Source: a virus | Length of the DNA: 64,000 bases | Virus record (IMG/VR): IMGVR_UViG_3300005918_000012 | Strand: one strand, 5' to 3' | In this document: in pieces, positions 1 to 64,000 of the stretch | How positions within the stretch are numbered: position 1 is the first letter of the stretch | Layout: each line of letters opens with the position of its first letter | Program-made: the position numbers and the translations under genes | Notes under the pieces: model-generated | Told to the model about the DNA's origin: nothing | What the model saw: the letters and a program-made list of their open reading frames with translations, nothing else | Database searches by the model: none

Positions 1-573
1 CCTCTTACCCAGATTAAAGAGCGTAGATTCGATCTGATCGAACGTGCTCAAGATTTGGCCCGTGCTCAAATTCAGGCTGCTGAAGACGAACGTGTATTTG
101 CTGTCCTAGACAGTATTGCCACTGCCGGTTTCGATAGTCTGCCTGCTCAGATGAATGCTGACATCCCAGTTATAGCTCCTATTACTGGTCAGATTCTTGC
201 TGATGCTTTCTCTCTCGTTGAACGTCATGACCTTCGTGTAGCCCGTATCTACATGAATGCCCGTGATTATGCTGATCTTCGTAAGTTCGGTAGAGACATC
301 CTGGATATCGAATCTCAGGCAACTCTGCTTAAAACTGGTCTGATGGCAACCCTTTGGGGAGCTCAGATTGTTACCAGTCGTTTGGTGCCTGTTGGTACAG
401 TTTACATTTGCTGTGAGCCTGAGCATTTCGGTCGAATTCCGGTTCGTACTGAACTGACCGTCCTCTCCGCAGATGATCCAAAAGCTCGTACCATTGGTTT
501 CTCAGTATTTGAGAACCTCGGTATCGGTGCATTCAACCCTCGTGGTCTTGCACGTCTGACAATCACCCGATAA
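1..573 (+). CDS. Major capsid protein, HK97 fold (C-terminal part; 5' end lies outside the window)
   Basis: Frame 1 is open from base 1 (PLTQIKERRFDLIERAQDLARAQIQAAEDERVF...). It shows the typical A-domain pattern 'IYMNARDYADLRK...TLWGAQIVTSRLVPVGTVYI' and the C-terminal 'ENLGIGAFNPRGLARLTI'. Codon usage is biased as in highly expressed genes, and a strong terminator follows. Confidence 0.9.
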   Translation, partial: PLTQIKERRFDLIERAQDLARAQIQAAEDERVFAVLDSIATAGFDSLPAQMNADIPVIAPITGQILADAFSLVERHDLRVARIYMNARDYADLRKFGRDILDIESQATLLKTGLMATLWGAQIVTSRLVPVGTVYICCEPEHFGRIPVRTELTVLSADDPKARTIGFSVFENLGIGAFNPRGLARLTITR

Positions 574-597
574 CCTCGGTTGAATTTAAAGACTCTG

Positions 598-628
598 AAC
601 CCGACCCTCACAAGGGGTCGGGTTTTTT
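598..628 (+). terminator. Rho-independent terminator after MCP
   Basis: aacccgaccc-tcacaag-gggtcgggtt followed by a T-tract. Confidence 0.9.
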
Positions 629-694
629 CGTGGTTATTTCTTGGGGTGATTGGGTATAGTCCAAGGTGTCTGAATCACTTTTTTAGGATACCTG

Positions 695-949
695 ATGGAC
701 GTACTCGAAGTTAGAAATATAGAAGATCTTGCTATAGCTCCCAAAGCAAATGCCTTTAGAGTCCTGGATGACGGGAACGGGGTAGATTGTTTTCTGGACT
801 TTTTAGAGTATGACTTAGATAAAAACATAGCCTCCGTAGTATCCAGAATCCAGATAAACCGTGGGTTTCTCTTAGTAATTCGTGATCGTCTAACTCTTTC
901 CCTAAAAGAAATAACAAAAGAAACTAATGAAACGGCTGAGGGTGGGTAA
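695..949 (+). CDS. Small DUF3467-like protein (paralogue of 9704-10075)
   Basis: 'ANAFRV..DCFLDFL...ASVVSRIQI...IRDRL' aligns with 9704 'ADAFRV..DCVLDFL...AFVVARVRV...IRDRL'. The pattern resembles DUF3467. Confidence 0.55.
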   Translation: MDVLEVRNIEDLAIAPKANAFRVLDDGNGVDCFLDFLEYDLDKNIASVVSRIQINRGFLLVIRDRLTLSLKEITKETNETAEGG

Positions 950-1037
950 AATAATAACTTCTTTTTTGGTCTTGACGGTAAAGTAAGTTGAATTGTTTTT
1001 TAGGTGCTGTTGAACATAACAAGTATTGGAGAGAAAT

Positions 1038-2060
1038 ATGGCCCAGATAGTTTTTGTACGTGGTGAGTTCCAGAAGTTCAGGACTTTGAGTAATATTCAT
1101 ATGGGATCTTATGAAAAGGATCTGATAGCGGAGTCCGAGGTTGAGTTTGATGGAGCAGTTTTGAAATGGGGTGGTGAAGAGTTCAATCTTCCTACTTTCA
1201 TTGGTGCTATTAATGCAGGTTGGGTTGTCCCGATTGAGGATAACGTCAGCATATACAGACCGAAGCCTGCAGGAGTGAAAGTCCGTCCAGCTACCTCTGA
1301 TGGTCCTGAGCGTGGTGAGGAAATGGAGATTGGTCCTACTCCTGATGAGGATGAAGTCTTTGTCGGCACGGTAGACGATAATAATGCCCGTCGTAATGCT
1401 ACCAATAATCCAACACCAGCCCTTTTAACTACCCCTCAAGCCACTGATGCTTCCATGGCTAAAGCAGCAGCTTTGGCAGAAGCTCGTCGGAAACAAGCAG
1501 ATGCTTCCGAAGCTACGGTTTTGGCAGAAGATGCAGGGGAAGTTCCAAGTGTCCAGCATTCTGATGATGATGACCCTGCACAGGTTGTAATCCAAACTAA
1601 AGTTTTTGATGATACTCCGAAAGTTACTCATAATGGAATGGAGATCGTCTCTGATGTGCAAGATGGAGTTCCTGTAGCTACTATTGGTGGTAGAAGCTCT
1701 GCTGCTGTTGGTGCTCCTGGTGAAACTGCTGGTAAAGCTCGAACAGTTCTATCTGATTCTGCTTCGGCAGCTACGGCTGTCAGAATGGCTGAGGCAACTC
1801 GTCCATCTAAGACAATTGCAAAAGTAGCAGCCCCTGTAGCTCAAGCAGCCCCTGTAGCTTTACCAGGCTCTGCAATGCCAGTAGTCCAGAAGCAGGCATC
1901 GGTTAAATGGAAACGTGGGAACTTGAAACCTTCTGAACGTGCAGTAGCAGCTGTAAAGAAATATGGCTCTGACGATAACCTTATTAAACAGGTTATGAAG
2001 CAAGAAACAGATCAGGTTCGTCGTCTGATTCGGTCTGAAATCAAGAAACAAAAAGCTTAA
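1038..2060 (+). CDS. Hypothetical protein with a globular N-terminus, long Ala/Pro/acidic linker and basic C-terminal helical domain
   Basis: Long ORF. GGAG SD precedes the ATG at 1038, which is preferred over the TTG at 1026. Confidence 0.75.
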   Translation: MAQIVFVRGEFQKFRTLSNIHMGSYEKDLIAESEVEFDGAVLKWGGEEFNLPTFIGAINAGWVVPIEDNVSIYRPKPAGVKVRPATSDGPERGEEMEIGPTPDEDEVFVGTVDDNNARRNATNNPTPALLTTPQATDASMAKAAALAEARRKQADASEATVLAEDAGEVPSVQHSDDDDPAQVVIQTKVFDDTPKVTHNGMEIVSDVQDGVPVATIGGRSSAAVGAPGETAGKARTVLSDSASAATAVRMAEATRPSKTIAKVAAPVAQAAPVALPGSAMPVVQKQASVKWKRGNLKPSERAVAAVKKYGSDDNLIKQVMKQETDQVRRLIRSEIKKQKA

Positions 2061-2085
2061 ACCCTCTTATGGGTCGGTATTCTTT

Positions 2086-2139
2086 CAATGAAAAACCTCT
2101 GTTAGGATGTTAGTGTTTCCTGATGGAGGTTTTTCATTG
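2086..2139 (+). promoter_or_regulatory. 22-bp hairpin occluding the SD and start of ORF 2139
   Basis: caatgaaaaacctctgttagga / tcctgatggaggtttttcattg, with G-U pairs. The 3' arm contains GGAGG and reaches the GTG start. Confidence 0.75.
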
Positions 2140-2543
2140 TGACAAACAACAAACAAGCTAGTAGCCAAGCAGCATGGGCACTTCTTACAGAAGGTGTTTC
2201 TCAGGCTAGGGTTGATGCCCACCGTCTGAACCATCTGATAAACCGAGCCCTCCAGTTAGTAGAGGCCTCGGATGAAAAAGAACACCTTTACCAAATCGGA
2301 GGGGACATTATCCTTGGAGCTCCAAAGCTTTTGAAAAGTCTGGAACGAGATTTAGATCGAACCAGTTTGGCCTTATCCAAGATGGGTATTGAATTCTTAT
2401 CAGCAAGGCTTCCTCTCTCTGATAAAACTATGATTGATGAGGCTATTGAAGCTGCTTTTGGTTCGGCCACTCTACGAAACTCTGATGTGGATAAACTGGC
2501 TAGAAGGTTTATGTTAGCTGGTACTCGAAGTGAGTCAAAATGA
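2139..2543 (+). CDS. Hypothetical helical protein with N-terminal KQA motif
   Basis: GGAGG SD plus GTG start. Stop overlaps the next start (ATGA). Confidence 0.75.
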   Translation: MTNNKQASSQAAWALLTEGVSQARVDAHRLNHLINRALQLVEASDEKEHLYQIGGDIILGAPKLLKSLERDLDRTSLALSKMGIEFLSARLPLSDKTMIDEAIEAAFGSATLRNSDVDKLARRFMLAGTRSESK

Positions 2544-4078
2544 AAAAAAACAGTTACAGTAGGCCAACAGAGGAATTATCGGGGTATAAGACGTTTGTAC
2601 GTCCTGACACGGCTGATAGCGGGAAAGGTGTCAAACAAGTCCTTCCCTCCCCTCCTTGGTCACGTAGTAAGCCTTCACCACCTTTAGGGTTCGGTAAGCC
2701 TGCCCCTGGGAATCAGAACTACAAGATCCCGAATAAGCCGGGTGAGGATTCTCCTGTTCCATATGCAACTCCGAGTACCACGGTTCAACGTAGACCTGAA
2801 GTGAACTCATCTTTTGCCCACCCAAAGCCCCCGACAGCTCCAGATCGTCAACGGGATCAACGGGGGCAGGCCAAGATGTATTACAAGAAATACTATAATA
2901 GGAACAAAGGAAAAATCAAACATGAGATGAATGTTTGGTACAAAAGGCATAAAAACAAATTTAATTTCAAAAAAGACCAGAGACTCCGAAGGGAAAAACC
3001 TCAAAGCTATGATCGTAAGCCTGGAGGCGGGGTCAAGGAAGTGAAGAACCGATCTCAGGAGAATCGTCAGAAGACAGCCGAGATGATGAATCTCCCAGTA
3101 GCTCATATGTATAGTATGAGGACAGGTCAATATGGGATGATGCTTGGTGCTGATCCTGATACCGGTTATATCTTGATTTACCTTGATAATCATCAAACAG
3201 CTGAGATACCCTTTGAGGTTTTTTTGGAAGACTTTGTGATGTTATCAGAAAAAGATATTGATATTGCCATAGATAATATGGATGCTGCTTTTGGTATTGA
3301 TGTCGAAGAAGCCTTCCTTGATAAAGTAGCTGATTTCCTGTATGAGAAACGTCCTCCTGATATGGACCCTGGCACTCATTATGACCGGGGGTCTGAACGA
3401 CAGAAGGATGATGAAGTCCCAGCTCCTGGTAGGATGCCTTATACTCATGTCAGGGATAACCCGGGATCAGCTAAAGTTATTCCTGACAACAAAGACTTTG
3501 TTAATAATAAAGCTGCTCTTAAAGTGGCAACTAAGATTAAAGATATCCGGGATGCTTGCAGCTCTGAACTTCGATCAAAAGCCGGCGGTGTGAAGATTCG
3601 TTTAGCCAGGGTAGACAGCAAGAATGCAATGTGGTCATTTGATGCAACAGGCTCTGGTGGGAAAAAATACCGAATTAAAATTAAAGCCTTAGCCAAGGGT
3701 AATATCAAGGATATGAAGAAAACGGATATCCTCGTATCCTGTACTTGTCCTTACTGGCAATGGCAAGGTCCTGAGTATTATGCTAAGAAAGAAGGGTACT
3801 TGTTAGGTAAGCCTCGGGGAACGGCATCAAAACCTGACGTTAAAGACCCTCACAGCCGTCATAAGGCGTGTAAACATATCCTTGCTGTACTAGATAGGGT
3901 AGCAGGTTATACTGTGCCTAAAGGCAGAAAGACCGCTTCTGCTATTCAGTATTTAGCTACTATTATTTCCCAAAGTAAAATAAAGATCGTTTCTGACGAT
4001 CAAATGGAGTTAGAGATGTTCATTCATCGGTATGGTTTAGAAAAGGATTTTAAAGGAGAAATCGATGCCGATTTATGA
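2540..4078 (+). CDS. Multidomain basic protein with C-terminal SWIM zinc finger
   Basis: 'VSCTCPYWQW...ACKHILAVL' matches the CxC...CxH SWIM motif. Domains are separated by KTA/KVA motifs. Confidence 0.75.
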   Translation: MKKNSYSRPTEELSGYKTFVRPDTADSGKGVKQVLPSPPWSRSKPSPPLGFGKPAPGNQNYKIPNKPGEDSPVPYATPSTTVQRRPEVNSSFAHPKPPTAPDRQRDQRGQAKMYYKKYYNRNKGKIKHEMNVWYKRHKNKFNFKKDQRLRREKPQSYDRKPGGGVKEVKNRSQENRQKTAEMMNLPVAHMYSMRTGQYGMMLGADPDTGYILIYLDNHQTAEIPFEVFLEDFVMLSEKDIDIAIDNMDAAFGIDVEEAFLDKVADFLYEKRPPDMDPGTHYDRGSERQKDDEVPAPGRMPYTHVRDNPGSAKVIPDNKDFVNNKAALKVATKIKDIRDACSSELRSKAGGVKIRLARVDSKNAMWSFDATGSGGKKYRIKIKALAKGNIKDMKKTDILVSCTCPYWQWQGPEYYAKKEGYLLGKPRGTASKPDVKDPHSRHKACKHILAVLDRVAGYTVPKGRKTASAIQYLATIISQSKIKIVSDDQMELEMFIHRYGLEKDFKGEIDADL

Positions 4079-4448
4079 ATACCAGTGTGAGAGTTGTTTG
4101 ATAGAGTTTGAGATGCTTTTGTTTTTTAGTGAATATAAAGACCCTCAAGTTTGCCCGACATGCGGGAAACCAGCTAAGAAGTTGGTGTCCTTGGGTGATT
4201 TTGTTTTGAAGGGTGATGGATGGTATGGCAAAGCCTTGAAAATTAAAGGTCAGATGAAAAAGAAAAACGAGCGGATTCTAGCACGTCAGAAAGACCGGTA
4301 TCATGGAACTGGTGCAAGCCTTCAACCCAATGTAGATGGGCAGCCTGTTGATACATGGAAAGACGCTCAAAAACTTGCTGCCGATAAGGGAAAGGTTGCT
4401 GAAACCTATACCCCGATGGTGGAAAAAGAAAAAAGAGGTGAATCATGA
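4065..4448 (+). CDS. FmdB-family zinc-ribbon protein
   Basis: MPIYEYQCESC...CPTCGK...KLVS..FVLKGDGWY. Confidence 0.85.
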   Translation: MPIYEYQCESCLIEFEMLLFFSEYKDPQVCPTCGKPAKKLVSLGDFVLKGDGWYGKALKIKGQMKKKNERILARQKDRYHGTGASLQPNVDGQPVDTWKDAQKLAADKGKVAETYTPMVEKEKRGES

Positions 4449-5302
4449 GCAGTTATGGACCGTTCGATACCAGAATAGGTGTCTTAGAGCGTTTACCACA
4501 TTTTGTAGATCTTATTACCAGAAACAAACCCGGTGTAACTCAATATCGACTCTGGGGTGCTCGTAATGTCAATGATGCTTACGGGGATCTGACTGATAGT
4601 GGTGTGGGAGGTACAGGACCGACTTTGATGATGACTGCAAATGCAAATCAACGAGTCCAGAGTCCTACTTTAATCCATCGGAAAGCTGGTTGGGTTGAAG
4701 AAAGCCGGAGAGGCCAGACTTCATTTCAATTTGACATTGTAGATTTCTTAGCTCCTGCCAACCCGAAACCTTTCGGGACGGACGAAGAGACAGTTTATGT
4801 CCGTTTGCAAGAGTTTCGTCAATCCACAGGTAGTTGGGCAGAAGTCCCGATAGGAGCTCCTATCAATCCTGGAACTCCGATCTTAGGACCCATCTTGGCT
4901 GTCCCCGGAGCAAACCAAAATAAACAAGTGCCTCTGACGATCAGCGGGATAGCTCCTGCCGAGACAGGGTGTATGGAGATGTATCCTCCGAACTTTGATG
5001 AGACTGTTCAAATGGCTCTCCCGATGCACATTGTATTCCCCAGGCCAATCGGAACTCTTATGATCAGGAATGATGCTGAGGATGCAGACACATGGCTTTT
5101 AGTTTCCTATGGTATCGGCCAGCCGATGATAGCCCTTCCAGGCGGAGGGTCAAATGCTAGTATTCTTGTCCATGATACTCTTGAAGGTTCTATCAGTGAT
5201 ATTGTTTTAGCTAGTAGCTCCCCAGTTCCTGCTGCTTCTATTGGTGCTGATCCTGGATGTCCATTTACTATGGATGCTGTTACAATGAGCTGGCTTGTAT
5301 AG
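4445..5302 (+). CDS. Hypothetical beta-rich protein, probably virion-associated
   Basis: GAGG SD, ATGA overlap, and position in the head module. Confidence 0.6.
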   Translation: MSSYGPFDTRIGVLERLPHFVDLITRNKPGVTQYRLWGARNVNDAYGDLTDSGVGGTGPTLMMTANANQRVQSPTLIHRKAGWVEESRRGQTSFQFDIVDFLAPANPKPFGTDEETVYVRLQEFRQSTGSWAEVPIGAPINPGTPILGPILAVPGANQNKQVPLTISGIAPAETGCMEMYPPNFDETVQMALPMHIVFPRPIGTLMIRNDAEDADTWLLVSYGIGQPMIALPGGGSNASILVHDTLEGSISDIVLASSSPVPAASIGADPGCPFTMDAVTMSWLV

Positions 5303-5371
5303 AGTTTTGAATATGTCACCTGGTGAGGATCAGGTGACATTATAGGTAGGTTTAGGTAAAGGAGAAAGAAT

Positions 5372-5824
5372 ATGATTATTAAGACCCCTTCGTGGAATGA
5401 AGACGGGTGGATATATCTGACAGATATAGAAAACCCACACATCAACCCATTACTTTTTTCCAGACAAGAGTATAAACACCCTTGTCCAACTCATCCTGTT
5501 AGGATGAACCCCGACCATCTTTTGCTTCGAGAGGTTGGAGATGTTTCAAAGTATGACCCAGATAAATTGGGACATACCCACATGAACGTCAATCCTCGGA
5601 TCATTGAAACCTGGATGGAGATGCTGGATAAAGACCACAGCAGCCCCACACCTCATTGCTGGGTGGTTTATTTCATGAGGAAAGGTAAGGAAGAATCCTT
5701 GATAACCTCTGAGAATGTCTACCTAATGAGTGATAAAGGTGATACCATTGACAAACATCTTATCCTTGGACGAGAGAATCTTGAAGGCAAGAATGCTAAT
5801 ATGAGAGCTTTAACTGGACATTAA
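5372..5824 (+). CDS. Hypothetical accessory protein (C-terminal 'VYLMSDKGDTID' motif)
   Basis: AAGGAG SD. Flanked by a hairpin (5313-5340) and a terminator. Confidence 0.7.
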   Translation: MIIKTPSWNEDGWIYLTDIENPHINPLLFSRQEYKHPCPTHPVRMNPDHLLLREVGDVSKYDPDKLGHTHMNVNPRIIETWMEMLDKDHSSPTPHCWVVYFMRKGKEESLITSENVYLMSDKGDTIDKHLILGRENLEGKNANMRALTGH

Positions 5825-5844
5825 CTAAAACAAGCCTACCTATT

Positions 5845-5874
5845 AAAGCCGAGGTTTAAAAGCCTCGGCTTTTT
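5845..5874 (+). terminator. Rho-independent terminator
   Basis: aaagccgagg-tttaaaag-cctcggcttttt. Confidence 0.85.
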
Positions 5875-5986
5875 AGTATAAACAAACTATTGGGGATATA
5901 CTTGGTTTAATAAACCCTTATATATAAATGAGCAAGGATTGGCCTTGCTTGTTCGGATGATTTTTTTTTAAGATGGAGGTTAAAAT

Positions 5987-7171
5987 ATGCCTTATATCTG
6001 TCTAACAAGAACCGACATCCCGGACGGTACATTGCAAATTTTGGATTTGCTTCCTAACGCATCACAACGGCATCCGGGTTATGACCCTCCTGCTCAAACA
6101 CGATACGTTAATCGAGTCCAAAATGAAGCTCTGGCTCTCGTCAATGGGGTGTCCAACGGGATAAAGAATGGGCTTTCGGCCTATATCCTGGACAGAATTG
6201 AACCTGGTGGCACACAAGTTGGAACGGCTGAAGTGGATTTGGATGCTCCTGGGGTAGTCCTTGATCCTGATACTATTACCATTGGTGGTGTAGTTTTCAC
6301 GGCAACTGATGTTTGGCCACCTGACCCAGCCTTGCAGTTTTTTAGCTCTGATGCTGGAGCTGGCTCAGATGAAACAGTCATGGCAAACTCACTCATTGAT
6401 GCTGTAAACGACCCAGCTTCCCAGGTATTGCTTCTGGCAGCGGGTGGTACTTGTACTGCTTCGGCTGGTGGTTCTCTTGGTGCTGGTCAAGTTCTTTTGA
6501 CGGCTGATACTGCCGGTGCAACTGGAGCTTTGACTCTGGCTGAAAGCACTGCTGGTGCTCGTATTGATATCACGGACGATCATTTGTCCAGGACTTTTGA
6601 GGATTTCACGGCCAGACAGATTGCTAATATCTCTGAACGGATTATTATCCGATTAGATGCAGCTTCGGCTCTGACGGCAACTGATGTTAATACAGCTATC
6701 AATGCTGAAGGTGGTGTTACAGGATGTGACATTGCAAGTGTTGGTACTTTAGGCTCTCTGATAGAAATGCTTTCAATCTTGGCAGGACGTGGATATCGTC
6801 TGCCACACTTTGCAACCATTTACACAGGAGCTGGGTACGACATTTGGCATTCAGCAGCAGCCGGAAGTTTTGACATTTCCCATTTGGTGAATGACAGTCG
6901 GATGGTAGCTGGTGAACTCGTACCGAATAACATTGGTGGTGACACTGCTCTGATGCCTGTTAAGGGGATCACGAACACTTACCACAGTTCGGCTTTGGAA
7001 GTTTCTCTCTTGGAGGGTGACTTATCTAAAATGGGTGCTGGAATCACTCTCTGGCCAGACAGTGATGATGTTCCTCATTTCCCGTGGACCTACCAAAAAG
7101 GTACAGCCTACTCAACAGTAACCGCCCGTGTCGTCACAGTTTATGACGATGACGGCACAGTTCTCGTTTAA
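5987..7171 (+). CDS. Putative virion (decoration-like) protein, paralogue 1 of 3, carrying an inserted domain
   Basis: GGAGG SD. Shares N-terminal R-x-D...LQI-x-DL-x-PN-x-SQ, central GS-x-x-E-x-L-x-ILAG-x-x-YR and C-terminal VYDDDGT-x-L with the next two ORFs. Confidence 0.7.
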   Translation: MPYICLTRTDIPDGTLQILDLLPNASQRHPGYDPPAQTRYVNRVQNEALALVNGVSNGIKNGLSAYILDRIEPGGTQVGTAEVDLDAPGVVLDPDTITIGGVVFTATDVWPPDPALQFFSSDAGAGSDETVMANSLIDAVNDPASQVLLLAAGGTCTASAGGSLGAGQVLLTADTAGATGALTLAESTAGARIDITDDHLSRTFEDFTARQIANISERIIIRLDAASALTATDVNTAINAEGGVTGCDIASVGTLGSLIEMLSILAGRGYRLPHFATIYTGAGYDIWHSAAAGSFDISHLVNDSRMVAGELVPNNIGGDTALMPVKGITNTYHSSALEVSLLEGDLSKMGAGITLWPDSDDVPHFPWTYQKGTAYSTVTARVVTVYDDDGTVLV

Positions 7172-7183
7172 AGGAGGATACAA

Positions 7184-8005
7184 ATGGCTTATGCTTATAT
7201 CGTACTTAACAGAAACGACATTGCAGACAATCTTCTGCAAGTGTTTGACATCAAACCTAACACCAGCCAACTTGGAATCTATGATTCCGTCTGGGCTAAT
7301 CAAGGTGGACAAACAGGTTATTTGACTTGGTTGTCACAGCATGATGTCGTAGCTACAACAACGGGTGCTGCTAATATCGAAGTTACCGATGCAGCCTATA
7401 AAGGTCTGAATGCCTACTTGATTGATAATGTTGAGAACGTGCAGGGTGATGGCGGACCGAACCCTGACTTGGCTCTGACCGATACTTTTGCTATTGCAAT
7501 TGGTGATGCTATCCGAGATCGAATGTCTGCAGGCGGAACTTTGACTCTAGCAATCATCAATGGCCTCATCAATACAGCTTGTGGTGGACTAGCTAGTTCT
7601 GATCTTGATGGTACATTACCTAACTCTTACTCGACTGGGTCAGTAGAAGAGCTTCTACGTGTCCTGGCTGGTGAGGTTTACCGTGTTCCAGCAGCAGCCC
7701 AAGTTGGTAATGCTGATAATGGTTTCCCTGGTGATGGCACAACTCACGTCCCACTTGGTGCCTTTGTAGCTTCTACGGACAGTGAATACCGTGGTGTCCG
7801 TAAGTTTGCCAACACAGGTTCTCTGAACTTGTCGTGTTTGTCGGGCAATATGTCCAAAATGAAAGCTGCTACTTACTCATGGTTGAATCCTTCCTACACT
7901 TATGGTGCAGCAGGAACAGCAGTGACTTTGAGCGGTGATCATATCCCAGCAACCGGAGTTGCAGCAGCTGTTGCAGTCTACGAAAACGACGGCACTTTGC
8001 TGTAA
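7184..8005 (+). CDS. Putative virion protein, paralogue 2 of 3
   Basis: AGGAGG SD. RNDIADNLLQVFDIKPNTSQ / GSVEELLRVLAGEVYR / VYENDGTLL. Confidence 0.7.
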   Translation: MAYAYIVLNRNDIADNLLQVFDIKPNTSQLGIYDSVWANQGGQTGYLTWLSQHDVVATTTGAANIEVTDAAYKGLNAYLIDNVENVQGDGGPNPDLALTDTFAIAIGDAIRDRMSAGGTLTLAIINGLINTACGGLASSDLDGTLPNSYSTGSVEELLRVLAGEVYRVPAAAQVGNADNGFPGDGTTHVPLGAFVASTDSEYRGVRKFANTGSLNLSCLSGNMSKMKAATYSWLNPSYTYGAAGTAVTLSGDHIPATGVAAAVAVYENDGTLL

Positions 8006-8017
8006 GGAGGTTAAACT

Positions 8018-8965
8018 ATGGCACATAGAGCTTACGTTCTTGCCCAACGAAACGATGTGACTGGGATGAATATCCAAGTCCTTGATCTCAAACCTAACTC
8101 GAGCCAGAAAAGTAGCTCGTATGACGGTGATGGTCAAACCTTTTATTTGAACTCCATCGACACCGCCGGAGTGACTCATATGATTGATAATGGATATGAG
8201 TCAGGCAGTCGTCAAACTATCATGAGTGTCTTTTACGATGCTGTAGCCGATGATACCACCGGTGGTGGTAATGATGTTCTGGCCAACCAGAATGCCTGTC
8301 TTGGTCTAGCAGCTTACCTTCGTGAGCGTGTCCAACCGGGCGGTGTGGCTTCGGCTGTAGCTGGTCGGATGACTTGGGCCCACGCCAACACACAAGCTGG
8401 TGCAATTTTGGCATTAGTTGTTTCAGGTGGTGATTTGACTTTGGCTGGTATCAATGCAGTCTTGTCAAGCGTACCTGATGGTGGTATTGCTGCCACAGAC
8501 CTTGATGGTGCAGCAATTCTTTCTCTGTCCTTCGGGTCAGTAGATGACATTCTCCGTATCATAGCTGGTGAGATTTACCGGTCACCGATGGATTGTATCA
8601 TCTGTACCCAAGCCAACGTGTTTTTGAATTTGGCAAGTAGAGATGCTCTGGTACTTGCTCAATTGCCCGCAGTTACGGGTCAAACCTTCGTGTCTCAGGG
8701 TGCTTTCTTGAGTAATCTGGAAAATGGTTACGAAAGAATTCCAACCTTGGCTGTCACAGGTGACATGTATGCCTCAATGGGTGGTGGTTATCTGTTTAAG
8801 ATGGAAGCTGGGCAGACCTTCAAAAACCCTAACTTTGCTTATGCAGCAGCAGACGTAACTGAGTTCAAACCTCGTGCATATGACCTGAGTGGTGTAGTTA
8901 TCCCTGTTACAGGGACTCTGGGAACTGTACGTGTTTACGATGAAGAAGGAACCAACTTGTTATAA
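8018..8965 (+). CDS. Putative virion protein, paralogue 3 of 3
   Basis: AAGGAGG SD. RNDVTGMNIQVLDLKPNSSQ / GSVDDILRIIAGEIYR / VYDEEGTNLL. Confidence 0.7.
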   Translation: MAHRAYVLAQRNDVTGMNIQVLDLKPNSSQKSSSYDGDGQTFYLNSIDTAGVTHMIDNGYESGSRQTIMSVFYDAVADDTTGGGNDVLANQNACLGLAAYLRERVQPGGVASAVAGRMTWAHANTQAGAILALVVSGGDLTLAGINAVLSSVPDGGIAATDLDGAAILSLSFGSVDDILRIIAGEIYRSPMDCIICTQANVFLNLASRDALVLAQLPAVTGQTFVSQGAFLSNLENGYERIPTLAVTGDMYASMGGGYLFKMEAGQTFKNPNFAYAAADVTEFKPRAYDLSGVVIPVTGTLGTVRVYDEEGTNLL

Positions 8966-8989
8966 AAGGTTGATTCTGTAAGGTTTTTT

Positions 8990-9019
8990 AGACGGAGATC
9001 CCTCGGGGTCTCCGTTTTT
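8990..9019 (+). terminator. Rho-independent terminator
   Basis: agacggagatccc-tc-ggggtctccgttttt. Confidence 0.85.
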
Positions 9020-9095
9020 CTTTAATTAGTCACCCTATATAGGAACCCCGTTTTTTTTGAACGGTGGATAAATACAAACTGACAGGAGAACAGAC

Positions 9096-9341
9096 ATGGA
9101 AAATGAAACCGGGTACAGAACGTCAGATCTTTACTATGCAGCTTACTTGAAAGTGGCTGGTGTGGAATTCAAAGGCACGACTAAGGAAGGAAAACGAGTT
9201 TTCTTCTTGTTTGAGAATGCCGAAGGAATGGCTGATTTGAAGAAGCAGTATTTCAACCGATATGCAAAAGTATCGGCTCTGAGTTTTGCTGACGAAATCC
9301 GTTCGATGAAGAACTTAACTTACATGGAGACCGGAAGCTAA
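9096..9341 (+). CDS. DUF5659-like small protein
   Basis: 'YRTSDLYYAAYLKVAG...EGKRVFFLFE' resembles the phage DUF5659 pattern. AGGAG SD. Confidence 0.7.
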   Translation: MENETGYRTSDLYYAAYLKVAGVEFKGTTKEGKRVFFLFENAEGMADLKKQYFNRYAKVSALSFADEIRSMKNLTYMETGS

Positions 9342-9700
9342 TGGCAACAGTCCTTGCAAATACTCCATTTACGTTCCAAGCATTGTTCTTGGATACGGAC
9401 AATATCCCGATTGTCCCAGTAGATCCAACTATCACTGTATTCATGTATAGTGCTGCTGGGGTAAAACAGGAATTGGTGGCTGCTACTGCAATGGACTCTG
9501 TAACCCCTGTAGAAATAGGACGTTACACCCATACTTACACTTTACCTGATGCTTTTACAGATGGTGATATGATTTATGGTGAAATGACTGGAGAACACCC
9601 GACCAGTGGTGATATTATTCGGTATAGTGAGACTGTGTCAGTTGTGACTCTCCCGCCAGGGTCACAAGGACTTTCGTATAATCTCATTAGAGGTGGTTAA
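9341..9700 (+). CDS. Ig-like beta-sandwich virion protein
   Basis: 'VDPTITVF...IGRYTHTYTLP..FTDG' is similar to the N-terminal domain of ORF 10077. Confidence 0.55.
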   Translation: MATVLANTPFTFQALFLDTDNIPIVPVDPTITVFMYSAAGVKQELVAATAMDSVTPVEIGRYTHTYTLPDAFTDGDMIYGEMTGEHPTSGDIIRYSETVSVVTLPPGSQGLSYNLIRGG

Positions 9701-9703
9701 AAC

Positions 9704-10075
9704 ATGACAGATATGAGAGTTGATTGCCAAATTGAAGTACCGCCGGAACACAAAGTAGGTAGTTTTGCCGATGCTTTCAGAGTTCTAACCAACCCTGAAG
9801 GTGATTGTGTTTTAGATTTCTTGACTTTATCTAAATGCAGGAAACTAGCATTTGTTGTGGCCAGAGTTCGTGTGGAGAAAGAGTTCTTGGAATCTATTAG
9901 AGATCGGTTAGAAGCCACTCTGAGTGAAATCCAAGGTCCTGATTTTTCAGGCATCTCTCCTGAACAAATAGAACAGATGTGGTACGTATCTGATCAAATA
10001 GACCCAGAGATTATTCCTGACGAGGGTGCTTTACCGGTAAGATGGTTTATTTACCCTGAAGGAGAGGTAGACTAA
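9704..10075 (+). CDS. DUF3467-like protein (paralogue of 695-949)
   Basis: See 695-949 alignment. GAGG SD. Confidence 0.55.
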   Translation: MTDMRVDCQIEVPPEHKVGSFADAFRVLTNPEGDCVLDFLTLSKCRKLAFVVARVRVEKEFLESIRDRLEATLSEIQGPDFSGISPEQIEQMWYVSDQIDPEIIPDEGALPVRWFIYPEGEVD

Positions 10076-10076
10076 G

Positions 10077-10976
10077 ATGGCAGTTGCATTTACTCCCGGG
10101 CAAACAATAGGCCGAGGGGACTTGGATATTTTCTTACAAAATGTTCAAGGGAATCCAGCTAATGCTGCTGAGATTTATTACACCCTTTATTATGTGAGTC
10201 CTGGACCACCTGAATCGGAAGTACAAGTAGGTCAGCCTCAAAGGATACCAGTAAACCCTGCCGTTGGGGAGTATTATGCTTCTCTGATGATTCCGCAAGG
10301 AGCTACGGCTGGAACTTATCGTATTCGTTGGACTTTTAGAGAGTTGGTTAATTCACCTCAGCAACAGGTTGTTCAAGAGTTTGCTGTCGTGACGGCTGCT
10401 GGGATTGCATTAGTTCCGGGATACGATGCTTCTCAGACGGCTATGATGAGAAGCCTTCGAATGCTTCTCAGAGACCAGAACCCTGACAAATTCTATCATT
10501 TCCGTCCTCCTGAGTATGAAGGGGACATCGGCCAGTATAATCGGATCTTTGGGCAGATATGGGAAGACGAAGAATTGCTGGAGTATTTATTGAGATCTTT
10601 GGATTGGTTCAATATGCAACCACCGTTGACTCAGAAGATCAATACTCTCAGATTGTTGATTCAAGATATGCCTGCATGGAGAACGGCAATCCTCTGGGGT
10701 GCTATCACCCACGCTTGCTTTGCATTGTCTATGAACTGGGTAGCAGATGAGTTTGATTATTCAATCGGTGGTGTAAGTCTGTCGATTGAGAAATCTTCAA
10801 AGTATGAGTCCTTGAAGCAGAATGCTGAGGGACAAATGGATAAAGCAACAGAAGCCAAGCAGAGAACAGTGAAATTCATCCGAGGTCTTCAACAGCCTCG
10901 GTTTGGTATGGGTGTTAGATCGGCCTTTGGACCGTTCGTTGGCAACGGGGTGCTTTCACCGAGGAATTTTATTTAG
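10077..10976 (+). CDS. Putative head-tail adaptor (Ig-like N-terminal domain plus helical adaptor domain)
   Basis: Helical 'LRMLLRD...WEDEELLEYL' followed by the beta-hairpin 'DYSIGGVSLSI' typical of adaptor proteins, plus position. Confidence 0.6.
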   Translation: MAVAFTPGQTIGRGDLDIFLQNVQGNPANAAEIYYTLYYVSPGPPESEVQVGQPQRIPVNPAVGEYYASLMIPQGATAGTYRIRWTFRELVNSPQQQVVQEFAVVTAAGIALVPGYDASQTAMMRSLRMLLRDQNPDKFYHFRPPEYEGDIGQYNRIFGQIWEDEELLEYLLRSLDWFNMQPPLTQKINTLRLLIQDMPAWRTAILWGAITHACFALSMNWVADEFDYSIGGVSLSIEKSSKYESLKQNAEGQMDKATEAKQRTVKFIRGLQQPRFGMGVRSAFGPFVGNGVLSPRNFI

Positions 10977-10996
10977 TGCTAGGTATAAGAAAACAC

Positions 10997-11025
10997 TTGA
11001 CTTTTTCAATATTTTAAATTACTCT
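10997..11025 (+). promoter_or_regulatory. Sigma70-type promoter for the endonuclease gene
   Basis: TTGACT-17 nt-TACTCT upstream of a GGAGG SD. Confidence 0.6.
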
Positions 11026-11050
11026 ATCCTTTGAAAGAAGGAGGAGTATT

Positions 11051-12313
11051 ATGTCAGTTATATGTCCGTATTGTGGAAAAGAGTTTAAGGGAGATAAATT
11101 AAACTCCCGTCATTTATCAAAATGCAATCCTGCTTTAAAAGTTCCTGTTGAACCTTGTCTTTGTGGCCATGTCTCTACATCCTTAACTCAAATGAAAAGG
11201 CATAGAAAGAAATGTGAGGTTTGGCAAAATAGAGATAAGAAACAAGTAGCTCTGCAGCGTCAAGAAAAAACTGTAAAAGATAAATATGGGGTGAGGAATA
11301 TACGACAGGTTCCAGAATTAGAAGAGAAACGATTACAAACAATCCGGGGTAAGTATGGTGCAGATAATGTTTTTTGTAAAGAATCCTCAATTTTTGAAAA
11401 GGTTCAAGAATCCTTAGTAGGGAAACGTAAAGGTTTAAAAGGGAAAGATAATCCTTTTGCTTGGGATTCAACTAAAGAAAAAATAAAAAAAACAATGCAG
11501 GAAAGTTATGGTGTAGACAGTCCTCAACAATCTCAAGAAATCCGGGATAGAACTAAAAGTACAAATTTAGAACGCTATGGGTTTGAGTGTTTGCTGTCTG
11601 ATCCTGTTATAAGGGATCGGATAAAAGAGACATGTAAGGTTAAATATGGAGGTCCAGCTCCATCCTGTTCTTCTGAAGTCCGTGATAAACAAACAAAAAC
11701 AAATCTAAAATGTTGGGGTGTTCCTTGGACAGCTATGCATCCTGATATCCGTCAAAAACAATTAGAGACGATGAAAGAACATTATGGGTCTCATTTCTTT
11801 GCCTCGGAAGAAGGGAAGGCTGAAATTCGTCGTGTTATGATGGAACGGTATGGTGTCGAATTTCCTGGAGCAATGGTTGGGCATTGGGAAAAAGCACTGG
11901 CTACTTTTAAGAAAAATTATCCCAATACGGCATATCCTGGTTTATTGGCAGGACGAGGTGGCCCTAATATGCTTGAACGTAGAATACACCAGTTAATCCC
12001 TGATGCTATTTATACAGGGGATGGTAGTTTTTGGCGTTGGTTGCCTTTATTAGGGCATTTTAAAAATCCTGACTTTATTTTTCCCGGTCCAGATCCAAAT
12101 CATCCTATGAGGAATGTGACTAAGGTCGTGGAAGCCTTTGGATCTTATTGGCATTCTCGGATATTTACAGGTAAATCGAATTTTAAGCATGAGCAAGAGT
12201 TAATAGATTCTTATGCAGGTATTGGTTTTGATTGTTTGATTATCTGGGAAGATGATGTAAAGTCAGATATTGAATCTGTTCGTACTCGGTTGGTAGAATT
12301 TGTGGGAGTCTGA
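11051..12313 (+). CDS. Free-standing putative homing endonuclease (Zn fingers + 'KYG' repeats + Vsr/DUF559-like PD-(D/E)XK domain)
   Basis: CPYC..H..C and CLC..H..C fingers. About 8 repeats of 'K-x-T-x-x-(E/K)(K/R)YG'. C-terminal 'KNPDF...VVEAFGSYWH...GFDCLIIWE'. AT-richer than its flanks. Confidence 0.75.
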   Translation: MSVICPYCGKEFKGDKLNSRHLSKCNPALKVPVEPCLCGHVSTSLTQMKRHRKKCEVWQNRDKKQVALQRQEKTVKDKYGVRNIRQVPELEEKRLQTIRGKYGADNVFCKESSIFEKVQESLVGKRKGLKGKDNPFAWDSTKEKIKKTMQESYGVDSPQQSQEIRDRTKSTNLERYGFECLLSDPVIRDRIKETCKVKYGGPAPSCSSEVRDKQTKTNLKCWGVPWTAMHPDIRQKQLETMKEHYGSHFFASEEGKAEIRRVMMERYGVEFPGAMVGHWEKALATFKKNYPNTAYPGLLAGRGGPNMLERRIHQLIPDAIYTGDGSFWRWLPLLGHFKNPDFIFPGPDPNHPMRNVTKVVEAFGSYWHSRIFTGKSNFKHEQELIDSYAGIGFDCLIIWEDDVKSDIESVRTRLVEFVGV

Positions 12314-12425
12314 CATCAATAAAAAGCCTGAGATTACGGTTAAAAGGATTCAAAGGTTCTTAGGTTTTCGGTAAAGTATGAATTATTACCTGTTAGTGTG
12401 TAGTTTTGGTCTGATAGGAGTTCTT

Positions 12426-13802
12426 ATGGATGCTTATAGAATAGTGAAATCTAAGGTAGATAGAAATCTAACTCAGAAGTTAAAAAAATTAAAGCCTAAA
12501 GCTCGTTCTATGGGTGACTTTACAGGCGGTGTTTTACAGGCAGCCTTTTATGCCCGTAAAACAGGTGAGACCTATTACCTTTACTCTGGTAATAATTGGG
12601 GTAATGAAGTTTGGCGGGTGTCCTATAGGAAATCCGATTATTTGAATGGTGTGAATAATCCATATGGTAAGTTACTATCCGTAACTCCCGATATGGTAGT
12701 TACGGAGCATACTTTGAAAAGAATTAAAAAAGAAGCAGCAGCTTGGAAATCACCTGCAATCAATAAATCATTAGCCCAAAAGGTTAATAAAGCAGTGAAA
12801 AAACATTTCGTGACGGATCTTTTGAATGATCTCATAACAAAGAAGAAAGATTGGCGTATAGGGCTGAGATCAGCTATTGGTAAAGCAGTTGCTCCTACTC
12901 AGATGCAGGATCGGATTGATGCTCAGGCTCCAATCAAAAAGTGGCTTAAATCTATCTCTGATAGAGATTTGGAGAAAGTTCGGGATTGGGTAGAAGAAAT
13001 CCAAAACAAAGGGAAAAGTGTTCAATACAAAACTAAACCGGAGGCTTGGAAAAGAGCAAGTACCAAAGAAGCTGGTGGTTTAAGCAGTGCTTTAGATTTA
13101 TTGTTTTCAATCATAGGCCAAGGATCATCTTCTAAAGGTGAGAAGATGTTTAAGGATACCAAGAAAGCACTGAAAACTGATGAGCAGTCCAAACAGATGA
13201 TGACAGGTGTTATCCGAAAGGTAGCAATGTCTTTAATACTTGACCAAAAGGAAAACACTGCTTTAAATTACATTATTATGGCAATGAGGAATGTTAAGGC
13301 TGACGGAGCTGCCAGGAACTCTATCTTCAAGGCTGCTAATATCTTAGGTATGAAACTTCCAAGTTCCATGTTTGCATCTGAGGACTCTGAGTTACGAGAA
13401 CAATTGGTTAAATTAGCTAATGACAACCCTGATATGAGAAAACACCTGATTCCCATTCTCAAAGAAACTAATACCAAAAAAGCTAGTGCTTATATCATTG
13501 ATGACCTCAAGAAGCTTTTTTCTGATGGTGTTAAGTCGGGTGTAAAAGAAGTGACTAAGTTTAGTGGCCCAACTCAACAGCACCATCAAGATCGGTTGGC
13601 AAAGGGGGCTGAACAAGGGTCTCTTGATTACATTTCAGGAATTCAACGTGATTTAAAAGTAATTGAGCGTGGTATTAAGTCTAATCATCAAATACCTAAG
13701 ATGGCTTCCATTTCTTTAACCTCTGGGTTACAAGGGTTATATTGGGTAGCCGGTGAATTGGTTGGTTATGAGTCTGTGGAGGCTTTTAAGAAAAAGGATT
13801 GA
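12426..13802 (+). CDS. Modular basic protein containing the KLAN module (putative internal head polyprotein)
   Basis: AGGAG SD before the ATG at 12426. Contains ELREQLVKLANDNPDMRKHLIPILKE and several K-x-A junctions. Confidence 0.7.
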   Translation: MDAYRIVKSKVDRNLTQKLKKLKPKARSMGDFTGGVLQAAFYARKTGETYYLYSGNNWGNEVWRVSYRKSDYLNGVNNPYGKLLSVTPDMVVTEHTLKRIKKEAAAWKSPAINKSLAQKVNKAVKKHFVTDLLNDLITKKKDWRIGLRSAIGKAVAPTQMQDRIDAQAPIKKWLKSISDRDLEKVRDWVEEIQNKGKSVQYKTKPEAWKRASTKEAGGLSSALDLLFSIIGQGSSSKGEKMFKDTKKALKTDEQSKQMMTGVIRKVAMSLILDQKENTALNYIIMAMRNVKADGAARNSIFKAANILGMKLPSSMFASEDSELREQLVKLANDNPDMRKHLIPILKETNTKKASAYIIDDLKKLFSDGVKSGVKEVTKFSGPTQQHHQDRLAKGAEQGSLDYISGIQRDLKVIERGIKSNHQIPKMASISLTSGLQGLYWVAGELVGYESVEAFKKKD

Positions 13803-13804
13803 TT

Positions 13805-13966
13805 ATGTGTTTTTGGAAAAAGAAAAAAGACCCTCCCCTTATATTCAAGGATTTTGGTGACGGCAATGGTGAGATAACCTGTGGTGGGAAAACCACAAAG
13901 GTTATTTATTTTTCAGAGGCTGCTGTAAAGCATATTGAAGCAGCAAAGAAAAGGATGTCTAAGTAA
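13805..13966 (+). CDS. Small hypothetical protein (53 aa, not in ORF track)
   Basis: MCFWKKKKDPPLIFKDFGDGNG...KRMSK. AAGGA SD and TAATG overlap with the next gene. Confidence 0.55.
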   Translation: MCFWKKKKDPPLIFKDFGDGNGEITCGGKTTKVIYFSEAAVKHIEAAKKRMSK

Positions 13967-14337
13967 TGTGGTGGGTTTACGTTTTACAATCTCAGCAACC
14001 TCGTGCAAATGGCCGGCCTGGGTTTCATTATGTGGGATGCACAACTGACCCTGCACGTCGTATAAGGCAGCACAACGGTGAAATCAAGGGAGGTGGACGT
14101 TACACCTCTAAACACCGCCCGTGGCTGCCTGTGGCCTTATACGGGACTTACAGTGGGCAATCTGAGGCTATGAAAGCTGAACGTGCCCTGAAACGTGGTA
14201 AGAGAAGTACTGGCCGGACTAAATGGTCAACTTCTGATTCTCCTTGGTGTCGAGGACTTGGTCCGAAAGACCCTTGGATCACTGATGGTATTTCCCCTAT
14301 AGAAGCCTATAAGAAGAAGGAGTCTTTTAATGGATGA
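13966..14337 (+). CDS. GIY-YIG nuclease, Slx1-like
   Basis: WVYVLQS...YVGCTTDPARRIRQHNGEIKGGGRYT...RPW...EAMKAERALK. Confidence 0.9.
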   Translation: MWWVYVLQSQQPRANGRPGFHYVGCTTDPARRIRQHNGEIKGGGRYTSKHRPWLPVALYGTYSGQSEAMKAERALKRGKRSTGRTKWSTSDSPWCRGLGPKDPWITDGISPIEAYKKKESFNG

Positions 14338-14885
14338 ACGATTGATAAAACTAACCAAAGATGAAAATAGGAGATAACAATGAGTAATCTACGAGATAAA
14401 ATAGCCAAACTGGCCAATGAAAAACCGGAGCTTCGGAAACATTTAATGCCGATCCTGAAACAGGCTGGTGATGATGATGAACTCTTAGTGTTCGATCTTT
14501 ATCGTGGGATTCCAAGTGTTGGTAAGGAGTTATGGAACCAGATGCGGGAAAATGACCTGGATGATAGATTAATTCAGTTTTCTCGAAAACCGGGTGACTG
14601 GGGAGAGGTGCGGAAGAAGGTTCGGGTGAATGCCCTGCCCCCAGAGTTCCAAAAAGCAATAAAAAACAAAAAAATCCCAACTGCCGTAATCCCGACGGCA
14701 GTTGAGTTGTGGGCTGTGGAGTTTTCAAACACCCTGAAAAATGCACTGTTGGTTTTGCTCGTCCATAACCGGAAATTATATCTGGTCAATACGGAGGGGT
14801 ATAATTATCCAAGATACATGGTGCAACTCACCTGACCCAGGAGAGATAAACAAAAGAAGAAGGAGTCCTTTAATGGATGAACGAT
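14311..14885 (+). repeat. 32-bp direct repeat (14311-14342 and 14854-14885) flanking ORF 14380
   Basis: aagaagaaggagtc(t/c)tttaatggatgaacgat, 31/32 identical. Confidence 0.9.
14380..14835 (+). CDS. KLAN-module protein (module at N-terminus)
   Basis: MSNLRDKIAKLANEKPELRKHLMPILKQAG. AGGAG SD. Confidence 0.8.
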   Translation: MSNLRDKIAKLANEKPELRKHLMPILKQAGDDDELLVFDLYRGIPSVGKELWNQMRENDLDDRLIQFSRKPGDWGEVRKKVRVNALPPEFQKAIKNKKIPTAVIPTAVELWAVEFSNTLKNALLVLLVHNRKLYLVNTEGYNYPRYMVQLT

Positions 14886-15991
14886 ATTTAGAGCTGTTCC
14901 CGATTATAAATGCAGCCGTTAAAAAATACCTGGTTCGGTCTAAATACATAAAACGAATCAGACTCAAAGGTAAAGACAAACACTCAATTCTATATAGTGT
15001 GGAATGGACATTTGAACCTAACAAAGCAGCTCCAATATCACATTATTTCTCAGTAAGTAGCACAGGGAGAACTCTTTATTTGGAGTTGGATGTTCCTGGA
15101 TTTCATAGTCATTCATCACCAACGGAAAAGAAAATGGATTTAGAGATTGCTCTTAACCGACCGGGTAAAGTTAAACAAGTAATAAAAGATATTGCTCAGA
15201 ACGCTGTGTCTGTAGCATCAAATGTAGTGTCTGATATGGAAAATAATATTCATCACTACTCCAACTTACAAGATAAAGTACAGAAGTTGGCCAATGACAA
15301 CCCTGAACTCAGATCTCATCTTGTTCCAATTCTCAAAAAGCAGGCTGGTGACAGTAAGAGACATATTCATAATGCCGAAGTCTATATGGGGAAAGGGGAT
15401 GAGTTTCATAAAAAACCCTTAAAAGAACAAAAAGCCATCATGATGAAAGCCATCACTAATGCTAAACAGAAATGGAAAAAGGTAGATGGTATCCTGACAG
15501 ACCTGAGCAAATCTTTTGATGGACACCCGAATCCGGGTCAGGCAATGGCACCTATTGAGCAACCTGTGGATTACGCCATTGATGCTATCATGATTGCAGT
15601 GATCATAGCCAACAAGTACAATGCTAACAAGAGAAGTATGAAAGCTGCTATTTTCAAATATGATTCCTCAACACCGATAGATAAAAGGGTTCTGATTAGA
15701 AACCTTAATAAAGTTCTTGGGGGTGTTTCCAGAGGGTTCTTCACCGATGAGCATTGGAGAGGCCCCAAGAGAGTTTGGGAAGCTTTAAATAAAATAGGTA
15801 TCACCTGGGATCAAACAAAGAACTTCTACGATAATAAAATGCCCAATGAATCTAAAACCTGGAAGTTTGAGCTTGAGTTTACCTCTAAAAAAGGCAGACC
15901 CGGTAAATTGTATGGCCACATGGTAGCCTCTGGTGCAGGGTCTGTAGCTGATCCTCTGAGTCGTTACGATGTTGTAGTTTATGTAGGTTAG
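14873..15991 (+). CDS. KLAN-module modular protein
   Basis: AAGGAG SD before the ATG at 14873. Internal NLQDKVQKLANDNPELRSHLVPILKKQAG. Confidence 0.8.
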   Translation: MDERYLELFPIINAAVKKYLVRSKYIKRIRLKGKDKHSILYSVEWTFEPNKAAPISHYFSVSSTGRTLYLELDVPGFHSHSSPTEKKMDLEIALNRPGKVKQVIKDIAQNAVSVASNVVSDMENNIHHYSNLQDKVQKLANDNPELRSHLVPILKKQAGDSKRHIHNAEVYMGKGDEFHKKPLKEQKAIMMKAITNAKQKWKKVDGILTDLSKSFDGHPNPGQAMAPIEQPVDYAIDAIMIAVIIANKYNANKRSMKAAIFKYDSSTPIDKRVLIRNLNKVLGGVSRGFFTDEHWRGPKRVWEALNKIGITWDQTKNFYDNKMPNESKTWKFELEFTSKKGRPGKLYGHMVASGAGSVADPLSRYDVVVYVG

Positions 15992-16003
15992 GGAGAAATT
16001 GAT

Positions 16004-16801
16004 ATGTCAATACCAAATTTGAAACAAGTAGCTGACAAGATTTATAAAGCCTTAAAATCCTTAGCAGAAGTGGCATCAGTTAAACCACCTAAGTTCTATG
16101 ATGCTATGAAGCCATCCATAAGTGGTAAATGGGTTATAAAGATGGAAGTCCCGGAAGTTCGGACAAGTTCTTTCTTCGTTCAGGTTAATATGGATGGAGT
16201 AGCTTGGTCAGGGGATCAGCCGTATCCTATTGAGGAAGCTATACTGAAAATTATTAAACCTCTTAAGATAAGTCGTCCTATGCGGTTCAAGCATATGTTA
16301 GGTCCTCAAGGATTACAGTTTCTGTGGGCTGGTAATTATGCCGTACATGCAAATTTACAGGAACAAGTACAGAAGTTGGCCAATGATAACCCTGAGATGA
16401 GAAAACACCTAGTCCCCATTCTGAAACAGGCTGGTGGGGGGATATATCAAATTTTCTTTGATATGTTTGGGAAAGCCTTTAAAAAATCTTGCACCGAGAT
16501 GTACGGCCAATTTTATCGTGATTACAGTTGGGATGACATTGAAGGAGTGTCTTCAAGTATCAAACCAGGGCTTTGGGAAGTAGTTTCCAAGTACGGTCCT
16601 ATGGTTGCAGTTTCTTATCATGCACAACCTACAAAACTGACTATTACTTGTAGTCTTCGAAATCTTCGACATAGGATGGAAGAAGAGAGACAGGTTGTTT
16701 TTTTAGAGAAGTTCTTAGCTAAAGATATGACTGAGAAAGATATGCAAGCCTTTATTATGAAATTCGTTATTAGCTGTGCTAAGAAGACTTGGAGAGGATA
16801 A
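16004..16801 (+). CDS. KLAN-module modular protein
   Basis: Internal NLQEQVQKLANDNPEMRKHLVPILKQAG. GGAG SD. Confidence 0.8.
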   Translation: MSIPNLKQVADKIYKALKSLAEVASVKPPKFYDAMKPSISGKWVIKMEVPEVRTSSFFVQVNMDGVAWSGDQPYPIEEAILKIIKPLKISRPMRFKHMLGPQGLQFLWAGNYAVHANLQEQVQKLANDNPEMRKHLVPILKQAGGGIYQIFFDMFGKAFKKSCTEMYGQFYRDYSWDDIEGVSSSIKPGLWEVVSKYGPMVAVSYHAQPTKLTITCSLRNLRHRMEEERQVVFLEKFLAKDMTEKDMQAFIMKFVISCAKKTWRG

Positions 16802-16802
16802 A

Positions 16803-17279
16803 ATGCCTAACTTACAAAATAAAATAGCCAAACTGGCCAACAAGAATCCGGGGTTAAGAAAACATCTGGTACCATTACTGAAAACAGCTAGGAAAGCCCC
16901 TGAAGCTTATATTACCATAGACAAGGATGCTATCTATTTCAGCTACAGCTATTTTTTACCTCCCATAGGTTGGGTTTCGGACATGGGTCAGCATCAACTG
17001 TTCTGTCAGAAATTATTGGAACGAACCATTGATGCCATCCAGAAAGAGTTTGGTGGTAAAACCAAGAAACGTCCGACCAAGATGCATTTTGCTTTGGATG
17101 ACAATAAACGTATGGTTCTGACAGGTCCAGCTCCGGCAGCTACGGGTGTGCTTGGTATAGATATTGAAAATCTGCTTGTTGAGGATGGGGGAGACAAACG
17201 ACCATTTATTAAAGCAGTCCAACAAGTATTCAAGAAATTAGGCTGGGATGTGAAAAGCTTAGATCATATGGCTATCTGA
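16803..17279 (+). CDS. KLAN-module protein (module at N-terminus)
   Basis: MPNLQNKIAKLANKNPGLRKHLVPLLKTA. GAGG SD before the ATG at 16803. Confidence 0.8.
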   Translation: MPNLQNKIAKLANKNPGLRKHLVPLLKTARKAPEAYITIDKDAIYFSYSYFLPPIGWVSDMGQHQLFCQKLLERTIDAIQKEFGGKTKKRPTKMHFALDDNKRMVLTGPAPAATGVLGIDIENLLVEDGGDKRPFIKAVQQVFKKLGWDVKSLDHMAI

Positions 17280-17569
17280 TGACTAAAGTTGACGAATTAT
17301 TCGATTCCAGCAATGACCCTCTCCCAACTCTGAGGGAGCTTGCAGCTTCTGAAACCGTGGTTGAACACCCTGATCCTGTGGGAGATGCTTTTGTTGCCCG
17401 GATGCCCGGGGATGAACCTCACCCATATGCAGATCCTAATCCTTACCTGTCAATAAGACCTGCAAAACTGCAAGAACTATTGATGGAGAGGCTGGGTACG
17501 GAGGATGAACGTCTGATCCGTCGAGCATTAACTGTCTGGGAACGAGTTGAAGGTGGTAGGAGACCTTAA
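17279..17569 (+). CDS. Hypothetical protein
   Basis: TGATG overlap with the previous gene. Confidence 0.6.
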   Translation: MTKVDELFDSSNDPLPTLRELAASETVVEHPDPVGDAFVARMPGDEPHPYADPNPYLSIRPAKLQELLMERLGTEDERLIRRALTVWERVEGGRRP

Positions 17570-17686
17570 ATAACTACCTTTTTAATCTCAGGTTGGGTAT
17601 AATCAAATAGTTGTGAGGGGTTGTTTCTAAATATGTTACTTATATTCTCCAAGTATTAGGAACATGTTTATGGACTGGAGTTTTTA

Positions 17687-17953
17687 ATGGTAGATGAAAA
17701 AAGAGCAGGAGTTGGGAATCGTCGGGTATATTCTTATGTATCTGATGACGGGACTGTCTATTGGTCTCTTACTAAAGCCAAAAAGACTGTGTCCAATGGA
17801 CAGCGTTTAGTATTACAGAGCCGTAATGGTTCACCGTTGCTTCCTTTCATGTCATATATGAGAGATCAAGCAGCTTTGATGGATAAAGAAGCCTCCACTG
17901 AGGTCAATGATGACACTCAGTTGGAAAATAACAAACAGACGAAAGGAAATTAG
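17687..17953 (+). CDS. Hypothetical protein
   Basis: GGAG SD. Confidence 0.65.
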   Translation: MVDEKRAGVGNRRVYSYVSDDGTVYWSLTKAKKTVSNGQRLVLQSRNGSPLLPFMSYMRDQAALMDKEASTEVNDDTQLENNKQTKGN

Positions 17954-18445
17954 ATGCCAGACAAGAAAAAAGATTTAGGAACAATCAGCCAGCCGGACGA
18001 GGAGACTAAATCAGGTCTTCCCACAGGAGATGACGAGAGCAAAACAGCTTCCGAACTTCCTACCGGGGATGAAGAAGCTCCTGAAGCTGATGTACCACCT
18101 ACAGCAATTGGTGATGCCCCAGCAGATGACAAGGATGATAATCCTGATCCAAGTTTCTTAGGGACGATTGAAGAATCAGAACAGGAAACTATTATTGCTC
18201 TCCAACAGAAGCATCAGCAGATGGTGTATCAGTTGGGTAATGCAGTTCTTCAACTGTTCGGCTCAGTCGATCAAATCGGTGGGGTTTCTGAACAAATCCA
18301 AGGTGTTTACACAGGTATCGGCAAACGCTTAAATGTCGGTCCTAAAACTCGGTGGACGGTAATGCAGGACGGGTCTGTCCGTGTCGTACCGGAACAACCT
18401 GGCCCACAGGCAGTTCCTCCACAGGGAGATAAATCGGAGAAGTAA
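17954..18445 (+). CDS. Hypothetical protein with acidic disordered N-terminus and coiled coil
   Basis: AAGGA SD. Abuts both neighbours. Confidence 0.65.
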   Translation: MPDKKKDLGTISQPDEETKSGLPTGDDESKTASELPTGDEEAPEADVPPTAIGDAPADDKDDNPDPSFLGTIEESEQETIIALQQKHQQMVYQLGNAVLQLFGSVDQIGGVSEQIQGVYTGIGKRLNVGPKTRWTVMQDGSVRVVPEQPGPQAVPPQGDKSEK

Positions 18446-19858
18446 ATGAGTGCATCAGGATGGGGTCCATCTCCAGGGGATCAGCCGTTACCACCTCAAA
18501 ATGGTTCAGTGCAAACCCCCTATATTGCAGGTGTTCTTGACCTGAATTGGGATAACCCATCTCTGTTAGCTAAGAATGCTGCTTATACGGTAGTTGGGGT
18601 CAACGTCTATAGATCAGATGTCTCGGACCGCGGCCCTTTCTACCGGATTAATGAATTCCCCATCGGTGGGACGTTCTATCGAGATTGGACTCAAAATGTT
18701 CAGATTACGGAAGCAGTAACTTGGGCAGATTGGACGTACAAAGGTGACGGTCCAAATACTCGAAAGTATAGTTTCTCCACTAAACAACGCCCAATAGTCA
18801 AACAGATACCCGAACCCCCCTATGACCGACCCACTCCTGCTAATGCCGTCACAGAGGTAACTGTGACCATTGATGGTGTGGAAGTGACTCCTAACTCAAT
18901 ATTCGGCCCCACAGGGGAGATAGTCCTCATTAACCAAGGGTACTTTGATGTAGTCACAGAGAAAAATGTGGCTGCCGTCCTACCTACTGAGAATTCAGTG
19001 GTAGAAGTATCCTACTGGGTCAATCGAAACCATATCCGTTCCAGCTTGGATACCAGTTTATTTTACCGGTTAACTACTGTAGTCACAGATTCTGAAACCC
19101 CGAGTGGTTATAAAGAAACAGATTTAGAATGGTGTAAACCTATTCTATCGTCAGCAGTCGAGGATATGGATTACATTTGGAGAGAGGCTGTACGACGAAA
19201 TGCTTGGATTCTCCAACAAGGTGGAGAACGAGTTAAGGTTTTCATTCGACGAACTACAGGGGTCACTTGTGATTGTGGTTTAAACCCCAGAACAAAAGAG
19301 TATCTTGGACAACACTCTCAACGATGTGATGTTTGTTATGGTACTGGTTTTGTTGGTGGGTATGAAGGTCCTTATGAGGTCATCATTGCCCCAGACGACT
19401 TTGAACGCCGGATCAGTCAAGGTATGACAGGACGACGGAAAGAACATAGCGGAGAAGTCTTTATGGGACCAAGTCCTGTAGTGACTCAACGTGATTTTGT
19501 GGTGAAGCAGACTAATGAACGATATTCTATTGGTCCTGCCCGACGGCCAACAAACCGTGGGAATATGCTTCAACAGCATTTCAATATTGCTTACCTGGAC
19601 GAACAGGATATCAGGTATCAAGTGCCTCTTGATGGTACTTCTGAATTCGTCAGACCTGAGACTCGATATGGCTTCCGACAGTATCCTTCGATGCCTGTAG
19701 ATGGGGAACTAAACTTCCCAGAATCCACAGCTCCTGACCAAGCAGCTTATCCTGAGGGTCCTGATTCTCAGACTCCTATGCAGACAGATAAAGAACCGTG
19801 GGCAGAGGGAACTCAGCAGAGAGGGCGTACTCCGGTTTGGGAATCACAAAATGAGTGA
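18446..19858 (+). CDS. Putative neck/head-closure protein with FN3/Ig-like domains and a Zn-binding motif
   Basis: FN3-like 'LDLNWDNP...VVGVNVYRS'. The motif 'GERVKVFIRR...CDC...RCDVCYGTGFVGGY' is typical of large-myovirus neck proteins. Confidence 0.6.
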   Translation: MSASGWGPSPGDQPLPPQNGSVQTPYIAGVLDLNWDNPSLLAKNAAYTVVGVNVYRSDVSDRGPFYRINEFPIGGTFYRDWTQNVQITEAVTWADWTYKGDGPNTRKYSFSTKQRPIVKQIPEPPYDRPTPANAVTEVTVTIDGVEVTPNSIFGPTGEIVLINQGYFDVVTEKNVAAVLPTENSVVEVSYWVNRNHIRSSLDTSLFYRLTTVVTDSETPSGYKETDLEWCKPILSSAVEDMDYIWREAVRRNAWILQQGGERVKVFIRRTTGVTCDCGLNPRTKEYLGQHSQRCDVCYGTGFVGGYEGPYEVIIAPDDFERRISQGMTGRRKEHSGEVFMGPSPVVTQRDFVVKQTNERYSIGPARRPTNRGNMLQQHFNIAYLDEQDIRYQVPLDGTSEFVRPETRYGFRQYPSMPVDGELNFPESTAPDQAAYPEGPDSQTPMQTDKEPWAEGTQQRGRTPVWESQNE

Positions 19859-19891
19859 TTCATTTAATGATTTCAAATACTTAGGTGAGTC

Positions 19892-20518
19892 ATGCCACGT
19901 ATAGACTACAATCGAATCAGGGCTACCTACGGGAAAACATGGGCTAAGACGGGTAAGGTCGAGATAGATGATTCTCTTCTTGATTTGATTGGGGATATAT
20001 TAGTAGATACCGTTAGGATTGAAGCTAAGAATGAATTTGTGAAACGTGGTTGGAAGATGGAAGACCCTCAAGGTGGTCCACCTATCGGGGATTCTTTCAA
20101 GTATGAGATTCTCGGTGATCGAACTGTTGTACTCAATTCAAGTTTTTATGGTTTAGCTCAGTTAACCTCTAAAGAGGGTATCCCTGAGCGGAGAATGACT
20201 TGGTTGACTCAGCAAGGGCAACAGAGGAATGTTAAGTCGAAGGAGCAACGGGCTCGGGAATCTCGAATGGGGAAAAAGTTCAAGACTTCTTCCTCAAAGT
20301 CTCCTTTAGTTGTTCCTTTAACAACAAAGACAGGTGAAGTTATTTTTAGAATGGCTCCTTTGAAGATGGCCGATGCTTGGATTCATCCGGGTATTGCCCG
20401 GTTTAATTTCTTTGAGAGGGCTTTAAAAAAAGCACGGGTGAAAGTGGATACCCTTGTGACTGAATATTGTGGTAATGTCATCAGTGCTGGGATAGCCGAG
20501 GCGTTTAATAATGGTTGA
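19892..20518 (+). CDS. Putative neck/tail-completion protein (HK97 gp10/Ne1-like)
   Basis: Basic protein with the C-terminal 'WIHPGIARFNFFERAL' motif, located after the head-closure gene. Confidence 0.6.
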   Translation: MPRIDYNRIRATYGKTWAKTGKVEIDDSLLDLIGDILVDTVRIEAKNEFVKRGWKMEDPQGGPPIGDSFKYEILGDRTVVLNSSFYGLAQLTSKEGIPERRMTWLTQQGQQRNVKSKEQRARESRMGKKFKTSSSKSPLVVPLTTKTGEVIFRMAPLKMADAWIHPGIARFNFFERALKKARVKVDTLVTEYCGNVISAGIAEAFNNG

Positions 20519-21116
20519 AGCTCAAATAATATGTACATGCCCTTCGATCTGGATAGCAGATTTGAAGTTGGATATGAAAAAAGGTCAGTCAGCAACTGTC
20601 CCAGAGGTTCAGGCTCGTGCTTCAAAGGATCTGGAATTAGCTAATAAAAACGGTGGTGTCAGTGTCACATATATTGAACGATATAAAGAACTTCGACCAC
20701 CCCCACAGGAGAGGCAGCCTATAGTTGTGAAACCTATCCCGAAGATTATTCAGCCCCCTAAAGTGGAGAAGATTAAGTTGGATGAGGATGCACTGGCTAA
20801 ACGTCTGGCAGAGAAAATGGGTTCTTTACGAGATTCTAAAACGAATGACCTGATTGAGAAATTGATTGGGGAAGTTATATCAATGAAGAAGGAAATGAAT
20901 GACAGACCTCAAGTTGTGAGAGAAGTTGTGAGAGAGGTTGGCCATTCTAAGGGTAAGATAAAGAATGATGTTCCAATGTTCATTCCTAAAACTATTATGG
21001 ATGAAGCAGCAAGAGATGTTGATCTGAAAATTAAAGAAACAGTATCCGAAGGTAATGTTGATGAAGCTGCCGAAGTTCTACGTGCTTTACGGAAAAAGAA
21101 AAAGGAAAAGGTTTAA
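20511..21116 (+). CDS. Hypothetical protein (small N-terminal domain, Pro linker, coiled coil, basic C-terminal helix)
   Basis: GAGG SD. Overlaps the upstream gene. Confidence 0.7.
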   Translation: MVEAQIICTCPSIWIADLKLDMKKGQSATVPEVQARASKDLELANKNGGVSVTYIERYKELRPPPQERQPIVVKPIPKIIQPPKVEKIKLDEDALAKRLAEKMGSLRDSKTNDLIEKLIGEVISMKKEMNDRPQVVREVVREVGHSKGKIKNDVPMFIPKTIMDEAARDVDLKIKETVSEGNVDEAAEVLRALRKKKKEKV

Positions 21117-21118
21117 AA

Positions 21119-21466
21119 ATGAATATAAATGTGGAAATAGATGCTACAAAATTAAACTGGAAACACCCTGACCCAGATACTTGTGTAACAGAAATAGGTT
21201 ATTACACTTTGATAATAAATACAGGTGACAAACCACAAGCACAGGCACGAAAAGACCCTGAAGGTTCTGTAGTATTTATAAGTTTGAAAAAACCCTCTAA
21301 ATATTCAAACTATTCAGAAGAAGAACTTAAAAGTCTTTTAGTAGGGGAGTTTTTCGGTTGGTTGGAGTCTAGGTATTCTGATGAACATTTGGAATTTTTA
21401 AAAGTTCAGTGGAAACAAGAGCATTCCGATTGTATTACCGAGGTTTTGAGATTAACAAACACATGA
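21119..21466 (+). CDS. Hypothetical AT-rich accessory protein
   Basis: ORF with lower GC than its neighbours. Confidence 0.6.
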   Translation: MNINVEIDATKLNWKHPDPDTCVTEIGYYTLIINTGDKPQAQARKDPEGSVVFISLKKPSKYSNYSEEELKSLLVGEFFGWLESRYSDEHLEFLKVQWKQEHSDCITEVLRLTNT

Positions 21467-21500
21467 AAATGTGTTTGAATAGGTTAAAGGAGAATAAATC

Positions 21501-22544
21501 ATGACCGATGAAACGAAACCAGAAGAAGCAAAACCAGCAGTTAAACCCGTCCCAGTTCCTCTAGGCATCGGGCTCGATATCGGAACTATGAATATTGTTG
21601 CTGCCCGTCGTGGGGGGAATGGCATTCAATCCAAACGGATGCGGGATGTATTCATCAGTTTACCTCTGACAGCCAAGAAGATGTTGAAATTGTCTGATAC
21701 CAGCTTTGTTGAGCGGGAAGATGACGTTTTGATTCTAGGAGACGCAGCTCTGGAAATGGCTAATGTTTTTGGCTCTCAACCTCGACGACCACTTTCAGAA
21801 GGAATCATTTCAGCTAGTGAAGTGGATAGTCTGGAGATTCTCGGATTACTTATCAAGAATGTTCTGGGAGAACCCCGAACAGAAAAAGAGCATTGTTACT
21901 TTTCTGTTCCGGCAGTTCCAGTTGATTCTGATAGAGATGTTATCTATCACCGAGGAGTTTTTGAACGTATTGTTTCAGAGTGTGGTTATACCCCTCATGC
22001 AGCCAATGAGGCTATGGGGATCGTATACTCTGAGACAGCTAAAGAAGGATTCTCTGGGATCGGTATCTCCTTCGGCTCAGGGATGACCAACGTGGCCTTG
22101 TCCATCAATACTATTGAAGGTTTGACGTTCTCTGTGTCACGAGGCGGTGATTGGATTGATATCGGTGCAGCCGGCTCTGTAGGTCAAACACAAGCTCGGA
22201 TATGTGCCTTGAAAGAAAAGGGTTTTGATTTAACTAAACCTATGGGTCGGGAACAAGAAGCTTTGGCATTCTATTATAAATCGGCCATTGATTATGCTTT
22301 GGATAAGATTGAAGAACGGTTCAAGTCTATTCAGAATCAATTCTCTCTGTCTAAGCCTATTCCTATTGTGATTTCTGGTGGTACAAGTAAAGCTGGTGGC
22401 TTCATGGATTTCTTTACCGAAGTTTTTGAGAAACGTCGGAAGAAGTTCCCTATTGAAGTTTCTGAGTTACGACATGCCAAAGAACCCCTAAATGCTGTAG
22501 CTTACGGGCTGCTGATTCAAGCTATCCAAGAACACGAGGATTAA
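21501..22544 (+). CDS. Actin-like (MreB/MamK/ParM superfamily) ATPase
   Basis: Phosphate-1 'GIGLDIGTMN', connect-1 'NEAMGIV', phosphate-2 'GISFGSGMTN', 'GGDWID', adenosine 'VISGGTS', connect-2 'PLNAVAYG'. Confidence 0.9.
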   Translation: MTDETKPEEAKPAVKPVPVPLGIGLDIGTMNIVAARRGGNGIQSKRMRDVFISLPLTAKKMLKLSDTSFVEREDDVLILGDAALEMANVFGSQPRRPLSEGIISASEVDSLEILGLLIKNVLGEPRTEKEHCYFSVPAVPVDSDRDVIYHRGVFERIVSECGYTPHAANEAMGIVYSETAKEGFSGIGISFGSGMTNVALSINTIEGLTFSVSRGGDWIDIGAAGSVGQTQARICALKEKGFDLTKPMGREQEALAFYYKSAIDYALDKIEERFKSIQNQFSLSKPIPIVISGGTSKAGGFMDFFTEVFEKRRKKFPIEVSELRHAKEPLNAVAYGLLIQAIQEHED

Positions 22545-22545
22545 G

Positions 22546-22878
22546 ATGGAAGACTTAAAGTTGTGTGGTGCTCTACAAAAGATAGCAGACGAGAACCCTG
22601 AAACTAGGAAACATCTGATTCCTATTATCAAACAAGCTGCAAAGAAAACTATGAAGGTAACGGAACTCCCCCCGAAGGAACGAAAGATTGCCGAAAAGAA
22701 AATGGCCAAAGGTTATAAATACATATGTCAGTTTACTACGATTGACGGTGATTTAGATCCGATGTATTTCAAATCTCCAAATGAGATTGGACCTTTTAGG
22801 CGTCAGTATCAGAAGGACCACGGCACAACAAAAATAAAGTGGACTTTCAGATTAGAACCTGCAAAAGGTAAGAAATAA
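22546..22878 (+). CDS. KLAN-module protein (divergent module at N-terminus)
   Basis: LQKIADENPETRKHLIPIIKQAA. GAGG SD. Confidence 0.75.
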   Translation: MEDLKLCGALQKIADENPETRKHLIPIIKQAAKKTMKVTELPPKERKIAEKKMAKGYKYICQFTTIDGDLDPMYFKSPNEIGPFRRQYQKDHGTTKIKWTFRLEPAKGKK

Positions 22879-22879
22879 G

Positions 22880-23062
22880 ATGACTGATATGGATGCACAA
22901 GCAGCTTTAGAGTATTTATCTACACCTAAAGGGCAAGCTGAATTAAAAGCTGCTTTTGAACGAGGTCGGGAAGAAGCTGACCGTATCAAGGAAGCTGTAA
23001 AGATGGGTCTTGATAGTTTAAGAGTCCCTTTTGGACCCAAACATGGGTGGGGTTTACGATGA
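22880..23062 (+). CDS. Small hypothetical helical protein
   Basis: 60 aa, tightly packed, ATGA overlap with the next gene. Confidence 0.6.
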   Translation: MTDMDAQAALEYLSTPKGQAELKAAFERGREEADRIKEAVKMGLDSLRVPFGPKHGWGLR

Positions 23063-23424
23063 AGTCATCTAATGAAAACGGGTATCCTGTTATAACACCT
23101 GTACCCACAGTCAAGGATCATTTCGAACACCTAGCTAGTGTATTTACAGATATAGAAAAGACTGATGTTAAGGTAACGAATGTTGTGATGACACCAGGGT
23201 TCTGGGTAAGTCTGAAAAAAGCCAAACATTACAAGGACTCTTGTGATTTGGGTAGTAGTGGTGGAGGTCACATTGGATATGTCTGGGGTTCTAAGATATG
23301 GCTTTCTGAGGTGGTTGCTGGTGGTGAAGTTGTTGCTTATGGAGAAGATGATCCGAACTTCTTAAAAGATTGGCCTGCCTTTGCTAATTGGGGTTTTAAC
23401 TGGGGTTCTAATTTAAAGGATTAA
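23059..23424 (+). CDS. Stand-alone MCP A-domain-like protein 1
   Basis: LASVFTDIEKTDVKVTNVVMTP..W..LKK...GHIGYVWGSKIWLS aligns with MCP LADAFSLVERHDLRVARIYMNA..Y..LRK...GLMATLWGAQIVTS. Confidence 0.7.
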   Translation: MKSSNENGYPVITPVPTVKDHFEHLASVFTDIEKTDVKVTNVVMTPGFWVSLKKAKHYKDSCDLGSSGGGHIGYVWGSKIWLSEVVAGGEVVAYGEDDPNFLKDWPAFANWGFNWGSNLKD

Positions 23425-23427
23425 ATA

Positions 23428-23883
23428 ATGAGTGGAGCTCTCACAAATAGTCATCCTTTTGTAGAGGAAGAACAACGGATTGAGGATATCCCGTCTTTCG
23501 GGATACCTACACAAGAATCTTTTTATGAACTGCCCGAAGGTGTTGTAGCTACTTGTGTTTTATTGAGTTTTGAAGATCCTTTTGAGGTTTTAGCTAAGTT
23601 GTTTGATTTTATAGAGAAAACAGGCCAGTCAGTAAAGCATGTGGTAATAAATCATCAAACTTGGATAAGTATGTTGAAGGCTCAACAAAGTATACGAAAT
23701 ATAATGAGTTTAGTTAATATAGGACTTAGCGGTTATGTGGGGTGTTTGTGGAGTGTTCATGTCTGGGTTTCCCCAAGTGTCTCTAAAGATAAGTGTCACG
23801 GGTATAGTGAGTATGCTACTGAGGAATTTAAGGGTGCATACCCACAGTGTATTGAATACTTTAATAAAAACTTGAAAGATTAG
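23428..23883 (+). CDS. Stand-alone MCP A-domain-like protein 2
   Basis: LAKLFDFIEKTGQSVKHVVINHQTW..MLK...GYVGCLWSVHVWVS. Ends in NLKD like copy 1. Confidence 0.65.
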   Translation: MSGALTNSHPFVEEEQRIEDIPSFGIPTQESFYELPEGVVATCVLLSFEDPFEVLAKLFDFIEKTGQSVKHVVINHQTWISMLKAQQSIRNIMSLVNIGLSGYVGCLWSVHVWVSPSVSKDKCHGYSEYATEEFKGAYPQCIEYFNKNLKD

Positions 23884-23886
23884 ATT

Positions 23887-24156
23887 ATGTCACAAGATCA
23901 AAGAGAAGCTGCACGGATTAAGAAAGTTACAGTTACCATCCAGCAGGACTGGGAAGCTGTTGACCCGGACAATTCTGAAGATGTAGCTCTGGCTACCAAA
24001 CTCAGTGAAGATATTGTGTGGAACCTGAACCCGAAGCAAATGAACATCAGCCAGAAACGGGATGTGAATCCTGTCAGAGTTGCTGGGTCAGAAAAAATCG
24101 TGGAAATGGATGTTGGTCCCACTACTGCTACCATTTCAGGTGAACTGCTCGACTGA
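23887..24156 (+). CDS. Small protein resembling a fragment of the tail tube protein
   Basis: QMNISQKRDVNPVRVAG-SEKIVE vs tube QFNPSQSRTVEPVRGIGFGDKVSE. Confidence 0.65.
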   Translation: MSQDQREAARIKKVTVTIQQDWEAVDPDNSEDVALATKLSEDIVWNLNPKQMNISQKRDVNPVRVAGSEKIVEMDVGPTTATISGELLD

Positions 24157-24174
24157 AAATCAAAGGATTAGATT

Positions 24175-24582
24175 ATGGAATTTAAAAGTTTAGAAGAAAT
24201 CAAAAAAGTCATTCCTGTCCCCACAAAAGAAGATGTTATAAGTAAATTGGTCGAAACGGAACACGACCTGCTGGCAGGGAAGAAGTTTGCAAGTCAAGTA
24301 GCTGATCTTTTTTCTGAGGTGGAAAAAAAGAATGGTGATAGAGTTGCAAATGTGGTTTTTAATGCCCTTACTTTTCAGGATTTTCGTAAAGCTGATCCTT
24401 ACTTAATGGATATTGAATCTCAAGCAACGAGATTAAAAAATGGTTTGGTTGGGACATTGTGGGGAGCAAACGTCTGGGTTGCTGGAAAAGATAACCCTAA
24501 AGCATATGAAGAAAATGGTTCTGATTTTGCTAAGGATTATCCTGCCTTTAATCAGTTCCAGCAACAAATAGGTTTAAAATAA
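24175..24582 (+). CDS. Stand-alone MCP A-domain-like protein 3 (closest to MCP)
   Basis: ADLFSEVE...RVANVVFNA...DFRK...MDIESQATRLKNGLVGTLWGA vs MCP ADAFSLVE...RVARIYMNA...DLRK...LDIESQATLLKTGLMATLWGA. Confidence 0.9.
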   Translation: MEFKSLEEIKKVIPVPTKEDVISKLVETEHDLLAGKKFASQVADLFSEVEKKNGDRVANVVFNALTFQDFRKADPYLMDIESQATRLKNGLVGTLWGANVWVAGKDNPKAYEENGSDFAKDYPAFNQFQQQIGLK

Positions 24583-24618
24583 TTCCCCTATGATAACAAC
24601 CTCTATAGGAGGTGTGTC

Positions 24619-25818
24619 ATCTATTTTAGATTAACAGAAGCATTAAAAAGCCGGTTCATCATGGAGCTGAGGAATTATTGGCAATACCATCCTCTGTATC
24701 CTGATCTTCCAGATCATATCATAGGGAAATATTCTTTCCGAGAACGCCCTTCCACGGGCATCATTGTGAAAGTTGGTGGGGGTAGTCATGTCATGTTATC
24801 TGCTGACAACTACATCGGAATAATAGAGAGTTACGTTCATCTGGCTCGATACAAGAATAAGCCTGGAATGGCTATTGAATGGGTACGTGAAGATTCTGTA
24901 GCTATTCAGAACAATAATGGGTATTTCCCATCCCGGGCTGGTGTCTATTATATAGAGCTGACTGAAGATAAAGAGTTTTACGTGGATGCTCTATTGAATG
25001 TCTACAATGAGATTATGACCTCAGTGGATACTTTCACATATTCGATGTCTGCCGTCCCTTTGACTGGGACAATTCGAGTTTTTGAGATGCCTGCTCGGTA
25101 TCAACTTATTGAAGGTGAGAACTATTCAGTTGATGTGGACGGGCAAGGAAATCCGACAGGTGAAATTACTCTGACACAAGCTCTGACAGGTGGGAGATAT
25201 TTGGTTTCAGATTACAAATACCCAACTGGTTCTCAGGGTCCTTATACTATAGATCCAGGCTTTGCAAACAACACAGCTATCCCCGGAGTCGTTCTGGCTT
25301 TTGGCAGAAGAAATAAAAAAGGTGATGTTCAAGCAGTGGTTGTTGAAGAAATCCGACGACCCGCTTCCTTGGCCTACGGAGGTAAATGGGAGCTCTCTAT
25401 GGAGTTCGATGTGACGGCCAGAGATGTGTTTGCTCAACAGGAGATTGCTGATCAAACGGTTATCTATTTGTGGGGTATTCTTAGACCCCAATTATCCTCT
25501 GAAGGTATTGAAATGTCTGAGATTTCTCTTGGTGGGGAGTCTGAGGAAGTCTATGATGAGAATGGGGATGATTATTTCTATAATTCTTCGTTTTCTTTGA
25601 CTGTCACAACTGATTGGGAGATCAATATTCCATTGAGTGCTTTCCTCCGTCAAGTGACCCCATCTACCCGAGTTTACTCTCAATATATTGCCTCGTTGAC
25701 AGAAGATCAGTTGAGATCTGCCGGGACAGGAGTTCGTCAGGCAGAGGATATGGGATTGGAATTAATGAGAGACCCATTCTTTGTGGGTCGGATAGCTACT
25801 TTTGAAGTTATTCGTTAA
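24619..25818 (+). CDS. Putative tail terminator/neck protein with an inserted Ig-like domain; probable ATC start (first ATG at 24661)
   Basis: Position before the sheath gene. C-terminal 'WELSMEFDVTARDVFAQQEIAD...YFYNSSFSLTVTTDW'. GGAGGT SD lies 5 nt before an in-frame ATC. Confidence 0.6.
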   Translation: MYFRLTEALKSRFIMELRNYWQYHPLYPDLPDHIIGKYSFRERPSTGIIVKVGGGSHVMLSADNYIGIIESYVHLARYKNKPGMAIEWVREDSVAIQNNNGYFPSRAGVYYIELTEDKEFYVDALLNVYNEIMTSVDTFTYSMSAVPLTGTIRVFEMPARYQLIEGENYSVDVDGQGNPTGEITLTQALTGGRYLVSDYKYPTGSQGPYTIDPGFANNTAIPGVVLAFGRRNKKGDVQAVVVEEIRRPASLAYGGKWELSMEFDVTARDVFAQQEIADQTVIYLWGILRPQLSSEGIEMSEISLGGESEEVYDENGDDYFYNSSFSLTVTTDWEINIPLSAFLRQVTPSTRVYSQYIASLTEDQLRSAGTGVRQAEDMGLELMRDPFFVGRIATFEVIR

Positions 25819-25858
25819 TTAGTTTATTTTCCCTCTATTCTAAAGAAAGGTTTTAATA

Positions 25859-26308
25859 ATGCCCTTGTACCAATATCAATGTGGTTGCGGACTCAGATTT
25901 GAGAGTCAGGGAAGTATGGATAAACATGCAGACCCGAAAGAATGCCCGGACTGTGGAGAAATGGCTGAACGTCAGATGCCTGAAACGGTAGCTGGGGTTT
26001 TTAGTCAAGAAGTTTCTGGCCCTATTCCTCAGAACACAGGGATTTCAAGTATAGACACTCACATTGATCGAGTCATTGGACAGTCGGCTGAACAAGGCCG
26101 TAAAGCTCATGTGGTTCGTGTGGATACCAAGAAAGAGCTGCTTAGGAACAACCCGGATGCAACTGGATATGACATTACACAAACTCCTGATGGAGAATTC
26201 ACTTTGATGTCTAAAGACCAAAGGAAAGCTCGAGAAGCTGCTTTGGCTGTCAATAATAAGGCTATGAACGCCATAGAACAGGAGAGGGATAAAACCACTC
26301 CAAAATAA
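25859..26308 (+). CDS. FmdB-family zinc-ribbon protein (second copy)
   Basis: MPLYQYQCGCGLRFE...CPDCGEMAERQM. Confidence 0.85.
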   Translation: MPLYQYQCGCGLRFESQGSMDKHADPKECPDCGEMAERQMPETVAGVFSQEVSGPIPQNTGISSIDTHIDRVIGQSAEQGRKAHVVRVDTKKELLRNNPDATGYDITQTPDGEFTLMSKDQRKAREAALAVNNKAMNAIEQERDKTTPK

Positions 26309-26316
26309 TTACTAGG

Positions 26317-26460
26317 CCACAAAGGCCGTGGAAAATACATACCGACCGAAACACCGACCTATCTTTTGAGCTTTAAAACCGCCGTTGGCTGGAGAGACAG
26401 ACGAATGAACCGATAAACGAACGATTCAATTTGAGCTGAAACTCCGCAACGACTTTGTGG
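26317..26460 (+). ncRNA. Candidate structured RNA/cis-element, copy A (leader of the sheath gene)
   Basis: Outer stem ccacaaag..gtgga / tccgc..ctttgtgg, two (NNAY)7 tracts each followed by TTTGAGC, and an inner hairpin with a bulged U. Confidence 0.6.
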
Positions 26461-26486
26461 AAGAAACTAAAACAAGAGGTGTTCAA

Positions 26487-29400
26487 ATGGCATTTCCAGG
26501 TAAATCTTATGCTCCTCCGGGAGTTTACACTCAAACATTCTTCGAGAACCCTGTTTCTGGTGCTATCGACAGTTTCAAGATTCCAATTTTTATTGGTGAA
26601 GGAAACGAATTTCTGACACAGCAGAACTTGGAACTTGTCCGAGGTTCGTCCCAAAACGTCGATCAGAAAATCGTCGGTGAAGACGAAGCTGGACGAGCTG
26701 TAGTTGCTATTACCGCAGCTGGTGTTGTAGCCTTGGGTGACTTTGATGGGACTTTGGATAAAATCCAAGTTCGTAAATACCCCATCGTTGATGGTGAAGG
26801 TGTTGGAGCTGCTTCAAACAGCCGTTCGGATGTGATTGTTACCATTAACAACCAGATTACGGTTGTACGGCAGGTAACGGGAGCCACTGGTATTATTCAG
26901 TTAGCTCAAGCACCCTCAGCAACGGATGAAGTTCGAGTAACATACTTCTTCAAACGAACAGATACTCTGGTAACAGATGATGTTAGTGACCAGGTTAATC
27001 CTGATCCTGCAATCGTTCGTAGTGTAATAGGTCTTGCCGATGCAGATTCTCCTGTAGGCCAAGAAGGTTCTGTTGGAGCCTATGCTGTTATAGATTTACA
27101 CGGTGATATTACCAATGCTTCTGGTCAAGTTATCGTTCCGGCCAACAACATTCTGAACTTGACCATTGATGGTGTGAAATATACTATCACCTTGGCTCCA
27201 AGAACAGATTATACGATGGAGCAGATTGCTGCTGCCATCACAGCAGCCGGTAAAGGAACTCTGACAGCCAGTGCTTTCATTAATAATTTCGGTCTTTCTG
27301 CTTTATTGTTGAATGCCGATGGAAGCATCGTAGTGAATGCCGGGGCAGCAAATGCACCATTAGGACTCATAACAGGTTCTGCCGATACCCGAACAATAAC
27401 CTTCTATACCTTCCAAGGTCCCATCGTTGATGGTTCCAATGGTGGTGTGACGACAACCGACTCTGCTAAAGTGGTGGTCAAAGTTAATAACATTCAGGTT
27501 ATCCCGACAGCAGTGAACGGTTCTACTCGGGCAGTTACTTTAGCCTCAGCTCCAAAAGCTGGTGCAACCGTAACCATCCAATACTGGTTCAACGCCTGGC
27601 AGGATACATTTGATTACCTGCAACATAACAGTGTAACTGAGATTACCAGTTGTGGTGTAGCTCCTAATTCCCAGTCTTACATCCAAGATGCTGACTTCGT
27701 GCTTAAAGATGACAAGATCGTCTGGGGTACAGCAGCTCTGATTTCCAGTGGTGTTCATACTACTGGGGCTACGTTATTTGGGGACACTCAGATTACGGCA
27801 ACCTTGATTGACAACAAAACCTTCCTTTCGGCTTGTACCCCAGTTGTACAAAGTAGTGGTGGAATCTCTACTGATAACCGAATGGAGTTTTCCTTGGCTT
27901 TCCAGCCGACTCTTGGTAATGGACGTAACACCCCCTTGGGTCAGAGTCTATTCCAAACAGTTTCCAACGGACGAATTGATATCCCAACCAACCGCCCTGA
28001 CGTGGTGGATGTGTATTGGGGTTATGATATCCAAGATGCTCTCGACAGAGGCAAAGTTGATGTTGACAAAGTGGACGGAATTGTCGTCACTTTGGCTGAG
28101 GCCGTTCCTGCTGGAGCTTCTGTATTTGCTTCGTTCTGGTATAACCTTCTGACAGACAATGAATTCACCGCTGAGTGTGTAAACCCCGGAGCTTCCGGTG
28201 TTGGTACTTACACCATCATTGACAACGGTGACAACGATGTCTACGGAGCTACTTTCAATACCGGTTCAAAGGGAACTTCCTTGAACGGTGTGACTCTTGA
28301 ATTCCCATCAGGCTCAGAACTGACTCCTGATCTTCGTTTTGAAGGCTTGTCAGGTGATGATTTTGTAGGTCCAATCGAAGAAATCGTTACAGTACAGTTT
28401 GCATCTCGTGTGGCTACTCCTGCTAAATGGACGATGCCTGGTTCTGGTCCTTATGAGTTCATCAATGGATACTCGGATCATCTCCGAATCAAACTACATG
28501 CTGCCGATGCTACACCCGCAACAGGTCTGGATTTGGATAATCCTTCCGGACATGATGGTGGGTTCTTTGCTACCTTGATCGGTAGTGAGGTAGATTACAC
28601 TGGCGGATCTGGTGCAACCATTGGTCAAAGTTATTCTTTGGCAGCTGCCGAGGACTTCTACTTGCAGGTTGATGATGCTAACATCTTGGTTAAAACCTCT
28701 GCTACAGTATCTAATGTTGATGTCAGTTATTTTGCTGACGTTATCAATGAAGCTGCTAGTGGGCAACAAGGTCTGGCCGTAGTCGGTGGTGGTTTAAGTA
28801 ACATCATATTGCCTTCTACCGTTTCTGATATTACCTCCGACGTGAACAACTACTATGTTGGTTGGAGAGTGGTTATCGGTACTCACGCTCTCGGTGGTGC
28901 AAGTTCTGGTCAGTTCCGAACTATCACAGCTTATAATGGAGCAACTTCCACAGCTACAGTAGATGCAGCATGGACTGGTGGTGCTACTGTAGTAAATACT
29001 CCTTATTACCTTTACAACCCAGATGCACGATCTACAATGGTTGGTGCAACTGAGTTTAATGGTCCTGTAACAATCACATTAGGCGGTCATGACAAACTGA
29101 ACTTTGCCTTTAGAGGTGATGTAGAATCAATAGCCTTTGAAATTACCTTAGACCCAGGCACTTATGCTACTCCAGTTCTTTTGGCTGCCGAAGTCCAAAC
29201 TCAGATTGATGCTGCACTTACACCCGGAGCAACTGGTGCAAGTGTCGAGTGTACAGCTAATGCTGCTGCCAAGTTGCAGTTTAAACTACAACTTCCAGGT
29301 TTGAATAGTGTTAGTTACTTGCAATTCTTGAACTCCTCTGGCTCCCCAGACGATGATTTTGCAATCCTAGCAGGTTTGGACACAGCCGCATCTTTTGGTG

Positions 29401-31802
29401 GTGGTCAAGCAGCTTTGATTCAAGGTCCTATTGCTCGGTCTTATGTCTGCCCATCTGGTACAGGAGATCGTAAACTCTATGACCGCCTTGTCCTTCGTAA
29501 CAGATTGTTACCTGGTGGCGGACCAAGCAGCAGCATGGATGCTCATGATATTGAAGCTCAAACTGCTCTCCAAGTTCTTACTGGTAATACAAAAGCTGGT
29601 TTAGTATCAGGTGTGTACGGAGAAGCTGCTCGATCAGCAACCGTTCGTCCTGCTACAGTATTTGGTGATGTCGGCCTCACAGGTGATATGGATACCGATG
29701 GTGAACCTCTGGTCACGTTCTACGATGGCACAGGAACACAAGCTGCAAATGACACCTTTAAGTTCGATGTAGATGGAACTCCTGTTGAAGTAGCCTTTGA
29801 TTCTTCAGCTACTGGAGTAACGACAATTACTCCTTTAGGACCAATCTCGGATGACACTTCAATCTTGGGTCAGATCAAAGTGGCTATGGCTGCTGTCCCC
29901 GGAACTCCTTTCGGAACTGCTGCTAACATTGTTAGCACCCTAATCCTTCGTCAAGAAGGTGCTGGTATCCGTCTGACAGGTCTTGAATCCAGCAGCACTG
30001 CCAAGTTGTCTATTGGTAGCAGTAGTGCTAATGGTGTCTTAGGGTTCTCGTCCGGTGCAACTTCTCTCCGTGAGACTGTTTCCGTGAGAACCTTGGCTTC
30101 AGCTTTGATGGCTAACCGAAACAGTAACTTTACAAACTGGCTGATAGATATTGATGCTACTACAGCTTTAACCTTTTCCCTTTATGGTTTGGCTGGTGTT
30201 GAAGAAGATAGTGTTGGTGCAGAATTCTTGTACTTGCAAGATGCTCCTTCACTCATAGCTGAGTTAGGAACTCAATCCTCGATTGAGATCAAGAATACAA
30301 CCGGCCTGATTGATGATGCTTTGGCTTATCATACTGGTCTAAGTGCTAAAGATGGTGACGGAGCTTCGGGTGAACCTGCTCTTGATGGTTTCTTCGTGAA
30401 ATCAAGTGTGAGTGGTGGATCTGGTTCCGTTGATGAATCTCTCCTGAACCCCGCTGCTGATGGAACAGGTCAAGATGGTATCGTTGGTCAAACTTACCGA
30501 GATGAAGTAAGTGGCTTAACTTTCACTCTCCTGCCTCGTGGTTGGAGTACTGATCCAAACGGTCCTTGGCTCCAATACCCAACGGGTGTAAATGCTACTT
30601 TCCGTATCCAATGTGGTAAATCCTTCACAACGGATGCTAACATACCTCATAACTCTGTCAATGGTGTCGAGCTGATTGTAGCTAATACCGTCGGAGTAAC
30701 AACTGAGGATACAGCTCTGGTAGAAACCTTCGAGCGTGGTGGTGAAGAACCTTCAATAGGTGACTTGTACTACACCTCTTATGTGTACCAGAAACAAGAC
30801 TTCAATACGGGATTCTTTAGCAAGATGTCCTCCATTGAAGAAGCCTACGGTACAATCTCGACCGACAATCCTTTGTCTATGGCTTCTGATCTGGCTATCA
30901 TGAATGGTGCTGTCCTCTTAGGGCTGAAACAAGTCCCAAGAGAAACTGGTGAGTCATATGCCAGCTTGACGACCTACAGAGATGCCATCAAAGATTTGGA
31001 AGGCACATTGCCAGGTTACATTAATCCTGACATTATCTGCCCGCTTCGTGGAGACTCAACGGACCTGTATCAATACTTGAAACAGTCCAACGAACTGATG
31101 TCCTCTATCCGATACAAGTCCGAACGGACTTCCATTGTCGGTATGTCGGCAGGAAGCTTACCAGAAGATGCTGGTGATTTGGCTCAGACCTTGGGCAACA
31201 CCCGTATGCGTTTGGTTTATCCTGACATGGCTATCGTTTCAATCACGGATGCTTTGGGTACCAGTCGAGATGAGCTGATGGATGGTCCGATGTTGGCAGC
31301 AATGCTTATTGGTTCTGTCATTAGCCCGAACCTTGATGTGGCAACTCCTTGGACTGGCCGACGTTTGGTTGGTGTCCGACAACTGGGACGTATCTTAGAT
31401 GCCCCTCAACAGAACTTGTTGGCTACTAAAGGTGTCACGATTCTGGAAGATAAACCTCCGTTCATCAGAGTACGTCACGGTTTGACTACTGACATGACGA
31501 ACGTGTTGACCAAGTTGCCGACCATCATCATGATTGCAGATGAAGTCCAACGTCAGTCAAGACAACTTCTGGAGAACTTCGTAGGTATCAAGTTCTTGCC
31601 CGGCGTCCTCTCACAAGTTGAAGGCCGTATGGCAATGCTCTTGAAACAGATGGTGAATGCCAAGATCATAACAGCCTACACAGGTGTTAAGGCAACAACG
31701 GCAGCTGACGACCCTACCGTAGGTGAAGTGTCTGCTTACTACAGCCCAGTATTCCCACTGTTATACTTGGTCTTAACCTTCCACCTCCGTTCCAGCTTGT
31801 AA
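26487..31802 (+). CDS. Tail sheath protein, very large (~1770 aa) with many inserted domains
   Basis: N-terminal 'YAPPGVYTQT'. C-terminal sheath core 'ERTSIVG...RMRLVYPD...DVATPWT...KGVTILE...VRHGLTT...VSAYYSPVFPLLYL'. GAGGT SD before the ATG at 26487. Confidence 0.92.
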   Translation: MAFPGKSYAPPGVYTQTFFENPVSGAIDSFKIPIFIGEGNEFLTQQNLELVRGSSQNVDQKIVGEDEAGRAVVAITAAGVVALGDFDGTLDKIQVRKYPIVDGEGVGAASNSRSDVIVTINNQITVVRQVTGATGIIQLAQAPSATDEVRVTYFFKRTDTLVTDDVSDQVNPDPAIVRSVIGLADADSPVGQEGSVGAYAVIDLHGDITNASGQVIVPANNILNLTIDGVKYTITLAPRTDYTMEQIAAAITAAGKGTLTASAFINNFGLSALLLNADGSIVVNAGAANAPLGLITGSADTRTITFYTFQGPIVDGSNGGVTTTDSAKVVVKVNNIQVIPTAVNGSTRAVTLASAPKAGATVTIQYWFNAWQDTFDYLQHNSVTEITSCGVAPNSQSYIQDADFVLKDDKIVWGTAALISSGVHTTGATLFGDTQITATLIDNKTFLSACTPVVQSSGGISTDNRMEFSLAFQPTLGNGRNTPLGQSLFQTVSNGRIDIPTNRPDVVDVYWGYDIQDALDRGKVDVDKVDGIVVTLAEAVPAGASVFASFWYNLLTDNEFTAECVNPGASGVGTYTIIDNGDNDVYGATFNTGSKGTSLNGVTLEFPSGSELTPDLRFEGLSGDDFVGPIEEIVTVQFASRVATPAKWTMPGSGPYEFINGYSDHLRIKLHAADATPATGLDLDNPSGHDGGFFATLIGSEVDYTGGSGATIGQSYSLAAAEDFYLQVDDANILVKTSATVSNVDVSYFADVINEAASGQQGLAVVGGGLSNIILPSTVSDITSDVNNYYVGWRVVIGTHALGGASSGQFRTITAYNGATSTATVDAAWTGGATVVNTPYYLYNPDARSTMVGATEFNGPVTITLGGHDKLNFAFRGDVESIAFEITLDPGTYATPVLLAAEVQTQIDAALTPGATGASVECTANAAAKLQFKLQLPGLNSVSYLQFLNSSGSPDDDFAILAGLDTAASFGGGQAALIQGPIARSYVCPSGTGDRKLYDRLVLRNRLLPGGGPSSSMDAHDIEAQTALQVLTGNTKAGLVSGVYGEAARSATVRPATVFGDVGLTGDMDTDGEPLVTFYDGTGTQAANDTFKFDVDGTPVEVAFDSSATGVTTITPLGPISDDTSILGQIKVAMAAVPGTPFGTAANIVSTLILRQEGAGIRLTGLESSSTAKLSIGSSSANGVLGFSSGATSLRETVSVRTLASALMANRNSNFTNWLIDIDATTALTFSLYGLAGVEEDSVGAEFLYLQDAPSLIAELGTQSSIEIKNTTGLIDDALAYHTGLSAKDGDGASGEPALDGFFVKSSVSGGSGSVDESLLNPAADGTGQDGIVGQTYRDEVSGLTFTLLPRGWSTDPNGPWLQYPTGVNATFRIQCGKSFTTDANIPHNSVNGVELIVANTVGVTTEDTALVETFERGGEEPSIGDLYYTSYVYQKQDFNTGFFSKMSSIEEAYGTISTDNPLSMASDLAIMNGAVLLGLKQVPRETGESYASLTTYRDAIKDLEGTLPGYINPDIICPLRGDSTDLYQYLKQSNELMSSIRYKSERTSIVGMSAGSLPEDAGDLAQTLGNTRMRLVYPDMAIVSITDALGTSRDELMDGPMLAAMLIGSVISPNLDVATPWTGRRLVGVRQLGRILDAPQQNLLATKGVTILEDKPPFIRVRHGLTTDMTNVLTKLPTIIMIADEVQRQSRQLLENFVGIKFLPGVLSQVEGRMAMLLKQMVNAKIITAYTGVKATTAADDPTVGEVSAYYSPVFPLLYLVLTFHLRSSL

Positions 31803-31843
31803 CCTAATGATTTCAAGCACTTACAAGCTTGAGTAGAAAGTTC

Positions 31844-31886
31844 TTGACAACCTCCTAGGGTCTTGGTAATATGACTCTAGGAGGTT
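31844..31886 (+). promoter_or_regulatory. Sigma70 promoter embedded in an SD-sequestering inverted repeat
   Basis: TTGACA (31844)-17 nt-TAATAT (31867). IR aacctcctagggtc / gactctaggaggtt. Confidence 0.75.
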
Positions 31887-31891
31887 TTCTT

Positions 31892-32017
31892 ATGGGTGGT
31901 CCAAAATCTAAAGCAACACAAGAAGAAATTTCAGCAGCATTTAAAACAGAGGAGCCTTACGATAATGTTGATTATCTGAAAGGTCGGTTGGTTCAGGCTG
32001 GTATTTTAGCTAAATGA
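31892..32017 (+). CDS. Small protein (41 aa, not in ORF track)
   Basis: AGGAGG SD. MGGPKSKATQEEISAAFKTEEPYDNVDYLKGRLVQAGILAK. Confidence 0.65.
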   Translation: MGGPKSKATQEEISAAFKTEEPYDNVDYLKGRLVQAGILAK

Positions 32018-32074
32018 AAATATTTGGCTTAGTTTCTCCCACTTGTGGGTTGTTGAGGTAAGGAGGTATCAATC

Positions 32075-32419
32075 ATGAAAACAAGGATTTTAAGAGCGTA
32101 TAACTCAAAAGGGCATCCTGGACTTTATAAATTACAAGTCTACGGAGGTCTTTGGCCTTTTGCAAAATGGCATACTGTTTATGCTTTTTTTAAGAAGGTA
32201 GATGGAGAATTGAAAACTCAGGTAGTTAAAGAGTGTAATCTGGACACATTACCTACAAAATGGAATGAAGGCCCAGAAGATTACATTTGTGAATTTAGTT
32301 GGTCACAGGTAGTGATGGCAAAAGAGGTCTATTATTTTAAAACAGAAAAAGTTAAAACCAAGAAACTTTATAAGTGGGAACTATTGCAAGAAACTATGAC
32401 TGACCGTAACAACGGCTAA
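32075..32419 (+). CDS. Hypothetical accessory protein
   Basis: Perfect TAAGGAGGT SD. Confidence 0.75.
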   Translation: MKTRILRAYNSKGHPGLYKLQVYGGLWPFAKWHTVYAFFKKVDGELKTQVVKECNLDTLPTKWNEGPEDYICEFSWSQVVMAKEVYYFKTEKVKTKKLYKWELLQETMTDRNNG

Positions 32420-32434
32420 CCGAGAGGCTCAAAC

Positions 32435-32514
32435 AAAAACCCCGACCATTTATTTGATCGGGGTTTTTTTGTTGGCTGGTTGACTCAAATTGAGTTTCTA
32501 GTCAACCAGTCAAC
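32435..32514. terminator. Bidirectional terminator plus a second inverted repeat between convergent genes
   Basis: aaaaaccccga...tcggggttttttt, then gttggctggttgact...agtcaaccagtcaac. Confidence 0.8.
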
Positions 32515-32520
32515 TAGAGT

Positions 32521-34044
32521 TTAACGTCTAATACTACGGAAACCACCAGCTCGTTCGGCATCAGCAATGACTTCTTGTACCAGTTTCAGATGTTCTTTGA
32601 GTCGGTATTCGAGATCTCTGAGGGCTATCTCCTCGTAGGAGTCTGAGCTTCCTTGGCCTAAATACCATAGTGTTTTTTGCGTTTTCAAACTCAAGGGTAA
32701 GATGAGTTGTGTAGGCATGTCTTCAAACTGTTTAGATTTCTTACCAGGGGTAACAACTTTAACAGCAGGGGCAAAGGTTATCGGGGCTTTGACATCCGGG
32801 GCTGAGGTAAAGGTTATTGGAAAAGAAGTTAGTGGCATAACAACTGGTTTGGGTTTCATTTTCTTCGGAGCAACATCAAGGGCTTCCAAATCTTTCAGAA
32901 TGGCATCAACATCAATACTTTCGGTAACAGATGCAACTTCTTGGTCAGAAATAGGTTCTTGATACGGGACAGCTACCCCGTTTGGTTCGTCAAGTTTTAT
33001 AGGGTCAGGTTGTGTTATTTTTTTATAACACAACCCTATTTCTTCTTTAGAAGGCATTAGTAAATCAGACAATTCTTCTTTTCTAAGCCATACTAAGAAT
33101 CGTTTTACTGATGTATAGATAGAATGCATTGTTGATTCGGCATAATCCGGGGAGATGTGTGTAAAAAAGTTCTGGACTGATTCTTTAGTAATATCTTCGG
33201 GTTTCGTTTTCTTACCGACAACGTCTGCAAAATCCTGAATGTGGTTCCCGTGGCTTTTTTGGTGAGTTTTACTTGCACGTTTGATTTTGGGGGGGAGATC
33301 TTTCAGATGTTGTTTTACCGCTGTTTTTAAAGTTTTGGTCAAATTGTCCTCCTTCACCCCATTATCTGTAGGGGTTGCTAGTATTTCTGGGAATTCTAAT
33401 GGGTTAAGGTCACTTGTTTTCGGGATGAGGTTTGAAACATATTCGTATTTTTTAGCACCTTCCATACCTGTATCTTTTATTTTGAGAGAACCTTCAGCCA
33501 AAAGTTGGTCAATCCCTTTTTTGGCATCGGTTTTTGAAACTTGGAAAAAATCCATAACATCCTTTAATGTTGGATATTGAGGATATTTATTGCCAGAGTG
33601 AGCCTGTTGATAACAGTACCGCATGTAATTCCGAACGATACTTTTTTGCCAGTCGTTTTTAAAGTTGGGAGTAAAGGGATCAATACTAGCATACCCACCA
33701 AAACATACTTTTTCAATATGCTCTCTTAATAGGAAACTTGGTTGATATCTAATGACACCAACACCATGTGTTATGTCAAGAAAACCTTTTTGAGTTAAAG
33801 ACTCCAGATATTCTTCTACAGACCCTGTTCTTAATTCTTTAATACGAATAGGGCGGTTCCAATTTTTATTTGCATACTTGGGATCTCTTAAAAACCCTTT
33901 CTGAAAAGCCTCGTTTTTCTTTTCTTTTTCTTTTTTCAAAAAAGAACAGATTTCTACATCTGTCCAGTGGCCGTGAAAGCCATCACCAGCTTGAAGCATA
34001 ACTTTGAAAAGTTCAAATCCGTGTCTGTTTATAACTTTTAACAT
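32521..34044 (-). CDS. Putative DNA-binding protein: winged-HTH-like segments plus an integrase SAM-like (core-binding) domain, with no catalytic domain
   Basis: 'PTLKDVMDFFQVSKTDAKKGIDQLLAEGSL' (wHTH-like) and 'EDITKESVQNFFTHI...AESTMHSIYTSVKRFLVWL' (int SAM-like). Only long minus-strand gene, with AAGGA SD. Confidence 0.6.
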   Translation of the reverse strand: MLKVINRHGFELFKVMLQAGDGFHGHWTDVEICSFLKKEKEKKNEAFQKGFLRDPKYANKNWNRPIRIKELRTGSVEEYLESLTQKGFLDITHGVGVIRYQPSFLLREHIEKVCFGGYASIDPFTPNFKNDWQKSIVRNYMRYCYQQAHSGNKYPQYPTLKDVMDFFQVSKTDAKKGIDQLLAEGSLKIKDTGMEGAKKYEYVSNLIPKTSDLNPLEFPEILATPTDNGVKEDNLTKTLKTAVKQHLKDLPPKIKRASKTHQKSHGNHIQDFADVVGKKTKPEDITKESVQNFFTHISPDYAESTMHSIYTSVKRFLVWLRKEELSDLLMPSKEEIGLCYKKITQPDPIKLDEPNGVAVPYQEPISDQEVASVTESIDVDAILKDLEALDVAPKKMKPKPVVMPLTSFPITFTSAPDVKAPITFAPAVKVVTPGKKSKQFEDMPTQLILPLSLKTQKTLWYLGQGSSDSYEEIALRDLEYRLKEHLKLVQEVIADAERAGGFRSIRR

Positions 34045-34114
34045 CTCTATCCTTTCGAGTTCCTGTTTCTTATTTTCTTATACCCTCTTTTTTCATTTTT
34101 ATTTAAAACAGCAC

Positions 34115-34142
34115 TTGACAGTGGCATTTTGATGGGTATAAT
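34115..34142 (+). promoter_or_regulatory. Sigma70 promoter of the MerR-VIT operon
   Basis: TTGACA-16 nt-TATAAT. Confidence 0.75.
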
Positions 34143-34160
34143 AAGAAGCATGAAAGGAGT

Positions 34161-34556
34161 ATGCCGATGAAATATACTATGAGTGAGTTAGCGGAAAGAT
34201 CCGGGGTGACAGCCAGAACGATCCGCTACTGGATTGGAGAGGGTCTCCTGAAAGGTCCTTTGGGTGGTAAAGGGCATGGAGCCTATTACACTGACGACCA
34301 TTTGAAGCGTCTCCAAACTATTCAAGAAATGAAAAATGGCCAAGGAGATCAGGAAGGGATGACTTTGAGGGATATCAAGTCTACTCAAGATGGTTGCAGT
34401 AATCTTGAGTTCAAAGTTACTCGTCCGACACACATTTGCCCTATGGATGGGGTAGACCTAATAATTGCTGAGAATATTCCGTTACATTACCGACGTGCTT
34501 TTATCCAAGCTATAGTTAATGTAGCCAATTCTATTACAAACAGACGAAGGAGTTAA
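34161..34556 (+). CDS. MerR-family HTH protein
   Basis: YTMSELAERSGVTARTIRYWIGEGLL...YYTDDHLKRLQTIQEMK...GMTLRDIK. Confidence 0.9.
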   Translation: MPMKYTMSELAERSGVTARTIRYWIGEGLLKGPLGGKGHGAYYTDDHLKRLQTIQEMKNGQGDQEGMTLRDIKSTQDGCSNLEFKVTRPTHICPMDGVDLIIAENIPLHYRRAFIQAIVNVANSITNRRRS

Positions 34557-34559
34557 GAG

Positions 34560-37070
34560 ATGAATCCATTTAATAATGAAGAAGAACCCAGAGGAAACGT
34601 CCTCATTGAAGCAGGGTCTGGTTTAGCCGTCCCCCTTACTATGCAGAGGATGGATTTAGCTGGTCGAGTAACTCCTGCAGGAGCAATGCTCAGAGTAACC
34701 CATCAATTCAAGACTGAGAGTGATGGTCCGATTGAAGCTATCTATACATTTATGTTGCCCCGGAACGGTACGCTCAGACGATTCATCGTCAAGGGTGAGG
34801 ATTTCGAGGTTGAATCTAAACTGGAAGTTCGTAAAGAAGCAAGAGCTAAATACGAAGAAGGTGTTGAAGCAGGCCATCTGTCCGTTTTGGCAGAAGCTAA
34901 CCCTGATGGTATGGTCTCCTTGTCCGTTGGTCAAGTACAACCGGATGAGTTGATAACGGTTGTGATGGATATCATATCTGGTGTGGAACTCAAGGATAAT
35001 ACTTACAGATTCCGATTCCCGTTCACTTTAGCTCCCAGTTATCATGCTAGAGCTACAACTTCTTCGACAGGGAAAATGCAACTACCGACAGATGTATTTG
35101 GTGATCTTATTTTACCTGAGTGGAAGGATGATGCCAGCGGTCTTCATCAGGTATCGTTCACGATGAATGTTGAAGCAGCCGGTAAATTAGATTGCGTCTC
35201 CTCACCATCTCATCGTATTCAAGTCAGACCAAATGGAGAAGGTTCTGTTGAAATCAAATTGTCAAGTGCCGGAGATATTCCGAACCGTGACTTGGTTATT
35301 GATGTGCAGGCTAAAGAAGTTGAAGCCTCTGTATTTGCCGATACTAAGCTCGTCTCCAAGAAGACCAGTAAAGATGATCCCAAGATTCCGAAGGATGCTC
35401 CCCGATGGGCAGCTCTTGTCCCATCGAGCCTGATTCCGAAGATGAAGACAACCCCCAGAAGAGTTTGTTTCGTCTTGGATGATTCCGGTTCAATGAGTGG
35501 AGCACCTATCAAGCAGGGAAGATTAGCTCTCCGAGCCTGTTTGTCAGCTCTTAGGCCGACAGATGAGTTTGGTCTGATGTATTTCGGATCAAATTACACC
35601 AAGTTTGATGACAACATGGCCAAGGCCACCGATGCCAACCGGAAACGGGCAGATAAATTCATCGATCCGATTGGTGCTAGTAGTGGTGGGACAGAACTGG
35701 CTGCGGCTCTTGGAGCAGCTATAAGTATTCTGGATGGTTCTGGTGGGGATATTTTCCTGATGACCGATGGCCAAGTGTTTGAGTCCAGTACCATTATTGA
35801 ACAATGTGCTGCTGCTGGGACACGAGTTCACGTTCTGGGTATTGGATCAGCCAGTCAAGATAGATTCCTTGCAAGTCTTGCTCGTCGAACAAATGGTCAG
35901 CAGGGGATGGTTGGAGTGACCGAAGATATTACTTCTAAAGCATTGGGACTTTTCAATGCTGTCAGGCAACCTGTCCAGACCAATCTGAAAGCTTATGTTG
36001 TTACAGGTAAGAAAATGGCTCAGGAGCATGAAGTAGATGTTATCTGGGACGGTTATCCTATTTTGCTGACGGATGACGGTACAACCGGTCTGAACGCCCC
36101 CACAGCTATATCTTTTACATGGGGCAAAGGGAAACAAGCCAAGAAGGTCAAAGTTCCTATGAATTACATCCAAGAAGTTCCGAATGGTCTTTCTTGTCTT
36201 CTGTATGCAGGTCGTCAGGTTGAAGATCTGGAGAATGCTATAGATGCCGCTCTGAAAGATAGCCCTGCCAGAAAAAATTCAGAAATTATGCTGAAGGCTG
36301 TTTCAACGACTTACGGGCTGGCTAGTCAAGTGATGTCCCTGATTGCCGTTGTAAAACGAGCAGGGGATCAAGCTGGACAGCAACCGGAACAGAGAGTTGT
36401 GGCCGTGGGTACTCCTGAAGGAATGGCTAACCGCCAAAATAGTAGGGGTATGCTCCGTGGGATGCTCGTTGATTCTTGTAGTGTGATGCTCGTTGATTCT
36501 TGTAGTGTGAGTGGAGGAAGCAGTACCCGTTATGGATCTTCACCATCGGTTAATTATTGTGCTCAGACCCTCGGATTTATGGATGGTGAGCCTGAGAGAA
36601 GTACACAACCACTAGGTTTCAGAACTAGAACCAAGAGCTCTAGCTTATCAAGTTCGATAACTAAGGATCTTGAGAATCTTAATGATTCCATTACTGCTTA
36701 TAGTGCAGATGAGGATTACGGTTTGGTTTGTTATATAGTCAAACTTCAATCTGATGGTGGTTTACCAGGCCTTACTCGGAAGAAACGTGCCCATGAGACG
36801 GCTATTCTGGCTTTGGCTGCTCATATGGAAGATCAGGGCAGTGATTCTCCGAGCTACAGCCTCCATATAGAGAGGATGCTGGAATTCTTGAACCATTACC
36901 TTGACCTGAATGCTGGTAAAGACCCAAACATGGCTCTTTTGGTTGGGATTATTGAAGCAGGTCAGACTGCTTTAAATGAGGATTGCAGACAGATTCTCTG
37001 TAATAGTCCAATGTCAGGTGACTCTGAAATAAACTGGGCTCACCTATCAGGTGCTTTATCCAGCCTCTAA
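34560..37070 (+). CDS. VIT + von Willebrand factor A domain protein
   Basis: VIT 'IEAIYTFMLP...EARAKYEEGVEAGH', vWA MIDAS 'FVLDDSGSMSG', 'GGTEL', 'FLMTDGQV', 'VHVLGIG'. Confidence 0.92.
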   Translation: MNPFNNEEEPRGNVLIEAGSGLAVPLTMQRMDLAGRVTPAGAMLRVTHQFKTESDGPIEAIYTFMLPRNGTLRRFIVKGEDFEVESKLEVRKEARAKYEEGVEAGHLSVLAEANPDGMVSLSVGQVQPDELITVVMDIISGVELKDNTYRFRFPFTLAPSYHARATTSSTGKMQLPTDVFGDLILPEWKDDASGLHQVSFTMNVEAAGKLDCVSSPSHRIQVRPNGEGSVEIKLSSAGDIPNRDLVIDVQAKEVEASVFADTKLVSKKTSKDDPKIPKDAPRWAALVPSSLIPKMKTTPRRVCFVLDDSGSMSGAPIKQGRLALRACLSALRPTDEFGLMYFGSNYTKFDDNMAKATDANRKRADKFIDPIGASSGGTELAAALGAAISILDGSGGDIFLMTDGQVFESSTIIEQCAAAGTRVHVLGIGSASQDRFLASLARRTNGQQGMVGVTEDITSKALGLFNAVRQPVQTNLKAYVVTGKKMAQEHEVDVIWDGYPILLTDDGTTGLNAPTAISFTWGKGKQAKKVKVPMNYIQEVPNGLSCLLYAGRQVEDLENAIDAALKDSPARKNSEIMLKAVSTTYGLASQVMSLIAVVKRAGDQAGQQPEQRVVAVGTPEGMANRQNSRGMLRGMLVDSCSVMLVDSCSVSGGSSTRYGSSPSVNYCAQTLGFMDGEPERSTQPLGFRTRTKSSSLSSSITKDLENLNDSITAYSADEDYGLVCYIVKLQSDGGLPGLTRKKRAHETAILALAAHMEDQGSDSPSYSLHIERMLEFLNHYLDLNAGKDPNMALLVGIIEAGQTALNEDCRQILCNSPMSGDSEINWAHLSGALSSL
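36461..36508 (+). repeat. Exact in-frame 24-bp tandem duplication (MLVDSCSV x2)
   Basis: gatgctcgttgattcttgtagtgt repeated twice. Confidence 0.95.
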
Positions 37071-37092
37071 TCTCTACAAGTTGTAGTAATCT

Positions 37093-37127
37093 AAAGGAGT
37101 GTTCTCTCACGAGGGCACTCCTTTTTT
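37093..37127 (+). terminator. Rho-independent terminator ending the accessory island
   Basis: aaaggagtgttctc-tcac-gagggcactcctttttt. Confidence 0.85.
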
Positions 37128-37247
37128 CCATTTTTGGGTTTCGTTATATTGCTTATATTGCCCGTAAGAGTGAGGGTTAGAAATTTATGACTCTCCCTTC
37201 ACCTGTTAAATAGGTGTGGATCGAAACCGTAGATGGAGGTCTTTATA

Positions 37248-38084
37248 ATGCCGAATCTTGATAACAACACAGCAAACACCGGAGTAGGTGGAACATCGTA
37301 TATGTACGATTACGGGACAAGCCCGAACACCAGAACTGCGGTTAGCCAGAAAGTTCGTATTCTGACACCTCATGTTGGAAATACAACTACGATGGCTCAG
37401 ATGGGTGTGCTGTCTCAATTTAACCCCTCACAAAGCAGAACTGTTGAGCCTGTACGTGGTATAGGTTTCGGGGACAAGGTTTCCGAGCTGGTACCTTCCG
37501 TAACAGAACCGACAACTGGTAACTTTGAACGAGCACTCTTATACCTGTGTAACTTGTGGCAAGCCACTGGTTATGCTTCTGGTGTAGATGGCCCTGTTCG
37601 TTCCTTAGCTCATCACAAATGGCCTTTCGATGTTGAACAGCAAGTCGTGTTCAGTTCATTGGCTGATGAGGATCTAGGCGTTGCAAACATAGGTACTGGA
37701 AATGATGCCGGTACTTTCGATGGTGGTGTTAGCCAAGTCAATTACGGCAAGGTTACTCCAAATGAGAGCGTTACTGTTCCTGGTAATGGCGATCAAGGAC
37801 ATTCAGCCATCATTACAGTATACGAAGCCTGCTGGTTCAATAGCTGGTCAACCACTTTTGCCAAAGACTCTGGCCTTATTATGGAATCTGGTGATGTGAC
37901 CGTTACTGACGTACATGACTTTGCTTCTATCTATGGTGAGTTCATGGCTACTGGTAATGACCCAACGGTCGGACAACTTGGTTCCATTCGATATGCCGAA
38001 TCAGGCTTCGATGTAGCCGGTGTTGGAGGCCGAGTAAACGTAGGTGGTGAAGGCCAAGGACTCGTAGCTTTACAACAACCATAA
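37248..38084 (+). CDS. Tail tube protein
   Basis: 'GVLSQFNPSQSRTVEPVRGIG...ELVP' and 'TVYEACWFNSWSTTF...IMESGDVTVTDV' tube pattern. GGAGG SD before the ATG at 37248. Lies between sheath and chaperone/TMP genes. Confidence 0.85.
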   Translation: MPNLDNNTANTGVGGTSYMYDYGTSPNTRTAVSQKVRILTPHVGNTTTMAQMGVLSQFNPSQSRTVEPVRGIGFGDKVSELVPSVTEPTTGNFERALLYLCNLWQATGYASGVDGPVRSLAHHKWPFDVEQQVVFSSLADEDLGVANIGTGNDAGTFDGGVSQVNYGKVTPNESVTVPGNGDQGHSAIITVYEACWFNSWSTTFAKDSGLIMESGDVTVTDVHDFASIYGEFMATGNDPTVGQLGSIRYAESGFDVAGVGGRVNVGGEGQGLVALQQP

Positions 38085-38125
38085 ATCCATACTTTACTCT
38101 AACTGGGTAAAGTACAGGTAAACCT

Positions 38126-38277
38126 GGGAACAATCCAGCAGCCTGTTAAAACCGACATACTGACTGATAGACAAAAATTTTGAGCTTTTTACCTCCCCTC
38201 TTGGGATGGTTAGACAAATAAACTGACTGACTAACATGCTCATCTTGTGCTATCTAGGGCTGCTAAGGTTGTTTCCC
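38126..38277 (+). ncRNA. Candidate structured RNA/cis-element, copy B (leader of the tail chaperone gene)
   Basis: Outer stem gggaacaatccagcagcc / ggctgctaaggttgtttccc, two (NNAY)6 tracts followed by TTTTGAGC and TTGTGC, and an inner hairpin with a bulged U. Confidence 0.6.
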
Positions 38278-38301
38278 TTTACAGAAGGGAAATACGAATA
38301 A

Positions 38302-39546
38302 ATGGAACAGATTACACTTGATGCTCTGGAGAGTGCCCTCGCCCCTATCGAAGCCATCGGTAAAAGTGAGATTACTTTCAATGTAAACGGGTCGGACTCG
38401 AATACTATCGTGACGCTACGGATGCTTCTTCCAGAAGAAGGAATCATGGCTCAGAGGTATGCTTCGGAGGTCTTAGATGATAAGAATCAGAAAAGCCACG
38501 ATGCTTTGGAGTATCTGGAACGGTTCAAGATTGGCCTTCTTTCTTATTCTCTGGTGGCTATAGGTCCTCTCGATCTTCATGATGTTAAATACATTGAGAC
38601 AGGGGAGAAACTAGAGACAGGAGTAGCCATTAAGGAACCTACACATATTGCTATGCGTAGACTACTCCTTCGATGGACTCAGGATATCCGAACTCGGATG
38701 TTCAACAAACACTCTGAATTATTAACCAGAGTCGAAATGGCTGCCGAGAAAGCTATTGAGTTCGACCCTGTTGATCTAGCTCTTGAGATTGAAAGAGTTG
38801 AGAAACGTCTTGAAATGTTAAAGACGGCTCAGGAACAAGATCCAAATGCTGCTCCGTCCATTATTCGGGATCAGGTTAAAGACATTGTTAAAATGGATAA
38901 AATGGATTCTCAAGGTCGTCGAGAAGCCGTTGATAAATTGAGGGATAAACAGGCCGGTATAGTTACACCACAGGCGGAAGAACCAGTAGCCTCTGAGCAA
39001 GCTCCCGAGCAAGCTCCTGTAAAAGAGTCTTTTTATGAAGATGTTGGCACACCTCCTCCTGAACAAGAACCACCCCAAGCTCAACCAGAACCACTCCAAG
39101 CTCAACCTGAACCTCAAACTGCTCCCCAACCTACTCCACAAGCTCCGCCAGCATACCCAGATCAGTCGTTTGTTGATACAGGGGATACTGATGGGATGTT
39201 AGCTGCTGTAGAGGCTGAGAACCAGCGTTTGCTGGCTGCTCGTGCCGGAACTTTACCACCTGCTCCCGGGGCTATGAATGCAATGAGGGCAGAAAAGGTA
39301 GCCCAACAAGCACCTCACTTGGCTGCCCGAGTAGTAAGTGAAGAACTGCAATCTGAGGAACTCCAGATATTACAAGCTACTCGTAAAGCAATGGCCGAGC
39401 CTACAGAGAAGCTAGGAGATGTTGATGTTTTCAAAGCACCTACGGAAACCTTGGATCGTCGTCCCCCTGCTGATGCTCCCGTTAGATCGGCTGCTATAAA
39501 TAAATCTAACAATCCTCGGTTCACTCCAGTTAAAAAAGGTTTGTAA
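38302..39546 (+). CDS. Putative tail assembly chaperone with a long Pro/Gln/Glu-rich tail
   Basis: Position between tube and tape measure. N-terminal 'IVTLRMLLPEE...LERFKIGLLSYSLVAI'. Confidence 0.55.
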   Translation: MEQITLDALESALAPIEAIGKSEITFNVNGSDSNTIVTLRMLLPEEGIMAQRYASEVLDDKNQKSHDALEYLERFKIGLLSYSLVAIGPLDLHDVKYIETGEKLETGVAIKEPTHIAMRRLLLRWTQDIRTRMFNKHSELLTRVEMAAEKAIEFDPVDLALEIERVEKRLEMLKTAQEQDPNAAPSIIRDQVKDIVKMDKMDSQGRREAVDKLRDKQAGIVTPQAEEPVASEQAPEQAPVKESFYEDVGTPPPEQEPPQAQPEPLQAQPEPQTAPQPTPQAPPAYPDQSFVDTGDTDGMLAAVEAENQRLLAARAGTLPPAPGAMNAMRAEKVAQQAPHLAARVVSEELQSEELQILQATRKAMAEPTEKLGDVDVFKAPTETLDRRPPADAPVRSAAINKSNNPRFTPVKKGL

Positions 39547-39549
39547 CTT

Positions 39550-40713
39550 ATGCCACCATTGCCGAAAACAACACCAGAACAACGATCCTTATTATATAAG
39601 GACGTTGAAGATCTGATAAGTATGGGATTCTTGTCTCATTCTGTCAGTGTTGCTGGGTCACGGTTGTCTTTTCGGGCTTTGACTTCGGGAGATCTTTTCC
39701 TACTTAGAACTCACGGAGAAGATTTGGATTGGCAGACTTGGTTGGTAGCTTCATCCGTTTGGATGGTGGATGGTTATAACCTTTTAGGAGAACCTAATTC
39801 TGCATACCATATTCATAAAATGATTAAGAAAGTCCCTCCTGCTGTATTGGATGTTTTATTTAGTATTGTCAAGGGGTTATTCCTTCGGCAGGATAATGCT
39901 GTTGGTGCAACGGAGGCTTATTGCTATGAGAATGTTTCACGATTTAGGTGGAAGGCTGGTAGCCGTTCTTCTGTGGGGGGTAACTCAGGAATTCAAGGGT
40001 CAGAACGGTTTGGGCTTAACTCTGTAACACAGATGTGGAGTTTTTTTAATACTATTGAGGATAAACGTGAATATGATGAAACTCAATGGAACGGTTTTAA
40101 ACTGACAGCTTCGGCAACATCCCCTAAAGGAGTACAGAAGATTGATAAACAGGATCGGAGTCGTCATGAACAAGAAGAAAACCGCCGGCAGGATGTGTTG
40201 GATAGGTTTTATTATGTTCGTCGAGGGATCGTTTCTCCAGAATCTAAACCAACAGATAGTAACTCAATTTCCATTCGAGCTAAGTCTGTAGATGACCTTG
40301 AGGGTGAGATGCAGCGGTGGGTAAGTGGTGATGAGGATTTCCATGATAAGGTCGTTACTAAATATAAGACCGATATTACCCATAGGTATGACACTGAACG
40401 AGAAGACCGAGAAGTCCGACGGCAGTTGTTACAAAAGAAATATGAAGAAATGGAATTAGATACACGACCACAACCTCTGGTTGGTTATACTTTGGATCAG
40501 CTATCGGAGGTTGTAAAGAGTCGGAAGCCAGGTGTGGCTCAGATTCAAAATAACTTTAAAGGAACACAAGAGAAAATGTATCATCGTCATTTGCATCAAG
40601 CTGAAAAAGGTCTATTGAAGTCCGAAGGGGATCGTTTAGAAGCCCCACCTGCTGATATGGCTCTGATGGATTTGATCTCTGATCGAAAAGTTTCTTTCAA
40701 GGTGGAGGATTGA
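39550..40713 (+). CDS. Putative second tail assembly chaperone-like protein
   Basis: Position immediately before the tape measure gene. Confidence 0.5.
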   Translation: MPPLPKTTPEQRSLLYKDVEDLISMGFLSHSVSVAGSRLSFRALTSGDLFLLRTHGEDLDWQTWLVASSVWMVDGYNLLGEPNSAYHIHKMIKKVPPAVLDVLFSIVKGLFLRQDNAVGATEAYCYENVSRFRWKAGSRSSVGGNSGIQGSERFGLNSVTQMWSFFNTIEDKREYDETQWNGFKLTASATSPKGVQKIDKQDRSRHEQEENRRQDVLDRFYYVRRGIVSPESKPTDSNSISIRAKSVDDLEGEMQRWVSGDEDFHDKVVTKYKTDITHRYDTEREDREVRRQLLQKKYEEMELDTRPQPLVGYTLDQLSEVVKSRKPGVAQIQNNFKGTQEKMYHRHLHQAEKGLLKSEGDRLEAPPADMALMDLISDRKVSFKVED

Positions 40714-40717
40714 GAAC

Positions 40718-43700
40718 ATGGATACAGTAACAGCAGCTTTAGCTTTCACACTTGAGATGGAAACTAAGAATATGAATAAATCCATAACTGAGATGAAATC
40801 TATCCTGCAGAAAGGCACACATGACGCAGTTTCCAAAGGTTTGACTGAAGGACTTTCAGGGAAACAAATGCAAAGAGCTCAGAAAACTATGGAAGCTAAT
40901 GCTATAGAGATTTCTAAAATACAAGAAAAAATGCATGATGAGACCCTGAAAATTGAACTTTTCAAAGATAAGTCCAGTAAAAAAAGACAGTTAGAAGAAG
41001 CACAGTTTGAAAAAGACCGTTTAGGTAAAGACCTGAAGAATAAAGCTGCTGCTGCACAAGATCAATATGACAGGATTGATAATCTATCTAAAACACTTGA
41101 TGCAATGCATAAGAAAGATGAGAGTAGTCTCCAAGCTACGGTAGGAAAAACTGTTGAGAGTTTCGGTGAAGGGATGCATGAGATTTTTTCAGATATGTCT
41201 TCTGGGGATGTTGGTAATATTCTTGGAGTTATTGGGAAAGGTGCTGCTAAACTTCAGCAAGTACAAGCTAAAGCCGTAGCTGCTAAAGAAGCCGGTGCCG
41301 GTGGAGGTATGGCTAAGATTGCTGGGATAATGTCTAAACTAGCTCCTATTTTAGTGACTATTGGAGCTATAGCTGCTGGGTTTGCTGCTATCGTAAAAAT
41401 CATTATGGATGCCGATGCTGAAGCCAAAGGACTTCACAGAACTCTATTAGAGGGAGGGGTTTCTGTTGGAGATATGGTAGTAAAAGCTGGTGATCTTGAA
41501 CAGTCTTTTAAGGATATCCGAGAAGCTGCTATAGATCCAACTAATAACTGGGATTGGGGAACACAAGCAGCAGATCAGATGAAAATTATCGGTGCATTCA
41601 ATGAAACTGGATATACTATGAAGGAGATGGTTGAGAACATAGGTAAGGGTGAGACGCAAATGAATGCTTACCAGAGAGCTACAGCTTCAGCTCTGACATA
41701 TTCAAAGCTATTAGGTGAGTCGGCAGAAAAAGTAGCCCAAGATATGACGGGAATGATGGAGCAATTAGGTCATTCATTAAGTGGTGTTCGAGATAATTTT
41801 GCTGCTATTTATGATGCTGCTCAGATGAGTGGTTTCGGTACTAAACGGTTCTTTGGGATGGTTCTTCAAGCTACTACAGGGATGAGCATGTATAATGTTA
41901 GACTCGAACAAACTACGTCTATGTTGGTTAATTTGAGTAAGATTCTTGGAACTAAGTTCGGAGCTGATTTTTTCCAGAAGTTGACAGGCCAGTTTTCAGG
42001 GGATAGTGCTCAAGAAGGTATGAAGAAAATCCTGTTACGTGGTGGAGAAGCAGTATCAGCTACTCTACAAAGTCAGGCTGAATATACTGCTGATGGGGTT
42101 ATGGATATTTTCAAAGGGCATTTAGGAGATGACTTTTCTAAGGGGTTGAAAGATATTTTTGGTAAAGAAGGTACCAAGTTGGCAGACCAACTTGGTGATG
42201 CTGATACCAGAGGAGAAGGGATTACTTCCCTTGTGTCCATGTTAGGGAAAATGAGTGGTAAGGATCAAGGGGCAGCTTTTGTTGAAATTGAGAAGAAGAT
42301 AGGTTCTGATGCAGCCCGACAATTCCAGCAGTTGCTGATTCAGACAAATGGTATCAATGGCTCACAGGGAGAGCAGATAACAGCTCTGAGGGCTCTGGGT
42401 CCGGGTGGTGTCTTGGCAGATCAGATGACTAGGATGATGAAAGTAACCGGGGCTAAGAACATGTCCGAATTAGGAGAGAAGCTGAGTGTTATAAGTCAAA
42501 ATACGCTTGAAAGTATGGATGGGATGGATTCTGCAAATAGAGATCAAATGTTAGCAATGGCCACGAGCACTGGTGCCCACTGGAGTGATATGAAAAAACT
42601 CCAGGAAAGAATGGGAGCTGAGGAGTTTCAAGGTAAAGAAGGGCAAGCCAAGTTGTTAGCTGAACAGACAAAACAAATTAACACCTGGGGAGCTACTGCT
42701 ACTAAGGATGGTAAAATTTGGCAATCTAAGTTAGATAAAAACGGGGAGATTCAGAGAACTGGTTTTAAAGCACTGGAGGATGAAAAAGATTTGTTGATGG
42801 GCAGAGCAAAAGCTGATGAAAATATTAAAGAGATAATGACTGAACAGGAAGCCTTGGCTAAACTGACAGCAGATGCTACTACAGATATGAGTGCTTATTT
42901 AGAAATGGGTGTCAAGTATTTCCTGAATGGTATCTATAATACTACTCAGAGTATTTTAGGGGCTATAACAGGTAAGAGCTTAGAGCCTGATGAAATAAAA
43001 GCAAGGGATGAGGCATTAAATAAGCAGCAAGGTATTTCATCGAGTATTGTTGATTTGATAACTCAAAAAACAAAACAAATTGATAAGGTCCGACGGGAAA
43101 AAGAAAAAGCTAGTGGACCAGAAAGAAAAGAACTAGAGAAAGAGTTAAAAACTTTACTGTCTGATAAAATTGATGCAAAATCACAATTGAAAATAAGTCA
43201 GAGTATGGAAAGAGAGCTTCTAAAGATAACAGGCGGTGGTTGGTTTGGTAGGGACAAAACAACACCTGTTATGGAAAAAGAAGTCCGAGAAAAAGTAGTT
43301 AATGATCAATTAGGGCGTACCGAAAAGATATTGCATAAGACGATGAAATCAGACACTCCTGTAGCTTTCAATGAGCAGAAACTCATACAAAGATTACGGA
43401 AAAGTAACTCAGAAGAACTGGATGCATTATTAAAATTAAGAGATGAAGGTAAAGATTACAAAGAAAAGCTCTACGAACTGGGTGAAGAGGCTTATCAAAA
43501 ACAGATAGAGGCTGCAAAGACGTTATCCCACCAAGAAGGTCTTGATGCTGACACACGTCAGAAAAATCAAGTAGAAGCAGATCAAGGACAAACCACTAAG
43601 GAGAGAGCTTCTGCTTATGCAACGGCTGATCAAAAGGAACGACTCCGAAGGATACTTAGTGGTATAACGGACAAGAAAGTTTCTGATCGGATGGTAAATC

Positions 43701-44017
43701 AAGTTATAAATGGAGGACAGCTTAAAGGAGTGGACTCCGAGCAACTGATGAACACGCTGGATGCTTGGAACTATAAAAACCAAACTGGCCTAGAACCCCC
43801 AATAATACAAGGTCAAGATTTCATAAGCACTCCAAATGGTCAGCTTATAAATCCCTCAGATAAAGATACTGTAATGGGATTCAAAAAGAATGGTCCTATA
43901 GCAAAAGCATTTGGTAAGTCCGGTGGAGGTACCGTTAATAATTTCAACCTTTACAACGATGGTCAGCAGTCTTTAGCAGCCATTGTAAAAGCTCAACGAG
44001 CAGGAGTGATAGCGTAA
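40718..44017 (+). CDS. Tape measure protein
   Basis: 1099 aa, helical, rich in Ala/Gly/Lys/Met/Gln, one hydrophobic segment (LAPILVTIGAIAAGFAAIVKII), and canonical position. Confidence 0.8.
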   Translation: MDTVTAALAFTLEMETKNMNKSITEMKSILQKGTHDAVSKGLTEGLSGKQMQRAQKTMEANAIEISKIQEKMHDETLKIELFKDKSSKKRQLEEAQFEKDRLGKDLKNKAAAAQDQYDRIDNLSKTLDAMHKKDESSLQATVGKTVESFGEGMHEIFSDMSSGDVGNILGVIGKGAAKLQQVQAKAVAAKEAGAGGGMAKIAGIMSKLAPILVTIGAIAAGFAAIVKIIMDADAEAKGLHRTLLEGGVSVGDMVVKAGDLEQSFKDIREAAIDPTNNWDWGTQAADQMKIIGAFNETGYTMKEMVENIGKGETQMNAYQRATASALTYSKLLGESAEKVAQDMTGMMEQLGHSLSGVRDNFAAIYDAAQMSGFGTKRFFGMVLQATTGMSMYNVRLEQTTSMLVNLSKILGTKFGADFFQKLTGQFSGDSAQEGMKKILLRGGEAVSATLQSQAEYTADGVMDIFKGHLGDDFSKGLKDIFGKEGTKLADQLGDADTRGEGITSLVSMLGKMSGKDQGAAFVEIEKKIGSDAARQFQQLLIQTNGINGSQGEQITALRALGPGGVLADQMTRMMKVTGAKNMSELGEKLSVISQNTLESMDGMDSANRDQMLAMATSTGAHWSDMKKLQERMGAEEFQGKEGQAKLLAEQTKQINTWGATATKDGKIWQSKLDKNGEIQRTGFKALEDEKDLLMGRAKADENIKEIMTEQEALAKLTADATTDMSAYLEMGVKYFLNGIYNTTQSILGAITGKSLEPDEIKARDEALNKQQGISSSIVDLITQKTKQIDKVRREKEKASGPERKELEKELKTLLSDKIDAKSQLKISQSMERELLKITGGGWFGRDKTTPVMEKEVREKVVNDQLGRTEKILHKTMKSDTPVAFNEQKLIQRLRKSNSEELDALLKLRDEGKDYKEKLYELGEEAYQKQIEAAKTLSHQEGLDADTRQKNQVEADQGQTTKERASAYATADQKERLRRILSGITDKKVSDRMVNQVINGGQLKGVDSEQLMNTLDAWNYKNQTGLEPPIIQGQDFISTPNGQLINPSDKDTVMGFKKNGPIAKAFGKSGGGTVNNFNLYNDGQQSLAAIVKAQRAGVIA

Positions 44018-44020
44018 CCG

Positions 44021-44707
44021 ATGGCTAAGAACCCACCAGTTTTCCGTTCGTCTTTCATGTCACCAGACGATGGATCAGATGAAGATCTCGGTATCAAACC
44101 CGTGGTCTTTGATATACTTGCAACTGACAGGGAAACATCCATCCTGCCGGATACGATGAAGTTGGTTCTTCATGTGAATCCTGAGACTATGTCTATTGGT
44201 TACACCAAGATCATTGAACGTATTCCAACTAAGGGTGGTTTTGTCGAACAGCATTTCGGTGAGGGTATAGATTCCTTAGAGTTTAATATGGCAACTGGTG
44301 GCTTCATGAGATTGTTCTCAGGGCTTTCAAATATTACAGGTGGTCCCGGAGCTCTTGATGTAGAAGGTAGCCGTCGGGAAACTATTGCATATGATAAATA
44401 CCTTGATGTGTTGGCACTATTTCATAACAACGGCTCTGTCTACGATGTGACTGGTAGGATTGTTTTTCAGGGTTTTATTAGTGCAACTTTTGATGGTGGT
44501 GTTTATCTGGGATTCTTTAATGATTTCAGTGTGGTTGAGGTTGCAGACAAACCATATCAATTTGCATTAACGACCAGTTTTACTATCCAACACGAGCTTG
44601 TTAGGATGCGTACAGATATGATGTACGGTACAGAGGCTTCGTCAAGTTTTCCTGTATTTGATATACTTAATCCTGATCTTTTGGATCTTGGCAAACGGAT
44701 AAAGTGA
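44021..44707 (+). CDS. Baseplate tube-initiator-like protein
   Basis: 'LVLHVNPETMSIGYTKII..IPTKGGFVEQHFGE...YLGFFNDFSV..PYQF'. Confidence 0.6.
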   Translation: MAKNPPVFRSSFMSPDDGSDEDLGIKPVVFDILATDRETSILPDTMKLVLHVNPETMSIGYTKIIERIPTKGGFVEQHFGEGIDSLEFNMATGGFMRLFSGLSNITGGPGALDVEGSRRETIAYDKYLDVLALFHNNGSVYDVTGRIVFQGFISATFDGGVYLGFFNDFSVVEVADKPYQFALTTSFTIQHELVRMRTDMMYGTEASSSFPVFDILNPDLLDLGKRIK

Positions 44708-44714
44708 GGGCATT

Positions 44715-46070
44715 ATGGCTGATATAATTTCATTAGAAGATGCCACAGCAGATGGTGGAAGTCCCTCGGCAGGGGAAGACCGAACAATGCTTATGGCTCA
44801 AGCGGTATCTAACCCACCAGCTCCCGTAGCATTCCAGTATTTGAATGTTGGTCCTGAGATGGCTATTGAAATGGAAAGCATCTCAACCGATCAGGTTGAC
44901 AATTCTGATAGTATGTTGAGGAATCTATCTCCTTTTGTAATCCAAGTTGAACCTCCTGCTTCTTTCCAAGCATATGCTTCTAACCCAGCATATGCCAACG
45001 GCCCTAGCATTGGGTTGTATGACAGAGCAAACGGTACTTCTAAGAGCTATCAGAAGGCCAGAGATGCTCTTTTTGAGAGTGATCCTTTGAATGGGGCTGC
45101 AAGTACACAGACTACAATGAATCCTGAAGATTATCTGGTATCAATCAGTGAGACAGAAACCTTAGCGGTGGGTGAACAGGTGGGTTCTCCTGACCCAAAT
45201 GCCGATTTACCTGTACAAGGGCAATCTTTATTACCGGATTTGCTAACTGTGATGGATATGAAGCTCCAAATTGCTAACATTATGAAGATTCCCCCGTTGG
45301 TGTTGCTGATTAATCCAACATCGTTCCAGATACAGTACACGAAAATCCAGCAATATCAGGATCGTAGTCGGTACGGGTACATTCTTCATACGTGGGGTGA
45401 GGATCAAGCTAAGATTTCATTTACGGCCAAGTGCGGAGCTTTCATATCCGGTGGCCGTGGGGTTCACGTTGCCAGTCGGAACGATTCAAAAGCTTGGCAG
45501 AATATGCAGAACCTGATGAGGTTTTACAAAAACAATGGTTACATCTATGATACTATAGGTAAATCCAATGCCCATTTACACGTAGGGGCTTTATCCATTC
45601 GATACGATGGGTTCATTTACTACGGCTCTATGGAATCATTTGCCTTTGAATTCAATGAGGACAATGAGCTTGGTGGTATGGAATTTAACATTGAGTTTAC
45701 AGCCAACGGGATTATGGATACAACTTCTGATACTAATATGGTATATCCGATGCGGTCACCTTTACCGAGCATTCTTGATTCCCGATATATGGGTTTAGGT
45801 AACCAGAATCGGGCAGGAGAATTTGCTCTTGGAGAACATGGGATAAAGACTCAAGGGAGAGAAGTGAGTCCGGGAGATGCTTTTGAAACTCTGGTTCCTC
45901 AAAAAGCTGCTAATCTTATAGATCCCACACAGGGGACTGTTATCTCTAATTCAACACAGGTTGGGCAACCTATCGGGGATCAGGCTATTCAAGAACCGTT
46001 AATAGGGGGTATTGCTGGGGAACTGAATCAAGTTGACCCAGTTAATGTTGCCCCGTTTGGAAGTGGCTAA
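44715..46070 (+). CDS. Second tube-initiator-like baseplate protein
   Basis: 'LVLLINPTSFQIQYTKI...GYILHTWGE...YYGSMESFAF' is paralogous to 44021. Confidence 0.6.
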   Translation: MADIISLEDATADGGSPSAGEDRTMLMAQAVSNPPAPVAFQYLNVGPEMAIEMESISTDQVDNSDSMLRNLSPFVIQVEPPASFQAYASNPAYANGPSIGLYDRANGTSKSYQKARDALFESDPLNGAASTQTTMNPEDYLVSISETETLAVGEQVGSPDPNADLPVQGQSLLPDLLTVMDMKLQIANIMKIPPLVLLINPTSFQIQYTKIQQYQDRSRYGYILHTWGEDQAKISFTAKCGAFISGGRGVHVASRNDSKAWQNMQNLMRFYKNNGYIYDTIGKSNAHLHVGALSIRYDGFIYYGSMESFAFEFNEDNELGGMEFNIEFTANGIMDTTSDTNMVYPMRSPLPSILDSRYMGLGNQNRAGEFALGEHGIKTQGREVSPGDAFETLVPQKAANLIDPTQGTVISNSTQVGQPIGDQAIQEPLIGGIAGELNQVDPVNVAPFGSG

Positions 46071-49000
46071 TGAGTTTGGGATCAAGACCATATGTAGGAA
46101 CATGGCGGTTAAACCGTCAGCAAGTTGTTCAACACACCCCAGATTGCTTGGTGTATCTGAATGGGGACACAGCCTTGCCAGGTTGTGCTCGTTGTAATAG
46201 CAGAATTGATATCCAAGAGTTCATTACAGAGGTGTCTGTGGACGCAGGAACGGACCCTGGAGCTACTTCAGCTTCATTTACCTTGTCAGTACCTGTTCAC
46301 CATCATGATTCGTTTGCAAAGGACGCTCAGTTCATTTTACGACCTGGGTTAGAAGTTCATATTTATCAACGTGGGTATTTCCCGGTCGTAGGTTTATATC
46401 CTGAAACCGATGAGAAGATGCCAGCTTATCCGTACTATCATGTTTTCCACGGGGTTATTATTCAAGTAGGTGGTTCTTACAGTTCTGGTGTACAAACCTA
46501 CTCCGTTCAATGTGGCTCGATGTTACATTTCTGGCAGTTCCAGCAAGTTAGTACAAATGCAGCAATATATGCAAAAGCTCCAGATGAGTCCCATAACAAA
46601 TCATCCCCAGTAGGCCATAACTACACAGGTCAGCACCCTTACGAAATCATTTGGAATATCCATAACGATTTTGTCAGTGCTGCTGCTGGTATAGGGTTTG
46701 CTTTATCCAACCAGACAAATGTAAATGCTATGTTTGGAAACAAGTCTCTTTACTCTTATACTGCTAAGTATTGGGAGGAGCGGTTTCGGACAAGTACTAT
46801 CCGGCTGAGAATGCACGGGGCAACAGGGACGTTATTTAATGCTGAACAAGCTGCATTCATGGGGAGAGCTTCTAGTAAAGAACTTCTGAGGTTAGTTAAA
46901 AGCCGATTTAACCCAAGTAATACAGGGTCGGAATCGGGGCCAGCCCCATTCAGCGGTGCTAAAATCAGAGGCTCTTGGGCACCAGAAGTTTTAGATTCCT
47001 TTCTGTGGTTGGATAGATCTTCTTCTGGGAGAAAAAATATTGGTTTGAATATCGTAGAGATGCAAGCTTTCATTACTGATATTGGGATGTTTGGTCAATA
47101 CAATGAATTTGAATCCACTTATGAGAGTAAATTGGATATTGCCAATAAAATTTGTGATGTTGCAGGGTTTGAGTTTTATCAGGATGTGGATGGAGATTTT
47201 GTTTTCAAACCACCATTTTATAATATGGACACATCAAGCTCACGGACTTATTGTATTGAAGATATTGATATCATTAGCATTAACTTTGACGAGAAAGAAC
47301 CCGAAGTCACCTACATGACAGCCAAAGGTGGCCAATATAAGAATACTGTTGGTGCTGGTGGTGAGAATGAGTGGGGTGTTCGTGGTCAGTATGTGGATTA
47401 CCGTCTGGTAGCTAAGTACGGATGGCGTCCCGGAGAGTTTGAGACTGCTTACATCAACGATAGAGAGGCTATGCAACATGCTGCTGCTAACCAGTTAGAT
47501 ATTATGAATGCTGGTAGTCAGTCGGCTTCTTTAACTATCCCCCTACGCCCTGAAATCCGACCGGGGTTTCCTGTGTATATCCGATACTTGGATTGTTTCT
47601 ATTATTGCACCTCAATGTCCCACAGTTTTGTAGTCGGTGGGCAATGCACGACAACTTTACAGCTCAGTGCTAAGAGAGCTAAGTTCTTTGCTCCTGGTGA
47701 TGTAGATAAACCCAAGGCAGGGATTGATGCTATTCGTTTAGATAACCCAACGATGCCACCCAGACCTCTCCAAGTAGAAAACAACATGGGCTACCCAACC
47801 CTGATGGGGTTCCCGAATACTGTTATGTCCCTTGATCCTAATAGGATTGATCCTCGGTTATTATTAATGGGCGGTGGGGTTTTTAACATGAAGAATCCTA
47901 AGATGATGCAGGGATTTCTTCAGATGGCTTTAGATATGAGGGTTATCAATTATGCAGGTGGGGCTGATTCGGGTGATTATTTTGAAATGCAGATGGGAGA
48001 GAATAAGACAGTTGTATTCCATTACGAGATGGATGAAGCCAGTCAGCCTGCAGGTACTCATCCTTCAGCAATAAACCCTACGAATGCTTTTGATTTAGAT
48101 GCTGGTGTGAGTGAGTACAAAAAAATGGTAGTGAAGCGTAATGCTACTCAAGCAACACTGAAAATATCCATTGCTGCCGGACAGAAAAATGTGGATGAGT
48201 TAGCCCATAAGTATACGGCCATCCCAAGTGATAATAAAAATGCAGCCAAGAAAAAAGCAGCCTTAAAGAAAGTGCAAGAAGCTGAGAAAGCAGTAGGAGG
48301 GCTTCTGGATAGATTGGATGTTAACAGTGCAGCATTCCAAAAAGAATTGGATGGGTTGGATAGTAAAAATGCTGATGCTGTGAAAATTATTTATAAGATT
48401 GTTCAGGAATTAACGGATTCTAAAGATGGTTCTCGTGAAGATATAAATAGTACCAGTTTCATTTTAGGACTTCTTGCAGATAAGAAATCGACTCTGACAA
48501 ATGCTTCTATTCCCGGATCTTACCGATATTATTCGAGTTCTCATCCAACTCCTGCTCATCAAGGGATGTCGGGACTTACGATTAACTTTACTGATGATGA
48601 GGGTGATATAACACAACTTAAAGCTTCGTTCTTAAACCCTAGACTTTCAGGGGAAGGTTTCCTTAAAGAGGGTCCGCAATCTCCTTTAAATAAGGCTATT
48701 GATTCAAAGTTTGGGCAAATCCCGGTAGTTCAAGGAATTAAGATTTTAGATGGGAATCCTAATAAAAAAGGTGGGGTTATCGTCCCTACTTCTGAGATCA
48801 GGGCTTTGGCTTTCTCTCCTGTGCATTATATAGTTCCGAGAAAAAAGACTAAAACTAAAGAAGCTCCGAAGGCAATGAGTTTATCAACCAACTTCTATGC
48901 TAATTTAACAGCCTCCGCCGTGTCTGCTGTATCAGGAACAGGGGCTACTACAACATTACAGGGTGCTTTTAGTACTTGGATTGCTGAGTTAAATTCTCAA

Positions 49001-50140
49001 TTTACAACTATTGCTCAGGATGTATATTCAGAAGTTGCTCTCCCTTTGACCGTCACGTTGGTCCCAGTGAAGATCAAAGAAAGCATAATGAGCCTTTCAG
49101 ATACCCCTGATAATTTTAAATTGAGTGGTAGTAGTGTCGAATTTAGTACAACCCGTACAGCAACTGGGGCTGCCACTAGTAGTAGTGTTGAACCAATTAA
49201 ACAGTTTAGCAGCAGTGAAGGCATGTCTGTAGGTCAGTTCTGGAATGTAGTTGCTAAAAACCTTGTGAAAGCTTTAAAACATCAGCTTGATCTTAGTGTT
49301 GATTCTTGGAAAAAGAAGGTTAAGGAAAATGTACCTGTTGTAAATGTGAGTGAGGGTGACGTAGATATTTATCAAAATGCTGTAACAAAGTTTTTTACGG
49401 TGTTCCAAGGCGTCTATGGTCAAAGTAGTTCTGGTAAGACTCAAAAAACGAGTGCTAGTTTAACTAAAGATGTAAACACTTCCTGTCCTGTTTTCCCTGT
49501 CTCTGATGCCCGTGGGTATGAAGTATTCGGGGCTTTTCAGTACGGGAGAGGGGTTGATATCAATCCAAATGGGGTGTTCTCTAAACTAGCTTTAAGTGGG
49601 CCATTAGAGAAATTAGACGTTGCAACTAAGAATGCATTTATGAGTACGGCTTTTGCTTCGGAGGGGACTCTGGAGGGTAAAGAAACACAGGCTCTCGTAG
49701 ATAGTTTAAATAAAGCAAATTTAGGAGATTCTTCCTTAACAAGTATTCTTGCTAAAGCCCCAGTTTTAGAGGGTGATGCAGCCAAGACTCAGCTATTAGC
49801 TAATGACCTTCGGAACTGGTACATAAATAGAAGAGATGCTGTAACTAAGACTCAGGTACAGTTAACAAATGCTGCTTACACTTTGGCTGATCTTAAACCG
49901 GCTTCTCTCAGTATTTGTAATTGTAAAATGGCTGAGGCCAGTATCATTCTGGAAAGTGCTCAAGAGCAAGAGTTTGTTCCTGTAGTCGAAGGATTCATGG
50001 AGTTGCAGGGAGAAGATCCTGTAACAGCTGTTCAAGTTAAAGGTGCAGCAGCTGCTGGGGCAAACTGGACATTACATCAGCAGGCTTTACGTGGAGAAGT
50101 TTTGGATAAAAACTCTAACACAGCGAAGGACAAAATATAA
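46070..50140 (+). CDS. Baseplate hub protein (T4 gp27/VgrG-like) with large insertions
   Basis: 'FEFYQDVDGDFVFKPPFYN' and 'ASLTIPLRPEIRPGFPVY...YYCTSMSHSF..GGQCTTTLQL'. Confidence 0.75.
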   Translation: MSLGSRPYVGTWRLNRQQVVQHTPDCLVYLNGDTALPGCARCNSRIDIQEFITEVSVDAGTDPGATSASFTLSVPVHHHDSFAKDAQFILRPGLEVHIYQRGYFPVVGLYPETDEKMPAYPYYHVFHGVIIQVGGSYSSGVQTYSVQCGSMLHFWQFQQVSTNAAIYAKAPDESHNKSSPVGHNYTGQHPYEIIWNIHNDFVSAAAGIGFALSNQTNVNAMFGNKSLYSYTAKYWEERFRTSTIRLRMHGATGTLFNAEQAAFMGRASSKELLRLVKSRFNPSNTGSESGPAPFSGAKIRGSWAPEVLDSFLWLDRSSSGRKNIGLNIVEMQAFITDIGMFGQYNEFESTYESKLDIANKICDVAGFEFYQDVDGDFVFKPPFYNMDTSSSRTYCIEDIDIISINFDEKEPEVTYMTAKGGQYKNTVGAGGENEWGVRGQYVDYRLVAKYGWRPGEFETAYINDREAMQHAAANQLDIMNAGSQSASLTIPLRPEIRPGFPVYIRYLDCFYYCTSMSHSFVVGGQCTTTLQLSAKRAKFFAPGDVDKPKAGIDAIRLDNPTMPPRPLQVENNMGYPTLMGFPNTVMSLDPNRIDPRLLLMGGGVFNMKNPKMMQGFLQMALDMRVINYAGGADSGDYFEMQMGENKTVVFHYEMDEASQPAGTHPSAINPTNAFDLDAGVSEYKKMVVKRNATQATLKISIAAGQKNVDELAHKYTAIPSDNKNAAKKKAALKKVQEAEKAVGGLLDRLDVNSAAFQKELDGLDSKNADAVKIIYKIVQELTDSKDGSREDINSTSFILGLLADKKSTLTNASIPGSYRYYSSSHPTPAHQGMSGLTINFTDDEGDITQLKASFLNPRLSGEGFLKEGPQSPLNKAIDSKFGQIPVVQGIKILDGNPNKKGGVIVPTSEIRALAFSPVHYIVPRKKTKTKEAPKAMSLSTNFYANLTASAVSAVSGTGATTTLQGAFSTWIAELNSQFTTIAQDVYSEVALPLTVTLVPVKIKESIMSLSDTPDNFKLSGSSVEFSTTRTATGAATSSSVEPIKQFSSSEGMSVGQFWNVVAKNLVKALKHQLDLSVDSWKKKVKENVPVVNVSEGDVDIYQNAVTKFFTVFQGVYGQSSSGKTQKTSASLTKDVNTSCPVFPVSDARGYEVFGAFQYGRGVDINPNGVFSKLALSGPLEKLDVATKNAFMSTAFASEGTLEGKETQALVDSLNKANLGDSSLTSILAKAPVLEGDAAKTQLLANDLRNWYINRRDAVTKTQVQLTNAAYTLADLKPASLSICNCKMAEASIILESAQEQEFVPVVEGFMELQGEDPVTAVQVKGAAAAGANWTLHQQALRGEVLDKNSNTAKDKI

Positions 50141-52578
50141 TGAGTAGTCCTATCAACCCAACATCTAATAATTCCGGGTATACAGGTGTCCCTTGGGGTT
50201 CTTTGATGGCTTCGGTAGCCAGACAAAAGAAACGTAAAAAAGATATGACCCCTGATAACAACTGGGGTCTGGGTACTGCTAAGGTTATCAATATCAACTA
50301 TGTTGAGATGTATGCCACTCTAAGAACTCTAACGGGAGCTTCACAGATTTTTGATAGAGTCCCCGTCCCTCTCACATTCCCTGGTATCGGAGCTCGTCAT
50401 TTTTTTGGAGCTATGCCTGAGATTGGTGATCGTTGTGTTATCGGGTGGATGGCTTCTGAGAGTATGTCCGTGGATAGTACTCGGACACCGGTTATCTTAT
50501 CTTGGTTACCTCAAGGCGTATGGACAGGGCAGGATTGGGTAACGGTCTCAGATTTCGGTCCTGATGAATATGACATCAATAACCCGAAAGATATGTCGAG
50601 TTTGCGGGGGGTTTACTCCCAAACTCGACACAAATTACGACATATCCAACCTGGTAATATCGTGGCTTCGTCTTCTCAAGGCTCTGATATGGTTTTGGAT
50701 GAGAGTGTGACTCTGGCCAATCGTCGAGGAAACGAGCTTATATTACGAGACCAAGATCAAGCTCTTGTGGCCAGAAGCCTTCAACAATTTCATGCTATGG
50801 CTGGGGCACGTATTTATGCCGGTATGGTCCAACGTGATGCTCGACTCCTGCCTGCAATGTGTGTATCTGACGGATACGAATGGGATAGTAAAACCCAAGC
50901 TTATGCAGGAGAAGCTATATCAGACAGCAATCTTCCTCCTGATCCTCAAGCAGGAGAAGGTTTTTATACTCCTTCTAAAATATTTCAAAGACGACAAACA
51001 ACCTTTGAAGATGGCAGCATAGCAGGTCGTCCTTTCCCAATACCATCTTATCTTGACCCCTACTCTTTCTTACAGAGGGGTGGGATCATTGATCATAGTG
51101 GTTACGTAGTAGAGGATAGTCATATCCCTGTAGTCAGTGATGCAGTATATGGCGGAAAACCTATCTTTAGAGTGGCTAATCAAGGACTTGAGAATGCCAC
51201 GACTCAACCTAACACCCCTACTTTGACAGAATACAGGATCGAAGTTGCTCACACATCAGATGGCCGTCTGCCCGTAACCGAACAGACGGACTTGTTTGAT
51301 GCTGAACGACTCTTGGACAGTACTCCTGAAACAGGGGGGTCGTCTGCAAACCAACCATTTATTGAATGGGTTATAGGTTCTGTAGTTGGTAATGACCCTT
51401 ATACTTCTAAAGGTCAATTAAGTTATGGCCTGCCCTTGGTCCCAATCATTTTTGACGGTGATGTCCCTGCTCCCAGATTGGAAGCAGCTAAAATCATGGC
51501 TACGAATGACGGCGGTACTTCAACTCCGATGAAAGATCAGGCAGCTATGTTGTTCAGGATGGCTCCCCCAGAGGGAGGTGCTGAAACATTCTGGTCTGTC
51601 AACAAACAAGGGCAATACCGAGGGTTCGTTGGTGGTGACGTTAAAAAGGATTCCGTCCACTTATACACTCAGGGGAATATGAAGATTGGATCTGGTGGTC
51701 GAGTAGACATCTATGCTTTAGGTGGTGTTCATTACCATGCTCTGGGCAAAGCCAGCTTGGAACTGAAATCTCCTGAAGGAGCAGTTACGATTTACGGTGG
51801 TGGTCCTATTAAGACTGCTGAAACCACAGTAGAACGTGCTTCTGGTACGGGTGGTGGAGAAGGTGATGTACCATCCGTAGACATCGGAGCTAAAACTAAC
51901 ATTCGAATACAGGCTGAGAAAAAGATTCTTCTGAAAAGTAACAACCACGAGACTCAGGCTACCAATGTAGCAATCACTGGCCATGAGAAAGTTGCTATCA
52001 ATGGTACGAAAACTATCAGTGAGACAACAGAGAATTATCAATTAACGGTCAGCTCACAGGCTTCTGAATCATACAGCGGACCAAAGTATTTAATGCCTAC
52101 TAATTTCCCACTCCACGAACGGGTTTATACGAGCCAATACCCTGGTTTCACAGGTGAAAAAGTCAAATACACTATGTGTGATCGTGAAGAAGAATTCAAG
52201 ATTCTCGGGAGTCACTCCACGAAGATGCAAATTGGAGATATGACGTATGAGACTAATTTAGGGAAGTGGTCGGCAAAGGCTCTGGCAAACTCTCTTGAAG
52301 TGGATTCCGCAGCAGGGATTACGGGTGAGGCCAAATTAGGAAATGTATCTTTCAAAGCATTAGTGGGCACAGCTACCCTGTCAGGGATGGCCTCGGCTAC
52401 CTTGGAAGCAAAAGCTGGTATAGCAACAGTTAGTGGTGGGACAGGTGTTACCTTGAGAGCTCCTGTTACGGGACCAGATCAGGGTCCAATTATCTGTGCA
52501 GGTTCTTTAGAACCTTTTACTAATCTGCCTTATACTACTTGGGGTATGGGTGCAAAAATGCATAATGTGACGGCTTAA
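50140..52578 (+). CDS. Baseplate central spike (gp5/gpV-like OB-fold plus beta-helix)
   Basis: N-terminal 'AKVININY...AMPEIGDRCVIGW', beta-repeat C-terminus, and tip 'CAGSLEPFTNLP...H'. Confidence 0.7.
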   Translation: MSSPINPTSNNSGYTGVPWGSLMASVARQKKRKKDMTPDNNWGLGTAKVININYVEMYATLRTLTGASQIFDRVPVPLTFPGIGARHFFGAMPEIGDRCVIGWMASESMSVDSTRTPVILSWLPQGVWTGQDWVTVSDFGPDEYDINNPKDMSSLRGVYSQTRHKLRHIQPGNIVASSSQGSDMVLDESVTLANRRGNELILRDQDQALVARSLQQFHAMAGARIYAGMVQRDARLLPAMCVSDGYEWDSKTQAYAGEAISDSNLPPDPQAGEGFYTPSKIFQRRQTTFEDGSIAGRPFPIPSYLDPYSFLQRGGIIDHSGYVVEDSHIPVVSDAVYGGKPIFRVANQGLENATTQPNTPTLTEYRIEVAHTSDGRLPVTEQTDLFDAERLLDSTPETGGSSANQPFIEWVIGSVVGNDPYTSKGQLSYGLPLVPIIFDGDVPAPRLEAAKIMATNDGGTSTPMKDQAAMLFRMAPPEGGAETFWSVNKQGQYRGFVGGDVKKDSVHLYTQGNMKIGSGGRVDIYALGGVHYHALGKASLELKSPEGAVTIYGGGPIKTAETTVERASGTGGGEGDVPSVDIGAKTNIRIQAEKKILLKSNNHETQATNVAITGHEKVAINGTKTISETTENYQLTVSSQASESYSGPKYLMPTNFPLHERVYTSQYPGFTGEKVKYTMCDREEEFKILGSHSTKMQIGDMTYETNLGKWSAKALANSLEVDSAAGITGEAKLGNVSFKALVGTATLSGMASATLEAKAGIATVSGGTGVTLRAPVTGPDQGPIICAGSLEPFTNLPYTTWGMGAKMHNVTA

Positions 52579-52580
52579 TT

Positions 52581-53183
52581 ATGGCTATTAACTCAGGAAT
52601 TATTACAGCAGCTTTGATCTCAAACCGAATGTCGGGAGGACTCCCGATGAGCGGGCCTGCCTTTGACAAGTTGGCTTTGGGTATCGGAATAGCTGTTCAA
52701 ACTTGGGGTGTTGGGAATCAATCAAATTTAGGTTTAATTGGAGCCACAACGGGTACAGTAGGAGCAGGGATTATAAATCCTGTCACAACTAAGTTAGTTG
52801 TACCTCCGGCAATGCCGGTTGTGTTACTTGCTTTGATAGGAGCTGGGATGGTTGGACCTTTAACTCAGCCTTTGGCTGCTATAGTAGCACTGGGGATTTC
52901 TCAGTCTTTTACAATATCAGCTCAGTATGCTGGTCCTTCGGCAGGAGTAGGTTTGGGAGCAGACGTTTCAAAAATCACGACCTCTAACGGGTCTACTTTA
53001 ATTACGGCTTTAATGAATGCCCTGACGGCAACTTCTGGTTCAGGTTCTGGTTTGTCAATTATGGCAACGGGTCTTGGAAATGGGATTGCTAATTTACTTA
53101 TGCTTGGAGCAGGTATAGGTTCTGTAAATGGACCCCCAGCCCCCGCACCTGGTGCAGGAACTTCAAAAAGTATGGTGGTATAG
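52581..53183 (+). CDS. Gly/Ala-rich hydrophobic baseplate/spike-associated protein
   Basis: Composition and position after the spike gene. Confidence 0.55.
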   Translation: MAINSGIITAALISNRMSGGLPMSGPAFDKLALGIGIAVQTWGVGNQSNLGLIGATTGTVGAGIINPVTTKLVVPPAMPVVLLALIGAGMVGPLTQPLAAIVALGISQSFTISAQYAGPSAGVGLGADVSKITTSNGSTLITALMNALTATSGSGSGLSIMATGLGNGIANLLMLGAGIGSVNGPPAPAPGAGTSKSMVV

Positions 53184-56100
53184 ATGAGTTTCCAATTTGA
53201 CGGAAAAGTATTAGAAGGTGTACGGCAATCCCCAGTGAATGCTGCCACCACAGATGAACCTGGAACGGCAGTTATCCAAGATATCCGACCTCTGCCCCAA
53301 ACTTTTGAATTAGATGCCCCGGATTTGGTGTCTGTAGCTGCCGATCAGTATCGGGTAGCTGCTTTGGACACCCCTGGTTCAACCGTTATGGAGTATTTAG
53401 TTTGGGCACAGAATTCAGCTCAGTTAGCAACTGTTGATAACCCTGATTGGTGGACAGATGGTGGCACTGGTGAGGTACCTACTGGAGATTTAGATGTTAT
53501 TGCTTACCCTGCTACAGTTGATGAGGTTACACATACTGACGGGACGGCTAATGTTGTCATCGAGGATGAAGGAAATCGGAGCATTGGGTCTATTTTATGG
53601 CTCGTAGTTGCTCGTGGTGACGTGGAATACGATGATGACGGTTGGGTAGACTCCGATGATCCTACACAAGGCAGAGAAGGAGATAACCCTTACCTTTTCT
53701 GGCAGATTAATACTGCAAATCAGAACCCTGTATCTGGGATGGTTACTCTGACTCCTGCTCAATTAGTTCTTTTGGATGGAGGTCTTTCCATTGAACGTGG
53801 TGATAGGATTGTCAAAGTTGGATACACAGTAGCTCCCCCGAGGTTCTGGTGGACTCGTAACGACCGGTATGAACAGCGTTTCGGATGGAACGGTTCAACC
53901 CAGCGGTGGGAACCTTGGAAAGGTTCTGGGGTCAAAGAGTTGGGGTATCTTCTTTTAGATGAAGCCTCTTTCACGTTGAGTCCAAAAATCCAAAACCTCC
54001 CAGTTGGAGCAATTCTTCCGGGTGATGGCACACCTTCAGGTGCTGATAAATACTCAATGATCCGACTCGGTTCTGATCCCGGAGTAAATTCAACTCCGGC
54101 AGCTCCAAGTGATGAGTGGGCAGGCATTATGGTTAAACTTGATGATGCCGTTGAGGATTTCGATTTCAGTCAAGCCGGCACTCTGATTGCCGTTATGGGT
54201 CAGACCAATGGAAAACTGGTATTTAACCCGGCTTATGTGCTGCTTAATGCCGGAAATAAGATATGGTACTCATACAAGAGTTTTAATGCTGATGAGGATG
54301 GTGTCATAGGGAGCATTCAAGATGCTCGAACAGATGATTTGTATCTGGCTCCATTGCCTGGTCCAACTGATGCTCCACTCCTTCGGTACGGCAATCGGAC
54401 GTACCTTGATGCCGTGACGTTCAATACTGACGGTGAGATGGATGCCGCTGGTGATCCTGACGAGGGTCAGATATATTTGTCCTTATCAACTGGACGGTTG
54501 GTACTTAGTTACGTTGATCTCGGTAAAGTTGATCCTGATAATACTGCTACATTTTCTAAATACTATTTTGGAAACAAAGTGGTCTACGATGGAGTAGCTC
54601 TCTGTCAACGTCCTCAGCCGACAAAATCTCCTGTTCGTTTAGTAAATGCAGCAGGGAATCTCACAATAGATGCCTCTGATGCATACCTCCCAGATTCAGA
54701 AACATTACCGGACAGTTATAATCCTTCTGATTGGAACGATGCTTATAGAGGTTTGGGTGTCTCTGGGATATTACAAGTTCCCGATGAGTTGGGTGCTTTA
54801 CCCCAACTCCCAACTGGGGGTAGAGAAGTCCCAGTTCGACCAGGTGGTGATAACTATGATGATGGAACTAAAGACCCGAACATTGGGATGGTGAGAGCAT
54901 TAAAAGATACCGTAAGTGATACTATCATCTTTGGTAGGGATTATGCTGTTGCCGAAGTCATCCCTTACAGAATCCCAGATGACAAACCTTCAAAGATTCG
55001 TAGCCCACAGGCTTACGTCTGTCTTCAAAAAGATCCTAGTGACCAAGGTTCTGAAGTTCAATTTAGCCATACAGATGCCCATCGATTGAGTGGTGATTAT
55101 ATTTATTTTCTCCAAGCAGCTCTGACTCCTGCTATTTTTTCAATAGAAGCTAAGATTTATTCCCGGAACAGAGACATCTTCCGTTTCGATGGAGATGAGA
55201 TTTTTTATTTTAATGTGGATTCAGCAGATTATAGCTGGGACCCAGTTGCTTTGATGGCAGCTAATCCTGATAATACCTATTTCACGGCAGAGGAAGTAGC
55301 CGAGGATATGGCTACGGGTGCTCCTGTAACCGCTATGAATGGTCGGATTATTATCACTGGGGCGGTCTCGGTTGAGATTGGTTTCGGTGGGACTGATAAA
55401 GACCTCTCCGGTGCTACAGCCTTGGGATTCCTCCCCGGTTGGAAAGCTGTTGAGGGTGTCTCTTGTTGGTTACCTGATTCTGGGGTTAGTGTAGGTTTAT
55501 CTCGAAGTCCTGTTAATCTGGATAAATCGAAATCAACCTGTGATTTTTCTTATGTCGGGCGTGTCCAAGATGGTATTTTGAGTGATGGCTTACAGCCGAA
55601 TCCTTATTTCTTTTTCATCAATGCACCCTTACAAGATATTGCTGGGTACGATGACAATCTATTCTTCCGCTTGATAAGTTATATCGTTGATGGAGATGCT
55701 GTTAGAGTCGTCTTTAAGACTTTAGATCATTACAAGGACATCATCTATCGGTTCGGCCAGAAGAAGTTTGATTGGGTTGCTGAAGATTCTTATGTCCAAC
55801 CTGTCGAGCAGGCTCTTAACACCCTGACATTAGGGAATGTTGGGGTTGTCCCCGAAGCTATGGTCGGAGCTCCTGGGATTGGTGGTGGTCTGTATGTGAA
55901 TTCTGGGGAAGGTGGTTTTGTTCTTCAAGCTCAGGATGACGATTATATCCTACCGTTTGAGGGTGCCCCCGGAAATGCAACATTGATTCATCGGTTTGGT
56001 AGAAGAGTTCAGTTTGGTGCTCAAGGATCGTTCTCCGCCGGATCAGATCAATTTATAGATAACACCGTAGACTTCACAGACCCTGAAAAGGAAGTGCTTT

Positions 56101-59100
56101 CAGGTTATAGGCTCAAGATCACCAATGGGGATGCTGAAGGTTCATATTATATCACGGCTGTTACAGAACATACCCTGACGGTTACCCCCTCCTTCTTATG
56201 GGCTTCCGATCAGCCTGCTGCCTGGGAGTTGTTTGAGGGTTATACTAAAGATACTTACGACCCAATGGTCGTAGCTGATATGCTATATCAAGAATTCAAC
56301 CCCTTAACAGAAGAACCTTTTCAGATTCGAACATTGTCGTATGTAGGTAGGGTTCTTCCTGATTCTGCAACACAAGCAGCAAACCAATTAAAAGCCAATA
56401 TCCAAGGAGCTTTGTCCAGTGGCCGACCCATTAATGTGCGGTACGGAGCTGTAGCCCCGACTGATTCAAACACCGTTGCTTTAACTTGGCTGACGAAAAC
56501 TGATTTAGGGGTTATGGAAAATGGTTTGTTGATATTACCTGACGTAACTTCTCTCAGGTTTACCCAAGAAGCATTCAGCATTCAAGTTGGGACGGTCATA
56601 TTCTCTCATGGTGACCCAATACACCCCTTAGTAGGTGTTTCGGCCTTCAGCGTCGACCCTGGAGCTTCTATAGAGTATCTGACGGTAGATACTGAGTTCC
56701 CAAAAGGGCAGTTGAAGTTTGGTACTGAGGTTCTGGGAGCATATGCAGAGAGTCATGTTTTAGTTAATGATGATTTCCTTCCAGCAACGGAATTGGCTTC
56801 TTTACACGGTGAGATAAGTCCTTTGACAGGCCAGCTCAATTTATCTGAAGTTGACCTTCTAAGTTTTGCCGGAGAGAGAGCTTACTTCGTCGAGCAGATG
56901 GATACTCAGGAAGACCTTTCTGTTCAACCTATGAGCGGTAGTGTTGCTTTCCTTCGGCCTTTACCCAAGGGTGTGTTGGTTGAGATGGTGTATTATGCTG
57001 CTGACCTCGAAGGCCGTAAAGTACAATATCCTGTCCTTCGATTGGACGGGACTCCCGTACAAGATCAAACAGAAACTCGTCAGATCACAGAATTCCTGCC
57101 AGTGTTTATCCGAGACGAAGTGGCTGAACGAGAAACAGATCGAATCTTTTACTTCAATACGGACTATAATACTGTTTACTCTGACATTGACCCGATCATT
57201 TACATCAGATCCGCCCAGCAAAACTATAATGAAACCAACTGCTTAGTTGATTATATGCCAGATGGCAGAGGCCGATTGACGTTTATTACGTATGATGTTA
57301 CTTCCGATGTGAATGTTAAAGTTACATATGCTGTGGCAGAGTCTCAGGGTGGAGAACGTGCATACGAAACCAGCACGAAACCAGTCTATCGTCCACCTTT
57401 CTTCATTACAGCCGATCAGAACAGATTTGGTTTACACGGAGATAGAGAGAATGAGTTTGAAGCAGGCCAACTGCTCAGGTTTGGCAAAGAGAATTTCTAT
57501 GTAAAAGGAACTAAGTATTACCCAGAGGTATCCGATTCGGATGGGAACGTCACAGGAGATATTACCGCTGTTTATATTTTCCCTCAGACTATTCAGGAAG
57601 TCGGGAGTCGAGCTCCTGCTCGTGACGTTCTGACCTTGAAAACTCTGATGCCTATTACTCCCGTAGTTGATCCTAATGGAGATGTAGTTGGACCGAATGG
57701 AGAAGCAATAGCAGTCACGACAACGGCAGCCTTGGGGTTGATGTTTGAGGTAAGTATTATAGAGTATCCGTTCGAGCCGATCAATCGTGGTCAGACAGAC
57801 ATTGCATTCAAAGGAAATCTGACAAGTTTAGCTGTCCCCGGCCATATCCTTGAGTTCGGTGGTATCCCTTATACTATTGCTGGAGCTGAATTGTCTGATG
57901 ATGGTTCACGAACAGTTATTTCGATTGCAACCGGTATCCGACAGGCTTTCACTGTGGCAGATGACCCCACCGTTCGACTCACATGTCGTCCTGTATATCC
58001 TCCTAACGTGGTGGATTTGCTGGGGGTTGGGCAGTTTGTTCCTGAAGAAGGGTATGAGCTGGTTCAGTATGGGTTGACAGATGGAGATGATAATGTTCTT
58101 CCGGGGAAAACCTTGGTAGACACTGTGGATTATGCCTTTGATCTCTCTAATGGTTTGGTGACGCTCTTAGCTCCTATCCAAGAGCCTTTGAATGCTCCCG
58201 AGTCATTGAAGATGTCCTTTGTCAGGCTTCGGCAGTTAGCCCCTTACGTTCAAGAGGGTGCTATTATCAGGCCGACATATTCAGCAACCTATCAGAATAT
58301 AATAACCCCGAGTGAAGACAACGGGTTATTGGGGGCTACATTACAAGGACGATACACGTTCCGTAACCCTGACTCATTCTATTTCCGAATTGTTCCAATG
58401 ACTCAGTTCCTCGTTGAAGTGACTGAAGAAGTCATTAAGGAAATCACGAGTAAGCAGGCAGCCAGCGGAGCTCCTCAATCTGGTGGTGGGGATGATAACT
58501 GGCAGCAGGGTCGGATAGGTTTGAAATCTGAACGACGACACCTGATGAACAAAGATCGAATGGCTCGAACATTCTTAGATTTTTACAATACGACGACCAA
58601 TGCTTTTGAGCAATTTAGAGAAACCATATCAGGAGAGTTGGTTGGGGATCGTGATGGCAAGTTCCGATTCTGGATTGGCAAAGGAAATGAATGGCCGACT
58701 CCGGGTTATGAGGATGAGATCACGGGTGCTTTGACACCTCGAAATATTTTCACTGAGGTCTTTACCTCTCGGGCTGAGGGTTACGTTTACATACAGCCTT
58801 ATGATGCTTTGGTAGAACCTCAGTCCTTTGAGGTTTCAGGCTCTGAAATGACCGGTAAAGTTGTGAATATTGATGAACTTCATAGTATGATGGATGAGCA
58901 ACGTGATCTCGTAGCAAATGAGGTTGATGATATTGTTATGAGTCGGTACGATGCCATCTTCAAATGGAAAACAGGTTGGCCTTTCTATTCTTTCATTCTG
59001 AAAGGCCAGTTCTATTGGATGTATCAGACTCAGAAGTTCTCTCGGTTGTTCCCTTTGTTTACAAGAACATTCCTCAGAACGAATCCGGGAATCGATGCTG

Positions 59101-62100
59101 ATCTGGATGCTCAAGAAGTAGGCTTCTATTCGGCAGGGCGTTATGACTCTGAAGATGAGTATCAGAAAACAACGGGTAATACGATTGCCCAGTTAGCTAA
59201 TCCTGTAGTAGGGGATATAACTTCTGTCAAGTCCTTGTTCTTGAAGAAACGAAAAGCCCGTGCAAGAGTCTGGCAGTATTTCCCGAATGGTGTTCCAGCT
59301 GCTGCTTTCAGCCCAACCTCACCTGAAATTACTTCACCGTGTTTGATTGCTACGCCCGGTTGGATCAGTGATTTCCCAATAGACCCGACCACAGGGTTCC
59401 CTAACATATCACAATTCCTCATTAATAACGGGGACATACCTGATATTGAGACTGGTGATCCTGAGATGGCCGTCCCTCCGTTTGAAATTGGTGATCAGAT
59501 TGCTTGGGGCAAACCGACAGGTAGAGTATATGATGCTTTCTGCGGGTCTAAAAAAACAGATGGTGATTTTACAGGCTTATACGTTGAGAGTGTTCTCTAT
59601 GGGTGTGTCATTACATTCATGGATGTTGATGATGTGCTGATAACTGATCCAAATAACATCTTAGTTGGAACCAATGCTCAAACAGGTTTTCCTGCCGATG
59701 GGTTTATAGAACTGGGAGACACCGTTCAATCAATAGATATTTCAGGGACTGTTGAGATCAGCAATCCTCCTACTACTGAGGATATGGAACTGGTAGCTGC
59801 TAATCAGAGTAATTACCGACCAGGGTTCGATTTCCAGTACACTCAGGATGGTCAGATACTGGATGTAACATTACCTTCGAAAGACGACCCTCATTTCTGG
59901 CATTTGAAAGAGATGTTGGGACAGAACCCAATACCACCTTTGACTTGTTTAGACGGAGCCGTTGAATTTTACTATGACGGCCAGAACCCTCTATTGATTC
60001 CTGCCTTAGAAGGAGATCCCCAAGATGACTCCGGAGATTTTCATATTCCATTCCTGCAGGTGAAGAATACAGAACTAGACCGGTTCAACGAAGGTTCCAT
60101 TATTGCTGACAGTTTGAAACAAGATAACTTGGGTGTCGGCCTCTATCCTAACGAATGGTTGGGGAATGACGGCACAGTGACGACAATCCCCGCAGTTAAT
60201 CCCGGTCAAGAGAATATTGTTCCTGACGACCAGCCAGCTGCTTTACTGACTACGACAGATGTAGACCCTGCAACATTACCTCCGGGGTCGGCTAATCTTG
60301 ATGAATATGACCTGTTGTTTACCCAAGTGCAAGGGACAAGTCCTTTCACAACTAATGGGTTGGTAACTCCTGATCCAGGAGCAATGGGGATTCTTTCCGT
60401 AGGGCGGATAACTCCACGGAATGGGGCTTGGACACTTTCAAATGACGGCCAGCTCCCAACTGAAACTGGAGAAGGTTCTATGATCGAACCTCCACGGTTT
60501 GTAACTCAAACCAAAGATGGCTCTCCGATTCGGTACAAGATCGAAAATGCCATGGTGAGTGAAGAAAACACAGGTTCGTTGATTGGTATTAAGTTACGTA
60601 CTTACGATGCTGCCGCTCTGGCCACACATTATATGGTGTTGGATTTCACTGATATCAATATTGACATGAGTGGTTTGGATGCTATTTACAATGCTTCATC
60701 AAACAACACAATCACCGTTAAGCTCCTTTCACACGATGACTCGGCTGCTATTGTTGGTCCGGGTGGAGTACCAGCTCCAATCCCAGGTTCAGTATTACTG
60801 ACACTAGGGATTCAACAAAGCACAGGTCTGACAGTTACGAACTATACTGACCCTCCAGTAACGACCACGAACTTAACTAATGCCCAGTTCGGTGTGGACG
60901 GTGCTGTCATTGGGGCACTCTTGGGTGTAGACCCAGCGGATTACATTATTGGTAACGCTCGGTATGTCCTGCTGACTTTCAGTACCCTTACAACTCCTGT
61001 GGTGGATTTGATCTGGGATGTGCCGAACCCTCCTGTAGCTACAAGTACTCGTCCTGATTGGTTTATTCCTTATGGGGTGTCTGATTACTTGGGTGACCTT
61101 TATACCGAAGCAGATTACGGGATGGATTTTGTATTTGATGTGGACACCTACAATATAGCAGGGACGCTCGGAGAATCCACGACAGCTTATATTGGTTCTG
61201 ACCGCTTAACCTTCAATGAGGGCATTGATTTCAGCAAGGCTGAGGGACGTGGAGCAGTTCATCCCTTGAATCCTCTTACTGAGTTGGAAACTTTGTTATC
61301 TATTTATGAAGTGACTGTTGGACATAATAGTGTTCCGACCGTATATGCTTCAACTATCAACACATTCTGTAACGGTGATAATGGTGGGCTGCCCGTACCT
61401 TTCACTTTCCTTCCACGGGATGGTGTTGTAGGAGTCTTTGGCTCACTCGTCGTTCATGGATTTGAGGGTTATGACGGAGCTACAGGGAATATTCCTGTCA
61501 TCGGTAATCTGGCTACTTTCTCAGGAGCTGCTTCAAACAATAAAACTGCAACCTCCCTTCCTATTTGTGAGGGTACTGGATTGATGGAGAGTACTTTCTC
61601 AGGTATAACTGATGCCGAACTCTATGATAATAAGGTGTCAGATGCTATTATTACTGTGGGGGATGTTTCTCAGATAGAGTCTGGTGACATTCTAGTTATC
61701 AAACAAGACGTAAATGGGGAAGCTACAACTAAGGCTGGAACTTACCTTGTTCGACACGGTATTCCACAACATGATTCGGTAGGTTCCCCTACTGATGAGT
61801 GGTGGTGGTCAGCCCCTTCGTCAGTAGCAGATAATGAAACCGGCTGGTGTCCAGTTCATTTCCCCACCGTGGTTAGTTATGATGACGGAACTCATCAATT
61901 AACCATATCTGATCCAGCTCTTATCAGGCCGTTAGAGAGTGGGGTGAATTCTGAATTCCCGATTGGACACGAATATGGATTCCCAGAACCTGCAGCAGTA
62001 CCTACACCTGGTAATTATACGTTCGTGTATATTATCAGGAATGTTTCAGGTCTTTCGACAGCTGATCCAGGTGGTACTCTTGGTGATGTTGATTTTGATG

Positions 62101-64000
62101 CTGCCGTCACCACATATAAAAAATCAATACTTAGGCTTCAGTATGTTTCCATCAGTGTTGTTGCAGGTCAATGTGTTTTGGAGTTGGCCCCTCTAGGAAC
62201 GGAGGATGAGGCCTGTTATGCTGGCGGTGACCCTGCAGTAGCACCAGGAGATGTGAATGATCCTGTTATTCGGACGACTGCTGAATTAGCACTTTTGTTG
62301 GACGATGCTTACAAAGTATCAGGGATGAAAGCATGGCCAGTTAATGTTTCTGGTGAGAATTACGGTCTGCCTGCAAATAATGTGGTTGGTTATGATGACA
62401 CTGCTGGTGGGACTGTCATCAATGGTTTTGAGCGGTTGTATGTGGACAGTCGTTTGGTAGATACCACTCCGGTTTTATCGACGGCTGCCGGTAGTGCTAT
62501 TGTATCTGCATTTGCAGGTGCTGATGAATGGCTTCCTGTCACTTATGACCCTGAAACCAATAATGATTTCTACGAAGACCGAACTACTCCGGTTTATAAT
62601 TTGGTCGTGGGGGCATTGATTAATACAGTTACTACAACGACTTGGGAAACTTTAGATTGGCCAACAGGTGTTGATTATATTGGGCGTGATGCAAACATGC
62701 CTAATTTCTATAGTCATTGTCTGTTGCCTTCTTCTCATTTGACATTAGTTGATCCCAGCCAAGACCCGATCACTGACCCTGACCTTTATAACGGTCATCG
62801 GGCACAATCAGGCATTTTCCTTGAACCTTCATTCCCTCGGCAGGCTTTAAATCTGGTCGGGGGTCATCCGAAGGTTGTAGATGATAATGATGATCTACCT
62901 GACCCGACACTATTATCCGACCTTGAACGGGAGATCGGTGCTAGAGATTCAAACGCTTATGGGATTTTTGGTGGCCCACCTCTTACTTTTACAACACCCT
63001 CAGAAGTATCATTTGAAGTTCGACGTATCAGACGTTTCCATGATGTTCAGGATGTCAATTTAAAACTGGCACCTCTCCGTTACGTTTACGAGATTCGTCG
63101 TGGTCGAATTACTGACTATGACTGGGACCCGACAACTACAAATCAACGTGGTCTCGTGACAGCCGATAATTTCGTAATGAACTTTGACCCAGCTCATGTG
63201 TCAGGAACATCAAAAACTCCTGATGTCTGGAACGACGGTGAGACATATACTGGGACAAACCTCGGTACTTTTAAGACAGGCTTACGGATCAATGAAGATG
63301 TCAATGTCCATCCCGGAGATATGTTTAGGCTCCTGTCTGATGAAGATGGCTCTGTGTTAGAAGAAGTCAGGATTGAAAAGGTTCTTGAGATTGGCAAATT
63401 ACAACTGGCTGCTCCTGGACTTGTAACTCGGACAGCAGCTCAACTGGCTGCCGTAGGTGGCAAAATGAGATTCGAGATATTCCTTAACCGTGCTCCTGTT
63501 CCTTTAGAACAATCTGCTGAGGAACTCCTTGAATTGATTACCGATCAGGAAGTTTATCGGACGGATGCAGAGTATGGTGACACTGATGTTGAAGACCAAG
63601 GCGGTTACGTCCCAGAGATGACTGGCCCTGATTGGGATGACTTTGCTAACCAATTAAAAGATGACTCTGTAGACGGTGTTTCTCAGACCTTTAGTGGCCT
63701 TGGTATCCGTAAGAAAGACATCGTGATTATTGATGCAGCAGGCAAGATTCCTCAACGATCAGGAGATATCCCTTACATTCAAGAACATGGGATGCGTCCT
63801 ATCGGTGACATGGGTGTTTTCGGTCGTGAGGGTTATACAGGAGATGATGTTTTAAGTAATGTTTACGAAGCAGGTTCTACTGACCCCCGTGATGATAACC
63901 GTGGTTATTACCGGGTCACTAAGATTGAAAGTGATACCTTAACTGTCACAGGTGTCTCTACCTTTGCTGGTGATCTGAATGACGATGTGATCTTCGGTAC
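53184..64000 (+). CDS. Giant virion protein (>3600 aa; baseplate wedge/fibre-like), truncated by the window end
   Basis: ATG directly after the previous TAG (MSFQFDGKVLEGVRQSP...). The same frame reads as protein at the end of the window (...FAGDLNDDVIFG). It is missing from the ORF track, consistent with no in-window stop. Acidic and beta-rich. Confidence 0.8.
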   Translation, partial: MSFQFDGKVLEGVRQSPVNAATTDEPGTAVIQDIRPLPQTFELDAPDLVSVAADQYRVAALDTPGSTVMEYLVWAQNSAQLATVDNPDWWTDGGTGEVPTGDLDVIAYPATVDEVTHTDGTANVVIEDEGNRSIGSILWLVVARGDVEYDDDGWVDSDDPTQGREGDNPYLFWQINTANQNPVSGMVTLTPAQLVLLDGGLSIERGDRIVKVGYTVAPPRFWWTRNDRYEQRFGWNGSTQRWEPWKGSGVKELGYLLLDEASFTLSPKIQNLPVGAILPGDGTPSGADKYSMIRLGSDPGVNSTPAAPSDEWAGIMVKLDDAVEDFDFSQAGTLIAVMGQTNGKLVFNPAYVLLNAGNKIWYSYKSFNADEDGVIGSIQDARTDDLYLAPLPGPTDAPLLRYGNRTYLDAVTFNTDGEMDAAGDPDEGQIYLSLSTGRLVLSYVDLGKVDPDNTATFSKYYFGNKVVYDGVALCQRPQPTKSPVRLVNAAGNLTIDASDAYLPDSETLPDSYNPSDWNDAYRGLGVSGILQVPDELGALPQLPTGGREVPVRPGGDNYDDGTKDPNIGMVRALKDTVSDTIIFGRDYAVAEVIPYRIPDDKPSKIRSPQAYVCLQKDPSDQGSEVQFSHTDAHRLSGDYIYFLQAALTPAIFSIEAKIYSRNRDIFRFDGDEIFYFNVDSADYSWDPVALMAANPDNTYFTAEEVAEDMATGAPVTAMNGRIIITGAVSVEIGFGGTDKDLSGATALGFLPGWKAVEGVSCWLPDSGVSVGLSRSPVNLDKSKSTCDFSYVGRVQDGILSDGLQPNPYFFFINAPLQDIAGYDDNLFFRLISYIVDGDAVRVVFKTLDHYKDIIYRFGQKKFDWVAEDSYVQPVEQALNTLTLGNVGVVPEAMVGAPGIGGGLYVNSGEGGFVLQAQDDDYILPFEGAPGNATLIHRFGRRVQFGAQGSFSAGSDQFIDNTVDFTDPEKEVLSGYRLKITNGDAEGSYYITAVTEHTLTVTPSFLWASDQPAAWELFEGYTKDTYDPMVVADMLYQEFNPLTEEPFQIRTLSYVGRVLPDSATQAANQLKANIQGALSSGRPINVRYGAVAPTDSNTVALTWLTKTDLGVMENGLLILPDVTSLRFTQEAFSIQVGTVIFSHGDPIHPLVGVSAFSVDPGASIEYLTVDTEFPKGQLKFGTEVLGAYAESHVLVNDDFLPATELASLHGEISPLTGQLNLSEVDLLSFAGERAYFVEQMDTQEDLSVQPMSGSVAFLRPLPKGVLVEMVYYAADLEGRKVQYPVLRLDGTPVQDQTETRQITEFLPVFIRDEVAERETDRIFYFNTDYNTVYSDIDPIIYIRSAQQNYNETNCLVDYMPDGRGRLTFITYDVTSDVNVKVTYAVAESQGGERAYETSTKPVYRPPFFITADQNRFGLHGDRENEFEAGQLLRFGKENFYVKGTKYYPEVSDSDGNVTGDITAVYIFPQTIQEVGSRAPARDVLTLKTLMPITPVVDPNGDVVGPNGEAIAVTTTAALGLMFEVSIIEYPFEPINRGQTDIAFKGNLTSLAVPGHILEFGGIPYTIAGAELSDDGSRTVISIATGIRQAFTVADDPTVRLTCRPVYPPNVVDLLGVGQFVPEEGYELVQYGLTDGDDNVLPGKTLVDTVDYAFDLSNGLVTLLAPIQEPLNAPESLKMSFVRLRQLAPYVQEGAIIRPTYSATYQNIITPSEDNGLLGATLQGRYTFRNPDSFYFRIVPMTQFLVEVTEEVIKEITSKQAASGAPQSGGGDDNWQQGRIGLKSERRHLMNKDRMARTFLDFYNTTTNAFEQFRETISGELVGDRDGKFRFWIGKGNEWPTPGYEDEITGALTPRNIFTEVFTSRAEGYVYIQPYDALVEPQSFEVSGSEMTGKVVNIDELHSMMDEQRDLVANEVDDIVMSRYDAIFKWKTGWPFYSFILKGQFYWMYQTQKFSRLFPLFTRTFLRTNPGIDADLDAQEVGFYSAGRYDSEDEYQKTTGNTIAQLANPVVGDITSVKSLFLKKRKARARVWQYFPNGVPAAAFSPTSPEITSPCLIATPGWISDFPIDPTTGFPNISQFLINNGDIPDIETGDPEMAVPPFEIGDQIAWGKPTGRVYDAFCGSKKTDGDFTGLYVESVLYGCVITFMDVDDVLITDPNNILVGTNAQTGFPADGFIELGDTVQSIDISGTVEISNPPTTEDMELVAANQSNYRPGFDFQYTQDGQILDVTLPSKDDPHFWHLKEMLGQNPIPPLTCLDGAVEFYYDGQNPLLIPALEGDPQDDSGDFHIPFLQVKNTELDRFNEGSIIADSLKQDNLGVGLYPNEWLGNDGTVTTIPAVNPGQENIVPDDQPAALLTTTDVDPATLPPGSANLDEYDLLFTQVQGTSPFTTNGLVTPDPGAMGILSVGRITPRNGAWTLSNDGQLPTETGEGSMIEPPRFVTQTKDGSPIRYKIENAMVSEENTGSLIGIKLRTYDAAALATHYMVLDFTDINIDMSGLDAIYNASSNNTITVKLLSHDDSAAIVGPGGVPAPIPGSVLLTLGIQQSTGLTVTNYTDPPVTTTNLTNAQFGVDGAVIGALLGVDPADYIIGNARYVLLTFSTLTTPVVDLIWDVPNPPVATSTRPDWFIPYGVSDYLGDLYTEADYGMDFVFDVDTYNIAGTLGESTTAYIGSDRLTFNEGIDFSKAEGRGAVHPLNPLTELETLLSIYEVTVGHNSVPTVYASTINTFCNGDNGGLPVPFTFLPRDGVVGVFGSLVVHGFEGYDGATGNIPVIGNLATFSGAASNNKTATSLPICEGTGLMESTFSGITDAELYDNKVSDAIITVGDVSQIESGDILVIKQDVNGEATTKAGTYLVRHGIPQHDSVGSPTDEWWWSAPSSVADNETGWCPVHFPTVVSYDDGTHQLTISDPALIRPLESGVNSEFPIGHEYGFPEPAAVPTPGNYTFVYIIRNVSGLSTADPGGTLGDVDFDAAVTTYKKSILRLQYVSISVVAGQCVLELAPLGTEDEACYAGGDPAVAPGDVNDPVIRTTAELALLLDDAYKVSGMKAWPVNVSGENYGLPANNVVGYDDTAGGTVINGFERLYVDSRLVDTTPVLSTAAGSAIVSAFAGADEWLPVTYDPETNNDFYEDRTTPVYNLVVGALINTVTTTTWETLDWPTGVDYIGRDANMPNFYSHCLLPSSHLTLVDPSQDPITDPDLYNGHRAQSGIFLEPSFPRQALNLVGGHPKVVDDNDDLPDPTLLSDLEREIGARDSNAYGIFGGPPLTFTTPSEVSFEVRRIRRFHDVQDVNLKLAPLRYVYEIRRGRITDYDWDPTTTNQRGLVTADNFVMNFDPAHVSGTSKTPDVWNDGETYTGTNLGTFKTGLRINEDVNVHPGDMFRLLSDEDGSVLEEVRIEKVLEIGKLQLAAPGLVTRTAAQLAAVGGKMRFEIFLNRAPVPLEQSAEELLELITDQEVYRTDAEYGDTDVEDQGGYVPEMTGPDWDDFANQLKDDSVDGVSQTFSGLGIRKKDIVIIDAAGKIPQRSGDIPYIQEHGMRPIGDMGVFGREGYTGDDVLSNVYEAGSTDPRDDNRGYYRVTKIESDTLTVTGVSTFAGDLNDDVIFG

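Follow-up and report, generated by a model that had tools for sequence, protein, structure and literature searches.

A tandem leader of hairpins, adenine-periodic tracts and CUUGNGCU boxes before tail genes of a huge salt-lake phage

Introduction

Why would a phage genome carry, in two gene-free stretches, long runs of tetranucleotides in which an adenine returns at every fourth base? This question is raised by a window of 64,000 nucleotides (the whole stretch of DNA analyzed here) from IMG/VR record IMGVR_UViG_3300005918_000012. An earlier note on this DNA described a novel, two-fold-symmetric structured element at 26317-26460 and a second copy near 38126. The window is part of a huge phage from salt-lake metagenomes. 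The phage is uncultured and roughly 500 kb in size, with related contigs that reach 435-552 kb and a 133-kb relative rated 25% complete, and all 15 public runs containing window DNA are DNA metagenomes from salt lakes. Relatives were absent from the phage GenBank collection except for one 55-bp match.

Results

The two elements flank a sheath-to-tube block

Element A lies in a gene-free stretch (26309-26486) between a 149-aa Zn-ribbon gene (25859-26308; PF09723) and a 1771-aa gene (26487-31802). The latter begins at AUG 26487 behind the Shine-Dalgarno sequence AAGAGGUG (26474-26481), within a plus-strand initiation region at 26474-26489. Homologues of the last 450 residues of the 1771-aa protein contain the tail-sheath C-terminal domain PF17482, and one also contains PF04984; the label of sheath therefore holds through PF17482 in these homologues. 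Element B lies in a second gene-free stretch (38085-38301), which is followed by a gene at 38302-39546. Just 5' of copy B ends a 283-aa gene (37233-38084) whose product resembles tail-tube families in protein-language-model features only, and which we take forward as a putative tail-tube gene, purely as a lead. The earlier note had placed the element before tail genes, and this placement agrees with the domain evidence for the sheath gene and, for the tube-like gene, with the model features only. Copies A and B bracket the sheath-to-tube block. We tentatively read element A as the 5' leader of the tail-sheath gene and element B as an intercistronic leader of a post-tube operon.

Between the sheath gene and the tube-like gene, 32075-37070 has the appearance of an inserted cassette. 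Its contents are a small ORF; on the minus strand, a protein with an integrase SAM-like domain (32521-34044); a MerR-family gene (34161-34556), preceded by the perfect promoter TTGACA-16-TATAAT (34115-34142); and a VIT/VWA protein of 836 aa (34560-37070). At 31844-31894, a sigma-70-like promoter (TTGACA-17-TAATAT with TG) overlaps the hairpin ACCUCCUAG...CUAGGAGGU. This hairpin would mask the Shine-Dalgarno sequence of a small ORF that starts at AUG 31892, and would do so in sheath-gene read-through transcripts only; a transcript from the promoter of this ORF itself would be without the hairpin 5' arm. The same upstream words, ACAAACAGACGAA(A)GGA, precede the genes starting at 17954 and 34560 (17928-17953 and 34535-34559) and form a short AGAC-type stretch immediately 5' of the Shine-Dalgarno sequence.

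Upstream of the tube-like gene (37093-37235), an intrinsic terminator (37093-37124) is followed by TTCGTTATATTGCTTATAT. Also in this region are the motif TTCGTTA-N-CTTATAT, a hairpin of the form CC..CACCU/AGGUG-U-GG and a 13-nt stretch of AUCGAAACCGUAG, and the usual Shine-Dalgarno spacing is lacking. TTCGTTATATTGCTTATAT resembles TTCGGTAG-N5-CTATAT, which is found 5' of the sheath gene in distant relatives, and may be the late promoter of the phage group. Weaker versions precede a 385-aa gene (24590-24608) and lie within the terminal part of the Zn-ribbon gene (26251-26266).

Each element is a direct tandem of two modules

The individual features that the earlier note listed at 26317-26460 are all present when the sequence is read. 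Their arrangement, which had been described as a two-fold-symmetric internal loop, is instead a direct tandem of two hairpin-tract-box modules, as seen in the leaders of relatives and in an alignment of modules. On the plus strand, element A starts with hairpin H1 (26312-26331; CUA-GGCC-acaaa-GGCC-g-UGG), which overlaps the 5' strand of a long-range stem (26317-26332). In relatives L002-L005, H1 shows a compensatory change from G:C to A:U (GGCC/GGCC to GACC/GGTC). Tract 1 (26333-26364) is predicted to be unpaired and has A at 26333, 37, 41, 45, 49, 53, 57 and 61. It is followed by box 1 (26365-26372), which reads TTTGAGCT in DNA and UUUGAGCU in RNA and matches the family consensus YUUGNGCU. 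Hairpin H2 (26379-26392; CC-GCC-guu-GGC-u-GG), previously termed the inner hairpin, is the hairpin of module 2, and its CC-stem-(U)-GG form recurs in relatives with many different stem sequences. Tract 2 (26393-26429) has A at every fourth base over 26393-26421 and then a short linker, after which come box 2 (26430-26437; UUUGAGCU) and hairpin H3 (26443-26461; UCCGCAA-cgacu-UUGUGGA).

The proposal of seven NNAY-type units per arm is correct in that A occurs each 4 nt across 26335-26362 and 26395-26422 (in the first run of copy A at 26337, 41, 45, 49, 53, 57 and 61), while the unit CGAA breaks the rule of a final pyrimidine. Similarly, the proposed outer stem has a sound basis in sequence: CCACAAAG (26317-26324) is the exact complement of CTTTGTGG (26453-26460; CUUUGUGG in RNA), and GTGGA (26328-26332) is able to pair with TCCGC (26443-26447). 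The stem, however, competes with local hairpins, since 26317-26332 is the alternative partner of the H3 bases 26443-26460.

The predicted recurrence near 38126, with different stem sequences, was found as copy B in 38085-38301, also on the plus strand. In the 5' part of element B (38124-38147; compare relatives L088 and L089), CUGG-gaacaau-CCAG forms a local hairpin and GGGAACAA...GCAGCC is the 5' strand of the long-range stem. Tract 1 (38148-38178) begins with the units AAAC, CGAC, AUAC, UGAC, UGAU and AGAC and leads to box 1 (38179-38186; UUUGAGCU). The 5' arm of hairpin H2 (38191-38210; ACC-u-CCC-...-GGG-au-GGU) is like the 16S anti-Shine-Dalgarno sequence. Tract 2 (38211-38243) begins with AGAC, AAAU, AAAC, UGAC, UGAC and UAAC, and its final GCUCA is complementary to box 1. 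Box 2 (38244-38251; CUUGUGCU) is followed by a 3' part (38258-38295) in which GGCUGC..GGUUGUUUCCC forms the 3' strand of the long-range stem. A TTGAGC box had been proposed for each arm; three of the four boxes are indeed UUUGAGCU, but box 2 of copy B is CTTGTGCT, a form that fits the consensus (C/U)UUGNGCU seen in relatives.

The bases just 5' of copy B box 2 (38236-38243), which are complementary to box 1 (UUGAGCU), read AUGCUCA in the window and AGCUCAA in relatives L088 and L089. They provide a further possible stem around module 2; no such stem was seen in copy A or L092.

A boxless, single mini-version of the module occurs at 9046-9095 on the plus strand. It consists of a CC-stem-U-GG hairpin (9046-9067) and then seven NNAY-type units (28 nt). 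These units include the Shine-Dalgarno sequence and lead into the start codon, AUG 9096, of an 81-aa DUF5659 gene (to 9338). Upstream are a strong terminator (8990-9018) and then promoter-like TTAGTCACCCTATATAGG, and the arrangement is kept in relatives L118 and L119. DUF5659 was considered as a co-occurring factor and set aside, as it is present in contigs both with and without tract modules and thus does not discriminate between them.

The leader is an old element, fixed in genomic position

We compared the window with 7 viral and 80 metagenomic loci encoding the sheath N-terminus (49-90% identity) and with 15 loci for the gene after copy B. A sequence-only covariance model built from one module gave four matches in the window (E 2e-6 to 3e-10), all on the plus strand and all in the training set; the next match had an E value of 0.25. 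Exactly four modules, two at A and two at B, were found in each of three related contigs (133, 72 and 40 kb). Beyond these, 20 matches came from 16 further sheath loci; every one is on the gene strand, and most are directly 5' of the sheath gene. Close relatives have the sheath-gene leader, as do 14 or more metagenomic relatives at a greater distance, and two-module B-type leaders persist where the neighbouring protein is 43-44% identical. More distant relatives keep the box and hairpins and have short tracts only, the long ones being absent. Conservation in relatives, which the earlier note had named as decisive, is thus borne out by the scan and by comparison of the leaders, which stay at the same genomic positions with different stem sequences. 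The element is old and fixed in genomic position.

The novelty that had been claimed for the element survived a search of the whole window against Rfam 15 at gathering thresholds, which returned 0 matches. Permissive Rfam scans of both elements yielded chance-level matches only (TLS-PK6, 15 bits vs 44 needed; SNORD43, 13.7 vs 45; HTH-XRE, 13.7 vs 49.8), and full-text literature searches gave no description of this element. We consider the leader an undescribed conserved RNA element and a candidate new family for RNA motif databases.

In relatives L031 (700-780) and L012 (625-700), a GIY-YIG-type gene (MAKIYRIYQAKAPSGKIY...) has inserted between the two-module leader and the sheath gene, and in L013 and L033 a related gene lies immediately 5' of the sheath gene. 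T4 segG is reportedly placed in a similar way beside the gene 32 operator.

Hairpins vary in sequence around a constant base

Across relatives, a module consists of a hairpin closed by CC...(U)GG, an unpaired tract of about 30-37 nt made up of (N)(G/N)A(C/U) units and the box (C/U)UUGNGCU, and a MAFFT alignment of 27 modules gave the consensus GGnUGGnnAGACnGACGnAnnGACnGAnnGACnAACnnCUUGAGCU. Within the box, position 5 is free and GCU is fixed, and each box is followed by a hairpin within 5-10 nt. The inner stem showed 5-6 pair types at each of its first four positions, above a constant CC/GG base and with a 3' bulge that is usually U; these pairs were counted by script from the stem base in 37 hairpin calls, which include a few overlapping placements of one hairpin. 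RNAalifold gave no structure on the MAFFT module alignment because hairpins of unequal length are not aligned in it. The hairpins were more stable than shuffled sequences (Wilcoxon p 1.3e-6). The antisense strand was equally stable, so the hairpins alone are no proof of a role at the RNA level.

In the leaders of relatives, the 5' arm of the hairpin is often of CCUCC type and the 3' arm of GGAG type. Many module hairpins begin with CACCUCCU (5' arms in L006, L024, L029, L032 and L036), a sequence identical to the usual 16S rRNA 3' end. Given this identity, each such hairpin amounts to an intramolecular mimic of Shine-Dalgarno/anti-Shine-Dalgarno pairing. In L024, the match of the hairpin arm extends past the real Shine-Dalgarno sequence of the sheath gene, and L028 and L032 look alike by eye.

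The tracts are conserved at one base in four

In the 64-kb window, the two elements alone contain runs of at least six NNAY units; shuffled windows held about 2.3 runs of at least five units per strand. In 32 modules from relatives, the spacing of successive A-pyrimidine dinucleotides was exactly 4 nt in 124 of 202 cases, and the autocorrelation of A, C and G peaked at lags 4, 8 and 12. The tracts of these modules are 42% A and 15% U, with GAC, AGAC and GACA as the commonest words.

We then compared tract columns among six close relatives with a sheath identity of 82-90%. The periodic A varied in 1 of 14 columns, compared with 30 of 42 for the other unit positions (9, 12 and 9 of 14 columns each for positions 1, 2 and 4). 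The third base of the tetranucleotide (A) is held constant, and the fourth (C/U) is held more loosely. These alignment columns show the tracts to be under purifying selection on one base in four. The constancy of A also rules out that the tracts are a mere remnant of slipped repeats.

The tract has a preferred start and length. The junction GG-N0-4-AGAY after the hairpin was present in 18 of 34 modules, compared with 2.5 expected and a maximum of 8 in 500 shuffles. From the first AGAY to the box the distance was mostly 30-37 nt (mode 32; 34 modules), and the tracts hold about 7-8 units. Tract length was taken from these junction distances, as automatic measurement by constrained folding was noisy. 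The register slips by 2, 3, 5 or 6 nt within some tracts and has no fixed phase relative to the box, both of which argue against a rigid ring; the earlier note had suggested a ring-shaped protein of 6-7 subunits.

A long-range stem competes with local hairpins

The hairpin-1 region pairs with the last 45 nt of the leader more strongly than with shuffled 3' parts in the A and B groups. Duplex z scores were -2.2 to -3.0 in the A group and -3.9 to -5.7 in the B group, with -2.8 for L027 and -1.9 for L024, and were near zero and non-significant in several GC-rich relatives. The true Shine-Dalgarno region of L024, GAGGUGCCC, is the partner of the 5' arm GGGCACCUC. The alignment rows of the window and of L002-L005 differ in the 5' strand by an A-to-G change and an indel, and in the 3' strand one U is lost, with 8 pairs still remaining; the six-sequence MAFFT alignment misplaces a 1-nt indel in the 3' strand. 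The bases of the 5' strand also form H1, itself with the G:C to A:U exchange.

Constrained folding with ViennaRNA gave -40.1 (A) and -65.4 (B) kcal/mol for the local-hairpin fold, compared with -34.1 and -60.1 for the closed fold, so that in each copy the closed state with the outer stem is less stable by 5-6 kcal/mol. By these energies, the architecture in the earlier note is one of two rival folds and is not the one predicted as ground state. In copy B, UUUCCC (38272-77) can alternatively pair with GGGAAA (38287-92), which holds the likely Shine-Dalgarno sequence of gene 38302-39546, and the same logic applies in L092. The closed fold of copy B frees the GGGAAA segment from UUUCCC in the constrained folding.

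Known repeat-reading systems resemble the leader in part

TRAP leaders of Bacillus trp genes contain 11 G/UAG triplets with 2-3 nt spacers. Like them, the present leader has a run of short repeats with a partly fixed unit in an unpaired region, where binding would choose between folds; unlike them, it has 4-nt NGAY/NNAY units in two tracts of about 8 units split by a hairpin. Its tracts do not contain the 9-11 (G/U)AG triplets with 2-3 nt gaps of a TRAP site, and GAG and UAG are not enriched in them. The HutP site in Bacillus hut mRNA has two sets of three UAG with 4-nt spacers. Two repeat sets are common to both systems, and the HutP oligomer reads its sets with two faces and remodels a downstream hairpin; the motif, number and spacing differ, and no terminator is involved here. 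In phage Mu, the small zinc-finger protein Com opens a translation-inhibiting hairpin in mom mRNA. The parallels are the zinc-ribbon gene immediately 5' of leader A on the same strand and the hairpin of copy B that masks the ribosome-binding site, although Com binds one specific hairpin and not periodic tracts. By this analogy the Zn-ribbon protein of the window might bind the leader, which is pure conjecture.

Tetranucleotide recognition is known from the eukaryotic splicing factor Nova, whose KH domains read YCAY clusters. These share with the tracts a clustered 4-nt unit whose third base is A and whose fourth is a pyrimidine, but Nova is eukaryotic and its units are not contiguous at an exact 4-nt pitch. 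The distal-face (ARN)n signature of Hfq does not fit, as the A autocorrelation peaks at 4, 8 and 12 and not at 3, 6 and 9, nor does that of CsrA/RsmA, as the hairpin loops are variable and without GGA. Compared with lambda nut and HK022 put, the order of box and hairpin is present, the loops are not conserved, and no Rfam antitermination family was matched. With the box taken as a -35 element, no sigma-70 -10 element lies at 16-18 bp from either box.

In the T4/RB69 gene 32 operator, a folded 5' nucleation element (a pseudoknot) precedes an unstructured stretch of over 40 nt, which bears UUAAA/UAAA repeats and extends towards the ribosome-binding site, and the single-strand binding protein reads the operator cooperatively (PMC535899). 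The hairpin followed by an unpaired periodic tract repeats this order of a folded 5' element and an unstructured repeat stretch. The gene 32 operator differs in its UUAAA/UAAA repeats, its pseudoknot and its single module, and it autoregulates the gene for the single-strand binding protein, whereas the genes downstream of the present leaders encode tail sheath and tail-assembly proteins. By analogy, the gene 32 operator would be the closest documented logic, and TRAP and HutP the closest repeat-reading oligomers. In standby sites (MS2 coat; CA-repeat tails, PMC5934652), an A/C-rich single strand likewise lies 5' of a ribosome-binding site that is itself structured, as do the tract and box of copy B 5' of the UUUCCC/GGGAAA hairpin with the Shine-Dalgarno sequence and their counterparts in L027 and L092. 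Unlike the present leader, standby sites require no register, box or conserved hairpin base.

Discussion

Collectively, we favor the reading that the element is a cis-regulatory mRNA leader that controls tail-gene translation and to which a single-strand RNA-binding protein binds, either as an oligomer or cooperatively, and we give this reading a probability of roughly 0.4. We infer that the element acts as RNA, that it is bound by protein and in which direction control runs. Sense-strand-only occurrence, a position tied to the start codon, pairings with the ribosome-binding site, and two sites per at least 133 kb argue for an mRNA element rather than a DNA site. A protein best explains the one-in-four A, the start at the hairpin junction, the length of about 8 units and the conserved box; period-4 adenine selection fits an RNA-binding protein with repeated pockets.

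Such a protein would be an oligomeric or cooperative single-strand RNA binder with one adenine pocket per 4 nt. It would dock at the hairpin/AGAY junction and cover the tract, with the box setting the limit. Occupation of both tracts would shift the balance between two leader folds: an open fold with local hairpins, one of which masks the ribosome-binding site in copy B and several relatives, and a closed fold in which the 5' and 3' ends of the leader pair. This balance would set the translation, and possibly the stability, of the sheath and post-tube tail-assembly mRNAs together. Coordinated expression of tail genes, as suggested in the earlier note, may be read from the position of the element. 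The narrower version, in which the tracts are the operator of a new oligomeric phage or host protein that would read every fourth base, an adenine, and occupy both tracts of about 8 units at once, and stem closure switches sheath and post-tube translation on or off, is doubtful.

No RNA-binding protein that reads adenines at a 4-nt spacing is known to us. Among the window neighbours, no candidate binding protein was found other than the Zn-ribbon (PF09723) and DUF5659 proteins, neither of which is, to our knowledge, known to bind RNA. The Pfam families of Hfq, CsrA (PF02599), S1 and TRAP (PF02081) were not found in the three related contigs, but these represent at most 25% of a genome and the absence carries no weight.

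The main rival to a protein-bound leader is a protein-free ribosome standby site or translation enhancer, in which the tracts would give 30S subunits a place to wait beside a structured ribosome-binding site and the hairpins would only stabilize the mRNA and mask Shine-Dalgarno-like purine runs. The U-poor tracts, predicted to be unpaired, do lie 5' of a hairpin that adjoins (A) or contains (B, L027 and L092) the Shine-Dalgarno sequence, the mini-version at 9046-9095 leads directly into a start codon, and the genes served need many protein copies. CA-repeat tails 5' of a sequestered ribosome-binding site strongly raise translation, but their effect is maximal at 16-18 nt and requires no defined sequence (PMC5934652). 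Standby therefore leaves unexplained the one-in-four base selection of the tracts of about 32 nt, the conserved 8-nt box and the CC/UGG hairpin base, and we regard it as somewhat unlikely. The bracketing of the sheath-to-tube block by A and B would also suit a processing signal, with an endoribonuclease cutting the box, downstream products beginning at a protective 5' hairpin, upstream products trimmed to a 3' hairpin, and the abundance of the sheath-tube message uncoupled from its neighbours. The box would be an exposed U-rich site, as the tracts are U-poor (15% U), and it is closely followed by a hairpin. This explanation is unlikely, given that neither the period-4 adenines nor the need for two modules is accounted for and that a box with position 5 free and GCU fixed fits no RNase consensus known to us.

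A box followed by a hairpin, twice, at the head of long operons and at two sites only per at least 133 kb, would also be expected of an antitermination signal in nascent RNA of the type of lambda nut, a box with a hairpin, or HK022 put, a pair of stem-loops, allowing read-through of very long tail operons, and the box and following hairpin persist in distant relatives that lack the tracts. The hairpin loops, unlike boxB, are not conserved, the box is unlike boxA, and the tracts are left unexplained, which makes this origin quite unlikely. As noted above, the hairpins fold equally well on both strands, and TTGNNC is like a -35 hexamer, as expected if the element acted in DNA, whether as tandem late promoters, as activator sites or as a different protein-binding site, with the hairpins forming cruciforms. 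However, there is no usable -10 at 16-18 bp, and neither box was called as a promoter-like site; among the distant relatives, the best -10 candidate lies at 19-22 bp, with the gap filled by a covarying hairpin. Moreover, a general late promoter would need more than the 4 boxes found in 133 kb, a different promoter-like motif (TTCG(G/T)TA-N-CTATAT) occurs 5' of the tube gene and 5' of distant sheath leaders, and a strand-asymmetric period of 4 mismatches the DNA helical repeat. A DNA-level role is thus very improbable. The closed two-arm fold and the absence of coding potential are what a free-standing processed ncRNA or a small-molecule riboswitch would show, but the element has no promoter/terminator pair of its own, its conserved bases are single adenines in long loops with no compact ligand pocket, and its position is bound to the downstream start codon, leaving only a very slight chance for either.

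Several other explanations were rejected on reading the sequences. A leader peptide or start-stop ORFs are incompatible with a period of 4, which does not match codons, and AUG-UAG occurs in one sublineage only. A tract-tract duplex through tandem G·A pairs fails in AT-rich members. A MITE is contradicted by 'inverted repeats' that are not the same in A and B and by the ancient positions; for a mini-CRISPR array, the repeats are non-identical and the 'spacers' periodic. Pairing of the box to 16S rRNA would be matched by the CUUGUGC variant alone, and relatives do not share the similarity to boxA.

Almost nothing is known about how huge uncultivated phages control their genes, and this element is well defined, widely conserved, about 140 nt long and easily synthesized. 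Selection on one adenine in four is unusual and points to a mode of recognition that is undescribed for bacterial or phage RNA-binding proteins. The element offers a handle for finding the binding factor and for learning how phages set the stoichiometry or timing of their tail proteins. If the narrower version, with a new oligomeric protein, is true, a dedicated post-transcriptional timer or dosage control of tail building would be common to a large clade of phages with genomes of 400-550 kb.

Follow-up and report, generated by a model that had tools for sequence, protein, structure and literature searches.

Translational ON riboswitches, such as the add adenine riboswitch, are arranged so that the 3' strand of the P1 helix is the anti-SD, and a closed P1 leaves the ribosome site free. 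To our knowledge, very little has been learned about how huge phages (>200 kb) regulate their genes, and we know of no riboswitch-like or protein-gated leader that has been assigned to their virion-assembly genes. The kind of control discussed here, i.e., leader-mediated control of translation by alternative SD sequestration, is already known. For example, TRAP, which recognizes GAG/UAG repeats, brings the trpE leader into a fold with a sequestered SD, according to the references given in PMC4347634. These are the studies of the trpE leader of Bacillus subtilis by Du & Babitzke 1998 and Babitzke et al. 1994/1995, as cited in that article. In phage Mu, the small zinc-binding protein Com opens a translation-inhibiting structure of mom by binding nearby RNA, and the site that it binds is one hairpin loop motif, CC-N2-3-GAG (PMC6483171).

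The leader described here lies in a stretch of viral DNA of 64,000 nucleotides, the whole of which was analysed and is called the window. It is found in the gap 38085-38301, between an ORF for a 283-aa protein (37233-38084) and an ORF for a 414-aa protein (38302-39546, + strand), the latter being the gene that is presumed to be regulated. From the sequence and its conservation, we suggest, with a probability of roughly one half, that this cis-acting 5' leader of ~170 nt (about 38120-38301) is a factor-gated bistable switch that acts on the translation of the chaperone-like gene. The genes that follow the 38302 gene are probably under the same control.

The 414-aa protein is found on a 402-kb contig, its relatives are on IMG/VR viral contigs of up to 536 kb, and a search of GenBank phage DNA gave no match to the window. 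Therefore, the element belongs to an uncultured huge phage. A first single-protein scan of IMG/VR and a scan of GTDB genomes returned no relative, and a scan of IMG/VR with a 14-base DNA pattern gave >111 matches that were chance-like and were left out of the analysis. The relatives keep the order VIT/VWA protein, 283-aa protein, gap of ~215 nt, 414-aa protein and 387-aa protein. Though their proteins are 37-78% identical, the gap can be aligned across them. Pfam and PHROGs gave no match for the 283-, 414-, 387- and 1099-aa proteins, and PDB sequence searches returned nothing. Elsewhere in the window, this huge phage encodes an actin-family protein of 347 aa (21501-22544), which is a full-length match to Pfam Volactin (PF25216) with an E of 8e-76. 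The structural region also contains a 420-aa protein (11051-12313) with DUF7487 and homing-endonuclease PHROGs (E 4e-24).

The first-pass annotation had called the gene at 38302 a chaperone gene, and structure prediction agrees with this. Genes for tail assembly chaperones lie between those for the tube and the tape measure, and a programmed frameshift is common in them. An AF2 model of the 414-aa protein, built from 27 homologues, has a pLDDT of 82-94 over approximately residues 30-150. Its residues 8-142 match the HK97 tail assembly chaperone 2ob9_A with a Z of 8.0 and an rmsd of 4.1 A over 106/107 residues, and the next-best structural row has a Z of 5.0. Foldseek gave a probability of 0.82 for the chaperone-like domain but an E of 0.32. 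The modelled structure supports an N-terminal domain with the HK97-type tail assembly chaperone fold, and the domain is followed by a coiled coil and then by a tail rich in Pro. A homologue of the 283-aa protein, 40% identical, is annotated as "virion structural protein" in the cultured Tunturiibacter phage Tunturi_5, where it is encoded downstream of the tail sheath gene with two ORFs between. The AF2 model of the 283-aa protein was of low confidence (pLDDT 28.5) and gave no usable fold.

There are two copies of the element in the window, and the one upstream of 38302 is referred to as copy B. All parts of copy B are on the + strand. Its outer stem, of 18 bp and bulged, is formed by 38126-38144 (GGGAACAAUCCAGCAGCCU) and the complementary 38256-38277 (AGGGCUGCUAAGGUUGUUUCCC), and is interrupted by one bulged U and a small internal loop. 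The 5' side of this stem has a switching part and a constant part. The switching part, P1a (GGGAA) and P1b (CAAUC) at 38126-38135, pairs with 38267-38277 and is similar in sequence to the SD region, and the constant part, P1c (AGCAGCCU, 38137-38144), pairs with GGGCUGCU at 38257-38264. Arm 1 (38149-38172) consists of six NNAY units, AAAC CGAC AUAC UGAC UGAU AGAC, and units 5-6 (GAUAG, 38166-38170) double as the 5' strand of P2. It is followed on its 3' side by UUUUGAGC (38178-38185), which is part of box 1 (UUUUGAGCU, 38178-38186), a UUGNGCU-like box that is present in nearly all relatives, L128 being an exception. The central hairpin P3 (ACC-UCCC / GGGA-U-GGU, 38191-38210) has a bulged U at 38207. 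Arm 2 (38212-38235) again has six NNAY units, AGAC AAAU AAAC UGAC UGAC UAAC, and after it UUGUGC is found at 38245-38250. Box 2 (CUUGUGCUAUC) spans 38244-38254 and supplies, with CUAUC in its 3' half, the 3' strand of P2. P4 is formed by UGAGC (38181-38185) and GCUCA (38238-38242). Downstream of the core is the shared switching strand GGUUG-U-UUCCC-UUU (38267-38280), whose partner is 38126-38135 in the open form or 38284-38294 in the closed form. In the closed form, 38270-38280 (UGUUUCCCUUU) pairs with 38284-38294 (GAAGGGAAAUA), and this hairpin covers the likely SD, AAGGGA (38285-38290), 12 nt upstream of the ATG at 38302. The AAGGGA in GAAGGGAAAUA is the only SD-like sequence before this ATG. 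Every feature that had been listed in the first-pass annotation, i.e., the outer stem, the arms, the boxes and the hairpins, is present where it had been placed.

These features are far beyond what is expected by chance. Within the 64 kb, six NNAY units in a row are found only at 26395, 38149 and 38212, all on the + strand, and TTTTGAGCTTTN2-3ACC occurs only in the two copies of the element, with 0 expected. The fold of 38085-38320 has a z of -4.78, and 0/200 shuffles are as good. A covariance model, R1, was seeded with the window and one relative, L112, using the outer stem of the first-pass annotation plus the inner helices. A second model, R2, was rebuilt from the 10 best R1 hits with copy-B leaders only, and 46 loci were searched. 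R2 detects the element upstream of the chaperone gene in 20 distinct contigs, which are all the reachable relatives, with E values from 1e-47 to 7e-4, and it has no match in 17 unrelated control loci (about 200 kb).

In the R2 alignment, 89% of the cells are paired vs 37-58% when the partners are slid, a percentage that leans somewhat upward, like those of the single helices and the counts of compensatory pairs, because the alignment was fitted to the structure of the model. Compensatory changes are found at 25/35 pairs vs 5-11 when slid. With the same upward lean, the proportion of paired cells is 91% for P1a/b (helix 1; 8/10 pairs compensatory), 86-88% for P1c (helices 2 and 3; compensatory changes such as GGCGAC/GUCGCC in L128), 96% for P2 (GAYAG from arm 1 paired to CURUC, the last bases of box 2; U-A, C-G and U-G exchange), 88.5% for P3 (5/7 pairs compensatory) and 81% for P4, which is well supported only in the clade of the window. 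Double changes in P1 are also seen in plain alignments, where CAAUC/GGUUG becomes CAGC/GCUG or CGGCC/GGCCG and AGCAGCC/GGCUGCU becomes GGCGAC/GUCGCC. Unfitted MAFFT alignments with RNAalifold, of 22 divergent leaders and also of their 3' parts, recovered only 3-4 pairs of P3 and the SD hairpin. This poor recovery is due to register errors in the alignments, and covariance models were therefore used.

Rfam 15 has 0 matches for the window and five relatives, and when E values up to 10 were allowed for 38000-38400, just three matches of chance level (13-14 bits) appeared. A 2023 catalogue of >10,000 viral RNA candidates (PMC10690425) leaves tail genes unmentioned outside its supplements, which may list the leader. 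The leader is a real, conserved and apparently undescribed cis-regulatory RNA.

The repeats could in principle be operator half-sites that are read in duplex DNA, as part of a promoter/operator array with the conserved -10-like box at its 5' edge or as the site of a DNA-binding protein. However, 25 base pairs persist through two-sided changes, which is not required of sites in duplex DNA. The period of 4 bp is also off the helical repeat, and the strand bias of the repeats is strict. Because of the compensatory changes in particular, we consider a DNA-level reading to be very unlikely.

The box itself, GGGTAAAGT (38105-38113, + strand), is a candidate extended -10 box and start of the leader, with GGTAnnnT as its conserved part. 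A GGTAnnnT box precedes 15/20 of the related leaders, 5-45 nt from the stem, and similar boxes are found in other intergenic gaps of the window, 16/17 of them on the + strand. The -10-like box that had been proposed to start a transcript is thus real and conserved, but no -35 was found with it that would speak for a promoter. We find no terminator after the upstream gene in the gap 38085-38301. Judged from these motifs, a promoter of the leader's own at the GGGTAAAGT box is plausible but unproven, and read-through transcription from the upstream gene is possible. Directly after the upstream stop codon is a hairpin, ACUUUAC..GUAAAGU (38087-38113), which in L112 is ACUCUAC..GUAGAGU, with one compensatory change. 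Since the box is the 3' half of this hairpin, it may act at the RNA level too.

A long imperfect duplex in an intercistronic gap, without a terminator before it and with a hairpin directly after the upstream stop codon, could also be an RNase III-type processing or stability site. Cleavage in the outer stem would then part the upstream message from the operon downstream and decide whether the anti-SD stays on the mRNA. There are precedents for RNase III sites in the lambda N leader and in the intercistronic sites of T7. However, we know of no RNase III site that encloses large conserved single-stranded repeat arms, and the arms found here set the leader apart from the known sites. Cleavage also needs no SD-like 5' strand, yet this strand is conserved. 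Processing of this type is an improbable explanation of the leader.

The evidence for a switch is found where the outer stem meets the SD. We folded 22 distinct leaders from -190 to +15, with and without the SD and the start codon held single-stranded, which mimics a bound 30S. The MFE structure is the closed form with the SD hairpin in 17/22 leaders and the open form in 5/22. Forcing the SD to stay single-stranded moves the anti-SD bases of this hairpin onto the 5' strand (-170 to -183) in most leaders of the set, and in those that re-pair the open and closed states are 0.2-8.5 kcal/mol apart. There is no re-pairing of the 5' strand in L140 (15.2 kcal/mol) and L148 (10.9), and it is partial in L150 (10.2). 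Pairing of the SD in a local hairpin, 8-13 bp long, is seen in 20/20 aligned relatives, and in 20/20 the two helices overlap by 8-13 nt on the shared strand. Whereas the outer stem covaries strongly, covariation of the SD hairpin, seen at its outer pairs, is moderate, with 81% paired vs 45-62% when slid and 7 compensatory pairs, on a side of the alignment that was not fitted to that helix. The duplex between the 5' strand and the anti-SD beats its own shuffles in 18/20. In addition, the SD of the 38302 gene is the most base-paired among 43 gene starts of the window (P 0.85 vs a median of 0.42). The 5' strand effectively repeats the SD region, and in L115 GGGAAAUAAC is found in both.

Thus, the mutually exclusive SD-sequestering hairpin that had been proposed is borne out by the shared strand in 20/20 relatives, by the covariation of both helices and by the re-pairing when the SD is freed. 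The leader has two mutually exclusive conserved helices, one of which occludes the ribosome site. The claim of a switch is backed by both evolution and thermodynamics, since the helices covary, share a strand and are matched in energy within each sequence (e.g., ON/OFF duplexes of -12.8/-13.4, -17.6/-17.6 and -18.5/-18.8 kcal/mol). We regard the leader as a convincing bistable expression platform, which may switch in vivo.

A platform of this kind could work without a trans factor. The near-isoenergetic folds of a hard-wired attenuator would fix a low rate of initiation relative to the abundant upstream product, or act kinetically during transcription. The balance of ON and OFF energies in each relative agrees with this, and with its 5' strand transcribed first, the open form might arise during transcription. 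Phage genes after the tube gene are needed in far lower amounts, which agrees as well. However, a simple hairpin would be enough for such an attenuator. It leaves the conserved core of ~120 nt, with its arms, boxes and bulged-U hairpin, unexplained, and also copy A, which is without such wiring of the SD. We see hard-wired attenuation as possible but unlikely.

It is the core that points to a factor. Unpaired and conserved in it are the GAY triplets of the two arms, CUUGYGCUGUC, GRUGG and a (Y)AGAY after each helix. GAY triplets are found in all relatives, with the consensus GAYRGA at at least 90%, GRUGG is also kept at at least 90%, and the most conserved block of the family is CTTGYgCTgTC of box 2. 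The strict period of 4 nt is limited to the clade of the window and several others. In the L138 clade, there are four to six GAC/GAU triplets per arm with spacers of 3-9 nt. The arms are 24-35 nt long across the relatives, and their spacing varies while the triplets persist. The adenines of the arms are predicted to be unpaired with a P of 0.59 vs 0.40 for the other arm bases. In the whole of a 381-kb and a 436-kb genome, the strict GAY-repeat pattern is found only in these leaders, and the backwards pattern has 0 matches.

Several other readings of the repeats were considered and rejected. An arm-arm duplex of tandem G.A pairs (GGAC/CAGG type) does not fit, as the first unit base in low-GC members is often a pyrimidine (UGAC, CGAC), giving Y.Y mismatches. 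A leader peptide from the conserved NUG in GRUGG would have frames of 2, 6, 11 or more codons, which are unconserved. Low-GC members have neither CsrA (GGA) nor Hfq (ARN)n motifs, and a DGR or codon-based reading is at odds with a period of 4, not 3. As a separate observation, the leader of L138 has at 2330-2380 an extra bulged-U hairpin, CCUCCCC..GGGGGAUGG, 5' of the 5' strand of the outer stem, as do those of L146, L149 and L154. The leader of this clade opens with a full hairpin-arm unit, consistent with an origin by tandem duplication.

A core closed by P1 could instead bind a small molecule or an ion, and the ligand would stabilize P1 and expose the SD. The topology is that of a riboswitch, i.e., a 5' strand, a conserved core and a 3' strand that is the anti-SD; many unpaired nucleotides are conserved, and P1 covaries. 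However, arm lengths of 24-35 nt and a varying triplet spacing are unlike a fixed ligand pocket. The genes are for virion assembly with no metabolic link, and no Rfam family matches. Because the spacers vary and the short triplets persist, we favor multi-site recognition by a protein over a small-molecule pocket, and a riboswitch in the strict sense appears quite unlikely. The approximately six repeats per arm suggest a reader that is hexameric or ring-shaped.

The second copy of the element, copy A, is at 26309-26486 on the + strand, before the gene for a 1771-aa protein (ATG 26487). The first-pass annotation had treated the two as copies of the same element, and R2, which was built from copy-B leaders alone, does recover copy A, with none in the controls. 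Copy A of the window matches R2 at 26316-26475 with an E of 0.024, and copy A of L127 matches with an E of 1e-4. Since this match is weak, the two copies are distant paralogues. Generally, R2 detects one strong copy per genome plus the weaker copy A. In both copies, a UUGNGCU box follows each of two NNAY-periodic arms, and between the arms is a C-rich/G-rich hairpin with a bulged U. The likeness of the inner hairpins noted earlier, with the bulged U before GG, is also seen (ACCUCCC..GGGA-U-GGU in copy B vs ACCGCC..GGC-U-GG in copy A). Like copy B, copy A has UUUGAGCU boxes, and the two share a string of 16-17 nt (26364-26380). Unlike copy B, it has no extended outer stem that competes with an SD hairpin; in 3/4 sequences inspected, the partner of its SD is instead the 3' end of arm 1. 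The overall fold of copy A has a z of just -1.4. In its MFE structure, 26349-26354 pairs with 26478-26483 (AACACC/GGUGUU), and the latter belongs to the SD region of the 1771-aa gene. In copy A of L126 (3400-3590), a CACCUCUU/AGAGGUG pairing is found, and here too the SD is wired to the repeat arm.

Directly upstream of copy A, in 4/4 genomes, is the gene for a protein of 149-154 aa with an N-terminal Zn_ribbon_8 (CxxC..CxxC). These genes are at 25859-26308 in the window, 2799-3248 in L127, 1045-1494 in L165 and 2922-3386 in L126. The Zn-ribbon protein is a candidate RNA-binding regulator. R2 gave no leader in LR745208.1 or Tunturi_5, both of which have 283-aa homologues. Since the leader is missing from these more distant genomes, it appears to be restricted to a clade. 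In LR745208.1 (485 kb; L169 3378-4559), an ORF with a GIY-YIG-like N-terminus lies directly after the 283-aa homologue, in the position of the leader.

We propose the following mechanism for the factor-gated switch. As folding and the comparison of relatives show, two mostly unpaired repeat arms, two UUGNGCU boxes, P2 and P3 make up a sensor core, which is closed by the constant P1c. UUUCCC in the 3' strand of P1a/b is also the anti-SD, pairing either with the 5' GGGAA, so that the ribosome site is free, or with the SD region, so that it is blocked. The free RNA would be mostly in the blocked form, which is predicted as the MFE in 17/22, usually by just 0.2-8.5 kcal/mol. A trans-acting factor would shift this balance, most likely an oligomeric RNA-binding protein that reads the ~six single-stranded repeats of each arm as a TRAP-like ring.

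As to the direction of control, we lean slightly towards activation, where binding would lock the closed core, the outer stem would zip fully and translation would be ON. This is because a repressor would be largely redundant if the default is OFF, and because of the topology of translational ON riboswitches. In the opposite direction, binding would compete with P2, whose 5' strand is two of the repeats; TRAP acts in this way on the trpE leader. It is not evident how a signal from occupied arms would reach P1a/b, since P1c, P2 and P3 fit both states.

It is also conceivable, though doubtful, that one phage-encoded oligomeric protein, e.g., the 149-aa Zn-ribbon protein, reads the GAY repeats of both leaders and turns copy A ON and copy B OFF. 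In copy A, the SD would be freed from the end of arm 1 and the downstream gene would be ON. On copy B, the protein would be in competition with P2 and the closed core, and the chaperone operon would be OFF. If true, this two-way control would time tail assembly in huge phages at the post-transcriptional level, using a new repeat code.

The three-strand switch of copy B is unusually clear, with an SD mimic, an anti-SD and an SD, and it has a sensor domain of short periodic repeats. Such repeats point to an RNA-binding factor whose rule of recognition is simple and can be decoded. If the factor-gated switch is confirmed, huge phages would be adjusting their tail components, in stoichiometry or in timing, at a post-transcriptional stage. 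The leader would then be a new RNA family for Rfam and a compact, portable ON/OFF module for translation.

For a small zinc protein that opens an occluded start, Com and mom of Mu appear to be the closest phage precedent. Here, too, the start of a late phage gene is buried in structure, and a conserved Zn-ribbon gene adjoins copy A. Unlike the target of Com, the leader has repeat arms and not one loop motif, and the Zn-ribbon candidate is not a Com homologue.

In topology, the closest analogue would be the translational ON riboswitches. As in these, the folds are nearly isoenergetic, and the 3' strand of P1 alternates between P1 and the SD helix. The leader is different in that its core is much larger, its repeat arms vary in length, it precedes virion-assembly genes and it has no match in Rfam.

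As a working system, the TRAP-controlled trpE leader is the analogue that we would place closest. In both, short purine-A triplets are present as single-stranded RNA, long-range refolding decides on the SD hairpin and one repeat-bearing segment overlaps a helix strand, which here is a strand of P2. The trpE leader has 11 G/UAG repeats with spacers of 2-3 nt, whereas the leader described here has GAY repeats, about 6 + 6, with spacers of mostly 1 nt. Measured against a TRAP leader of 9-11 GAG/UAG repeats that are 2-3 nt apart, its repeats are GAY/NAY, with spacers of 1 nt in the clade of the window and 3-9 elsewhere. Unlike in trpE, the repeats are held in two arms inside a closed stem, and the leader belongs to a huge phage, not to a trp operon.
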